Positions 1-64,000 of a DNA stretch of 64,000 nucleotides are shown here, piece after piece (positions within the stretch are counted from its first letter, which is position 1; each line of letters begins with the position of its first letter). The notes beneath the pieces were generated by a model. That model was not told the origin of the DNA, did no database searches, and was given only the letters and a program-made list of their open reading frames with translations. This DNA is from Guillardia theta CCMP2712. Its lineage: Eukaryota > Protista > Cryptophyta. The position numbers and the translations under genes are program-made. The stretch spans positions 62,001 to 126,000 of the forward strand of contig NW_005434663.1 in NCBI RefSeq assembly GCF_000315625.1, in the 5' to 3' direction.

Positions 1-3000
1 TTCCAACCATCACTGTAGGGTCGTTGCAGGACTCACTCAGACTCATCTTAACTCCCGTGGAGATCTCAGGCACAATTCCTTCTCGATTCCTGCAGATGCT
101 GTAGTAGTGATGTATCTCAGACTGAGTCTTGGTGAACATGTCCCCATGGAAAGAGTTTCCTCCTCCTCCTCCTCCTCCTCCTCCTCCTCCTGTGGTGCTA
201 TTCTCAGAATCCGCATCTTGATCCTCCTCCTCCTCCTGCATACAAATGCATCTCAGCCCAGCACAAACACTCACACTACAGACCTCAATGATTTGATCTG
301 TGCTTGCAAAATTTGACATCTGACGAGCGTTGGGGGCGGAGTGGATGTGGTTGGGAAGGAACGTGTAGTCGATGGAGATGTAGTCAATCTCAAGTACAGA
401 GTCGCCCACGAAATAGTTCACTTTCCTCGACTTCCGGTCTGAAGACTCTCTGTACAGATGTTTCGAGGTGACGGTGTTGAGGAACCTGACAGCAACTGAC
501 AAACTTGATCAGCCCGTCAGAGAGATCGAAAACAAGATTCACCATCTCGGTCAGTAGAGGACGACAACTTGTCCATGAATGTTCTCTTGCTCTCATGGAG
601 GAAAAGCTGGAACATCTCCCTCTTGTTACGGACCTCGGACATGGAGCACAGGCAGAGGCCCTGGCAGAGCTCAATCATGGCGGGGAGTTCGAACAAGTGG
701 AGCTGATGGGAGCGAGAGGGTGGGAGGATGCTTCCTATTCCTTCCACTGTGAGCACGACGGTGCGGATGATGAGATCGAAACACTGCAAGACATCGGGGA
801 GGGAGGAGAAGTGGGAGAAGTAAGGACGGAGGATCTTGTTTGCGATGGAGAGGAGGTCCTCGCGCGAGGGAGGCATCATGGCGATATTCACGAGCTGCAT
901 CATCATCCTCCTTGCTGCTTCGTCTCGCTGAACTGAGCAGTTGATGTCGTCCTGCCATGTCGCAAACTTGTGCTGAAATGTCTCCCACGTCCCATGCTCT
1001 GTACCACACGTTACCAGCATCGCACTTGAAAGTTTCTCTCTCCCTCTTCCTTCCCATCTCCCACTGCGTCTTCCCCTCAGTCACCCCCTCCCCTCGTCCC
1101 TCCCGCTCTCCCTCTCCACCTCTTCTTCCATCCTTTCTTCTCTCCTTTCCCCTTTCAATTTCCCTGCCCTTCTCTTCCTCCCCCCCCCCCCCAAGCCTCT
1201 TTCTCCTCACCAGGGTCGCCAGCAGGAAGGGAGAAGGCAAGAGGCCCGCACGTGGGCCGCTGGCAGGACATGCACAGCACAAACGAGAGATTGACTAGCG
1301 GGATCGTCCTCCTCCTCCTCTGCTCGGGCGACAGCCCCGTCGTGTACATCCCGTGCTCGGTCGTGAGCTGCCGGAGGTACTCCCACACTGAGTCGCTCGT
1401 GGTCAAGGGAGCCAGGTGGAGGTCGTCGACGACGATCGTTCCTCTTCCGCGCCCGAGCGGGGACAGCGCTCCTGACGGCAGCGGCTTCAGCATGACCTCC
1501 AGCGTCTGGTGGATGTCAGAAGCCCGGGCGAAGGAGGAGCAACTCCAGTTGATCACTCCGCTCCCTTGCATCCTCCTCCCTGCCGTGATCTGATGGAGCA
1601 GCGAGGACTTACCCGAGGAAGAGGAGCCCATCAACAGAATCCCGTTGGGCTGCGACCAGCCCCCGTTCCCCTGGTCGTGATCATCGATAGGGGAGGAGGA
1701 GGAAGAGGACGTGGAAGAGGACGAGGAGGAGGACGAGGAAGGAGCCATTAGATTGATGATCATGGAGGCACAAACGTTCTCAGCGGTGGGGAAGAAGGTC
1801 TTGGACCGGCTGATAGCCCCGCATCCGAAGTTCTCAACCTCCTCCATCCCCATTGCGTTCCATCGGATCCACAGACCGCTGTCAAGGTCAAGGCCCCAGT
1901 CGAAGATGGTCGTCTCCTCCTCTCCCCCTCCTCCTGGCACCATGATGCTGGTCGAGTTCTTTAGAAAGTGTGTGAACCTCTTCCGCTGCTCCATGTCCCG
2001 GCACGTTCCCGCAATTGACCACACGAGCGCAAACAGCGCCATTCTCTCCAGCGCCTCTGCGTCTCCCGCGTCCGTCTCGCGCTGTGCGAACAGGATCTGG
2101 TTCCGAGCGATGGCCTCCCGCAGGAGAGCATCGATGATAGCGAGCGCGGCTCTCATGGCGTGAACGGCGTTCTGAGAGGAGGAGGAGAGGCAGGCGACGT
2201 CCCTGCTGACGTGGCGCTGGAGGACGGGGAAGTAGACCTCGAGGAACTTCTTGATGAGCTTGTGGAAGTGACAGTGACGTGTCAGCGCCCATCGCGTCAG
2301 GAGGTCTTCCCAGCTCAAGCACGCCTCCTGCACGTGCACGATGCCGCACTTGCTGGTGGTGCTTGGGCTGAGGTGGGAGGCAGGAGGAGCCTCGAAGAGG
2401 AGCTTGGTCTCAGTCTGGAGGCTCTTGCGTGAGATGCGATCCCCGTTGGGGAGGAAGAGCTCTCTCTCCCTCATGATGCTCGTCAGCAGCTCCACCCACG
2501 CGCCCTCCATGCTGCCGTCGAGGACGACGAGGAACACTGACTGCTGGAAGGCGTCGTCCTTGCCATGGCAGTCGCGCCTGATAGGAATGCGCAATAGTGA
2601 GAAGAGAGTTGAGAATGAGATGAAAAGGAAGAAAAGGGTCTGGAGGAGGTGATAGAGAAGGAGAGGAAGAGGAGAGAACGGGAGGGAGGGAGGGAGGGAG
2701 AGTGGGAAGGAGGGAGAGAAGAGGAGGGGAAGATGGAGGAGGGGGAGGCGATGAGGGATGGGAGGACGGGTATCACCAGATAGAGGAGAAGACGCCATCC
2801 TGCCATAGTCCAGTGTCCTTGTCGAAAGCTCCGAAGAAACTTGTGAATGTAAGGGAGGAGGGAATAATGCGAACAATCTCAGAGATGGCCGGAGAGAAGC
2901 CTGGGGAGTCTGGGAAAAGTTTAGTGAAAGTAGAGAGCAGCAGCTGAGAAAACAAGGGTCATATGAAGAACAATACGTCATCGATCAAATTGTCAGTGAG

Positions 3001-6000
3001 AGAGAAGAATACAATCAAACAGAGCACAACACCAGATGCTGATTCACCTCACCAACAGAACAACAGCTCTTATCACCTTTTGCTTCCCCTGCAATGTTGA
3101 GACTGCCTCCTCCCGAGGAGTTGAAGGTAGCCAATGGCCCTCTCCCGCTCTCCTCCGCCGACTTGGAGGACGAGCTCGCAAGATGTGCGAGCAGCCGAAT
3201 GAGCATGCTCTTACCTGACAGCTGTTGCCCCAGCACGAGGATAGAGGAGTGGATGTGAAAGTTCTCCAGCAGCCGCAGCGCTGCTGACTGCATCTCGTCA
3301 TTGAGGATGAAACCTGAGCTGCGAAAGTGCAGGAGGAGGTCCCTCAAGAGGTCCAGGTGCCCCTCCCTCCCGCTCGTCTTGAACTCCTGCAGCTTCGCCG
3401 CTCCCATGCTGAAGATCTCTGCAAGGACCTGCTGGAAGGCTCGCAGCTCCTCGGGGATCAGCCGGGGCCCGAGCTCCTGGGCGAAGGCGAGGAGGACGAG
3501 GCTGTCGGGATCGGACTTCTTCTGCTCGTGCTGCAGGAGGATGATGCGGTTGATGACGCGGAGGAGCAAGCTCGTGCCCCAGCTCGCCTTCCCCTGCGAC
3601 AGCACCGGATGAAACTTGCAGGAGGAAAGCACCGCGTCAAGTTTCTTCGCCATCGTCGCGTACTCCGGGATGCCGTTGGCTCCCAGCCTGACCTGCGCGA
3701 AATGCAGGCGATCGGCTGCTCGCACTCGGACAGGGCGGAGGAGGCGCCGGAGGTTCTCAGGGAGATGGAAGAAGGAGGAGGAGGAGACGGCTTCGTTGCT
3801 GCAGAGGAAGATGGCGGAGGAGGTGACGTTGTTGAAGATGGCATGGGACGAGTAGCTCACCGAGATGTCTTGCTGCAGCGAGGCCGAGCGCATGAGAATA
3901 CCGTTGAGTTTGCTGCTGACGACGGAGAGAAAGGAGCGCGAGAAGGAGATGAAGCCTTCGAGCAGCAGCCAGCAGTCCGCCGTCTCTGACCCATTGATAA
4001 GCCGCTCGATGCTGGTGAGGGAGGACCCTTGCGTACACATGCGGTGGCAGACGAAATGACCGGTCATGCGTCCTAGCTCATGGATGGCGCTCTTCTTTCC
4101 AGCGCCAGCAGGGCCCAGGAGGGAGGGGCAGCGGAAGGAGCGGAGGGAGGCAGCCATGGTCATGAGGCAGCGCTCGGTGCTAGGAGAGAGGACGATGCGA
4201 GTGGGAAGAGAACCCTGCCACTCGTGCTGGCACTCGACACTGGAGTTGAGGAGGGAGAGCCACACGCGGGAGCTGTAGATGTCGCAGTAGATCCTCGGAT
4301 GCTGCAGCCACTCGAAGTCGCTGGCGCCCTCGACACTGGAGGAGATGAGCGAGTCGAGGGAGTCGCGCAGGTTCATGAGGAGGGAGAGGATGGAGGAGAC
4401 TTTGGCGTTCACCTCTCCTCCCTTGCTCGTCTTCAGCGCCAGTGCCGTCGACTCGAGAGTTGTAGCCAGCCCCCGCTGTGCCGTCTGCATGAGGCGGAGG
4501 AGGGGCAGGGAGTTGGTCCTTGCCCGGTCGAAGACGTTGCTGACCCCGAGGGTCCACAACATTCTGAGAACGAGGAAGAGAGTCTGCAGCTCGAACTTCT
4601 CCAGCGCCTTCTCCATCGCTTGTAAGTCTATAAGCATCGTGAGCCCATGGTCGGAGCAGCCCAGGAAGTACTCGATCCCTTCCTTGGTGTTCTCCAGCAG
4701 AGCCCGGGTCGTAGCTCTCTCGATCGAGCTGAGAAACTTGTCGATCTTCGAGTCGCCGGGGGTGGGTCGCTCTTCCTCCACGAACTCAAGCTTCCTTCCC
4801 CTCCTGTCCTGCACGCCCATCGGCACCTGAACCTGCTGCATGCGCGGGTCCCCTCCCTCCTCCTCCCCGTCCTGAGAAGGCTTTACCTCCCTCCAGGACA
4901 GGTCGGCCACCCCGTCAAAGATGAGCGGGAGGTAGTAGCGGAGGGAGGAGGGGTTGTTGACGCAGGCGTACTGCATCTCAATAATGTCCTTGTCCTCCAC
5001 GAAGTAAAGCCGAGGAAAGTTCCTCCGCTGATGCTCCAGGAACTGAGACAGCGCCTTGGACGCGAGCTCGAACTTGGACTGGAGGGTCGGCAGCAGGTTG
5101 CGGACAGAGTCTCGCTCGCAGAAATAGTACACGAAACTCTTGTACTCTCTCATCTGCCTCAAGATGTTCAGCAGCTGCTGCTCCGCCACCTGGAACCCTC
5201 GCTGCGCTCTCGGCTCCCGCACTCCAACCTCTGGATCTGCAAGGAAGGGAAGTGAGGGGTAGGATGCAAGCGTGCATGGAAGAGAAGGAGGAGGGTGGAG
5301 GAGAGAGGAGAAGGAGGAGCGTGGAAGGTGAGGAAGAGAAGGAAGAAAACAAAGAGAAGAGAAGGTGTAGAGGATCGCAGCAAGAACGCGTGTGAAGGGG
5401 ATCGTGAGAATGATAGAGAGTGAAAGTAAACAAGAAGTTGTAAGTATCGGCGGCAGACGAGAGGAGACAACGTTGCAGGACAAGGAGAGTAGAGAGAGGG
5501 GGAGGGGGAGGGGGAGGGAGCGAGAGAAGGAGAGGGAGAGGGAGCGAGAGGGGGTGGGGAGAAGGAGAGGGAGAGAGAGAGAGGAAACAAGGAGGGGAGG
5601 GTGACAGTACCATGATAGACGCACTGGATGGTGGTCCACAACCCCTGGACCTCAATAAGCTGAGCGAGGGTCCTCTTGGCCACTAGCAGAGACCAGTACC
5701 ACTGCTTGACCTGCTTGTGAAGGTTCAACTGACTCTCGTCCTCCTGTAGGTGGTGGGAGGAGTGGGAGAGCGACTGGGAGTTGGAGAGGAGGGACAGGCT
5801 CTCCTGCAGTGCCATGGTCGTCCTTCCTGCCCACTGACCATCCACGATGTACACCAGGATGCCCGAGGAAGTCATGTGTTGCTGGAAGACAAACTCTTCG
5901 CTCCTCCACTCGAACTCGATCCTCCTGATCACGTCGCGTGTCAACTGCTCCTTCCTCGCTCGTGCCGCTGCGATCCTGAGCAGCTCGACGCTGCGGGTCA

Positions 6001-9000
6001 AGTTGATCTTCATGATGTCGGCCACGTTGACAGACGTCATGAGCCGGCGGGAGGACATGGAGTGCAGACTGCCCTGGGAAACGAAGAGACGGCGGGAGGA
6101 GGAGGGGTCGAGGCTGCTCCTCATGTTTACCAGGTCTGCGTCATCGAACAAAGCAACGGAGTTCCTCCTGGCCTGCAGAACTTCCAACCAGTGGACTTCT
6201 GACATGCAATGGATGTCTTCCACCAGCTGCATGCAGTGGAGGTTGTTGTAGGCGCGGGTGAGGAGCCTGTCCAGCTCCTTGTAGGCTCGGTTCTCCTTGA
6301 TGAAGTCCTCCCCCTGCTTCAGCTCCTCCTGGAACCCAACGATGGACGCGAGGTGAGAGGAGATGTTTGTCACGAAGTTCATGATGGACATGCCGAAGAG
6401 CGACTGCAGCGACTCGTCGATCCGATCCTTGAGCATGAAAAGTCGCTCGAAGCGCTCCAAGTGCGTCCGAATGCCCTCGAGCCCGTAGGAGGGCATCAGG
6501 TCTATCTGCATTGAAATCTGCGCGTTGCTCAGCTTCTTCCACCTCTCCTCCAGCTGCAGCAGCTGAGGTTTCAGCTCCTTGATCTGCCTGTGCGCATCCC
6601 GGGGGTCACACAGCGGCTGGGTGGGGCCGTCGAGCCCGAAGAAACTTCGCTTGAGGGCCTCGATGTCCTTGCGAAGACTCTCTTCCTCGAACGAGATCTT
6701 GGCGATCAGCTTGTTCCTCTCCTGCACCACGACCATGTGCCCATGCTCTTTCAGCCGCTGCACCTCCGCAAACTTCCAGTTCAGCCGCTGGAACTCCACG
6801 CGCAGCGAGTCAGCGCTAACGACAAGGCACGCCTGAGTGCTCTCGAGCACTGACTCCACGAAAGTCAGCTGGGACCCGTAGGTCTTGTCCAGCTGGTCAG
6901 CCTGCTGGATGGTATTGTGGAGTGTGACCATCCCGTCCACTGACGTGTCCACCACTGTTGCCTGCACCTCCTCGATGAGCCTGTCGCATGCTGCGTGTAG
7001 GCCGCGCACATAGCCGAGGGCCTGGGCGAGGAGGAACTGAGCGAAGAGCGTCTTCCAGGAGCGAGCTTCAGCCTTGAGCGAGTTCTTGAGAGCGACGGTG
7101 TCGAGGGAGAGAGCTCCGATGTTGTGCACGGGAGTGATGTCTTGGATTTCCTGCTCCACCTTCCAGTGGCTCTCCATCTCTTGGAGGAGGGAAGAGACGG
7201 CAGAGGCATCGAAGACGGGCGAGCGCAGCGACATGGAGTGCCTCTCAATCTGCTTCAGCGTCTTGGCGATGCGCAGCGGGGGATGCTGGTTGCTGACGAT
7301 CTTGGCGTCCCATCGCATCCTCTGGGACTTGCTGTGGAGGTTGAGGAGGAAGTCTTTCTCCTTGGGGTCTTCTAGGAAGAGAGCTAGCAGGCCGATCTTC
7401 TTGAGGAAGACCTCGATCGCAGCGTTCTTGTCTGTCATCCACAGATAGTCCCACCTGTGGAACGGCTGAAGAAACTCCTCCACCATCTGCTTCAGCACCC
7501 CGAGCCCTCCCGCCAGCATTACAATCATCTTCATCACCTTCCTGTCCTTGGCAATGTGCAAGTGCATAGAGAACTTCTGATCAAGCTTGCTCTCCTCCTG
7601 CTTCTCCTCCGTCTCCTCCTTCTCCCCCTCCTCTGTAACCTTCTTTTCTCTTCCCTCAAAGCCCCACATGGCGACCTTGGCCGTGGAGAGGATACACATA
7701 TGAGCGACTTCGTCGATGGCGTGCTGGATCTGCTCGAGGGACGGGACGAGAGCCACGTTGGGGTACTGCAGCTCGACATCGACGTCGAAGATCGGCCGGT
7801 CGATGTAGAAGAGGCCAGTGGGGCCAGCAATCAGCCTGTCCTTGAGCTTGTTAAGCGTCAGCACCAGCCCCTCCCGCACGGCCACGTAGCTCATGAAGCC
7901 ATAGTGCTTCTTCAGCTCGATCAGGTAGTGGTTGTCGTCAGTGTGGAAGCCGTACGGGGATGGAATCTTGCTCACTACCTCTTCCACCGCCATCTCCGCC
8001 TCCCTGTTCAGCTGGGGAGAGGAAGTAAGGGTGTCAAACTCGGTGAGGGAGGAGGTGGGGAGGAGTTACCTGGGCCACCTGCTGGGCTTTCTGGACGATG
8101 GTGGACTTCTGGTCCTCGAGGAACTTGTCGATGCCTCCTCCTCCCAGCGTGTAGGTGACGTTGTCGGGAATCTCGATCAGCGTCGTGTCCTGGATGCTCT
8201 TCAGCACCCTCTCCACCTGCCCAGCTGTCAAGGCACTCCCGCTTGTCAAAGTCAAAGATTGACCCGGTCAGTGAGGATGGAGTGCGTGTCATCGATGAGG
8301 GAGTTGAGGTACTCCAGACCAGCTCGGATGCTCAACAGAAAGGCGTCGATGTTCAAGCTTGTCAAGCACAATGAGCTATTATCCACTTCCCTCCCCAGCT
8401 GAGAGCTCACCTGACCCACGTGAGAGAGTAGAGCCCAGGATTCATCCTCGACTGCGTCAAATGTCAACGCAAGAGGTGTGAGGTAAGAGGGAGCTGGAGA
8501 CCTCGAGGTCGTCGATGATGTTGCTCATCGCGGGTTTGAGAGGAGGAGGGATGCGCTGGATCGATGTCCGGTACTCTTGCAGGATCTCGATCAGAGCAGA
8601 CTTGTGCCTCTTCAGCGTCGTCTCCCTCTCCAGCGCCTTCCGAGCTGCTTCAGGGAGCGCAAACCCGCAATGAAGGAATCCTTTGGCGTCTCGAATCTGT
8701 CTCAGGTCGTCAGGAGGGAGTGTCAACTTCAGCTGCGGCCCACCAGCTGCAACACCCCGTCGTCGAAGTTGACGCAGAACTCGAATGTCTCGGGGTGCTT
8801 GATGAGAAGAGTTGCCTGCAACCCAGACCACAAGACGTCTACTGTGCTGGTCCAGGCCTTCGACAAACACCATGTCAAACATCTCATGGGTGAATCAGAG
8901 GGGCGGCATGATCAAAGAAAAACGTCAACGGGCAGGGACGAGTCAAGCATCACCTGATACCATCTTGCCATGTAGTCAGCCAGCGTCTCATCCGTCACCG

Positions 9001-11580
9001 TTGCAATGCGCATGAACTTCCGGAAGAGAGCCGTGCCGTGCATGTCCGTCCTCATGGACTGGCAGCTCGCCACCGACTCCTTCACCCGCTGCTGCAGCTG
9101 CCGAGCCCATAGGATGTGATTGACAACAGGAGAGGCGTTCCTCTGTGCAGGAGGTGACTCTTTGTTCACCTCGTACTCCACCTGCAGCAGGTATGTCAAC
9201 AAGTCCTGCAAGTTTGCGGGGAGAGGATTACTTGTATCCTTCGTATCATCTCAAGGAATCTCCTGAGAACAGACTGGTACAGCTTCTCGATTCCCCGCCA
9301 GGCTCCCTTCTTGTCCCGGCCTGATATGCTCTCGAACTGGCAGGAGGATGTGTCAGAGGGAGGAGGAGCGATGTTTCAAAACCTTCTTCATCAACTTCAG
9401 CACGTCGTTGATGTCCACCCCCTCGTTCTGTACAGTCGTTTCCAGCTCCTTCCAGAGGAGCTCATCCAGCTGATAATGTCATCAAGGGAGTGACAGTGAA
9501 GGACACGATGGTTGTCACCCGCAGCAGGTTGGAATTGAACATGACGTAATCGTGATAGAAGTCGTTGTATCTCTCAGTCTCATCTAACATGTCGTTCCTA
9601 GTGAAGCCGTTGGTGAGCTTGAAGATCAGCCCGTCAAAGTCCTCAAGGACTTGCGTCACTCCCTGCATCTCAACCTGCTCTCCACTCAGCTCGTTCACCT
9701 CCCCTCCCCTTCCCGCGCTCGCACCTGCATGTCTGCGAACGCTCGGAACCGGATCCACGAGTCGAAAACCCCGGCGACTTGAGAGAATCTCTGGAGGAGA
9801 GGGTCGAGGCCTTGGAAGACGGTAATGGAGTCGATCTTGACATTTCTAGATTTGCTGTGGAAGAAACTTGAGGGGTGAGCAAGAGGAGGGTCGAGCTGAA
9901 CCTCAGGATCCCATCAAGGTAGGTGATGGTCTTGTTGCACTCATTCTTCAGCAGGGTCAGAACATCTTCGGCTCCCTTGGAGTCGGCAAGAGCTTCTGCT
10001 AAGTTTCGTTTCCAGATTGAATCCGAAGCTTGGTTGTCTCCTAGCAGAGATCTCTTGCAGGCCATCATTACCTGCCTCACTATCCTTCTCAGAAACTGTG
10101 TGACAACATGCGGATTCTGCCAGTAAAGGAGTCAGCAAAGTTAGTTTGCTTGCAAACAATTAAGACGACTTGATATGACTTGGCTGAGACGCAGAGGAGC
10201 TGAACGCCTTGAAAGATGGGTAAGATCGAGTCATAAATCTCTGCGACTTTCGGTTTGGGTTGGTACAGCTTGTCAAGACGAGGCTCGAGCAGAGCAAAGT
10301 GACGGACGTTCTCCTTGGTTGCACTGATAGCATCGGAGATTCTAAGCTCGAGGATTTTCCATCTTCTGCTCGATTTGGAATGAGAGGTGGAGTTAACGGT
10401 GATGACCTGTTTGCATTCAGGTAGACGAAGTTGATCTGTGAACCCAACTAATCGCATCAGACGTGTCCTCCAGCCATCTCCCTCCTCCTTGGGTCCAATC
10501 ACATCCATCAGTTTCGCCGAATTGTCAAATTCTTGCTCCTTTAGCAGCTCCTCTGCCTGGTCGCACCACTTTGTGAGGATCGTTTCGCAATGTGCCTGCA
10601 TCATGCGGGAATCCGAAGAGAGGCTGGACCTGTCGTCGAGGAGGATCTTCTGATCAGGTTTGGCTATCTCGACCACTTTCCTGGCTTCTTCTGAGATATT
10701 CGAGAATTTTTCTAGCACTGAATCGAAGGTGTTCAACATCTCCCGTTGATCTTCGACTTTGCAATCTTTCCATCCTTCCCATTGTGAATCCATCAGGATG
10801 TGCTTGTATACTTCCATCAAGTTCAGATGAATCGAGTCGAAGGAAGGGCCGATGACCTCTCCGCATGTCACATACTCGCAGATATTGTTCGCCTTCAATG
10901 AATTCGAGCCCCTTCTTAGAAACCATACGCAGTGTCCCTTGAGCTGCTCACGAAAGGGGTTTGCCAGCACCAGCTGGGTTTCTTGGGAGTTGGTAGCATT
11001 CTTGCTGTCAGACACCTCCAACTCTGATCCTACCGATTGATCAACCGACTGTCTAGCTTTCGAGCTCAAGGCGGCTGATGCGATCTGTGGGAAGAATCAA
11101 CTCGCATTGAAGAAGGAATAGAACAAGACCTTCAGGAAAGCAAGTCCGTGAGTTTTACTTAAGCCCGGGATCACTTTGGTGTTGTATTTGGGTGTTTGCT
11201 TTTGATAGTAAAACATCAGCCGCTTCCTGTACGGTCCAGCCCCTCGGATGAAACTCTGCAAAAAAAACTTTCAGTCATACACTTTGATGACTCAACCATG
11301 ACACTATATCTGCCACATAATTCAGGAATGATATTACCTTTACAGCTACTTTGGTCGCCTCCACCTCCACCACGGCTTCTATGCTTTCTTTGCTTATTCC
11401 CAATCGCAATTCCAACTGTTCTACAATCCACGATAGGGCAGCAGCTTGGTCAAAGTCATACTTGGCACCTCCGTGGTGCTGCGCAAGAAACGAAGCATCG
11501 TCGTCGTCCTCGTAGGAGGGCTGGAGCTGCTGCTGGGGAGAAGACGCACGGGAAGAAGAGGATGAGGAGGAGACAGACAT
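1..11580 (-). CDS. Divergent axonemal dynein heavy chain (outer-arm type), multi-exon, truncated by left window edge
   Basis: Exons give DHC_N1 (GPKEEGDGWRTRL; PPAQRNASPVVNHILWARQLQQRV), DHC_N2 (LSQFLEHQRRNFPRLYFVEDKDIIE), DFEWLQHPRIY, AAA1 (GPAGAGKK; LPENLRRLLRPV), AAA2 (VLGQQLSGKS; VVLDGSMEGAWVELLTSIM..LFLPNGDRI) and AAA3 (ILLMGSSSSGKS). Start ATG at 11580 is tentative. Confidence 0.9.
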
Positions 11581-11659
11581 GGCGGGAGGAGAATGACAGC
11601 AGATGTCAAAAAGCAGGGGGGTAGGGTGGAGGATTTTGGGTCGGAAATCAGGGGTAGTC

Positions 11660-12600
11660 AAACATACAAAGAGGGTGGCAATAGAGGGGGAGACCGTCTT
11701 TGTAGCTGTGCTGCAGCTACGACAGGGAGGCTGCCCCACCGAACACGCCCCGCTACTTCTGATGTCGAGTCACGGGTGAACGCAACTTGAAGTGAGAGAC
11801 TTGGCAAGTGGCTCAGGCTACTACTGATAGTAGGTCTTGCTCGCACCGTACAGGCTTACGTCTGTTTGCGAGCGGAAGCCGAAGCTTAACTGCAGACCCC
11901 GGAGCACGGCATTTGAGCGCCAGGAATCTTTGAGTGACCTACCAGGAAGGAGTGTAGTCAAGTTCACTTCTGCACGATTTGACAGTGACGATTCAGCAGT
12001 GTGCCATGACAGTGCGGGGGTGAAGTCTGAGACAGGAGCATGCTGGGCATTACTTGGTGTGGAACCTGACTGCCACAGACAAGCGTCTGTTTGAGACGAA
12101 GGACTGCACTGAGGAGCGTGTCGTCCCCCCTGGGTGTGGTGTTGGTTGACAGCAATGGGCACAGAACGGAGGAAAGCTTCTGGAAGGCCATGTCGGAATT
12201 TGTCGATTGCTGTTTGCTCGAAGGTACCAAGGTTTGTACTCTCCACTACAGCAGTTGAAAAGACCCTTGAATGGTGTTGGCTTGGGAAGGAGGAGGGCGC
12301 TGGAGGATGATAGGAACACGCGTCTGGCAATGGGGATCGCTCTAGCATGATGGGAGAAGAGGAAACTTGGAGGCAGAAGTTGCAATCTTGATTGGCAGGA
12401 TGCGGCGAAAGAATGTTTGGAGTCATCAGACTGCACTGGCTGACAGAAAGTACCAGCACTGCTTTGACGAATGATTGGAAATGAGTTTTCTGGTCGGATG
12501 AATCGTGTCTTCTTGGATGATCGGAGGAGGGATGAGTATTCACGGGTTGGGCGATGGATCATTGATTGGGGGCTTGAATGAACCAACGTAGGGTAGATCG
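11660..12600 (-). CDS. Hypothetical Ser/Pro-rich protein (or upstream exons of the dynein gene)
   Basis: 240-aa ORF 11821..12543 with plausible GT-AG introns; no recognisable domain. Confidence 0.3.
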
Positions 12601-13077
12601 AAGATGTTGGCGATCAGGAAGCTCTGTGAACCGGGTAACCAATGCGAGGAGCAATCGTCAGCAGTCGCGCGCATGCCTTAGCTTCTGCTAGTCTTGAAAC
12701 CTCTCTCATGCATGATTGCTCCTTACATCAGACATAGCCACCACAGTACTCATAACTTGTCAGGAACCCAGCACAAGTATGAAGCTCCATTTAAGAGATG
12801 GCGATGTGGAAAAGAAGGAGCTCGAGTTGTCAAGGACAGAGGTTGATGAACGACCCGTGCAGGGAGCATACCAAGGTGCAAACTTGTAATTGGTGGAATA
12901 TAGATTTTGCATCTGAGACCCGTTTACGGCGGAGATAGCTCATCTAAGGAAGAATCACAAGATCACGACCGTAAGAGCTCTAGTCTCATTGAACCCTTCT
13001 TCATAGTACAAAGTTCAAGGTCTACAAGGTCTACAAGGAAACAAGTTATGAAAAGCTCTGGTCTACAAGGAAGCAAG

Positions 13078-15284
13078 TTAAGAAAAGCTTTGATGACTTT
13101 CAGTTGCTGGCAGGATTAGGCCTTCGAGCGAAAATTCTAGTCCTCCAACCGCCTGACGTGCGTCTCCCTCAGACAGAATCATCACGCTTTGAAACAACTC
13201 AATCCCAAGGCCTACCAAGCTCCCTCGTTGTTTATTCAGCTCTCTCTTGATGGATAAGGTTTGTTCATGCTGCCAACTTGTCGTATTTTCTCGAATGTCT
13301 TGGAGGACAAAGATGAGATTCGCTTTGCTGACATTGTTCAACACAGTAATGTTTGCCAGAATGTCGTACAAAGGTGTAAAAGACACAGAATGCTGCTTTG
13401 CCCTTGTTATCTGGAATAGATACAGTTCTCCTGGTGTCTCAGACAGCATCAAAGCATCCACGCAAGGGAAAGTCTTGGATGAAGGCTTGTAGTACGTTCT
13501 TTCTAGTAGACGGCGATTCAAGCTTTCAGGTCCTCCACAGAATTCCACATATTCACTTCTCATCATCTCAGTCTCAGTCACATGGCTTTGATCTTGCTCC
13601 TCCCCCAACCGCCTTACTTTTCGTTTCCCTCCTTTTCTGAGGATGAGGTGCGAGAGAAATTCAAACAGAACCCAATTTGAAAGTACTTGATCATCCTCCT
13701 CCCTGAAGGCAGCTTTGAAGGCCATGTCGCGATCCCTGTTCATCATGGACCTGGAAATTAAAACCTTTGCATATTCCGAGCAGATCTGAGCCTTCACAGA
13801 GTTGTACGTTGGGCTTGGAACAAGATGTACAACTTTCGAAGGGAGATCGAAGTCTTCATCGTACACAGATCTGACCTTGTCATCGAAATCCTTAACGTCA
13901 GTGATTTTCTTCACTTCCTGAATCAAACTGGAATTTGAATCCGTTAAAAGCATTCTGGGGATGTTTCCCCAAAGCTCGATAGTTCGATTGACTACCGCAT
14001 CGTCTAAGCGTGTCTTGTGCAGCTCTCGAAAGATAGCCATTTCCTCGTCGGTCCATACCGGCAAGAAGTACCGTTTGGCGGTGCCTTCTCTTAACGCTTG
14101 TTTGAAAATACGTTTCTTGGGAGAGGAGAAGATGACGTTCTTGGTGTATGTGCTATAAAAACAAGTTGACTCTGGGTGAAGGTCGCTGAGATACCAACCT
14201 CTGTGCTTGTACAAGATTGATTCGCGATTTTGTTCTCCATTTTTCACACGAAACCAAGAGTCTCCCTTGAAATGAAAGTGATCGTTTCCGCGTTGATAGT
14301 AGACGCTCTCCCGTGTCTGAAGTAGGTACAGAAGCAAATAAAACGCAAAACAAGACTTTCCAATCCCTGGGTTGCCCGTAATGAGGATTGAAGTGAAAGA
14401 TGTCCTGTTTTCTCTTGGTCTTAATGTTTCTCCGTCTAAACCGAAGTTGATCGCAATGATATCCTTGACTTCACGGTAGCACTTCCGTATCAAAAGCTCG
14501 TTTCCATCAAACACCTTTGTTCCTTTCGGCAAACGAACAGTCGTTTGATTGGCATTGATACTTCCAGAACAAGAAACATTCCACAGCCCCATAAGAAATT
14601 CAAGTTCGTCATCCCTTGCTGCTCAAAACAATTCATCACATAAAACCAAGCAAACTTCTTGACTGCTTACCTCCGTCGCTGGAAAAATACTGTGAGATTT
14701 CCTCATGCCGCATTGAATGCTTCTGAAGGTTGAGCTTAAGCTCTTGCAGCTCAGCTTTCTTTGCCGCCTCCTGCGCCCGGAGCTCGGTTTTCTCCTGCTC
14801 ATTGTTGCTCGCGATGATCCTCGCCTGAATATACTCTAGCTCGACTCTCACGCGCTCGATCTCAAGCTGGGCTTTCTCCTGCTCATTGTTGCTCGCGATG
14901 ATCTTCGCCTGAAGCTTCCCGAGTTCGACTCTCACGCGCTCGACCTCAAGCTGGGCTTTCTTCTGCTCATTGTTGTTTGCGATGACCCTCGCCTTTTGCT
15001 TTCGTTTGTCTGCACTGAGCTTCAATCGCCTCTTGTTGGAAAAACCTGCGAGTAGATCATCATCTATCATAGCTTACACTCGTAAAGTATTGCTCGCGAG
15101 TACCTTTCGACGGGCCACTACCACGGAGCTTTGCAAGTGGCGGCATCATGTTCGCTTGGCAGGTGAGGCAGGAAGCAAGACTGAAGTACAATCCTCTTGA
15201 TTCTGCAATCTCTGTGCCATGAGTAGCTGCTTGATGGACCCACAGCACGTGGCGCAGCAGCACCAGCCATAGCGCAGATGCCAT
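13078..15284 (-). CDS. Crinkler/RHS (CR)-type P-loop NTPase + PD-(D/E)xK-like REase protein with N-terminal leader and coiled-coil repeats (3 exons, 699 aa)
   Basis: Exons 15284-15104, 15045-14671 and 14621-13078 join in frame through GT-AG introns of 58 and 49 nt (2100 nt total). Walker A SILITGNPGIGKS; IFSSP; RYFLPVWTDEE; WGNIPR; LFEFLSH; C-terminal YYKPSSKTFPCVDAL...LFQITRAKQH typical of CR NTPase-REase modules. Confidence 0.8.
14780..14990 (-). repeat. 84-bp (28-aa) coding tandem repeat, ~2.5 copies
   Basis: VIANNNEQKKAQLEVERVRVELGKLQAK / IIASNNEQEKAQLEIERVRVELEYIQAR / IIASNNEQEKTEL. Confidence 0.9.
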
Positions 15285-16925
15285 GCCTGCGTCTACTGCT
15301 CTCCGACTCTATGAATTTACTCAATAATGGAAGGGTAGCCAGCAAAGTAGGCATATTTTAAGATCCTCTTCTCCTGCACCAGACTGGCCAGCTGCAACTC
15401 AGGTCTGAATTTCTGCATCATCATCGTCGACATCACAGAAGGCTGAAGACCACCAGCTGCCGCAAGTGCCGCAGCCGCTGCCCGGCCACCGCGGCCGCCG
15501 GCCGGGCCCGCGGCCGCCTCAGTCAAGCGGCAAGTTGCCAAGTCAAATAGCTCGCCCAGTTTCAAGTCTATTTCCGGGTTAGGGGCGGGAATGGCTGTGC
15601 AGAGTGTAATTGTAGACCATAACTTGATTTCATGGTAGGAATGGTTGAACGAAGAGTATCTGGAGAGAACGATCGTGTTATAAAGACAGTGCTTCCTTCC
15701 ATGCCTTGGTTCTGAGAAATCTCAGACAACCTCTTGTACTAAAACCTACGGATTGTGATGGATCACATTTTATTGTTTGTGTTCAACATGTATGCTGTAA
15801 GAAGACGCTCTCTTATTCCGCTTCTCCGCGATGCTCCAGAATGAAAAATTTTGGTCGCGAAACTAGTACTGGAGAATTTTGTCTAGAACTGGGGTGTAGT
15901 GTGGTTTTGATGATACGGAATGATGAATGATGAATGATGTACACCAATCAAGTCAGGAACAACTCGGTCTGCTTTAGTTGTTGACGCACTTTTGTGTGTA
16001 TATCTTTACCCTTTGAACGAGTTCAATTCGTTCTTTGCAAATAATCGGATCTGTTGTTCTAATAATAACCTTCCAGAGGAAGAGAAGATGTTTGCCTTGC
16101 TTCGGGCGAATGAGCAAGCAAATAATTCACACCCTCAAGCTCAGACACATCTCTTCTCCAGGTTGAAATGTTTTGAAATGCGTAAGAGGTATGTACTAAC
16201 ACAAGTCTTTCAGGGAGGAGATGCAATATTGCGACAAACACTGTGAGAAATATGTGAATCTGTGGGAAGCCAACAACCACAGTGAGAAACGTGAATAGCT
16301 TTCCGCGTCATTTGCTGACTTGTTCTGTAGTCTATGAAAATCCAGCGATCTATGAAAACCTCAATTTCAACCCTAACGCATGGTTTCATGAGCCGCAACC
16401 TTGATTCTTAAGACAAACCTTGACAAAGTTCATTTTCAACATTTGTGATAGACGACTGTAGACATGTAGTAAGGTGCTTGTTTGTTTTTGAGTGATATGT
16501 GCACACAACACTACAAGGTGGGATGAATAAAAAAGATAAATTGTGCAGCCGCAATGCCACAGCATCAAGCAAGCGGAATACATCCATGCTAATAAATGCA
16601 TTTCTGAAGCTAAATCCTTGCATGTGCCAAACACCAATCTACTGTACGTCACATTGCGAAAGGCTTGTGAGAGATCCTGCGAATATGCTTGTGGGCGATC
16701 TTGCTGAGATTCTTTTCGTTGTTTTTATTGAACATGTGAACATGTACAATCTATGTAGTAGGTAAAGGAGGATTTCGTACTGGACAGCCAGCACACGTTT
16801 GTTACCACTGGGTAAGTTGATAAGAGAACACAAGGAGAGTTACTTGGAAGAATTCAACCGATGGTTGACAGCTAGAATACAAACAATAATCAAGCTCCAC
16901 TTGAAAACGATAGCAAGGATCGACT

Positions 16926-17465
16926 TCAGTCCACAGGGGGCATTGGGGGTCCTTCGTCATTGTTTGGGCCATCTCTGGATGGCTTGCCCTGCAACTGCTA
17001 TAAGAACTCAACAATTTTCGAGTTATGACGCGTACCGGAGGAAGTGCCCGCTGTCGGGTATTCATCCTCTGAAGCATGCTGAACATGAAGAACAGCAGCG
17101 GAAGGGCCATAAAACCAGCGAGGAGGAACGTGTCAGAATCGAATGGGTCGCTCTCTTGGCCAGGTATCTGATGCAGAGGGTCTGCCACCAACAATCATCC
17201 GTCAATTTATTCACACGTGCTTGCATGCTTTGACAAGAAGACCAATCGACATCACAAAGATAAACTCTCACCTTCGCTACATTCCCCGTTGGCACAGTAG
17301 CGATAGCGCTGCAGCTGTAGTGAATGTTCAGTATATCATATTAATTGTAATGTCGATGACATCTCGGGAATTCACCAAATGACAAAAACCCACCTGTCTT
17401 GCAAGTTTGTCCCAGAAGGCTTGCATGTCGCCACAGCACATGCAACAAAGATCTTGCCAATTCAT
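16926..17465 (-). CDS. SMIM14: Small integral membrane protein 14 (DUF2615) homologue, 4 exons
   Basis: Manual splice gives MNWQDLCCMCCGDMQAFWDKLARQ|LQRYRYCANGECSE|DPLHQIPG...FLLAGFMALPLLFFMF...ALPP|QLQGKPSRDGPNNDEGPPMPPVD*. This matches the SMIM14 pattern: N-terminal Cys, YC..EC, single TM, GKP...PP.PPVD C-terminus. Confidence 0.75.
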
Positions 17466-18642
17466 GGTTCTTTTAGATGAGAGATACACAGGTCCTTGAA
17501 CTCAAGATATAGGATGACAGAAATTCACCCGCTGCCCTTTATCTGTGTTCAGACCACTGGGGCACTGTGAACTGCCTGACGACTTTCCAGTTGCACCAGA
17601 ACCTGACCCTCCGTGCACCAGCCAACAAACGATGGCAGGCAACAAGCGAACCTGTGCCGATGAAGACAGGCAAGAGGAAGTGCGTCCAAGAGGAAGAACT
17701 GATGAGAAGCAAGGGGGCAAAGAAGAAAGACGAAGAGGATGAGGAAAGTGGAACGCGGCGCTTCCTCTGAAGACCTCCGGCTCCTCCCGCAGGGGGGTAG
17801 ACTTTGATTTCCGCTGGGGGTCTCAAGAGGAAGTTGGGGTGAAGGACCCGTACCAAATGGAGACCATGGTATCTTTTTGGGGTATCCTGAGGGGAATGTG
17901 AAATAGCATAGTGTCTCTAGAGGGAAAGTATCAAGGTATCAACAGTGTCTCATCATGAATGGCTCCCTACCCTTGTTTGGAAACATATGCAACCTGGTAT
18001 TGAAGAATGACCCACCCACAATCCCTATTTATTGTATAATTGACTAAACTAGTGTTGGAATATTCTATCATAGAATTTCTGTATTGTACTTTCTTGAAGA
18101 CCCACCCCCAAAAGGTACAATTAGGATCCATGTACCCCTGGTGGAATATTCTTGGCACTACTATCATCCCCAACTATCCTTACCCCAACTTACCAATCCT
18201 GGGAAGCCATATCCTACTCACACGCTGGGGAAAAGGAGGGGTACTGCGAATACCCTCACCCCACCTCTCCCAAACACTTGCAACATGACCCCTACCCCCT
18301 CTATTCAGAGGATGAAAGGGGGTAAAGAAACTATTTCCTTTTTATCGGCACATCCTGCTCCATCTCCTCCTGCTCCTCCTGCTCCTCCTGCTCCTCCTGC
18401 TCCTCCTGCTCCCTCTCTCTTCCTCTTCCTGCTCCTTTTTCTCCCTCCTGTTAAAATATTGTAAACGAAACAACTCGTTATTAAATTATTTTAAAAAATT
18501 TTAACGTTATATTTGTATAAAGAATGTCAATTTCGTAGTTTAACGTTATTTCTATGAAGCACCGCCGGGCCCGCCAGCTAGAGTCGCTCCGAGAGCCTCA
18601 ACCATGTCGGGGAGGTCGAGGAGGTGACGAGTAACAGAGAGG

Positions 18643-21149
18643 ATGGGGTGTAGGAGGCGAGGATCGCACCAGATTGTCGCAATGGCGGCATTTGTGTTCA
18701 TGGCCTCAGGAGACACGACCAAGGTAGACGAGAAAGATAGAGAGAGGATGGACAAGCCCCATGAAAGGAGGAAATGGGAAACAAGAGTTGGGAGGGTCTG
18801 GGAAGGCGTGTATGACTTGAAGCACTCTGGTGCCGGCATGAGGGAGAGTGATTCAATACCAATTGGAAGTGGGGATGCAGCGGCAAATGTTTGGGTGGCT
18901 AACGATGGTACAATGATATTTCTGCTCGCAAAAAACGACGCATGGTCTGAAAATGGTCGGTTGTTAAAGTTGGGTGAAGTGAGGTTGCGCCTGCGGCCAA
19001 GCATGCTTCTAGCGAACATGAGGGCAAGATTGCATGTCAACAATGCTACAATTGTTGTCAAGCTCGATAGCGGGATTACCATCCAATCATGGTTTGATAT
19101 GACCGGAGGAGGGCTGCTGGTTCAAGTATGGGACCCGTCCTCTCAAACCGAGGTCGAGCTAACTTTGCACACGTGGAGAAGCAAACGACGACCATTTGAA
19201 GCTGGAGAGGAAGGGAGTGCGTCGGGAGCTAACTGCAGGCCTCGCTTCATCTACCCAGACGTGGTTGCCGATGACGAGAATGACGCGATCGTCTGGTTTC
19301 ACCGCAATGAGAATCGCTCGATTTACCGGGAGCTGCTGGAGAACGAGGCTCTTAGCAACATACCCGAGGCCAGGGATGCTCCCGATCCTCTTTTGAACCG
19401 CACATTCGGTGGCATCATATCGGGCAAGAGCTCTGTTGCCGGAGAGGGAAGGAAATCAGTGAGTTTCAAGAAGACTTCAAGGATCACCCTTGAGAGCTCC
19501 GTCAAGAGTTCTTACCATGAGATGAGAGCCTTCTTCCACACAGCCACAACGCGCTCGCCTCAGGAATGGGTCGATCGCGTCGTGAGCCTTCGCGCCAAGG
19601 GCGAGGAGGCAGAGGCTGGTTCAATCTCATTCGCCAATGATAGATGGTGGCGACACTTCTGGCTGCGATCATGGATTCAGCTCTGCACCGATGCAGAGCA
19701 TGCAGCCAACAGGTGCCCGGAGGAGAAGTTCGCGGTAGAGAGAGGATTCGTGCTCGAGCGCCTGCTGCACGCCCTGTCGTCTAGGGGAATGTTCCCGATC
19801 AAGTTTAACGGGAACTTGTTCACAGTGAAGGGAGACAAGTATGACCCCGATTACCGGCAATGGGGAGGCATGTACTGGTTCCAAAACACCCGCCTGCCGT
19901 ACTGGGGGATGATGGCGAGCGGGGATGGCGAGCTGATGCAGCCGTTCTTTGACATGTACTGGAAGAGCTGCCGCCTGCACAGGACGAGGGTCAAGACATG
20001 GTTCGGTCACAACGGCAGTTACATCCCCGAGACGATGCACTGGTGGGGGGCATATGGGGATGGCGACTACGGATGCTCACGTGAGAGGAGGCCGAGCTGG
20101 ATGATCCAGAGCTCGTACATTCGACATTACTACACTCCCAGCCTGGAGCTTGCTGTGATGGCGTGCGACTGGTACAAGCACACGAAGAGGGACCAATTCT
20201 TGAAAGATGTGTTGCTTCCCCTGAGCGATGACATCCTTACTTTCTTCGAACAACACTTTCCAACAGACCTCAACGGGATCTTCGTTCTCTCCCCCTCGCA
20301 GTCTTTGGAGACATACCAGAATGCTATCAACCCTCTCCCGGACTTGGCTGGTCTGCGGAGTTTGATTCAAGAGCTCTTGCAAATTCCGCACCAGTCAATC
20401 AGTGACGAGAAGCGGGAGTGGTGGGAGAATCTTCTTTCGAAGGTTCCAGACCTGCCTATTATGCCTGTACCGGACGAGACATGCTCGGTGCGCAATTACC
20501 AGGTCGACTTCTCTCTCAACGATGACGCAGGACAATACTCCATGCTCGCCCCTGCAGAAGCCTGGAGCCCAGTAACAAGGAACTACGAGAACCCTGCTCT
20601 CTATGCCGTGTTTCCTTTCCGCCTCTTCCAAATGGGAAAGGATCCTCCTCCTTCCCTCTCCTTCAACGTGGCTCTTCAGGCGTATGCTCGAAGGCCATTC
20701 CCGTGCAACCGTGGTTGGTGCCAGGACGCTGTTCATGCGGCGCACTTGGGTCTTGCGCATGACGCCATGAAGCTTGTGGTGCAGAGGTTCATGTCGACCA
20801 GCCTCTTCTTCCCCGCCTTCTGGACCATGTACTTTGACTACACCCCCGAAGTCGATACCGGAGCTGTTGCCAAGCTGGCCCTCCAGTCCATGCTCGTGCA
20901 GTACGATGGAGATAGCATCATGCTATTCCCTGCCTGGCCGAGGGAGTGGCCGGTGAGCTTCCGTCTACATGCTCCCGCAGAGACGGTGAGAACTTTCACA
21001 TGTCGGCTGTTCCGACTGACTCAGTGACTTGTTACGGTGATTGAACTTAGGTCGTCGAGGCCTCCTGCGTGGATGGAGTCGTCGAGCATCTTGTGGTCGA
21101 TCCGCCTCATCGCATCGCTGACATCACCTTTCCTGGTTCGTGTGCTTAG
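18643..21149 (+). CDS. DUF5703 / GH95-like (alpha/alpha)6 glycoside hydrolase, bacterial-like
   Basis: 794-aa ORF with SIPIGSGDAAANVWV..LLAKNDAWSENGRLLKLGEVRL, FPIKFNGNLFTV, PDYRQWGGMYWFQNTRLPYW, PSQSLETY, NYENPALYAVFPF, GWCQD, ALQSMLVQ, LFPAWPREWPVSFRLHAP. One 3' intron (~20984-21050), then VVEASCVDGVVEHLVVDP...*. Confidence 0.85.
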
Positions 21150-21439
21150 TTGAACCTCAGGTGATCGGACGCCGCTGACTGTCAGAGCCTACAGGAAGCT
21201 CGTGCCGCGCTGATCAATGACCGCGTCTGAGTCTGGCAGAGTTCACGCCGGGCCGCGGGCTGCGGCCAGTCACACGTCAGTGACTCGGAGTCTCCGAGCC
21301 TCGGAGGCTCAGCGGACGCATTCAATGATTTGAAGTTGAGTCAGGCTGACCGGGCCCGGGAGCCCGCCGGGCCGCCATCGAGTCACACCCGGGCCACTGG
21401 CCCACAGTACGGTCACCCGACATTCTGTCCACTGTCTTT

Positions 21440-21520
21440 TTTACTCAAGGTTAAGTTAAAATCAGTCCGGTTTCCATTCCATGAGGCTTTACTCAAGGTT
21501 AAGTTAAAACCAGTACGAGG
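21440..21520 (+). repeat. Two copies of the intergenic motif TTACTCAAGGTTAAGTTAAAA (third variant copy at 41937-41970)
   Basis: 21441-21461 and 21489-21509 are identical; 41937 reads ttactcaaagttaagttaaaaaatcagttcgagg. Confidence 0.85.
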
Positions 21521-21689
21521 ACGGCCAGGAGCCTTGAATGGAGGAGACAGTACTAAAAGCCTGATAGTGCGAGAAGATCTTTAACTAAAAGATAGTGTAC
21601 TAGTAGTGAGCACCTCATAGAGTCGAGCCTCGGTCATTCCGGGCCGACGCCGGTCACTGACTTCATTGACCACCGGTAATTTTACAGTT

Positions 21690-22720
21690 CTAAAGGGGGG
21701 TTGCCCTGCTATCTTTTTTTTTTTCACCACGGGTGCATCGTTTTATATCATACTGAGGGGTGGGGATGGTTTTACTGCTTCAAACTTGACAATGTACCTC
21801 ACAACTGATGGGGGTGGGGGTACCCACCCCGGGTAGAATCCTTTCTCCTTCCCGTCGTCTGGTGGGTTTGAAGGCGATAAAGGGATATATAGGGGTCCTT
21901 CTTGGATTATTTATTGGGAAAATGAGGGGTAGTGTAAAGTCAACCAGGGTGGGGGATAAAGATATTAGCTAGAGCACGGGTAGCAGAAAAGGTAGAGGGG
22001 TCAGGAAGAGGGTACTATTCCTATGATTCATGAGGGTCTGATTGCCAGAGGGTGGGGTCAAGGTCCGAATTGGGACATCAAAGTTAGTAGGTGGGGTGGT
22101 AAGGCGAGAAGCCGTAGAAGGAGGGGGGTAGAATTAGAATTTTGTTGGGGGTAGGGTAGTAAGAAGACTGGGGTAATCAGGAATTTTTTAATAGTTGTGC
22201 AGGGGGTAAAAGGGAAAAATAAGGGTGGGGTGATATTTATGGGGTGGGTGTTATTTTTTGTAGGGGTTGCGAGAATGTCCTTCAGACCTTGTACAGGGTG
22301 GATATGCTTTGCTGGGGTCATGACAAGGGTGGGTAGGGGTGGTATTCCGTGTGCTACAGTGTGGACCAGATGGGTAGGGCGTACAAGAATGTAAGTTTGT
22401 GGGTGGGGTGAATTCATATCCGCATATATCACGGAGGTCCTAGGTTTGGTGGGTTTCCATAGTATTAGATAATTGGGTGGGGTTATTTTGGTCGTGCCGT
22501 CCGGTGGTGTGGTTGATGAGTCGTGATTCGTGCAGGGGTTATATTAGTGATGTGGAAAAAAGGGGTCCATGACCAATTCAGTAGGGTAGGGGTAGAGAAC
22601 TGTAGCAGGTACCTGGGGTAGTATTGGAAACAGGGGTGTGTGAAGATTTAAGGGGGGTAGAGGTGAAGGGGTAGTTCCACGGGTTGGTCAGAGGGGGTGG
22701 AGGGTGATCGAATGGATCGG
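21690..22720 (+). other. G-run-rich intergenic tract (GGGGTAG/GGGTGGG motifs)
   Basis: Dense G3-G7 runs on one strand; similar tracts at 17790-18330, 34540-34800, 41470-41720 (C-rich), 43770-44320 and 50810-50920. Confidence 0.7.
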
Positions 22721-23558
22721 AGCAACTGAAATGAGATGGGTGGGAATGAAAGAAAGGAGGGGAAGGCGAGGGTGAGGGGACGCAGGAGGGAGAGAGGAAA
22801 TGAGGAGTAGGAGGAATTAAACAGCTTGAAGTTGCAGGAACATGCTGTGATTGAAGTGAATCTATGTTCTTGTTGCTCCTGCTCATCTTTCCATCGGACC
22901 GGAATTGATGTACCTGATCATATCGAAGATAACATGGAAGGGAGGGAAGGAAGACATAGAGGAGCAAAGACAGTTGAGTGATCAAAGCATGTCTTCCTTT
23001 ACTATGATTCGGGAGCTTGTAGTTCACGAAACTATGCAAACCAACGGGCATGGGTAGATGTGAGACAAGAGGGAATACACAGGAACGATGGACAAGGAAG
23101 GAAAGGAGAACAGAGCAGAGGGAAAGTGTTTTAGGGGTTGGAAGTAAAGTTTATGAGACGTTTATGATTTCTAATGTAAACAAAGGAACATACGTGAGCA
23201 GGGTTCTTTGTCAATTGGAGGATTATGTGCATTGGAGCTGAACCATTTTGTTAGGTTATTATGCGTCAATAAGCGAGCAAGGCTTGTTGACCTCCTGAAA
23301 CGCCGCCTTCCGACAACTTGTTGTCAACATTGTCTAGGATGTTGAGAAGGACGTGCATATGAATCTAGCGAAGGAATATCTCAATCTTAACCACCAACAT
23401 TCAACGGGTACCACCAGCTAAGGGGTCAGACATATCGTCGACTCTGACCCCAATTTAGAAATATTATCCTCCTCGTACTTTAGCATCCTGCAAAATTTCG
23501 ACTGTTATCAGTGTCTTGCTCGAGGTGTAACAGAGAGTTGAGAGGTCTCTGACAAAAC

Positions 23559-25369
23559 ATGTTGAACGTTACTTGCCATGAACATTGTCCCCTGCAAAAC
23601 TCATCAGCAGTATGCTTGAGCTTGAGTGGGTGTCTGTGGAACAATGTGACAAATTCTTGCTATGTCGGAGAGGGGCAGATAACAAAGGATGCGTGGATTG
23701 GAATCATTCTATCCCTGCTCGGAGACATAATCATCAAGTGCGTCCTTGTTTGTTCTCACCGAGTTCCCTGTTGTGATCATTTTGTGCAGTGTCGGGATGA
23801 ACTGCATGAAGTATGCGCACAATATCAACATAGATCCAGAATCAAAAATGCCCTTGAAGCATTTCACAAGGATACCGTGGTGGTAAGTGTGAAGATGAAA
23901 GGTCGTTTCATGTTTAATCATGTTGCAGGTGGTTTGGAATTCTTGGAATAATTGGTGGGGAAGTTGGAAACCTGATTGCGTACGGCTATGCACCTGCAGC
24001 AATTGTAACTCCGATAGGATCTATCGGTGTAGTGACGAATGTCTTGATCACGACATGGGTCCTCAAGGAGCCGCTGACGATACTGAATATCTTCGGTGTC
24101 TTGTGTGTGGTTGCTGGGATTGTCATTGTGGTGTTGTTCGCTCCAAAGGCGGTCATTACCTTCTCATCTAGGACGGTGTGGAACGATGTTATCTTTACAC
24201 GACACTTTGGGATCTACTTGGCAGTGCTCGCTGGCTCATTGATGATAATGATTCCTGTGAGCAGGAAGTATGGGAAGAAGTCAGTGTTAATTTACATCAT
24301 CATGTGCGCAATCATTGCCTCGTTGACCATTGTCTGCGCGAAATCCTTCTCGACTCTCTTGATTAGCTCTGCTGAGAATGGCATCGGAACCGAGCTGCTC
24401 TCCCCTTGGCCGTACATCTTCCTCATTGTCATGGTCATCACCGCGGTGCTGAGCATGGGCTACGTCAACAAGGCGATGATGATTTTCGACAACTCGCAGG
24501 TAAGAAGCATGAAGGGCTATCCTGCTTCCTCTGACAGCACTGTCCACGTTCAGGTTGTTCCTACATACTTCTCTCTCTTCACGACAGCGAGTGTGGGAGC
24601 AGTCGGGTGGGTTTACCACGAGTTCGATTGCTTCATTGGTGAGAGCTTGTTGCATCCTTGCTCTTTCGCTGATTAGGGTTGAACTTGAAGATCTGACTAA
24701 AAGCATTCTCTTCCTCGTCGGAATCATGACAGCGATGATTGGGGTCTTTCTTGTCCAACAGGTGGCTGTCTCCCTCCCAGCTGTCGGTTCTCACCTCTTT
24801 GCTCCGCAGGGCATCCGTTACACCGACAACCGGATCTGCCCCGACGACGAGACATGCGAAGGGAGCGTCTTCTCGAGAGAAAGCTCCTGCTCAGAAGAGA
24901 AGATGCTCTCCGAATGCTCAGCCCAGACGCTGCAGGACTCAGAGGCGCCTGTCCGCTGCTGCCCAGAGCTGGAGGTTGACTATCTTGCCGAGAGCAACCA
25001 AGATCGGATGTCAGACTCGACTACCATCCAAGATGTAAATGAGCATGCCAGCGCCGTACTAGCGCTCACTCTCCTGCAGGACAAGGACTTGAGCCTGACG
25101 AAGAGCAACGGGCATGTTGAGCAGGTGGAGGTTCCTGGCAACGAGGCGCCTGCGGTCCTGACAGCCGAGTCGGAGCAGAAGTATGCGACAGCAGTGGCCG
25201 AGGATGATGGGAATCATCGCAAGACACGGCTGCCGAGGAAGATGGTGAGGGAGAGGGTTCGTGCTGATGGCTCTGACCTGCTCTCCAGCTCGATACCACC
25301 TGCAGCATCAACCAGATCCGCCCGCTGCCGCCATTGAGCAGCTCAAATCCGTCCGAGGGAGAGCGATAG
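23559..25369 (+). CDS. NIPA-family magnesium transporter (DMT superfamily)
   Basis: WIGIILSLLGDIIIN|VGMNCMKYAH, PWW|WFGILGIIGGEVGNLIAYGYAPAAIVTPIGSIGVVTNVLITTWVLKE, YVNKAMMIFDNSQ|VVPTYFSLFTT. Confidence 0.92.
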
Positions 25370-25519
25370 CGCCGGAGAGACTAACTTTTCAGCCTTGTAA
25401 AATAGGGGGGGGGAGCGGGGAGGGTAGTCCTAATTAAGACAGAATGTACAAGTTTATTGTTATGGTGAAAGAGGGAGGACAAGAAAAGATTAATGGTCCA
25501 GGCTCTAGGCAGGATTCTC

Positions 25520-28500
25520 ATTCATTTTCTCCTGCACAAAATACGATGATAAGCATGATTGCACTGTGAGGAAGAGAGAGGTGGGAGGCAGCGAAAGAAG
25601 GAAGAGCAAGAAGCATCAGGAGCAGGGGCAGGAGCCTTCTAGGCGTGGTCTTACACAGGTCTCGTTGACTTGCTCTATCAGTCTGGTAGTGTCGCTGTCG
25701 ACGCCATTGAGAATCACCTGACAAGCGTCACGCGAGCAGAGGGAAGTCAGCCTACCTCGTGCGTGACCAGCTCCTGCGGCGGTTCCATTGGCGCCGCTGC
25801 CACACCAGTGTCGGAGAGACGGTAGCGTCAAAGCAGGGGAACGTAGACGAGACGAGACCAGGGGAGAGGAGAGGAGAGACGAGACCAAGGGAGAGGAGAG
25901 GAGAGGAGAGGAGAGGGGAGGAGAGGAGAGGGGAGGGGAGGAGAGGGGAGGAGAGGAGAGGAGAGGAGAGGAGAGGAGCTAGGCAAAGGAGAAAAGACTG
26001 GAGGGTGGAGGAAGAGGACTTCAAGATGGACCTGACGGAGTAGACTTTGCGGAGTCTTGACGGAGGATCCTGAGATAGTCCGCGAGCTCCTGGATGCCGA
26101 GTGAGTGTGGGAGGAGGAGGGAGAGGAAGCAGACAAGTTGAAGGAGACGGACGAGACCCTTTGACGACTTGACGGTGGCAGTGAAATCTGAAACGATCTG
26201 AAATATGTTAAACCTTCCCCTTGCTTGATACTCTGTCCCCCTCACCTCTGATCTGCCTGAGAGAATTCGCTGCCCGAAGACTGTCCACGGCCCCTGCTCG
26301 ACGTTGAACTGAAGGAAGTCAGTAGGGAACAGGTGATGGTGGTGGTGGTAGAGGAGGAGGAGGAGGAGGAGGAGGAGAAGGAGGGGGGGGGGGGGAGGGA
26401 GGAGGAGGAGGAGGAGGAGGAGAAGCAGCAGCAGCAGCAAGTACTCACTTCTTCCTCCCCCGCACAGACGTCGATGAAGCCATCCAGAACGAGCGTAAAG
26501 ACAGTCGCGGTCTGCCCTCGGACGTAGAGAGGCTGAGGAAGAGGATGAGGAGGGGCACGGAGCAACCGGNNNNNNNNNNNNNNNNNNNNNNNNNNNNNNN
26601 NNNNNNNNNNNNNNNNNNNNNNNNNNNNNNNNNNNNNNNNNNNNNNNNNNNNNNNNNNNNNNNNNNNNNNNNNNNNNNNNNNNNNNNNNNNNNNNNNNNN
26701 NNNNNNNNNNNNNNNNNNNNNNNNNNNNNNNNNNNNNNNNNNNNNNNNNNNNNNNNNNNNNNNNNNNNNNNNNNNNNNNNNNNNNNNNNNNNNNNNNNNN
26801 NNNNNNNNNNNNNNNNNNNNNNNNNNNNNNNNNNNNNNNNNNNNNNNNNNNNNNNNNNNNNNNNNNNNNNNNNNNNNNNNNNNNNNNNNNNNNNNNNNNN
26901 NNNNNNNNNNNNNNNNNNNNNNNNNNNNNNNNNNNNNNNNNNNNNNNNNNNNNNNNNNNNNNNNNNNNNNNNNNNNNNNNNNNNNNNNNNNNNNNNNNNN
27001 NNNNNNNNNNNNNNNNNNNNNNNNNNNNNNNNNNNNNNNNNNNNNNNNNNNNNNNNNNNNNNNNNNNNNNNNNNNNNNNNNNNNNNNNNNNNNNNNNNNN
27101 NNNNNNNNNNNNNNNNNNNNNNNNNNNNNNNNNNNNNNNNNNNNNNNNNNNNNNNNNNNNNNNNNNAGGGAGAGGGAGAGGGAGAGGGAGAGGGAGAGGG
27201 AGAGGGAGAGGGAGAGGGAGAGGGAGAGGGAGAGGACAAGAAGTTTGTTCACTTGGAGGAGAGGATGCTCAGAGTGCATCAGGCTGCCTCCTGCCATGCG
27301 TGCAAGCTCGTGCTTCTTGGCCTTGCGGGAGAACCTGACCCTGACACCCACGTCCTGCTCGTCGTAGATTTCTTCTTGCAGGATCTCCTCGCTGCCATCG
27401 CGTCAAAGATGCTCATGGTCTTCTCAGGTCTTGCTCTCACATGAGATCTTCAAGTGTTATGATGCCAACAGTCTTGTAGTAAGGGTCTCCGTCATCAACA
27501 CACACAACCTCCTGCCCATCCTGTCACTCTCTCTCCCCTCCACAAATTCGCTCCTGCTCGCCTGCACTAGGGCCATGTGGCTCCTGCCGGACTTGAACAC
27601 CTTCATCACTTCCGACGTCTTGCAGTCGTTGAAGACGATGGGGATGTCGCGCCCAAACCAGTGGTGGCAGAGCATGCGGACAGGTAGGGCGTCTTCGGGG
27701 TCGACGAGGATGAGTTCTTTCACAAAGAGGAGCGCGACGACTTTCTTGATCCCGTGGGGATCGACCTCGAAGACGGGAACGCGCGAGTGACCCGCCTGGA
27801 AAACTTTCATGATGGTCTCGAAGTTCAAGTTGTCGTCCATGTGCAGCATGAAAACTTCTTCAATCTTCGTCATGCACGTCCCGACGGTCTTCTTGCCGAA
27901 ATCCAGAGCGCCTGCCATGATGTTCGTGTCCTCCTGCTGAAAGTCTGTGTCCTGCATCTTGGCATACATCTCCAGCATACCCTTGAGCTGGTTGCGGCTG
28001 TATATCGTTCCGATCTCCTCCCCCAGGAGCTGGTCAAGGATAAGGGACACGGGGTAGGACGCGAGGAAGGTGAGGATGACGAAGAGATAAACAAGGGGAA
28101 TGCAGGCAGATCCGATTGCAAGAGGATGGCGGGAGCACACGGACTGCGGGATGATCTCGCCGAAGATGACGATGGACAAGGTTGAGATGAGGAAGCCTGC
28201 GAACCCAGAGGTCATGTCCGCCATGATGATGGACAGCAGGCAGTTCACGGCGACGTTCCCGAAGAGGAGCGTGCACAACAGGAGGTTGCCGCGCTTGCGG
28301 AACGGCTGGATCCTCCGAGCATAGCGCGCATCTCGTCGTTCTGAGGGGAACAGAGGGGTGAGAAGGAGCAAGTTAGGAGGAGCAAGAAGACCTGAGGCTG
28401 AGGCTTCGGGTCTCTCCCCGCTCTCTATCACAATCCGCAGCCCCACTTGGTCGAGACCCATCAGCCCCAGGGTCAACCCCTGAGAAGATGTCACTCCTCC

Positions 28501-28766
28501 TACTACTACTACTACTACTACTCCTACTCCTCTTCTCCCCCAACCCCCTTCACTCCTTCTGCTCCTGCTCCTCCTGCTTCTGCTCCTGCTCCTCTTCTCC
28601 CCCCCCAAAACCCTACTCACCCCCACTCCATCCCCCTCCTTCCTCCCTCCCCTCCTCCCTACTCATACTACTTCTCCACTCCTACTCGTTGCCATACCGA
28701 GAAGAGCGCTGAGAGGGAGATGAGGACAACCGAGGCGATCAATGACGTTGCGTTGATACTCGACAT
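25520..28766 (-). CDS. CNNM/DUF21 CBS-pair metal (Mg2+) transporter; spans an assembly gap; 3' end approximate
   Basis: LSALFS|GLTLGLMGLD, RYARRIQPFRKRGNLLLCTLLFGNVAVN, IVIFGEIIPQSVCSRH, GHSRVPVF, FKSGRSHMALVQ|EVVCVDDGDPYYKTVGIITLEDLI, and a C-terminal cNMP-like part (VSDFTATV). Confidence 0.93.
25860..25980. repeat. (GAGGA/GAGAG)n low-complexity intronic repeat
   Basis: Run of gaggagaggagagg/gggaggagagg units. Confidence 0.85.
26570..27166. other. Assembly gap (597 N) followed by (GGGAGA)n
   Basis: N run; hexamer repeat at 27167-27232. Confidence 1.
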
Positions 28767-29236
28767 GCTGTTCAGTCTTCTGTCTTCTGTTGCAGCTAGC
28801 AGTGGGAGAGCAACATCCTCTTGAGACTGCATTACCTAACATCAGGTTGCCGATTCCATTCGATCCTCTATCCCCTCTTTCACTGACACTGACACTCACA
28901 CCCTCTGACTATGGTACACTCTCGCCACATGGTCTCTCCTCTCCTGACTTGCTTCTTCTCCTCTTGCTTCTTCTCCTCTTCCTTCCTCTCCTCTTCCTTC
29001 CTGCTTTCCTTCCTGTCTTCCCTTCCTCCTGCGCTTCGCCTCCGGGACTGCCTGCACTTACATTTCCACCAACTTGACTAAACCCCCCGGGCACCACCCC
29101 ACCCCCATCTCCACCTGCCATGCACCCCTACATCACTACAGCCAACTTCGCCTAGGCAGATTTTTACTTACCTATTCAAAGTTTTACTCAAACTTTGAAC
29201 ACGTGAAGTTCCTCCTCCTCCTCCTCCTCCTCCTCC

Positions 29237-29336
29237 NNNNNNNNNNNNNNNNNNNNNNNNNNNNNNNNNNNNNNNNNNNNNNNNNNNNNNNNNNNNNNNN
29301 NNNNNNNNNNNNNNNNNNNNNNNNNNNNNNNNNNNN
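29237..29336. other. Assembly gap (100 N) within (CCT)n; followed by (CTCCAGCTC)n
   Basis: N run flanked by microsatellites. Confidence 1.
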
Positions 29337-29639
29337 CCCTCCTCCTCCTCCTCCTCCACTCTCCTCCTCCTCCTCCATCTCCTCCTCCTCCTCCTGCTCC
29401 TCCTCCAGCTCCTCCAGCTCCTCCAGCTCCTCCAGCTCCTCCAGCTCCTCCAGCTCCTCCTCCAGCTTGCTTCTATCCACTCAGTTGTGCTCTTCTATTT
29501 GTTTCTTGTTCTTCTATCGGTCTCTTCCCTGCATCCAACTGAGCACTCTCATATTTGTTTCTTGTTCTTCTCCCCGTCACACTCGCTGGATTTTCCTTCC
29601 TTTCTTAGGACTACCTCATCGCACAAGAACTAAGAAACA

Positions 29640-30008
29640 ATGTCGAAGAATCTAGCAAAGAAGCAGTTAAGAAGCTTGCAGGAGAGTATTGCCAAGGAAG
29701 ATTCTCACGGCAAAGAGGACAAGAAGATGTCTAAGTCCATGATGAAGAGGAGGAGGGAGAAGGCCTTTCCTGTGACCTTCCGTCCAAAGCCAACGATTAA
29801 CGCGAAAGAAAAGCGCATGAAGCTGAATCTGCAAAGGAAAATAGCGGAAAAAGAGCGAATCCAGGAGACTTGCAAGCACTCGATCAAGGTGCTAGCAAAG
29901 CGTTTCAATGTCGACCCTGAGAAGCTGAAGAAGAAAGAAGAGAAGAAGAAGAAAGAGGAAGAGGAGGACGACGATGACATTGATGAGGATCTTCTTGATC
30001 TGATTTAA
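29640..30008 (+). CDS. Small Lys-rich, acidic-tailed hypothetical protein (possibly nuclear/nucleolar)
   Basis: 122-aa intronless ORF with natural composition (MSKNLAKKQLRSLQ..., poly-K then DDDDIDEDLLDLI). Confidence 0.6.
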   Translation: MSKNLAKKQLRSLQESIAKEDSHGKEDKKMSKSMMKRRREKAFPVTFRPKPTINAKEKRMKLNLQRKIAEKERIQETCKHSIKVLAKRFNVDPEKLKKKEEKKKKEEEEDDDDIDEDLLDLI

Positions 30009-30088
30009 TTTCTCTTCTAAGAATTCTCTCTTTTCCCTGTAGATTCTAGAAATGCATTGAATTTTTGTGCAACTGCAATACTTTGAAA

Positions 30089-31312
30089 TCATCCTTGCTT
30101 CTTCAGAGTTGGGGTACTCACACCCTTGATTCTGAGCATGAGCTGACATTCAGCAAAGGCTACCCACCACTTCTGCTCCAGCTCTCCCTTGGGCGCCTGG
30201 AGTCTCTCACTTTCAACAGCGAGATCTTAATGTTACTCGCCCACCTGGTCCCAGGGCTTGGGAAACGAGCAGAAGTGCAGGCACCGGACTGCTCCGACTG
30301 CATTCCAGTACCTGCCAGGAAACTTGAGCAGATGCCCTCTCACGAGTATCCCGCTGGCTGCCCTGGTTTCTTCTGCGTCAGCCAGTACATGGTGCGGAGA
30401 GCGTTGTATCTGAATGGAAGGCGACTTGCCTCGCCCATGGTAAACCTGATGGCTACATTCAACATCATCTTGAGGACAAGACTCTGACCAGTCGTGAAAG
30501 TAACTGTTCAAGAACCCTGTGTCGCCACCATCGTAGGAATGCATCACGCCAATCCTGCTGATCATGTCTTCAAACACCTGAGAAACATTCCACGATGACC
30601 TTAGGAACAACTTTCATGTCATCAACCTCTAGTGACGGCTCCACAACCAATACTCCAGCATTGAACCGATCGGGAGGGAAAGTGTCAGGAGCTGCTGCGA
30701 ATCTGCCCTAAATGTCAGGTGACGACCGGAGGCATAAATACAGGAAAACCTTGTTTCTCTTGAGAACAGGTCGTCAATACTTTCCATCACCAGACAATCA
30801 GCATCGACATAGACTAGTTTGGAAAATTCCGTCAACTTCCAACTAACATCGAATGTCAGACCGTGAAAAGGTTGGTTGCTACATACATGTTCAGTTTTGT
30901 GTAACCAGACTGATCCCATGCATCAATGCCACTAGACTCTTTGGCTAGATGAGATCATCACAGATCTCTTCACGGACACCTTGCAAAATCACAACATACA
31001 TACATGATATCGATTCAACCATTATAATCCTCAATCCCGCTTGTTCAAGTGCCTTTCGGCTATCGGCTGAAACCTCGTCTGTAACCATGCAGCATATAGG
31101 TCTTTGCTTCATTGAAGTGGATCAGAGATTGAAAGCGGTCGTATAAAAAGAAAAGAGCGTACGTTTGACTTGTCTTGTGTTTTTAAAATGCTATGAGCAA
31201 GCACAAGCGCCCCCATCAAGTAACTTGTTCGAAGAGTTACCACTTCAGATCATAGCAACCGAAGTTACCTGTCACTTGTGACCATTGTGATGTACGCCTC
31301 TTTGCAGCTCAT
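30089..31312 (-). CDS. GT8 glycosyltransferase, glycogenin-like
   Basis: MSCKEAYITMVTSD, LMGALVLAHSI, WKLTEFSKLVYVDADCLV, FAAAPDTFPPDRFNAGVLV, SYDGGDTGFLNSYFHDW, RRLPFRYNA, LHFCSFPKPW. Confidence 0.9.
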
Positions 31313-31830
31313 GCCGGCTACCTTGATCCACTTTGTTATCTGAAGAACGTGCATCGGAATCAGGAACGGCAACGAAGAAAACAACGCCATGATTCCTCAT
31401 AGATGCACAAGGAACAGAAGAAAGTCAGCGATTGCATCCTTGGTGTGTGTAAACAATCGTATCCGTTCCTCGCATAACACCATCATCTTCTCGCGCTCCC
31501 TACACCCTCGCCATTCCTGAATCATCTATCCGCCATGTCTTTGTGGGAACAGGCCGAAATCTGTCCTCCCCGATCGCGCCGACCGCCGTATCAGTGCCCG
31601 ACCGGCCCGGCGGCGCCGGGCGGCCCTGACTCTCAGTCTAGCGACTCGGACCGTACCGCACTCTATGGTACCGACGGGGGACTGGGAGTCACCCTCGGGC
31701 GCGACCCGCCGGCAGCGTTCAGTGCCAGTACGGCAGCGGCGGCGGTGGGCTGCAGTGTGCTGCTATCAGTGTGTGAAGAGGCTATTCATTATGACTGTCA
31801 GCTTAACGAGCCTAACCGTTGAAAGAGACT

Positions 31831-34413
31831 TCAGCTGCTGACTCTCTTCATTCTGTCCAGACCCCCGTAGTTCTCAACAGAGATGTGAAAGACCAGCAAG
31901 GAGAGAACCTAACAAAGACTTGCATCAAGTAGAGCACTTGAAGATGGTGCCAGGCAAGGGGAGTAGCCGCCGCGGCCGGGGAAGGAGCCGGGGACTCGGG
32001 AAGCAGAGGAGAGAGAGGAGAGAGAAGAGTGCTACCAGTAGGCCTGAGGAGACCATGTACATTCCTCCCGGAAGTTTGACCTTGCAGGTGAGAAATGTTC
32101 AGTCATGAGCAGGGCTACGTAGAACTTTTGACAAGCTCGCTATGAGAGAGGTGGCGAAAGTGAAGGTGAAGATCAAGATCAAGATCAAGATCAAGATCAA
32201 GATCAAGATCAAGGAGGGGGATTAGTACCTTGCGACTGTCATGGATCCAATACGCAAAGAGTGATGACATGATGGGCTGGCCTACAATGCTGCATATTGA
32301 CTTCACCGTCTCACTCGCTCCCTGCATCGCTCCCTTCTCGTCAGGGTTCGCCTGTAAGGAAAGAATCATCCAGTGTCGCAAGACAGCAGGAAAGTCTAGT
32401 CAAGATGGGAAAGGGAACAGGACAAGGTTTCAGGTCAGGCAGGAGAAGAAAGGGCTGACTGGACGAGGACCTGGTTGGCAATAAAGCTCAAGGAAGAAGG
32501 AAGAGCTGTAGAGCCCACGGCAGCGAGGGTCAAGGCCAAGTACAAATTCCTTCCAGAAGCTTTTAGCCGTCAAGGACACAGCGATCACCTTTACTTGTCG
32601 CCTGACACGTTGGCAAGCAGAAACATGGCGGCAGAGTAGATGAGCAGAGCAAACTTGATAGCGTCTGAATGACTGAAGAACTTGAGCACGAGCTGATCAA
32701 CTACTGTGAGGAGGAGAAAAGAATAACAGGGACTGAGACCTTAGGGAGGATAGCTGTCGCTATGCCAAATACAGACAGGACCCCTCCACTCTGATTGAAA
32801 GGAGCTCAATCGCTGCTGAAGACTTGAGGGTACACCACCTTGCCGTTGGACCAACCGTGAGCGAAGCTGAAGAAGTTCATCCACGTGGCCTGCAGTCAAG
32901 GACTTGATCAGCCTGTGCTCGAATAGTGCATCCTCAAAGACCTGAAGGCCTACATGCGCGAACCACAAGAGAAAGTAAGAAAGGGACACTCCCTTGACCA
33001 GCGAGTTGCGACTGAGCATCCTGATCGCTCCGATACTGCATGTTTCGAACGCACAGCACTCAGGTTTGAGGTTGTGATGTGAGAGTCTCACGGATTGGCA
33101 TCAAGAAGTTTCACTTCTGACTTCCTGGAATCCTACAGTGCTGCCAATCAATTGCATCTCAGACTGTGAGTGGGGGTTACCTGGCTTAGAGATTCAGGAC
33201 AGATGAATAGAATATTGAGAGCGTTGACGATTCCTTTGTAGAAAGTAGAAAGTAAGCACGACTCGCAGCCATTACCAGGTAAAATTCTTTCAACCAATGC
33301 AGGCAGAGACGTAGAAGGGCATTTTGGTCGAGAACTGCCGAGCAGTAAGGAATTGATAGTGAGGTGTATGGTAAATTATCATGCCTTGGTCATTAGAATG
33401 GCTGATAGCGGGATGCCGACAATGAAGCCAACTCCAGCTGAAACTCCCATGAAGATGCCAAGGTTTGCGGCAAGATTTTTGGTGGAGCTGATATCACAGA
33501 CGTATGCCTTGGGAGCGAGATCAGGATATTGAAGAACTTCTCAGGACAAAGTCCACCTGACCCAGCCCAAACATGCAAGACGTGCACCCATCGATGGCCG
33601 CTGCAATGTACATCAAAGACAAGATGGGCGATACTCCTACTATGAGAGCCCCGATCGAAATCCCTGCCATGACCATGTCATGAGGACGAAGCGGTTGAAT
33701 TCACTTGCCTACGGCAGACATGACAATAAAAGGTTTCCTGCCGTACTTGTCGCTCAGTGTCCCCCAGAGATTGTTGGTCAGGAAGGTGAAGAATGCATCC
33801 GTAGCCAACAGCGATGATAGCACAAGGTGTGCTCTGCTCGACACCTTGTCCGAGCGATTGATGACAGTGTTGATGAGCTTCGGTAATGCTCTGAGAGGTG
33901 TAAAATTTGCAGTATGAATGGCAGTTGCAAGAGATTACGGTATCGCCATCGCCACACTCATGAAGTACAAGCTGCAAGAATATATCATTGGTGGTGGTGT
34001 ATAGGTGAGAAGTTCAGATAAATTCAGAAACAGCAGGAAAGCAGGGCAAGCTTCGATAGAACTCACAGGCCGAAACTGATGGGAAAGAGCATGCTGATTT
34101 CTCTCCCCTCCCTAAAAGTTCTTCATCACGCGAAGACCAGCATCACTTGAATTTCAAACCTAGAAGATTCCGACAGGTCTCCTCCTCGAATCCTTTCCAG
34201 TTCTTTTCCTGACCCTGCATCCCTCCCTCTCCGAAAGAGCTCGGAATTCCCTAGACGGGAAGAACGCGCAAAGTTGGAGTTGAGGAGAGCTGGAGAGGAC
34301 GGAGAGGTGGGAGATGAGAAGGAGGATTGTGATGGAATCGCAAGCGTCCTCGTCAAGGCCATTGCCAGCATGACGAGCCATGTCACTACCTGCCTGTGCG
34401 CCAGGTTCGCCAT
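31831..34413 (-). CDS. MFS transporter (TetA/HIAT1-like) with N-terminal signal-like leader
   Basis: LLGTLSDKYGRKPF (MFS motif A), IDGLTCCM, QAYVCDI, YFLLWFAHVGLQ, ANPDEKGAMQGASETVKSICSIVGQPIMSSLFAYWI, LPGGMY; many short introns. Confidence 0.85.
32168..32212. repeat. (AGATCA)n hexanucleotide microsatellite, intronic
   Basis: ~7 copies of agatca. Confidence 0.9.
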
Positions 34414-35077
34414 GGCCGCCGTGAAATGTACAAAGCAGGCTCGCCTCAGCAACGAAATGTAGGAGGCGCTTCACAAGACGCTGGTAAACTTGTGACTCTA
34501 GCGGCGCCCTGCCGTCATCTAGCTAGCAACCATCCTTGATCCTGGGGTAGGGGTGAAAAAATGAGGTGTGATAAAGGATGGTGAGGGTGGGGGTAGTCCA
34601 TGTAAAGGACCAGGGCAGGAAACAGTCATTTCATAATCCTCCTTCTATGATTTTGCAACCTATACGAATGGTTGATGTCACAGCACGTATGCTTCAAATG
34701 ATAGCACGGATAGGAGATTCAGGGGTGGATATAAATTGGGGGTGGGGGTACCACAAATGGGAAGGGGTTGGGTAGTGGTCCACCCGTTCGAGGTGGGATG
34801 GCGTGCGAGGGAGCGATTAGAATGGAGCGTGTGAGGAGGAGAGAGAATGCTGAGAGAAGGAGTTGAAACACCGCAAGGTTCGTTCCGCATGCTCGCTCAT
34901 CTGTAGTAGACCAACCTCCTGAACAATACTTTCATGTAACAACAGAGATGCGGCTGAATCCATCTGATATAACCTTGCCGCACCTGGTCTATCTTTCACT
35001 GTAAAGCAAGCCTCGACTTTCATCCAGAGCTTCTCGGCAGTTCTTGTGTTGCTGCAACAACCAGACGAGCCTGGTCA

Positions 35078-38000
35078 ATGACTTCGCTTGGAGATGAAGA
35101 CAACGCTAGACGACCTCTGGTCGAAGGAGTAAAGGACAAGGAGAAATGCCCTGAAGCGTCAACCCTTCGGAGAGCAAGCAAGCAACAAGCACGGATGCTG
35201 TGCTCTTTGTTGCTCTCACTCTCTTTTCTCTTACCAGTACAAACTCAGCAACAGAGTGATGGGAGCCCAACAACACTTCTGGCAGGTCAACTCACTTGGT
35301 CCATAGATCCCTTGTTCTCGCAGGGTTCAAGAAATGTATATTTCAAGTTGACATTGTCCTACGTCTTCGATCCTCAGTGCAACCTGACGAGTCAAATGTG
35401 TATGAATGCAACCATGCCCTCTCTCGGAGCATTATGTACAGAGCAGTATGTTGACAAATCTTCGGGAGAGAACGGGGGAGGTCCTCCAAAACTGCAGCAG
35501 CAAGCAGAAACTTCCTGCTATTCCATCAGCACTCGTGATGGAAATGTTCGATACAACTTGAAGGCTGTGAATGGGATTCCTGTCTTGAACGTGTTGCTGC
35601 ATCATGAGGTCTTGGTAGACCAAAGTGTCTCAGGAGTCTTTGCCTACCTGTGTGTGCCCAACGGCACACTGCTTCGAACATGCAACGGAGATCGTTTGCC
35701 GTGTGCTCTAAATTCTACTCTACCCATACGCGGCGGATTCAAAGATTTTGGAGGCTTTTATGAGCCCTACTGGACTGGCTTCGAGTCGTATGTCAATGGA
35801 ACATGTACATCCTCAAGCATGCCTGCGTTTGAAACTTTCGTAAGCCTTTGCTCCTCTGCAGCAGCACAAGATAATTGTCAGGGACAGTACAGCGGTATTT
35901 CGAATTACTATTCTCCAGACCCCGCTGTATCTCCATTTGTTGAAGTATCTCAAAATCCTGTCTACAACATGACATACAACCTGACGTACAATAAGGAACA
36001 GAGATGGTACTTCCAATATCCAGCCCAAGAATTCTATAGAGCTTTTACTGGAAATGGATCGTACGTGGCCCCTTACCCTCCTTTCCATTTACAAGCATCA
36101 GATGAAGATGGAAACTTGATGGCATACTTTGATTATTCTTGGAGAGATAAGTTTCCAACCAGAGAGAGTAGTAATGTTCACGCCGAATGCTTCACAGGTA
36201 ATCTTGAGATGTGACAAAATGTTGTTTTTGATTGGAATTGAAGGAGATTACGTCGAAGGATACAGCTGGCCATTCGCCCATATATACCCAAAATTGGTTG
36301 AAGTTGGAGCCTGTAACTCTTTTTTTGATGGAGATGGAAGCGGGGGAAGGTAGCAGATATACACATGCTCTTGAATGTATCTTGACTTTTGATGCAGTCA
36401 ACTCAAGTTTGACTTCGACTTTGCTTTCTATGCTCCTCTGAATAACAGCACAACTTCCTGGTACAAGTTCCTGTGGCTAGATAATGGGCAGTCAGTCTCG
36501 AGATGCTCCAATGTAAGTCAGGACAATCAGTTCGCTTTCTGCAGTGGAAATCAAGTCTTCACACAGCACCTGGTCAGCACTCTAGACCTCCCCTTCTCCG
36601 ACGTAGACAATCTAGCAAATGAGGACATCGGTGGATCTAACTACGTAGCAAACAAGTCTCAGTGGTACTGGCAGGCCAGCAATGCTACCGGAAAGCTCAC
36701 ATATGTCCCTGCTGGATCCGTTGTTCGCAGCCTTTTCTCGGCATACGTGTGCTATCCAGGTCTGCAAAACCAGCCGCCCAAGTTCGTGAACCCAGTATAT
36801 GTGGATGGCCAATTCTTCAGTTCTTCTTCTCGGAAGTTCAGCAAACTTCCTGCTGATTATTTGCTACCGCCTGCAGAGACAGAAAAGCTTTGCTACGTGA
36901 ACAGCACCTGTACGCTGGAGCTGGTGGCGCAAGACTTCCTGGTGGGCTCAAGTCTTTGTGCAGATCCAGAATGTCAAAATTTTGATGATGTGTCCTTGTC
37001 GGAAGATGTTGTACAGATAGAATTAATCACTGAATGGACGAATTGGAGTGGAATTTCATTGAGTACTGCGCATTGTGAGAGCGACAGCAAACGACCATGT
37101 GTTTGGGATTCAGATTGCCTCCCAGGCGACCGCTGTACAGGATATCAGCCTGACTCTTCCATTCAGCCCTTCTACGGACACTGTTGCGATGCTAGCATGC
37201 CTTGTCTGAGTGGGGCTGAGCCAGGGACTTCTAGATGCATATTTGACTCCGACTGCCCACCCGCGCAGCAGTGCGTCAAGCCAAGATGTGAAAGCAATTC
37301 AAACCACAACATATCTGGCGCACTCAAATGCTACTACACAGAATTCTTCAGTGCGAGTGACGCAGGGAAAGTTGTTCAGCGCTGTTTCATAGCAAAAGAT
37401 CCCCATGGCGATAAGGTTTGGACTGGAACGCCTCCAGCACCAAGCTCGTTCTACCCCTACGTCATCACAGGGTTGTGCGACCCTCGTCTCAATCCCCAGA
37501 GAACCTGCAATGTCGCAGGGAGTGAGGTGGTCGAGACTGCAACGCCAAGCAACACTTGCTCGTCATATCCTGTATGTTTCAAGATTAGGATTGAGAGTAA
37601 TCCTCCGCAGTTTGTACATCCCACACCTCTAGAATCCAACTCTCTCGATGAGCAGGGAAATCCTATTCCCAATCAAACAGACGTCGCAGCTTGCGAGGGC
37701 TATCCCATCGATCTCATCATCAAGGCGGAGGATCCGGATGTTGGGAATAATGTGAGAATCTTCCTCCATGACTTCGAAATCGACACGTCTGTCGCCACAT
37801 CTCAGGACCTCCAGTGGATGCAAACAGTTGAGAATTCCTACAACTTCGACTTCTTTTCAAACAGAGCCACACCTCAATATCCACCCCAATGTTCTGGAAA
37901 TCCAGCAAATGACAGCTTTCATGGGTATGACGCCTACAAAGTTGGTGTGAACGCACAGCAAGAAAGCATTCTGCCATTGGATGGTTCAATAGTGAAATCT

Positions 38001-39656
38001 GTAGTGTCAGGATATGCGCAGAATGTTGAATACTCTCGAGCTCCAAACATATCGGTCCACTACACCTTGGAACCTTCCAAGAGGAATGGTATCATTCTGC
38101 GCCTTGCAAGTGCCACTTCCGACAACGAGCAAAATTGCAGAATTCTTTCCTCCTCTGGCGTCTCCTACAACGGCGTCAGCTGTCGGGAAAGCATCTTGAA
38201 CATGGATCAAGTCATCTGCGCCTACGCGTATGATGACTCTCGCTACCAGAGCAAGAGATGGGTCGGCAAAAGAAACCCAAACTCTCACAACATCCTCAAG
38301 AACTTGAGAGATCACAGTGATGGTGATATGAGTACCCGGCACTGCTGGAGAGTGGTTCTTCAAGCCCCGCCTCGCTTTGTTACAACCTGGAGTACCTACA
38401 GCTCTTCGATTTCTCCCACTTGTGACCTCAGCGCTTATGCAAACACTCTGATAAGAGACTCTGAAGTAGGAAAGATGCTCAAGGCCTACAATTACACGAT
38501 CTTTGATCTCAAATGTGTGGGTGTCGGCGAAGATTTCTCGTTTGAGTTTGTCGCTCAAGATCCTAACAGACAGGACTTGGTGCAGATCTTCATCCTAGAT
38601 GATCCAGGAATGCCTCCTGGAATGAGAGCCAGCCAGACCTACTGCGTGATAAGATCTCCAGAGACCAACAACCCGATGTGCGGAGCTACTCGGATAGGAG
38701 AGGACCTCATTAGACTGGATCAGAACAAATCATCTCGATGTAGCAAGGCCATGTTGAGACTCGCGTGGTCTCCATTTCGAGAACAATTGAACAGAACGTT
38801 CTTTGTGTGTGCACGAGCACAAGATTCGTCAACAGCTTGTGTGGGCAAGAACCGCGACGCTACTAGTCGTGGATGGTATGGAGAGACTGCATGCGTTGAA
38901 CTGGCGGTCGTGCCTCCTGTTCTATCTTGGCAAGGATACATGGTGGCACAACCCGACCAGATCGATGTGTTTGTTGGCTGTACAGTCACGCTCAGTATCA
39001 GTGCTTCTGCAGGTCAACACTATGTTGCTGACATTGGGTTTGTGACCAAATCCAACATCAAGTTCTCATTCTCGAGACCTGTCATCTCGAATGCAATCAC
39101 CTCTCGAGTCTTCGTATGGAGACCATCAATAGGTACAGAAGGGAGCGTGCATACAGTGTCATTCTACACCAATGATTCCATTGGTATCCGTGAGCCGCTA
39201 TGGAAGAACTTGGTGTTTTCTGTACAGAAGTGTCAATATTGCATTGGAAACGATATCTTGACCATGACTCATGGGTTGGAGTACACTGACTTGAATTTCA
39301 TCGCACGATATTTCAACTTGGAAATCAACTGGCTGCATATTTGGCTGTTGAATGGGAATAGAGATGCAAAGGGCGATCAAATCTTCAACGGGAATCCTAA
39401 CTACTTTCAGTTCAAGAGAATTCCTCAAGTCACCTTGAACGACTTCATCAGCAATGTGAACAACTCATTGATCTTGTGGTTGGCATCCAGATACAAGTAT
39501 CGCGCTCATGAGTCTCTTGCCACCATCGCTACTTCTCTAGGATCATCTTTGAAGACGCTGCTGAAACTCAACCCCGATGTTCAAAACCCCTACATTCCTC
39601 TCAATAACCAATCGTCAGTGCATTCGCCTTACGTCTGCGTGTTACCCTGTACCTAA
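35078..39656 (+). CDS. Large secreted Cys-rich protein with repeated PPxF...AxD (cadherin/Ig-like) modules and C-terminal LysM-like domains
   Basis: ORFs 35078..36214 and 36747..39656 linked by short-intron exons; hydrophobic segment MLCSLLLSLSFLLPVQTQ; C-terminal YKYRAHESLATIATSLGSSLKTLLKLNPDV...VCVLPC (LysM-like). Confidence 0.7.
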
Positions 39657-39728
39657 TACAAGTTTATTCTTTCAAGCGTTTTTGATTAAAGCAATCATCT
39701 TGCTTCATGTCAACTTGAATGCAAATCT

Positions 39729-41146
39729 TCACGTAGATCCACTCGCGTGCGGCTTGAAGTGGCTGCTCTTGTGCGAGAGGCTTTGTAGATCTCTCTCAAG
39801 CGATAGCAACTGTGTGAGGAGGCTAGACTGCAGGAGGGGTCAAGAATGAAGCCGGAGAAAGCGACAAGTACCAGCGAGTGCGATACGTGCTGATTCCTTT
39901 CAATCGCTTGAGTGATGCGATTCCTCTCTCGGTCATACCGACGCTTGAGATCCGCTAGCATCTCCTGCATGACATGTCAGGAATTCGGATCTGACGACAC
40001 ATCTCAACCTGCTTGGCTCGATCTTCTTCTAATTTGAGACGCCTGTTTTCCTCTTCTTTCCGTTCCAGTGCCTCGCGATAGCTATCGTACAACCATGTCA
40101 TTCGATCGTCTTATGCCAAAAGCACAGACCCTCTCAGTTCCTCGCCATTCCTGTCGTTCTGCAGATCATGGTTCTTAAGGTTTGAACGTAGAATGACATT
40201 CTCAGTCTGGAGGCTTCATGAGCAAAATGTTCAACTCCAGGAAATCTAAGTGAATCACCTGGGAGCTGTTCAACACCGTTCTCATCCTGTCGTACTCTTC
40301 CTGCTTCAGAACCATCAAAGGAGCTTACATGTGCATCTCAAGGCACAGAGCAAATAGCCCATGCAAGGCTCCAACGCACCTGCTCCCTCGACGAGTACTG
40401 CATGGGCTTTCTCGCCATCATCTGTACAGGTCATCCATCACCTTTCTCACACAGGAGTGCACTGCACCACCTCGTTTGCCTGCTGTTGAGCCTGCAAGTT
40501 AGAGCTGTGCATCGGTTGATTGGACTGCATGTGGTGCTGAGCTTCTCGTGAGATGGAGGACATCATGGGCATTGAAGCATGTTTATCCAGGAAGTCTTGA
40601 GTGCCCCGGATCATGGAGGTCTCGTAGAACTCTCCTGTCGATCCTCGCTGGAAGCCCAGGGTGATCCATGTCCTGGCATTCAGAACACCATGAGAAGCCT
40701 TCTGATACAGATCAACGGAAATACCCTTGTTCGCCCAAGATCAGTTCCCTGAGCTGCGATAGCGGCTGGTTCTGTACATTTGTATTCCCGACCTGAACGA
40801 TCACATCTCCAGGCTTGATCTGTCATGTGAAGCTCAAGCCAATTGCCTCATTAAATGACTCCTACCTGTCCATTTCTCCACGCCGATCCTCCTTGCACTA
40901 TCTCTTTCACCATGATCTTGGGTGGACTCTCGGGAGTCATCATAAACAACAAGCCCACCCCTGCCCTGTTGCCTGGAAGATACCATCATGTGAGACCTGG
41001 AAGAAACAAAACCTCTCCTTTCGCTTCATGCAATTGCTCTTATCAGACAATATCAGAACTTTAACAATCGCTTGCCCACAGAAACTTGGTCCTGGATTAT
41101 TACTGCTTCTCTAATACTTGACTGACTGAAAAGCGAATTTATCCAT
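39729..41146 (-). CDS. PDZ domain + coiled-coil protein (start approximate)
   Basis: Spliced GQGVGLLFMMTPESPPKIMVKEIVQGGSAWRNGQ|IKPGDVIVQVGNTNVQNQPLSQLRELILGEQG|TWITLGFQRG, then heptad-rich exons (LKRRYDRERNRITQAIE). Confidence 0.8.
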
Positions 41147-42156
41147 TGCTTTGTTTGAGCAATTTCTCATTGATTCTTTGATTTGCTTTCAGAATTTCTC
41201 TCATATCCTCGATCCGACTACAATACATCGCCTCTACAACCAAAAAGGTGCTACCTTGCAGAGGAGAAAACGTTGATGATTCATTTCAAGGATCGATCAA
41301 GAGTATCTAAACTGGTGTGAAGTCTCTTGTTGCTTCTCCTCTCCTCTTACTTGCCGAACTTCTTCGGCATGTCAACAGGCTTCACTCACCCATCGTTGTG
41401 GTCTCCTGGCTCCTTCGCATTCCCATAGGCTGGTACATTTCTACTGACGACCTTCCCGGCGAGTCCGGTGGGCTACCCCACCCTCTTCTGAGTCGAAAGT
41501 CAATAAGGTACCCCCCTTGACTCCCAACCTTTTCCCGATAAACTACCCGGTACATTACTAGTTACTAACCCTACCCGGCCTGAGTATGCTGCATCCTCTG
41601 CCCTGATGAATCATCTGAGCCGGCCTACCCCCTTCAAGGCCCCGGCCCTAGCTCCGCACACGGGGGTCCTCACACCTACCCCTACCCTCTCCTATCTCTA
41701 CAAAAGTACCCCTCTATACCTATCTCGAACTCCCGGCCCGATTCCGCCGGGGGGACTGTCACAGTGACAGGCCGCCGGGGCCCGGCTGATCATCTAGTAG
41801 TGCCCGCGCCCGGCGGCCGCGCGGCTCAGGAAGTTCAATCATCCGGCGGCCCTAACTGACCGTCAGTCTCGGACTCGGATCGGATCCTAAGTACAGCGCC
41901 GGCCGGCGGCCTGACTTCAGTTTACTCAACCCGGCGTTACTCAAAGTTAAGTTAAAAAATCAGTTCGAGGATTTGATTTGTAGTTCTTCTCCCAATTTTC
42001 AAATTTTTAGATCAAACTTCAGACCTAGATCAGCCAGGAACGGTGAAATTGTAAAACTTGACCTGTAATTTAGACTTTCAATTTCAACTTAGCACCGAAC
42101 ATTTCAACCTGTATTTCAGAGACATCTGCTGAGAGATACCAAACCCAAACATCGCC

Positions 42157-43185
42157 ATGTATGACATTACCTACCATGTTCATGAACAGAGAGCTGACAG
42201 TGACGAGCTCGATCCCTCCTTCTTCCATGAGATCGAAGAAAGGTTTAAGTCTGGCGATGATTCTCAAAAGCTGCTCTCCTCTCCACCTCCCGAGCAGCAC
42301 ACTGAGTTCAGCCCAGATGATGATGGCACAACATTTTTGGATTCAGTCATGCCAAATACTTCTAACATCGGAAGGAGGGACTTCGAATCCATGACCCACG
42401 AGTGTTCAGGCAATGTTTTGAAGACTGTGCTGCATGACATCACTTTCGAAGACGAGGATCAGATTTTGGAGCAGAAAAGCGACCCATCTTTGGATGCTCT
42501 GAAATTCATTCAAAATGCTCGAGAAGATTCGAAGAAAGGAGATGATGGCGCTGAAAGGGGAGGAGAAGAGAAACATGTCAATGCTCAGAGTGATTCTATT
42601 CTCATCACAAGCTTGCAAGGATACAGCCTTGTTGCACCAAGGGGAAAGTGCCTGGGACATTGCTTCGTAGAAGAAGCGTGTCGGAGAGGAGCAACTGTAT
42701 CGTTGAAGCCGATAGAATCTGAGAAATCCGTCATAGAGACGTTGCAAAAAGAAAGGAGAGTGATCTACTCACTCAACGAGAGATTTTTTGTTTTGACGAT
42801 GATCAGAATTCCAATCCCGATCTCGGATTCCAAGACTCAGATAAGAGATCAAGACATCTGTCGGACTCTGGAACAAATCTCTCTCAGTGTGAAGGAGAAA
42901 GCTCGAGAAAATGGTAAAACCAAGAGACCACACAATATGTTGCGTACAAGCTACAGCAACGAATGGTCTGGCATGTTGCTGTTCCTTGGTATGACGACCA
43001 AGTACTTCAGTGAAGTACAGACGAAGAATGGCCCAACTATTGAGAACAATTACACACTGAAGAGCTTGGACGAAGAAGGGAATCTTGTCCTCGAAGACAG
43101 TGCAGCGGCAAGAGAGAAGTATCAGAATCAGACTTTGGAAAAGGCTAAAAATCGTTCCAAGAGGAAGCGAGATGCCAAGAAATGA
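42157..43185 (+). CDS. Intronless hypothetical protein, 342 aa, acidic N-terminus and basic NLS-like C-terminus
   Basis: Long uninterrupted ATG-started ORF; ends KAKNRSKRKRDAKK; no recognisable domain. Confidence 0.7.
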   Translation: MYDITYHVHEQRADSDELDPSFFHEIEERFKSGDDSQKLLSSPPPEQHTEFSPDDDGTTFLDSVMPNTSNIGRRDFESMTHECSGNVLKTVLHDITFEDEDQILEQKSDPSLDALKFIQNAREDSKKGDDGAERGGEEKHVNAQSDSILITSLQGYSLVAPRGKCLGHCFVEEACRRGATVSLKPIESEKSVIETLQKERRVIYSLNERFFVLTMIRIPIPISDSKTQIRDQDICRTLEQISLSVKEKARENGKTKRPHNMLRTSYSNEWSGMLLFLGMTTKYFSEVQTKNGPTIENNYTLKSLDEEGNLVLEDSAAAREKYQNQTLEKAKNRSKRKRDAKK

Positions 43186-45455
43186 AGATTATTGCCAGCA
43201 GGCAAAAGAAGCACTTAACCTCGGACACTTGCAGCTGAAGCATATTGGACACGATTTACTTAAACAAAACGATTGTTTACACATTTTACTACTTCAGACG
43301 GCTTCTCCGAGTGGAGACACAATCGAATTTCTTATTTGAATTAGTTTTGGCTAACTGAGCTGTTTTTCAAAAACAACCAAAAAAAGCAAAACTGCTCGCG
43401 GCAATTTCACAAATCGATATTGGATAAACATCGGGTTGAAGTGATGATAGTAGATAGACACTCAAGCAATGTGGATATCACGAGAGAAATTCATGTCCAA
43501 TTCCTTTTGTTGTTTGTGAATCATTGTCAAAGTTTCCGTATCATGTGGAGATAAAATAAACAGGCACAAAATCCCTGACTGATGACGGAGAGGATGAGAT
43601 CAGAAGACGATGTGTGAAAACTTTACTGAGTGAGCGGAGAGGAAGAAGGGACTGAGAGTACTGTCAGTAAAGGCAGCGACCGTTACAACGTCACCGCCGT
43701 TGCAAACCGTTACTACGACGTTTAGGAACTTGACTAGCCTTGACTCCTTTATCATCCGATGTTGCGGGAGGCAGGGGGGTGGGTGCGGTTGTAGTAGGGG
43801 GTACGAATAGGTCACTTTAGGGGGTGGAAGGAGCAGATATGCCATGAGGGGTGGGTGGAGGCAGAATCAACTTTTCGAGAAAATGTAGGTTGCATGATAT
43901 GATAGAGGGGGGTGGATGGACCTAGGAGAGTACAGGGTAGGGGTGGTGAACAAATCCTAGAAAGGGTGGGTAAAATGCAGTAGCTTATCAGGGGTAGGGT
44001 ACTTTTGATGACTACAAGGGTGGGGTGTAGAAGTGAAAATTGATGGGGGTCGGGGTAGAGTTGGGCGACGAGACAGGAAATAGGGGACATGTGCTAGTAT
44101 GCAGGGAGAGCAAAGCAAATGAGAGCAGATCGAGAAGGAGAGAGAGAAGAACAACAGCTAAGATATCAACTAGAGCAGGTTGTGGGTGCAGAGTTGGATA
44201 AGAAGGTCTACACAGGAGACTGTCGAAGGAAAGAATGCCTGGAGGTGAGTTGGCCAGCAGTTCGGTGGGGCTCAAGTCAGTTGGTGCATGCTGGGAGGTT
44301 GGTCAAAGGGGTAGATAACGACAGGTTTCGTACATTTTGAGCTACTTTTTTGATACCCGCAATTCTTGTAACACTAATTTTAAAAGATTTCCTGGACATC
44401 AAAACGTTTTATGAACTCGACTTCAAGGTGATCTGTTTCATGTCGATTGTTTTGTTGATGTAGTTTGATTCTCTATTACCCTCTAGGGAGTTTTTGCGAA
44501 CCAAGGTGTTGGCACCCAAGCCTTCTAAGTTTTCAGTTTCTTGGCTGCCCCGTAATGCCAGAAGGCAATCTACTGCCTTGCCGCGCTATGAGCAGCTTAC
44601 GACCGATCCGGGTCTGGAAGCTGAACGATTGAGAAACCTCTTTGCTATCTCGGGTTACAGCTCGACCCTGACAGAGACGGGATTGTTCGACAGCACACCA
44701 ATCCAATCTCCTTACTCGCCAAAGTATTTCACATTTTCATTCAGATACTTCGTAATTCATCTTACTCAGGTACCGAAGGACCAATACAAGTGCTGGTGCA
44801 CCAGCCATGTACGAGAGCAAGATGATCAAAGTGATGAACTTTGACCAAATCAGACACGTTCTTACCACGTTGTTACAGCGATTACCGGAAATCAGTCATG
44901 CTAGTCAGTCTCAGATACAGAGAGCTTTCATCCGTGATGTACTGACGGTTTGATCACGTCATGAAGATGACCTTGTGGCATCCGCAGGCAATGAGGACCC
45001 TGCAGCTCCCTCTCTCTCCGACTGCATACACGGGTCGTCTGCCTGTGAGGTAAGGGTTGGCCCGTTGCGGTTCTGAGCTCACCCGCTCGGTCACGGCAGG
45101 CCTCCGACGCCGATGCAGCACATGGCGAACATGAACGTGAGGCTGCGTCATCATAGAGTCTAAGAAGGAGAGGTTGACGAGCATTCAGGTGTCTATCGGA
45201 CCTCACCAGGACATAATGCCTGTTGCAAATCGCCGATTCAGGTGAGGCAAAACGATCCCATGTAAGAGATGACCTTGTCACAACGTAGCAACATCCACGA
45301 GCGAGGATCTAACGACGTCATGCGGTGCATGCAAACTCTTCGAGTACACTAGAAGGAAAACAGGGGCGGTCGGCTTGATCTCTAGAAGGCTCCATTGAAT
45401 TTAGTCAGAAGAATTCTGTGGCAGCTTTTTTTTTTGTTTCAACAGAAACTCTTGA

Positions 45456-47400
45456 CTATAGCACGTATCTTATGAAATCTTGATGATTGAGGCTCCTTGG
45501 AGTTGACGGCCAAGCATAGCTTTGCTCTCCTCCACCTCCACCGAAATCCAGTCGCTGACCCTCTACTCCAGCTTCTTGGAGCCTCGGGGTGCTCAGGTAG
45601 GTGGAGCGAGGAGTGTCAAGGACGCTGCTGAAGCCGCTGCGGGGGGTGTCAGGAGGAAGGTAGATGATATGCCCGTCTAGATCTTCCATTCCCCCTTTCT
45701 GAAGCAGCCGCTTGTCATGGTCCTTCTCAAGTCTCCGACAATATTTCTGTTCTCAACGTGAGAAATTGTATCCTCGACCAGACACACCTTCAACTCTTGG
45801 ATCTGTTGCTCCAAGCGCTCGACTTGTCCTACTTTTACAGATTTCTTCAAACCGTGCACGACGGAGTCGAGGAGAACAGGGACAGCAAGATCGTTATCCT
45901 CCCTGCACCTCGTTACATCGCTGGCACTCAGTAGTGCAAACAGACCTTGTGAAGTCTCCTGAACTTTGGTACTTATGATCGAACAAATGTGGAGCTGATA
46001 ACTTGTGAGATAGTCACAGAGAAACATGCCATCTCACCAATGATCTCGGAGCTCTTTGCTGCTCGATACAGCTTGCCCTGTTCTTCTGCTCGTTGTCGCA
46101 TTTGATGCAGCGCCTGCAAGTCGCTTTCCTTCTTGTCCCAATACTCGGAAGCGCGCTTATACCTAAAGATACTTAGCTGGGCTAAAAGTTCACCATGCAC
46201 CAACCAAAAGCTCTCAATCTGAGCAAACAGCCTGAACTTCTTCTTGGAGGGTATGGACGGACAAGACACACTCCGCCTCATCGACGAAACTTTCATACTG
46301 GGAGGATCTCTCGGAGGATTCTTCAACGCAATGATTCTCCAACGCGTGACAAAGCGACGGAGTTGAGCATGATGTTGTAGATCAACCATGGGCTTCAACT
46401 CAAAAACAAGAATCCAAACTCGAAAAACACTCTCAAGCAGGCGAACATTGCGCGAACATAGTAAAGACTCTGCAACCTTTCGCCCTTGCTTCAGCCCAAA
46501 TAAAAGAGTGACCCAACTGCCTAAAACATCACGTTGCAGATTAACCCGTTTCTGCAACAGAAGATTGTCAACTTTATCCTGACAGCTTTTCAAACGCTCA
46601 ACCGTTAAAACCCAGGTCTGGAAAGCAGGGTCTACCCCCCGAGCCTTCCACCGCATCGCTATCTTGCTCATGACCGTAGCCTGTACCTTGCTCCTGTGTA
46701 CCTCCTCGTGCCAGCTCTCGTACGCCCTCGCTGCCGTCCTGTGTCGCCACCTCTCTACGATCCTCCCAACTATCGCCCGGCCTCTCGCTTGCTTCACCGC
46801 GTTGACATGCCAGGTCTGGAAAGCAGGGTCTACCCCCCGAGCCTTCCACCGCATCGCTATCTTGCTCATGACCGTAGCCTGTACCTTGCTCTTGTGTACC
46901 TCCTCGTGCCAGCTCTCGTACGCCCTCGCTGCCGTCCTGTGTCGCCACCTTGATAGAGTGTTCAATGCTTTTCGTATCCGTCTTGGGACTGGTTTGCTTT
47001 TGTCGTTTGTTCTCAGAGTACGTGTGAGTGTTTTCTTCTTTGCCATCTTTGCCCACAAACTAAGATAGTTTCTAAGTTTGAGCCAATTTTTCTTCTTTCG
47101 GTAATGATGTGCGTTCAGTGCACATCGTTTTCCTCTTGACCGGAGAAGGTTCCAGATGTTGTAGCACTTGTAGGTGATGCATGCCTGTCTGTGGAGCTGA
47201 GTTCGTCTTCGAAACCAGAGAGATCTTTCCTCTGGGTCATTGACCTTCTCCAGCTTCTCGTTGACATGGCGCAACCTGGTGTTCTCTTCCCGTAGTTTGA
47301 AGACCTCTCCGATCAGAGAGGACATGTCTGGGAACAAGAAGGGAGTCTCCTGCTCTGCATGCTCTTTCCCCTTCATTCCTCGCCTCTCGTTCTCCGACAT
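45456..47400 (-). CDS. Sfi1-like (centrin-binding, Trp-periodic) repeat protein with coiled coils
   Basis: 33-aa periodic RW.....AYESW / RW.....AFQTW units; ORFs 45973..47400, 45677..46027 and 45456..45689. Confidence 0.7.
46613..46950. repeat. Recent in-frame 198-bp (66 aa = 2x33) tandem duplication
   Basis: 46613-46752 matches 46811-46950 with about one mismatch. Confidence 0.95.
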
Positions 47401-47718
47401 CCTCTCTCAAGCGGCCATCTTCGCTCCTCTCCTTCCCCGAATCCCCTCCTTCCCACCCTTCATTTTGACTTTGTGAAATATTTCTCTTCACTTTCAAATG
47501 TCACAGATTGAATTTACTTTCTGAAAGCTGTTTTCACTGATATGCTCTGATATCGGTTACCCGAGTCGGAGTCCGGTAGCCGGGTGACTTTGACAAGTTT
47601 GACCAGCGGGCCCGCCCCGGACAATGCGAGGAATGCCTGGGCATCGCCATTCCGGGCACGGGGCAGCGATAATGCAGAGCAATATGGGCAGGGGAGAGCA
47701 CGCCAGCGGAGGGTTACG

Positions 47719-49264
47719 ATGAGCAAAGAGAAGAGGAGAGAGGGCGAGACTCGTTACAAACCCAAGGTATGCCTTCTGCTCTTCTGTTCTACCATGCACG
47801 TGCTCTTCTCACTCCATTCAGCATCCTTTTCTTGCTGGAGCTATCACTGGAGGCATCGAGATCTGCATTACCTATCCTCTCGAGTACGCCAAGTGCCAGC
47901 TGCAGTTGAAACCGGTTCGTCGCTTTCGTTTCATCCGCATTCACTCATGGATGTTCGTTTGAAGAAGACAAGCCAACAAGCTACAGAATCCCTTCTTAGT
48001 GTCCTTCGAATCACATTGAAGAGTAAAGGCGCCTTGGGACTGTGAGTCGCCACTTTGTTGGTATACTTTCATCTTGACCATGAAACTTGTAGGTATGATG
48101 GGATATCATCCTGGTTGTTCTTCTCCTTCCCAAGAGCAGCATTCAGATTCTCCACGTATACGATGTACTCTATTTGCGCTCTTGGCTCCAACTTTTTTGA
48201 AGGTATGAGTACGTTTTGCGGGTCTTTGAATCTTGTCGAGAAAGGCAAGGGGAGCAAGTAGCGAAGAGCAGCGATCGCACAGGAAGTGCGGTGTTTGTTG
48301 CAGGCATGTGCCTGTGTCGCCAATTTCCCTTATTGCTTGTTTAAGCTGTCGGTCAGGTATCGTCGCGGGACTGGTTGAGTCGAGCACTTGCATGACGCCG
48401 TAGGGCGTTGAAAAGTGAAGATTTTCGATGACTGGGACTGTTTAGGATGCACTGTATCCAAATCAAAATGCAACAAGACTCAATGCGACGGGGTCTGTCC
48501 CTTCCATTTCTCATCTTTGCTGATTGCCTTCAGATCCAATCTATCGCAACTTTTTCCACGCAACCAAGAGCATTGTGAAAGAAGAAGTATAGCGCTGGTT
48601 GCATGGCTTGAGGCGCACTGTGTCACCCTCTTCTTCTACAAGGGATTTCGTCACGGATTGTTTGCTGGAATGACTCCGACGGTTCTGAAGCAGTGCTTGA
48701 ACAGCTGTGAGGGGTTCACTCTTTGTCGAACAGCTGTGCTTGACCTGCGCGACAGTAATTCGATTTGGCTCCATGTACGAAATGACAAAATGGAGGAGGA
48801 ATCAGATCCAATCTCAGGACCCTGCCGTCCCTCTACCAACAAGGGATGTTTTCTTGCTTGGAGCCATCGCTGGTTTCTTTTCGTGTTCAACGAGTGAGGT
48901 TACTCATTCGCCTCCCAGGTGCACTATCAGCTGTTGTTTCTCATCCTATAGACACAGTCAAGAGCAACATGCAGGTTGTTCTTCATATGATTCAATGATC
49001 ATCTTGACGCGATGTAGGGAAACAAAGAGCACATAGCCAAGTTTAAGTATTCCACATGGGGATGCATGAAACATATCTATGCCACGGGCGGTTTGGTTGC
49101 GTTTTACTCAGGGCTGACACCACGGTATTCACTCTACTCCAATTCAAACAGACTCCCGAGCCTTGTGTAATGAGTATGGCAGGTTGATAAGAGTGACCAT
49201 CGAACAAGCCACGACATTTGCACTGTTCGATCGAATCTCTCGAGCACTAGATTTATCTTTCTGA
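47719..49264 (+). CDS. Mitochondrial carrier (SLC25), tricarboxylate/citrate-carrier-like
   Basis: HPFLAGAITGGIEICITYPLEYAKCQLQL, FPRAAFRFSTY, IVAGLVESSTCMTP, HPIDTVKSNMQ, AFYSGLTPRLIRV; PX[DE]XX[KR] signature motifs (PLEYAK, PIDTVK). Confidence 0.9.
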
Positions 49265-49352
49265 ACTTCGGAAACCGTTTGAACGTGTCCTTAGTGTGTT
49301 TAGCCGCAACTTACTAGTAGCCGAGTGAGTCATGGCCCCGGGCCCGGTGTCC

Positions 49353-50629
49353 TCGATGTGACGTCTGCGTGACTTTGGACTAGTACAAGTCTAACAAACT
49401 TGTATTCCGTCGGTTATGGGCCCCGATTACATGCTCAATCATGTTGATCTTATATTTGGTTAGTTGAATTGTTTACTGGAGTTTTTTCTTTCTTGGTATT
49501 GTTTTCCCGTTGCTGTTGACAATTCATGCAAATTCTATCAAGCTGTACACATTCGGATGACTCCTCTCTTCAATCAGGCTCTCTTTCTAGCCGCAAGTTG
49601 TTTAGGCCTATCTCAGCCTCAATTTGTTTGATTGATCTTCGAATAGGAAAAACAAGCCTTTCCCCAGCCAGATTGGTCGGTCGAATATCTGCTTAACCGT
49701 GTGGAAACGCACTTGAAGCTGATTCGATTCTTATTTTTCTTGATCTTTGAGTAGGATCAAATGGAACTACCAGGAGATCTGGCGGAAGTTTTCATGTCAT
49801 GGAGCTAGGCTGTGGCATGCATAACTGGAGCTACTTCTGGATCGGCGAACAAGGTACAACTGCACAACAATCTTCGAATGCCTTGAAACGGATGTTCCAT
49901 CTCGCGGCAGCAATCTCTGGTCACAAGTTCTTTACGGTTCAAAATTTATCTTTTGGTCTTCAAATGCCGGCGGGCACGCTCTCTCTCTCTCTCTCTCTGT
50001 TATCTGAACTCCGAAGTTCTCTCCTCAGACTCTCTTATCTTATCCTCCTTCTCTCGTCATTGCATCAGCTCGCCAGGCATCTCCCTTATCTCTGCACTGC
50101 CCATCTAATAGCCCTGCATGAAATTCTTCTTCAGAATGGACAATCCTTGAATGGTTATTGCCCACTCAGCATGACTGTGAACTTGACGTTGTATCATCGT
50201 ATCTTGACTTGGAACTCTGCTGACATTCTCTTCAAGCTTGTTTGTGTGACTTTCTGACGTCCGATGTAACGTACTATTTCAGAAACTCGGGGGGAGGATG
50301 GAACGTATGCCAGCCGTGCCAGTCAGATAGCGCCGAGTTAACAAAAACTCTCCTGTAAACCAAGACGACTTACGTGTTTGGCAAGGCGGACGATGTAGCG
50401 TGTGGGACGAAGAGGGGGGCTTTCCTAGCCGTCTTGCTAAGGTCCTCTCATGTCTGGATGCTTGGGTTTCACATCCCTGCATACAGTCTATCTCTCATGT
50501 GCTCCTCAACTCTGGTTTTGTGTACATTAAACTCGGTCTTGAGCAAAAACTGTCTTGTTACAACTAAGGTCGATGTGACGTCTGCGTGACTTTGGACTAG
50601 TACAAGTCTAACAAACTTGTATTCCGTCA
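49353..50629 (+). mobile_element. Degenerate/non-autonomous Ty1-copia-derived element flanked by 59-bp direct repeats
   Basis: Identical repeats at 49353-49411 and 50570-50628; GGTTATGGGCCC PBS at 49412-49423; RNase H-like remnant NSADILFKL (~50213-50239); polypurine tract GAAGAGGGGGG at 50409-50419. Confidence 0.7.
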
Positions 50630-51247
50630 AATCACCCGGTGATCGGCCCGGCCCGCGTGACTCTGTGATGATCGCCGGCGGGCGTCGTTCATGACTCGGG
50701 CCGAATTACGGAGATAATACACACTGAGATTAAATTTCAAAAACTCCTGTTCATTTGAAAATTTAGCTGATATTTTCAAAACAAGAACCCTACAACAGTG
50801 AACCGAGGAGAAGAGGGGGTGCATGATTTCGTAGGACACTTTGGAGGGGGTCCACTATAAAGAAATATGGATAATTTGGTGGGTAGGGGTAGTAGACTTC
50901 AGTTGCACGGGGTGAGGTGGTGCGTTGCGGATGCAGGAGGCAGGATGCAGAGCTGTGGTTGGACGGGAAGAGGAAGGGAGAGGGGATGGAGGTAGCGTGA
51001 TGGAGCTGAGGATGAGAGCGCGAAGCTCAGAGGAAGTGAGAGAGTGCTGCAGCAGGGCAGAGAGATGGTTGGGATGATGTGGATGATGTCATGGTATGAT
51101 CAAGCTTCGAAGAAGTCTCGGGATGAACACAGCGAAAAACTTGGATTGACGACTGCTATTGGGCAGCTAAATGCTGGATTTTGAATTACTCTGAATTTCG
51201 ATTTGACGGCATCTTTTTGCAGTATCTGTAACAAGCTACTCGGAAAG

Positions 51248-52863
51248 ATGTCGATGTTCGATGCGATGAAACACGCTGTGCACAGCGTTTTCAAGGAGAC
51301 AGTGGAGTCAGTGACCTCAGTCTCACACGTGTCTCAATTCCGTGAGAAGGGGGTGCTAACTCCTGAAGAGTTCGTTGCTGCAGGTATCTGCTTCATGACC
51401 GAGCGGTCAGCTCCATCCGAATGACGTCTATTCTAGGAGACATGCTGGTGTACAAGTGCCCGTCATGGTCGTGGGAAGCTGGCGACCCCTCGAAGGTTTG
51501 TTCCACATCGGCCTGCATGTGGAATGATTTTTGTTTGAAGGCGAAGGACTACTTACCGAAGAACAAGCAGTATCTGATAACGCGGTTGATCAAACCATTT
51601 CTGTCAGTTGTTTGCTGAAAGTCAGTTCAAGGAACGTTCCATGTCACCAGCGAGTGGCTGCCCTTGGTGAATCCGTCCGGGAGATAGCGGTAATGTGGTC
51701 TGTTAAGGTTCTTGCGGCAAACAAGATGATCCATTCGCTCGTCAGATGGAAGACGCTGAAGATGAGGAATGGACTTACACTCAAACTTTGGGAGCGGTTT
51801 GGCTTGAGAATGGCCAGGACTTTTGAATGACTTCTTTCGAAAGGCGAAAGACGGTGAAGCACGAGAAATTGAGGACATTGATGCAGAAGAGGAGCCCAAG
51901 AGCATGGAAACTTCTGGGACTGGTGCGACTCTTCACGAGACAATCTTTTCTTTTGTTTGCCTTTGCATAACTACTTTGTGGGGGCAGAGGAGGTAAAGGC
52001 TCCTGTTACTGCTGCACCAGAAAGCCAGGACGAGGATGTAAATTATCGTGCTGGGTGTTTGAGTTGCTGATGTTTCTCCAGGTTCCTGATCTAGACGATT
52101 TGGAGTTGGACGAAGATGACGCCATTCTTCCTGATGACCCATCTGTGTATGCTGATGAAAACGTTCTTGCAGAGGATGGGTTGGTTGACTGCGCGTTTGT
52201 GCAGAATTCTCCCTTCTCCAGCGGCAGGTGCTGCAAGTGCGAGTTCTGGATTCGTAAAGACAAGATCGTACAACATAAGTATCACCTACGACAAGTATTA
52301 CATGGTTGACGTGTACTTGTTAACACTGAAGGGCAGTGACATGGCAGTGCAGGTGCCGAGGATGTGGTTGTTCGGATATGATGAAGATGGACGGCCTCTC
52401 ACCCACGCGCAAGTACTTCTGCCATTGCCGCTCGTTGCTCGAGGTGCTCATATGTTGTCCAGGTGTTCGAGGACATGTCGCAAGACCATGCGAAGAGGAC
52501 GGTGACGATTGACCCGCATCCGCACGTACCTGGCGTCTCGCATGCCTCGGTCCATCCTTGCAAGTGAGGGTAGCGTCGGGGTTGTTGATAGGTCCTGACC
52601 TCTTGGTAGGCATGCGCCCACCCTCAAAAGGATCATAGATCAGGTTGGAAGAGAGTTGGGGGAGTGAAGCTGTCGCTGACTTGCTTCCCTAGATCGAATC
52701 AGGAGACTCTGGAAGGCAGATGCGGCCCGACCAATCCCTCTTCCTCTTCCTCAAGTGCTGCCGGCAGAATCCTGCTCCTCTCTTCTGATCCTCGCTTTAC
52801 AGGTTTATCTCCTCCATCATTCCCACTATTGAGTATGACTTCACGATGGACTTCGATGCTTGA
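51248..52863 (+). CDS. ATG3: Autophagy E2-like conjugating enzyme ATG3
   Basis: [18 protein letters not shown]|[60 protein letters not shown] (catalytic Cys), [20 protein letters not shown]. Confidence 0.96.
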
Positions 52864-53605
52864 ACCTCCCGATCTTTGCGGAGACCAGGAGATTGGTTTC
52901 CTGTTTTTGCGCGGCTTTCTTGAATGACTTATTAAAGACGAGTTGTTCCCGTCAGGGCTGCTATGAGTTCTATATGCTCACTCCATCATTGCTACTGTTC
53001 TCGCTTGCAACTCTTCATCCTCATCGTCTCTTTCCTCGCTCATCTTCATCTTCACTGCATCCACCCCTCAGCCTCTCGTCTCACAGCCGCATAAAAGGAG
53101 TCCGACTGAAAACCGTATTTAAAAAAAGTCATGTTTTTTTGACAAGCACTGGACAGAAATGTGCGGCATGAGATGTTCTCTTGCCGCTGCTTCTTCTCCT
53201 TCTGCTGTTGATCCTCCTCCTCCTCCTCCTCCTCCTCCTCCTCCTCCTCCTCCTCATGCTCTAGCATCTGATCTTGCTACTGCTGTATCGCCTTTCGTTC
53301 ATGCTCTTGACCCCGTTCTTGCTTGCTGATCATGCTCCATGAATGTACTCGATTCATACCTGTTACAATGATTCCGTCTGAAATCAGGAGGGGGAGGTGC
53401 CTTTATTCCTGCTGCTCAAAGTTCCGCTTATTGATTGTTTTGTTCACTTTTATCCTCTCTGTCCTCTGCATTTTTTCACATTAGTGAACACACGAGGCCG
53501 AAGGCAATTTTGGGCCGCTCTGAAGATTCTGAATGTCGTTTGCCTGCAGATATAGATGGAGATGAGCTCTGCCCAGACAAGGGATCGTCTTCACGCTATC
53601 AGACG

Positions 53606-56600
53606 ATGGCTTCCTTGTTTGGAAGCGAGCCAGACAACCTTTTGCAACCTGCGGCATTCTCTTGCCAGCTTTTGATTCGATTTGCAACGAATTCCATCTC
53701 GTCAATATGATGAGCATAGAGCAAGATGTGGACGCTCTAAGGCAGATGCTGGAGACATCTGTCAGTGAAGGAACAGTCGAGACAGCAACTCTCTCCTCCA
53801 TAGTGAAGGATTTGATCAAGCACCTACACCAAGATAAAGAACTAGCAGCAGAGATGTTGCTTGAGAAAGACAGAATGCAACGTAAGATTGACGAGGAAGC
53901 GAAAGTTCGAGAGCAGTCAGCGAGGGAGGAGATGGTGCTAAGAGCTGATCTTCATGCTCTGAAGCAAGAGAACTCTGAGATGCAAGGTTGCATGAAATTG
54001 CTGCATTGCGAGGTGGACGGTATGTTGTCAACCTTGGAAACTTTGTGTCAAGAGGTCACCTCCCATCACCTCAAGACTTGTAACAAGTTGGAAAGTTTCG
54101 AGTTGATCGTCAGAAACAGGTGATCGCACTTTATCTTGACCTGTCTCATGACCTTGTCTTGTCTTGCAGTCATGACGGAACTTGCCCAATGGACAAATCA
54201 GCTCTAAAGAGACGTGAGGAACAATTGTCAGCCAACGGAGAGGTCGAGGGAGATGGTGGTCTTAGCTGCGCTGATCAACATGCTGATCAAATCTTGAATG
54301 GATATCACACGTTGAATGGATGTGAAGACAGTATCGATGATGTTCAAAGATCAGTGACGAGTCTGGAAACGAAGTTACAAAACCTGCTCATGAAACTTGA
54401 ATCAAAGAGAATGGACGACGACTTGTTCATTGACAGGATGCTTGAGAGAGTGGAAATGAGCAACAGCACGAAAGAGCAGGTGCTACAAGACCTTGTGTGG
54501 ACTGAAGAAGATCTGGAGGAGGTGAAGCGGTCTCTGAGGGAAGAGAGGAGAAGAAACGAGGAGCTGGCTTCCAGCAAGTCTTTGCTTGAGCGCGAGATCG
54601 AAACTCTAGCGGAACGGCTGATCAAGGAGCAGCTGCTCCTTGACTCCCTCCGAATCGACCGAGAGGACGAGATCAAGGCGAAACAGAGCTTCAGTCCCAT
54701 GGTCGAGGATGCGATGCGGGCCATCCTGCATGAGGTAGAGGAGATGACTGCAAGTCTGCTACATCTCCAGGGTCAGCACGAGGACCTCTCTGCAGCTGAC
54801 AGCAAACCCTTGCCGTGTGATGCTGAAGTTGCGGCACCACGCGGAAGTCTCGAGGAGAGGACAGACAGGCTGGGCAGCGAGGAAATGGAGAAAGTGAAAG
54901 AAGAGCTGAGAACTTTGCGGGAAAGACTCGCGGAGCTCGGAGATGAGCTGGAGGGGGCAAAGAGAGAGAAGAAGGAGCTGGAGTCGTCCTGGACTCACAA
55001 GGTGTCGAAACTTCAAGCCGAGATGAAGCATCGAGAACTGCAGGACAGGAAGGAGGAGGAAGAGCAGCAGCTCAGCTGGCGGAGGGACGCAGATCTGCTG
55101 CAGGGGACGAACGCAGTGAAGATTGAGATTGCGCGTCGGGAGCTTCACCGCTGCGAGCTGCTGTGCTGCTGCCATGCATCCTCGAGATAGAGGAGCTGCG
55201 GACTCACGTGCTGCAGGAAGAGGAGGAGAAGAACATGAGGGTCGAGCTGTTGCTGAGGGAGAATGAGGAGCTGAAGGCGAGGCTGGACAGAGAGGGTCGT
55301 GAACGAGCGAGTCAGAGGGTAGAGGAGCGCGAGAGGCAAGAGGTGGCTTCTGCTCAGCTCCGAGAGTTCACGATCCGAGTTCAGGAGATCTCAGAGGACC
55401 TGTCGGACTTCTGCAGCGACTTTGGCGAGCAGCAAGTCGACCCGAGCCGGCTGGCTGAGCAGGAGAAAGATCTGCAGAGTCTGCGTGATAGTGTTCAGCT
55501 TGCTGTGGAGGAGATGAGAATGGGAGTGAAGGACGCGTCCGTCTTGATCTTTGACCTGAGAGGTCAAATGATCGGCGATGCGACGGTGAACGAGGAGCAA
55601 AGCTTGTCACTTACTAGCGCCATCGCTGGAGTCGAGAGCCTCTGCTGGGGTCTAGAGGGAAGTCTCATGACATCAAAGGACTTGTTGCTGCTAGCACAAG
55701 GCCAGGGCGACGGTCTGATGAAAGTCTGCGATGAGCTTGTCACGCGAACAAGTGAGCTGATCACAAGATGTGTGTCTACGTATATGCACAACTTCCATCA
55801 GAGGGATCGTGAGCAGCTTGAGAGCTCGAAGGTCGTGCAGGAGCTGATGGAGCAGCTCAGGGAGATGGAGGAGGAGTTGAAGCAAACGTCTGCTTGCTCC
55901 CTCGCCTCCTTCCGTCGCATGGAGGAGCTTGAGCAGCAGACACGCGACTCTCTCGCTGCTCTTGATCGCCTTGTCTCCTCCTTGTGTGCGACCTTCTCTT
56001 CTTTGCAAGAGGAGACGCAGGCAGCTCAGAACGACCAGGTAGCCGACAAGAGGAGGAAGGAAGCAGTGGAACAAAAACTTCTGAGGGAGACTGAGAATTT
56101 GCTGCTCGAGGTTGAGAAGGAGAAGCAACAGCTTCAAAGGTCTCTCGTCGAACAAGCACAAGATCGGAAGATGTTGAGCCAGGTGATGGAAAGCTTCCGC
56201 GCGCTTGCCCGTGAAAGCTTGCAAGCTTGCGAAGACATGGCAAGGGAGAGACAAGAAATGTCGGTGAAAGAAGAAGCGAAGCTGAAGGAGGAGCGAGGGA
56301 GGCTGCTTGAAGTATCCCAAGAACGAGACGATCTGATGAAGAGGGTGCGGGAGGTGGAAGAAAAGATGAACAAGACTGAACAGTGGAGGCTCGAAGAAGA
56401 AAATGAGAAAGCACAAGTTGTCATGAGATTGCAGAGTCTTGAAGGTAACGTGGAAAGTTTGTCAGACGTCACAGAAAAAGTCAAGATATGTGAGGTTCTG
56501 TTGGAAGAAATGTCCAGGCGCAACTCAGACCTCCATTTCCAACTTCATCGTCAGCAACTCGTCGCTGAGGATATGTCAAAGAACAACACACTGCTGCAAG

Positions 56601-59600
56601 ACAGGCTGGTCATGCTGAACAGAAATGTTGTGGAAGAGGACGAGTTTCTTGTTGATGAAATCAGCAGGATGAGTGAGGATTGCAGGGTGATAGAGAAAAC
56701 TTTGATCAGTGCAAGTCAAGAGATCGCTGTTGTTCTACAGGCTTCCAAGTTTGCCATGATGTCGCATCTGCAAACTTTGAGTTGTCTCCGAGACATTCGA
56801 ACACAAGAGAAAAGTCTTGTTCAACAGGTTAAGATTGCAGAACATGACATCAGTGGACACATTGATGATCAAGCCCAGCTGGCTGTGAGACAGGCTGAAA
56901 GCATTGCTGAGATGCTGATAAATAGTCTTTCACTTGTTTCAAACGAACAATCAAGAAATCACGACAGGCAAGATGCCATTGAGAGACGAATGAAAGAATC
57001 AGAACTGATCAAGTCTTCTGTCTCCCATCAATTGTTCAATCATTGCAAAGATTTGAGCGACATACAAGACTCTTTGTCTAGTTGCCACGTCAGTCTACGA
57101 GATGAGTGCAGCACTGCTTCAGCTAGCTCTCAACACTTTCATCACTCGCTGCTTCTCGTCGTAGACGGAATGCATTCTTGTCAGCAAGACTGTCTGCTGC
57201 TGCTAGAGGGGATGGAGCAAGAGGATCAGGAGCTTCAGCTTCTCATCTCACAGGTCGATGCCGTCGCCTCGCTTCTGCGTCCCCTTGGCTCTCACCTGGC
57301 AAGCCTGCAGCGACAGGAGCAGGAGAATGCGGCGCTGAGAGAGGAAGTGAGGAGGAGGGAGGCAGAGCTGATCGCCTCTCACCAGCATCTCAATGTGTTG
57401 AGAGAGGAGGCAGCCGAAAAAGAGCGAGCGATGCACAGCGACTTTCAGGAGAGGCTGGACTATGTGGACGACATGGCGGAGGAGGAGAAGACGCGGCTGA
57501 AGCAAGAGATCTCACTGGAGCGACAGAAGTTGTGCGACTTGACTCAGGCAAGCTTGACGCTCCTTTCGCAACTTGACGAGCGCGCGCAAGAGCTGGAGGG
57601 GCCCGTGCAGCTGCTCGAGTCTCTGCTCCTCCAGGCTCTCTCCTCTCTTCACAGAGGGGCAGAGGCAGCAGGAGGCACTATCGACCGCCTCCTCGCGCAG
57701 TCCCAGGCCCTCCTGTCGCTAGTGAACGCTAGTCACTTGAAGTCGATCGCCGGGCTGGAGGAGGAGGAGAAGCGAATGAGCATGTGCGAGAAGGCAGCGG
57801 ACTTGCTGGAAGACAGCTCTCGTGCTTTTCCCTCCTTCGCCTCCTCCCTGCGACAAGTCCTCGAGGACAACCGCCTCCTGCGCTGCGAGGTAGGAGAGCT
57901 GGAGGATCGGCTGCGGAGGCAGGAGGAGAACCTGCGGGAGCTGCACGAGGCGAAGCAGCGAGCGTCAGGGTCGATGCACCAGCAGGAGAGCAACTTGATC
58001 AACCATATCTCCGACATGCTGGAAGAGATCGCCAGCCAGAAATGCTCCATCGACAAGCTTACGGAGGAGCTGGAGGCGACCAAGAGAGACAGGGACACAA
58101 GGTAGCCGACGAGGATGCAGGAGGCGAGCTGATAAGACTTGGCAGCGTGGGAGAGTTGGAGAGGAGAGAAGAGGAGCTGAAGGAGCAGGTGAAAATGTTG
58201 ACGGCCTCCATTGATGAACGAACTCGAGATGGTCACGTGCTGGAAATGAGGCTACAAGGCGAGCAGAGAGCAAGACGAGGAGGATGAGGGTTGTGTGACT
58301 GCATGACAGACGCGTGGGATGAGATAGAGAAGCTCAAAGTTGCCTGCACTTGCCTCATGCTGTTTGTAACTCCTCCTGCGTGCTACAGGACACACCGACC
58401 CTGAGTCACGACCAAGTAGACGAAGTTAGTTGCTGTTTCCTCCTCATCTTGTGACTTCTGTTTGCTTCCAGTCGGAGTTGAAAGGCCTCAGGCATATTGT
58501 TGATCAGAGTTTCATGTATGCAAACGAGGTGAAGGAGGAGGGAGGAGAGAGACGTTTGTGACGAAAAGAAACCAGCTCCTTCAGGACATTAACACCTTAT
58601 GCTCCATCATCGACGAAGTCAACGAAGATATCGAGGTAGAGGCTGACGACGCAGTTCATGGCACTGACACTTGTTCAGGCGAACAGAGAGCGATACACGT
58701 CGTTGTTGGAGGGCTTCAAGGTCTTTCCGCTCTCCTCCCCTCCTCTTGTTCTGAAGTCTCTGCGTCCAGGACGCGCAGGAGGAGAAGAGGTTGTCATGGG
58801 AGAAGATAGTCGAGCTGCAGGCAAGCTGGAGGCGGGAGGTGAAGGAAGTGACGGATAGTCAAGGACAACCTCTCGCACGCCAAAGTGAGGATGTTTCAGT
58901 TCAGAGACGAGAGCCTTCAATCCGTACTCGCGCCTGCGACTAGAGGCAGGCGGGTGACAGGAGGTGCAGGTGCTGGGCCTTGACAGTATGGCGGAGATCG
59001 AAGATGTGATCCTTGCGGTCAAAGCTCAGCAGAGGGAGACGAGGAGTCTGCGGCAGCTGCAGGTGTGTGCTGCTGGGAGAGAGCTGGGCGTGTGTAAGGG
59101 AGGATGTGTCTGCAGCTGGAGTTGCGACGGCAGATGCTGCAGGACAGTGAGAACATGATCAAGATCTTGACAGGTCTTCTCCTCCCTCCTCACTCCTCGA
59201 CCTCCCCCTCCTTCTTCTCCTCGTCCTCCCCAAGCGTCATGTTTGCATCAGGAGCTCGAGTGTTCGAGATGGAAGTAGAGATGCAGTAGGCGATCTGCTC
59301 GGCTCGTGTCAGGCTGCTCATGCGCTTCTCAGGTACAGGAAGCGAAACAAGTCGGACGACCGGGACAGCGAGGTAACACGAGCTCCTCGAGTCCAGCTGA
59401 CGCCCATGCAGACGGAAGGGACTCTAGCAAAGGTCTTGCGAGACTTCCAGAAGAATCTCGGGAGTCAGGTGCGACAGCTCTGCATGCTGCCCTCGCCTGA
59501 TGAGAAGCAGCGCGAGAGAGCTGCGATGCTCTTGTCCTTCCAGACCAAGCAGAAGGAGCTGACAGGCAAGAGACCCTCCCAGTCCCCATGACACGTCACC

Positions 59601-60034
59601 TCCTCCTCATGCTTTGACACGTTGTCAGGTTCCGTCCCTCCTATCTCCATCGGACTGGCAAGGAAGAACGACCGCGACATCCAGGTCAAGTCCAGCAGGC
59701 CGTCATGAACTTTTCTCACGTCAGAGCTCAGGACATGTGGGGCAAGTCGGCGTCGGAGATGAACATGGAGAGGAGCGGCGCCTCCGCCTCAACTCCCAGC
59801 AGCCATCGATCGCACACCTCTACCGCCTCCCCCACTTGGAGTCACTCCAACGGTCAACTTGACTCGTTCGACCGCCGGTCTCTGACGGGACTTGCAGCCG
59901 CTGACCTCCAACACACTCCTCCCCTTCTGTCAACCGCGTCATCTGAAACCTCTACCCCTCGCCTGCTCCGCTCCTCGTTTCTCGAGCTCTCGTACTCGTT
60001 CAATCCGCTTGTCCCCCCCCCACTTCTCTCTTAA
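53606..60034 (+). CDS. Giant coiled-coil protein (E/L/Q/R-rich), multi-exon; ends approximate
   Basis: Consecutive heptad-rich ORFs 53662..54123, 54120..55190 and 55163..58105, plus short exons to ~60030. Confidence 0.75.
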
Positions 60035-60329
60035 CGTCTTCTTTCTTGTTTCCTCCTCCTCCTCCTCCTCCTCCTCCTCTTTCTGGTTTCCTCCACCACC
60101 ACCTCCTCCTCCTGACTTTGCGTTCGTCGCCAGGAATTACGAGCCCAGCCCCCGTCAAAATGTCTCCCCACCGACGCCAACAAGGCAAGTGCTTGTCGTT
60201 GCTGTCACAGCTGAAGATTTTCTGCAGCGCTCTTTCGTGGAAGAGTTCAAGTTTCTATCGTGACAAGCCATCTCTCTAGATGTGTAGGTAGTATCATGTT
60301 GTTTCCAGATGTATTCAAGTAAATATCAA

Positions 60330-61720
60330 CTCTTTACCATCTTCTCGCTACCATTTACATGTTTTCCAGCTGTACAAGTCGACTTGACGTCGACGGGTTC
60401 TCAGAAACATCTGCGGTTGGAATCTCTTGACATCAAATCATTCACTTCATCCTTGAGATGCGATGATCACTTCTTCGATTTGCTGCGAGGTCGAGGAGGA
60501 CAGGACGATGATAGTATCAGCTGCATCCATATGCAGATCCCTCGTTCCTTCTCACCAAGTCACTCATGCAAGAAAACCTTCGTGCCTTACCAGCAGCTTC
60601 GATCGTTACTCGCCTCCCATGCTTGTCAGTCACTTTCCCTCCGCTCTCTTCTACGCATAGTATCCCTGATCGACATGTTCACCGGTAAGGAACAGCGACT
60701 TGCGTTTACCTGCCCCGTGCTCTGCGGCACTAAACCCTTCAGGGTTCGAGTGCAAGCAAGCAGCAGCTCGTGCCTGTTCCTTGTCATGTCGACCTCGTTA
60801 TCGTCAGTCAGCAACCTGACACACACGCCAGTAGTGCTCAAGGACTCCTCCTCCGACGTCTGCAGCGCATGAATCACAAGAGACTTCCTCAAGCTTCTTA
60901 CCCAAGGCAGGTGCCGCATCAGAGAACGGAGCTCTTGAGCACCGCCCGCTGCATAGCCATGGCGGATAATCCAACCCTGCTCGAGGAGACGGGATCGTCC
61001 TTTCGCACACAGCAATCAACATCCTGATTTCGTCATCTGCAAGAACTCACGACAGAGAGTTGAAGTCGTACTTCACTTGCTCCCAGCATCTCTCCCTGTT
61101 CTCTTCCTGCGGAATTATGAGACCTCCTCTCATTTTCATGAGGCACACCATGGTAAGCGTCATCTGCGAGGGTTCTCCTCCAGCAAGAGGCCAATATCGC
61201 AATCCTTGACCTTTGACAGCAGCCATGATGCAGGAGCCATTCTGAGCCATGGAGTTTGCTACAGCCGACATCCTGACCTTTTCCAACGTCACCTCAGCAT
61301 GTTTCTGCATCCCACCATACCTGGTTGTCCTCTACCAGAGCGATCGATGCAAGGAGATGTGAACTTGTCTTGCCGTACTTCTCGGAGGTGCAATGCCACA
61401 ACCAGTATCGACTTGCTTTGGACGCCTGAATAAGATTCACAACCAGACTTTGACTTGTTGCATTCAACCTCTCTGCTCGAACTCAGTGGTTGTGGACCCA
61501 AACTTGCTTTCAAACGCTGAATCATTCCCTCGGATGACTTCTGCTCCAGTCTCTCGACATCACGCTCATCCTTCAATACCAGCTTCTCTTCTGCAAGGCA
61601 TTCCTGAAGTATTGAATGTAAATCCCCAACAAGTAAAGTACAGGAAAAGCAAGCAGAACAAGACTTCACCTTGAAGTATTTGGAGATGGCGGCATTTACG
61701 GTCAAATCTATCCTCTGAGA
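60330..61720 (-). CDS. Hypothetical multi-exon protein
   Basis: Plausible GT-AG exons (ECLAEEKLVLKDERDVERLEQK..., MSAVANSMAQNGSCIMAAVKG..., ENRERCWEQVKYDF); no domain recognised. Confidence 0.45.
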
Positions 61721-61885
61721 ATGTAAATCAGAGCGATTGTTCAGTGTAAGCTACAACAGATTGATTTTACATTTTGTTCACAGTCAGCAGGAACAGTGTC
61801 GGTCAACACTCTTTGAAGCAACTGCACAACAAACCTTTACAGTGGAGTTAAAATGAATCTCCCACATGCTTCAATAAGACATACT

Positions 61886-62831
<946 letters not shown>

Positions 62832-63125
62832 GGGGCAGAGAGGCAACACCGACAACCAGCTAGTCAACGAGAGCAACGGAGACAGAACGGAGAAAGATAA
62901 TGAGACTAATGGAAGAGGAAAGAAGGGAAGAGGCGGGACGAAGGGAGGCGATGCAAGGGAAGAGGAGAGAGAAACGAGAAGATGAGACAAGGGGAGAGAA
63001 GCTAGCAGAGTAGAGCGTCCAACTTTGAAGAGAAAGAGCGTGGTTCTGCTTCGCTAATCAAAGATACATTACGGTTCTAGGTACTCCAAGTGAGGGCCAG
63101 TCAGAGACAACACCGTTCCGAAGAA

Positions 63126-64000
63126 ATGGCCATCAGCGTCTTGAAGAAGATGTCAAGGCGAAAAAATATGTCGGACAATGCTCTAGTGATTGATAAGCGT
63201 CATTTATGGCTATCAAAGAAGATAGCAAACGCACTCCAAGTAGATGATGTCGACCATGTTGAAAAGCAAGTCTCGAATCCATCCACATTGAAGACTGTGA
63301 ACATGTTCTTTCAAGCCAATGGATACAGGTATTTTGTGATCCTGCTGTCATTTACATTCTCAATTTCCTTTGTCAGGACTATCTTTTGCTGCTTCAACCA
63401 GCATCAAAACGAGTTGATGGTAACAAATGAGCTTGCTGATTTACAAAGCGTGCAAAACGAGAAGGTGTTGTATTTCCTCAGAAATATAGAGGACAATGTC
63501 GCAGTATCATCAGAATGCAATAAGGACATATCATTTGGGCTGTTTGGGAGCCATTCAATCAAGAACCTCAATGTCATGATACAGGAAGTATACGTCCCTT
63601 TGTTAGAGGCAAATCTGTTGAGAGGACACAGAGACAACACAGATAATTTCAGAAATCAGCTTTCAAGATTCTCTATGTCTTTACTTGACCTGGTCCAGAC
63701 GATTGACTCAAGGGTGAGGTTGGAAAAGCCAGGCGAGGAATTACTTTCTCGGCTCTCTACTCAACTGATGGATGCTCCAAACAACTCGGAAATGAAGATA
63801 CAAATACAACATCGACTTCAACATCTCCTTGGACATTGGTATAACTCAGCCAAGAAGGTTTTGCATTACGGACAAGAAGATTTGAATGATGACAAAGAGT
63901 CAGGACCGGATTCAACCCTCAAGTAAGATTTTCACCACTCGTTGTCTCCTCGTTTCTGAAGCATGATCGAACAGGTTTTGGAGGGAGCGCCTGGCCCGCC
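63126..64000 (+). CDS. Second axonemal dynein heavy chain (outer-arm gamma-like) N-terminus, truncated by right edge
   Basis: IDKRHLWLSKKIANAL, KVLYFLRN, DISFGLF, IQEVYVPLL, VRLEKP, LLGHWYNSAKKVL, ESGPDSTL.|FWRER. Confidence 0.8.

What the first reader, a model, noticed from the sequence alone, without database searches (positions are those of the whole stretch)
13078..15284. Crinkler/RHS-type NTPase-nuclease with a signal-like leader, an LRG motif and an NLS-like patch in an alga
Seen: three ORFs that look separate in the track splice in frame (58- and 49-nt GT-AG introns) into one 699-aa protein. Order: hydrophobic leader (MASALWLVLLRHVLWVHQAA), AKLRGSG, basic NKRRLKLSADKRKQK, 28-aa coiled-coil repeats, P-loop NTPase (GNPGIGKS), REase-fold tail (FPCVDAL..FQIT). 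Established: NTPase+REase is the core C-terminal module of the Crinkler/trypanosome RHS (CR) effector class; Crinklers normally carry a ubiquitin-like header. Inference: here that header is replaced by an ER/bipartite-type leader with no Phe at the expected +1 position. The protein could be a secreted toxin/defence nuclease, or be imported to the periplastid compartment/nucleomorph, which would be an undescribed host-to-endosymbiont nuclease system.
Basis: partly seen in the sequence, partly recalled or inferred. Interest (0 to 1): 0.8.

Follow-up and report, generated by a model that had tools for sequence, protein, structure and literature searches.

The report
Host nuclease addressed to algal endosymbiont
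A spliced, transcribed gene of the alga Guillardia theta encodes a Crinkler-type ATPase with a predicted nuclease domain, and its leader looks like the address tag of proteins sent into the alga's captured red-algal cell, so the host likely ships a family of predicted DNA-cutting enzymes toward that cell's remnant nucleus; location and activity are untested.

Summary
The gene is real. RNA-type contigs splice both introns (58 nt, and 52 nt rather than 49), giving 698 aa. It is G. theta GUITHDRAFT_134323, annotated only as a 196-aa fragment.

The C-terminal 514 aa are a Crinkler/RHS (CR) NTPase-HTH-REase module: 27% identical to Ubl-headed Crinklers, weakly REase-like in fold, conserved residues intact. 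It belongs to an expanded Guillardia/Hanusia clade.

The leader is the main result. Of 14 family N-termini, 8 carry [LIV]RG[GS], 7 of them after a hydrophobic stretch, and 7 have a basic patch downstream. LRGG also lies at the end of the leader in all 7 GFP-validated G. theta periplastid (PPC) proteins whose sequences I could see, against at most 2 of 101 cryptophyte plastid-set rows.

Best reading: PPC-targeted, probably nucleomorph-bound nucleases (0.55 for this copy).

Caveats: SignalP was not run. This copy has LRGS and the weakest hydrophobic core of the seven. A conserved downstream Met could give a leaderless form. Location, cleavage and activity are untested.

My searches found neither the system nor the motif in print, but key papers were unavailable. 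The scan noted LRGG junctions before only on other DNA.

The parts
15104..15284 (-). Exon 1 (coding part): start codon in GGC-ATG-G context, leader
   Evidence: identical to the N-terminus of GUITHDRAFT_134323 (P0185)
15216..15284 (-). Predicted signal peptide, residues 1 to about 20-23; core interrupted by Arg-His; non-aromatic residue after either likely cleavage site
   Evidence: hydropathy, best 11-residue window 1.87; SignalP not available; cleavage site inferred by the -3/-1 rule
15117..15215 (-). Transit-peptide-like stretch, residues 24-56, with an in-frame Met-Met (15149, 15146) conserved in the closest paralogue
   Evidence: residues 46-56 are 10 of 11 identical to P0001
15117..15128 (-). 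LRGS, a one-residue variant of the LRGG leader-end motif
   Evidence: [LIV]RGG in 7 paralogue records; LRGG in PPC proteins
15046..15103 (-). Intron 1, 58 nt, GT-AG
   Evidence: joint in X1, X3, X4 and X2, X5, X8
14671..15045 (-). Exon 2: basic patch and coiled coil
14993..15034 (-). Basic NLS-like patch K65-K78
   Evidence: sequence; a short basic patch follows the motif in 7 of 8 motif-bearing records; function inferred
14781..14994 (-). 84-nt (28-aa) repeats, about 2.5 copies, coiled-coil-like
   Evidence: D1, D2
14619..14670 (-). Intron 2, 52 nt, GT-AG; missed by the public gene model
   Evidence: joint in X1, X3, X4; P0185 reads into it
13078..14618 (-). Exon 3: CR NTPase, helical/HTH region, REase-fold domain, stop
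14353..14376 (-). Walker A GNPGIGKS (267-274); Walker B-like D331 follows
   Evidence: K273 in 113 of 117 rows, D331 in 116 of 117
13123..13725 (-). REase-fold domain with conserved E505, H509, D573, Q588, T590, H595
   Evidence: conserved in 114, 112, 115, 110, 105, 105 of 117 rows; model pLDDT 91; fold searches; Atlas
15285..15591 (-). Transcribed upstream region (possible 5' UTR) with upstream ATGs; one opens a 78-aa out-of-frame ORF that overlaps the main start
   Evidence: X2 contig reaches 15591; ATG list; contigs cannot show the true start

Best explanation
The spliced gene encodes a Crinkler/RHS-type NTPase with a predicted restriction-endonuclease domain, one of an expanded Guillardia family whose bipartite-type leader likely sends it into the periplastid compartment (the cytoplasm of the captured red alga) and, through the basic patch, probably on into the nucleomorph, where it would act on DNA. 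Steps: (1) transcription and splicing: shown. (2) Translation from ATG 15284: inferred. (3) Signal peptide entry into the plastid-surrounding ER, then passage of the second membrane and retention in the PPC because no aromatic residue follows the cleavage site: inferred from the known cryptophyte rule and the LRGG match. (4) Removal of the leader after RGG by a PPC deubiquitinase-like protease: speculative, and this copy's LRGS may be cut poorly or not at all. (5) Nucleomorph import: inferred. (6) Coiled-coil and NTPase-driven oligomerisation gating the nuclease: inferred from the CR family. The most likely target is foreign DNA (virus or mobile element) in the endosymbiont compartment: a guess.
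For: Splicing joins the leader to the core. The start and leader are kept in paralogue GUITHDRAFT_141049: 14/23, 10/22 and 10/11 identical by segment. 8 of 14 family N-termini carry [LIV]RG[GS], 7 of them after a hydrophobic stretch (best 11-residue hydropathy 1.87-3.08, against at most 1.27 in the 6 without the motif). The motif persists between leaders with no similarity above shuffles, and motif-bearing records occur in both halves of the 100%-supported clade. LRGG lies at the end of the leader in 6 of 6 GFP-tested G. theta PPC proteins of ASAFind 2 Appendices S2/S3 (UGGT, EF-1alpha, 14-3-3, RRM1, CyP, Ubc8). It is also in the GFP-tested PPC Nbp35, but not in its host copy. It occurs in at most 2 of 101 cryptophyte plastid-set rows; Fisher p 1e-9, or 4e-7 for 8 of 15 matrix entries. 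Non-aromatic +1 rule: PMC4494062 and PMC6105332 passages. A basic patch follows the motif in 7 of 8 records. Conserved NTPase and REase residues are intact.
Against: No signal-peptide predictor was run, and this copy has the weakest hydrophobic core of the seven, broken by Arg-His. Its motif is LRGS; none of the validated PPC proteins seen has that form. A conserved Met-Met at 46-47 and upstream ATGs could give a leaderless protein. 6 of 14 family records lack the leader; they may be truncated models or true cytosolic/nuclear forms, and no genome was held to check. The PPC reference set is small and hand-picked, scored only where sequences were visible (4 other GFP-tested CIA proteins and tyrRS1 were not seen), and blob-like GFP signals can mislead (PMC12136025). 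In Toxoplasma PUBL an RGG at a similar place is neither cut nor needed (PMC5487736). The active site reads D..QxT, not D..(D/E)xK, and the fold hits are weak (best Z 6.2, best E 0.025). In the 141049 cluster the conserved Gln is Arg.
Confidence: 0.55

Rival explanations
1. The working protein is leaderless or fails ER entry. It starts at Met46/47 or stays cytosolic and enters the host nucleus by the basic patch, like most CR proteins, acting against viruses or mobile DNA there. Dual PPC/cytosol targeting is a variant of this.
For: Conserved Met-Met; an out-of-frame upstream ORF overlaps the main ATG; weak hydrophobic core; 6 of 14 records have no leader; dual PPC/cytosol targeting is reported for G. 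theta tyrRS1 (PMC4494062); characterised CRNs localise to nuclei (PMC5289972).
Against: ATG 15284 has a good context and is transcribed with about 300 nt upstream. Residues 1-45 stay open, and 24 of 45 are identical in the paralogue. The overlapping upstream ORF also covers Met46. Five more distant motif-bearing paralogues have no such Met-Met, and four of them have stronger hydrophobic cores.
Confidence: 0.2
2. A secreted or ER-routed toxin: the signal peptide leads to default secretion, and the nuclease is aimed at grazers, competitors or parasites, with LRGG as a pro-peptide cut site.
For: A signal peptide without an aromatic +1 residue is also what secreted proteins look like. CR proteins are thought to serve inter-organism conflict. 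UniProt's automatic name for one paralogue's N-terminal fragment is 'Secreted protein'. The family expanded and diverged as toxins do.
Against: The 7 G. theta matrix entries without RGG were all untested; by my reading several are ER chaperone-like or trypsin-like secreted proteins, which suggests secretory proteins lack the motif. No uptake or header domain is present. An ATP-dependent nuclease needs a cytosol-like compartment.
Confidence: 0.15
3. The family is PPC-targeted, but this copy is an eroding duplicate, or a selfish expanded element whose nuclease does little for the cell.
For: LRGS and the weak core; Gln-to-Arg in a sister cluster; several fragmentary paralogue models; CR-like genes spread selfishly in free-living eukaryotes (PMC12957317 abstract).
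Against: Open 698-aa frame, spliced in 4 studies, all conserved core residues kept; no terminal repeats around the gene and no second copy in the window.
Confidence: 0.1

Closest known systems
CR (Crinkler-RHS-type) proteins with NTPase + HTH + REase C-termini (Zhang et al. 2016, seen only through PMC5289972 and PMC11342252 passages); e.g. the Crinkler P0010 of Diversispora epigaea (Glomeromycota) and the unnamed P0041
   Same: Collinear homology over the whole module (27% over 440 aa, E 2e-33 pairwise) and the same conserved residues. Atlas neighbours are euglenozoan (some RHSP) and oomycete clusters at 0.95-0.96. UniProt already names two G. theta paralogues 'Crinkler (CRN) family protein'.
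   Different: No Ubl (PF20147) header. Instead a hydrophobic leader + short spacer + LRG[GS] + basic patch + coiled coil. The review says signal peptides were ruled out for CRNs and that only one header (Angomonas) is hydrophobic.
Nucleus-encoded PPC proteins of G. theta with a bipartite targeting signal (UGGT, EF-1alpha, 14-3-3, RRM1, cyclophilin, Ubc8, Nbp35; PMC12136025 Appendices S2/S3, PMC6105332)
   Same: Hydrophobic N-terminus, non-aromatic +1 residue, short spacer, LRGG-type motif before the mature part.
   Different: Those are housekeeping proteins; the cargo here is a conflict-type NTPase-nuclease. This copy reads LRGS and is untested.
Ubiquitin precursors and Toxoplasma PUBL (RGG junctions; PMC5487736, PMC6332867)
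   Same: Ubiquitin-tail-like RGG at a junction.
   Different: Only 17-33 residues lie between signal and motif, too few for a ubiquitin fold; PUBL's internal RGG is not cut.
Medea1 / CifB-type CR-related selfish nucleases (PMC11342252 passages) and AACRNL (PMC12957317 abstract)
   Same: CR-derived proteins in non-pathogen genomes; an NTPase-REase pair in Medea1.
   Different: No antidote gene, transposon ends or ADP-ribosyltransferase found here; the REase clade was not assigned.

Membership tests
CR (Crinkler/RHS) NTPase-HTH-REase | P-loop NTPase homologous to CR NTPases | tested here: met
   Walker A and Walker B-like residues conserved in 113 and 116 of 117 rows; AAA+/STAND-like fold, Z about 9-10; homology to Pfam-Crinkler proteins
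CR (Crinkler/RHS) NTPase-HTH-REase | C-terminal REase-superfamily fold | tested here: met
   Top Foldseek rows OkrAI, BamHI, MspJI (E 0.025-0.035). Top VIA row N.BspD6I, Z 6.2, rmsd 5.0, 138 aligned; about 30 of 50 rows are PD-(D/E)xK-type by my reading of titles and recall. Each hit alone is weak.
CR (Crinkler/RHS) NTPase-HTH-REase | Catalytic residues and nuclease activity | tested here: inconclusive
   E505, H509, D573, Q588, T590, H595 are present and at least 105/117 conserved, but the lysine position is Thr; activity cannot be tested here
CR (Crinkler/RHS) NTPase-HTH-REase | Assignment to a numbered CR-NTPase/CR-REase clade of Zhang 2016 | not testable with these tools
   paper and profiles not held
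Canonical CRN (oomycete/fungal Crinkler) | Ubl header (PF20147, LxLFLAK/HVLVxxP) | tested here: not met
   no PF20147 hit on the three exon frames or on P0185; present in P0010, P0041, P0063, P0069, P0132
Cryptophyte PPC-targeted protein (bipartite signal) | Cleavable signal peptide | tested here: inconclusive
   hydropathy only: 1.87, against 2.08-3.08 in six paralogue records; no SignalP
Cryptophyte PPC-targeted protein (bipartite signal) | No aromatic residue or Leu at +1 | tested here: met
   Ala or Thr at each likely site (residues 20-24); depends on the inferred cleavage site
Cryptophyte PPC-targeted protein (bipartite signal) | LRGG at the leader end (an empirical mark seen here, not a published criterion) | tested here: inconclusive
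   LRGS in this copy; [LIV]RGG in 7 paralogue records
Cryptophyte PPC-targeted protein (bipartite signal) | Experimental localisation to the PPC | not testable with these tools
   needs GFP fusion or immunogold
Ubiquitin-fusion precursor | A ubiquitin fold of about 76 aa before the RGG | tested here: not met
   whole leader 56 aa, spacer 33 aa; no ubiquitin Pfam hit

The most novel reading that the evidence does not exclude
The cryptophyte host has re-addressed an expanded family of Crinkler-type NTPase-nucleases into its endosymbiont's cytoplasm and remnant nucleus: a host-encoded restriction-like guard for, or control over, the nucleomorph. The address ends in a ubiquitin-tail mimic (LRGG) that is a general mark of PPC transit peptides, cut by a PPC deubiquitinase acting as the missing processing peptidase.
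Probability: 0.35. Interest if true: 0.9.

Novelty: new variant of a known kind. Interest (0 to 1): 0.7.

Why it matters
CR proteins are known as pathogen effectors and nuclear conflict proteins. I found none described as targeted to an endosymbiotic compartment. A host-encoded nuclease family inside the PPC would bear on how nucleomorphs are defended, controlled or lost. The side result may matter as much: PPC targeting is so far defined mainly by the absence of a Phe, and predictors have low sensitivity (PMC12136025). An LRGG at the leader end gives a positive, countable mark and a direct test of whether a deubiquitinase is the PPC transit-peptide peptidase.

Tried and rejected
No whole genome was held, so leaderless paralogue models could not be checked upstream and no proteome-wide motif count was possible. 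The metagenome contig scan with P0001 found no relative, so no paralogue DNA and no dN/dS. No RNA holder was listed as on record; X15 gave 3 reads.

Pfam gave only sub-threshold NTPase hits and nothing for the REase domain or leader. The PDB sequence search gave 0 hits with the single sequence and only weak P-loop matches with the profile. Foldseek on the 514-aa model reported only AAA+/STAND proteins. The Atlas search with the leader gave no usable hit. The leader profile search found no protein with the same leader and another C-terminus (6 hits, all this family or its N-terminal fragments; weak test).

Rejected: the 49-nt intron (RNA shows 52); LRG as a remnant of a Ubl header (no room for the fold, and the motif is shared with unrelated PPC proteins); a plastid-stroma destination (no aromatic +1); an intact transposon (no terminal repeats). 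The tree is the quick one without bootstrap.

Literature searches that did not show the motif or the system: LRGG+periplastid, 0 papers; Crinkler+Guillardia, 0 (16); LRGG count 0 in the 30 and 40 listed papers; 8 unrelated papers (26); RGG motif only in the PUBL paper (30); RLRGG+plastid, 3 unrelated by title and abstract (91); RGG+Guillardia+periplastid, 3 (92); Crinkler+cryptophyt, 5 listed, none on this by title or abstract (106). RGG is absent from the main texts of PMC6332867, PMC3774753, PMC4494062, PMC12136025 and PMC3017844, and from the supplements of PMC6411479 and PMC5443833. Zhang 2016 was not held; the two Gould 2006 papers and Curtis 2012 with its supplement were not looked up. 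They may mention the motif or the G. theta CR genes.

Full report
OBSERVATION. The minus strand from 15284 to 13078 holds every feature named. Sequence alone allows 240 two-intron solutions, so the splicing needed RNA. Eight public runs were laid. Intron 1 (15046-15103, 58 nt) is skipped in X1, X3, X4, X2, X5 and X8 (6 of 8 runs, 4 studies); X15 gave only 3 reads and X11 no joint. Intron 2 is skipped in X1, X3 and X4 (3 of 4 laid over it) and is 14619-14670, 52 nt, not 49. The protein is 698 aa. Contigs span 12977 to 15591, so ATG 15284 is transcribed and joined to exon 2, but contigs cannot show the true start. The N-terminus is identical to Guillardia theta GUITHDRAFT_134323 (P0185), whose public model reads into intron 2 and stops at 196 aa. 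The window is therefore from a cryptophyte with a nucleomorph. The gene lies beyond the 5' end of a dynein heavy chain gene, with a spliced + strand gene upstream of it. It has no copy in the window and no terminal repeats.

THE CORE. The last exon finds 984 representatives at E<=0.001, of which the best 150 were shown. The closest named ones are G. theta and Hanusia phi proteins; after a gap come eukaryotic proteins, of which 5 of 29 scanned carry the Pfam Crinkler N-terminal domain. Pairwise to one of these (P0041), identity is 27% over 440 aa, running through NTPase, helical region and tail. In a 117-row alignment of hits chosen for coverage, K273, D331, R407, E505, H509, D573, Q588, T590 and H595 are kept in 105-117 rows, and all are intact here. 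The model (pLDDT 89.6) matches AAA+/STAND NTPases in its first half. The tail alone (pLDDT 91.4) has restriction enzymes at the top of both searches, but weakly: Foldseek E 0.025-0.035; VIA best Z 6.2, rmsd 5.0, 138 aligned, with about 30 of 50 rows PD-(D/E)xK-type by my reading. The Atlas places the tail with euglenozoan (some RHSP) and oomycete clusters at 0.95-0.96. This is the NTPase+HTH+REase architecture of CR proteins as summarised in PMC5289972 (passages) and PMC11342252 (passages). The active site reads D..QxT rather than D..(D/E)xK, so activity is inferred from conservation only.

THE FAMILY. In a quick tree of 39 cores, the 23 rows of the Guillardia/Hanusia type form one branch with support 100 (no bootstrap). 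I scored the 14 records whose N-terminus reaches upstream of the core, one per locus or cluster, leaving out fragments, near-duplicates and records that begin at the core. Eight carry [LIV]RG[GS] in the first 100 aa: this gene (LRGS), 141049, P0186, 99775, 151813-15, 115015, 102953 and 107633 (all RGG). Seven of the eight have a hydrophobic stretch before it (1.87-3.08); 107633 does not and may be truncated. Six records (104239, 105614, 113517, 113520, 103492, Transcript_17122) have neither motif nor hydrophobic stretch (at most 1.27). Chance is about 0.008 per 70 aa, and the motif never occurs in 6,176 aa of the mature parts. Leaders of distant paralogues score no better than shuffles against this one once the motif is removed, so the motif is what is kept. 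A short basic patch follows it in 7 of 8.

WHAT THE MOTIF IS. The supplement of PMC6105332 shows LRGG at the end of the leader of G. theta Nbp35 186667, which that paper localised to the PPC by GFP; the host copy lacks it. In ASAFind 2 (PMC12136025) I read Appendix S2 whole and parts 2-3 of 4 of Appendix S3, which hold all 15 G. theta entries used in the PPC matrix. All six marked as GFP-tested have LRGG at or near the end of the leader. Of all 15, 8 have [LV]RGG. The 7 without are untested: 6 best BLAST hits and one listed example. In the cryptophyte plastid set (Appendix S9, 101 rows; part 1 of 5 read plus a string count), 'LRGG' occurs 3 times. Two of these are in one row, an FBPase without an aromatic +1 residue that I think is itself a PPC protein; the third was not seen. 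One chlorophyll synthase-like row has VRGG near residue 90. Fisher p is 1e-9 (7/7 vs 2/101) or 4e-7 (8/15 vs 2/101); the sets are small and hand-picked, so these overstate certainty. Several Thalassiosira entries of the PPC candidate list also show RGG in their N-terminal parts. The paper's main text never mentions RGG. Four other GFP-tested CIA proteins and tyrRS1 could not be scored, because their sequences were not visible.

MECHANISM. Shown: transcription, splicing, an intact CR core, and a family-wide leader motif. Inferred: a signal peptide leads into the plastid-surrounding ER; the non-aromatic +1 residue holds the protein in the PPC after the second membrane (rule as given in PMC4494062 and PMC6105332); the basic patch takes it into the nucleomorph; coiled coil and NTPase control an oligomeric nuclease. 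Speculative: a PPC deubiquitinase-like protease removes the leader after RGG, and the target is foreign DNA in the endosymbiont compartment. Unchecked scan notes report viral remnants elsewhere in this genome; that is a lead only.

AGAINST. No SignalP was available. This copy has the weakest hydrophobic core of the seven and LRGS in place of LRGG. A Met-Met at 46-47 is conserved in the nearest paralogue, and upstream ATGs exist. Six records lack a leader. An RGG at a like position in Toxoplasma PUBL is neither cut nor required (PMC5487736 passages). Blob-like GFP signals can mislead. I put PPC targeting at about 0.65 for the family and 0.55 for this copy; host nucleus/cytosol 0.2, secretion 0.15, eroding or selfish copy 0.1.

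KNOWN AND NEW. It works like a CR NTPase-REase and is a CR member by its core; it is not a canonical Ubl-headed CRN. CR genes in free-living eukaryotes are known (PMC12957317 abstract), and UniProt already labels two paralogues as Crinkler family. What I did not find in print is a CR family with a PPC-type leader, or LRGG as a mark of PPC leaders (searches). Zhang 2016 was not held, and I did not see Gould 2006 (two papers) or Curtis 2012 with its supplement; the motif is plain in the Gould proteins and may have been noted there.

Other papers seen as passages only: PMC6332867, PMC3774753, PMC5635587, PMC3017844, PMC6559170. Supplement search only: PMC6411479, PMC5443833. The supplement of PMC4494062, which may hold more PPC leaders, was not readable.

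VERDICT. A real, mis-annotated gene; a new variant of a known kind; interest 0.7.

Noticed in passing
literature supplements (PMC12136025 Appendices S2, S3, S9; PMC6105332 Table S1), not window: LRGG lies at the leader end in 7 of 7 visible GFP-validated G. theta PPC proteins, and RGG occurs in the N-terminal parts of several Thalassiosira PPC candidates (Der1-1, sSec14, sCdc48, sDTC, ptDUP) and Phaeodactylum TPT4b. A possible general PPC leader mark and deubiquitinase cut site.
   Followed up: partly
XP_005839318.1 (PMC12136025 Appendix S9): A G. theta FBPase placed in the cryptophyte plastid set has no aromatic +1 residue and has LRLRGG; probably a PPC isoform.
   Followed up: no
window 14619-14670 and P0018: Public models of this gene (134323) and of paralogue 141049 both end at or in the intron before the core exon, so the NTPase-nuclease part is missing from those annotated proteins.
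   Followed up: yes
window 15841-16522 (+), contigs possibly from about 15586: A small spliced gene with high contig depth, on the opposite strand just upstream of the CR gene (introns of 52 and 49 nt); not identified.
   Followed up: no
window 15317-15433 and 15118-15354 (-): Upstream ORFs (38 aa and 78 aa) in the transcribed region ahead of the main ATG; the second overlaps it out of frame.
   Followed up: partly
window 62433-63053 (-): Deaminase (RibD-like) gene with a plastid-type leader (signal peptide followed by Phe) and no LRGG: an in-window contrast.
   Followed up: partly
P0001/P0003/P0020 (141049 cluster): The conserved REase Gln is Arg in these records but Gln in the sister P0002. 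P0001, P0003 and P0020 look like mosaics of segments, which suggests gene conversion or chimeric assembly.
   Followed up: no
window 13028-13091: A 32-nt tandem duplication spanning the stop codon and the start of the 3' UTR.
   Followed up: no
window 36393-39656 (+) and 34973-36214 (+): Long Cys-rich, apparently secreted protein gene of unknown family.
   Followed up: no
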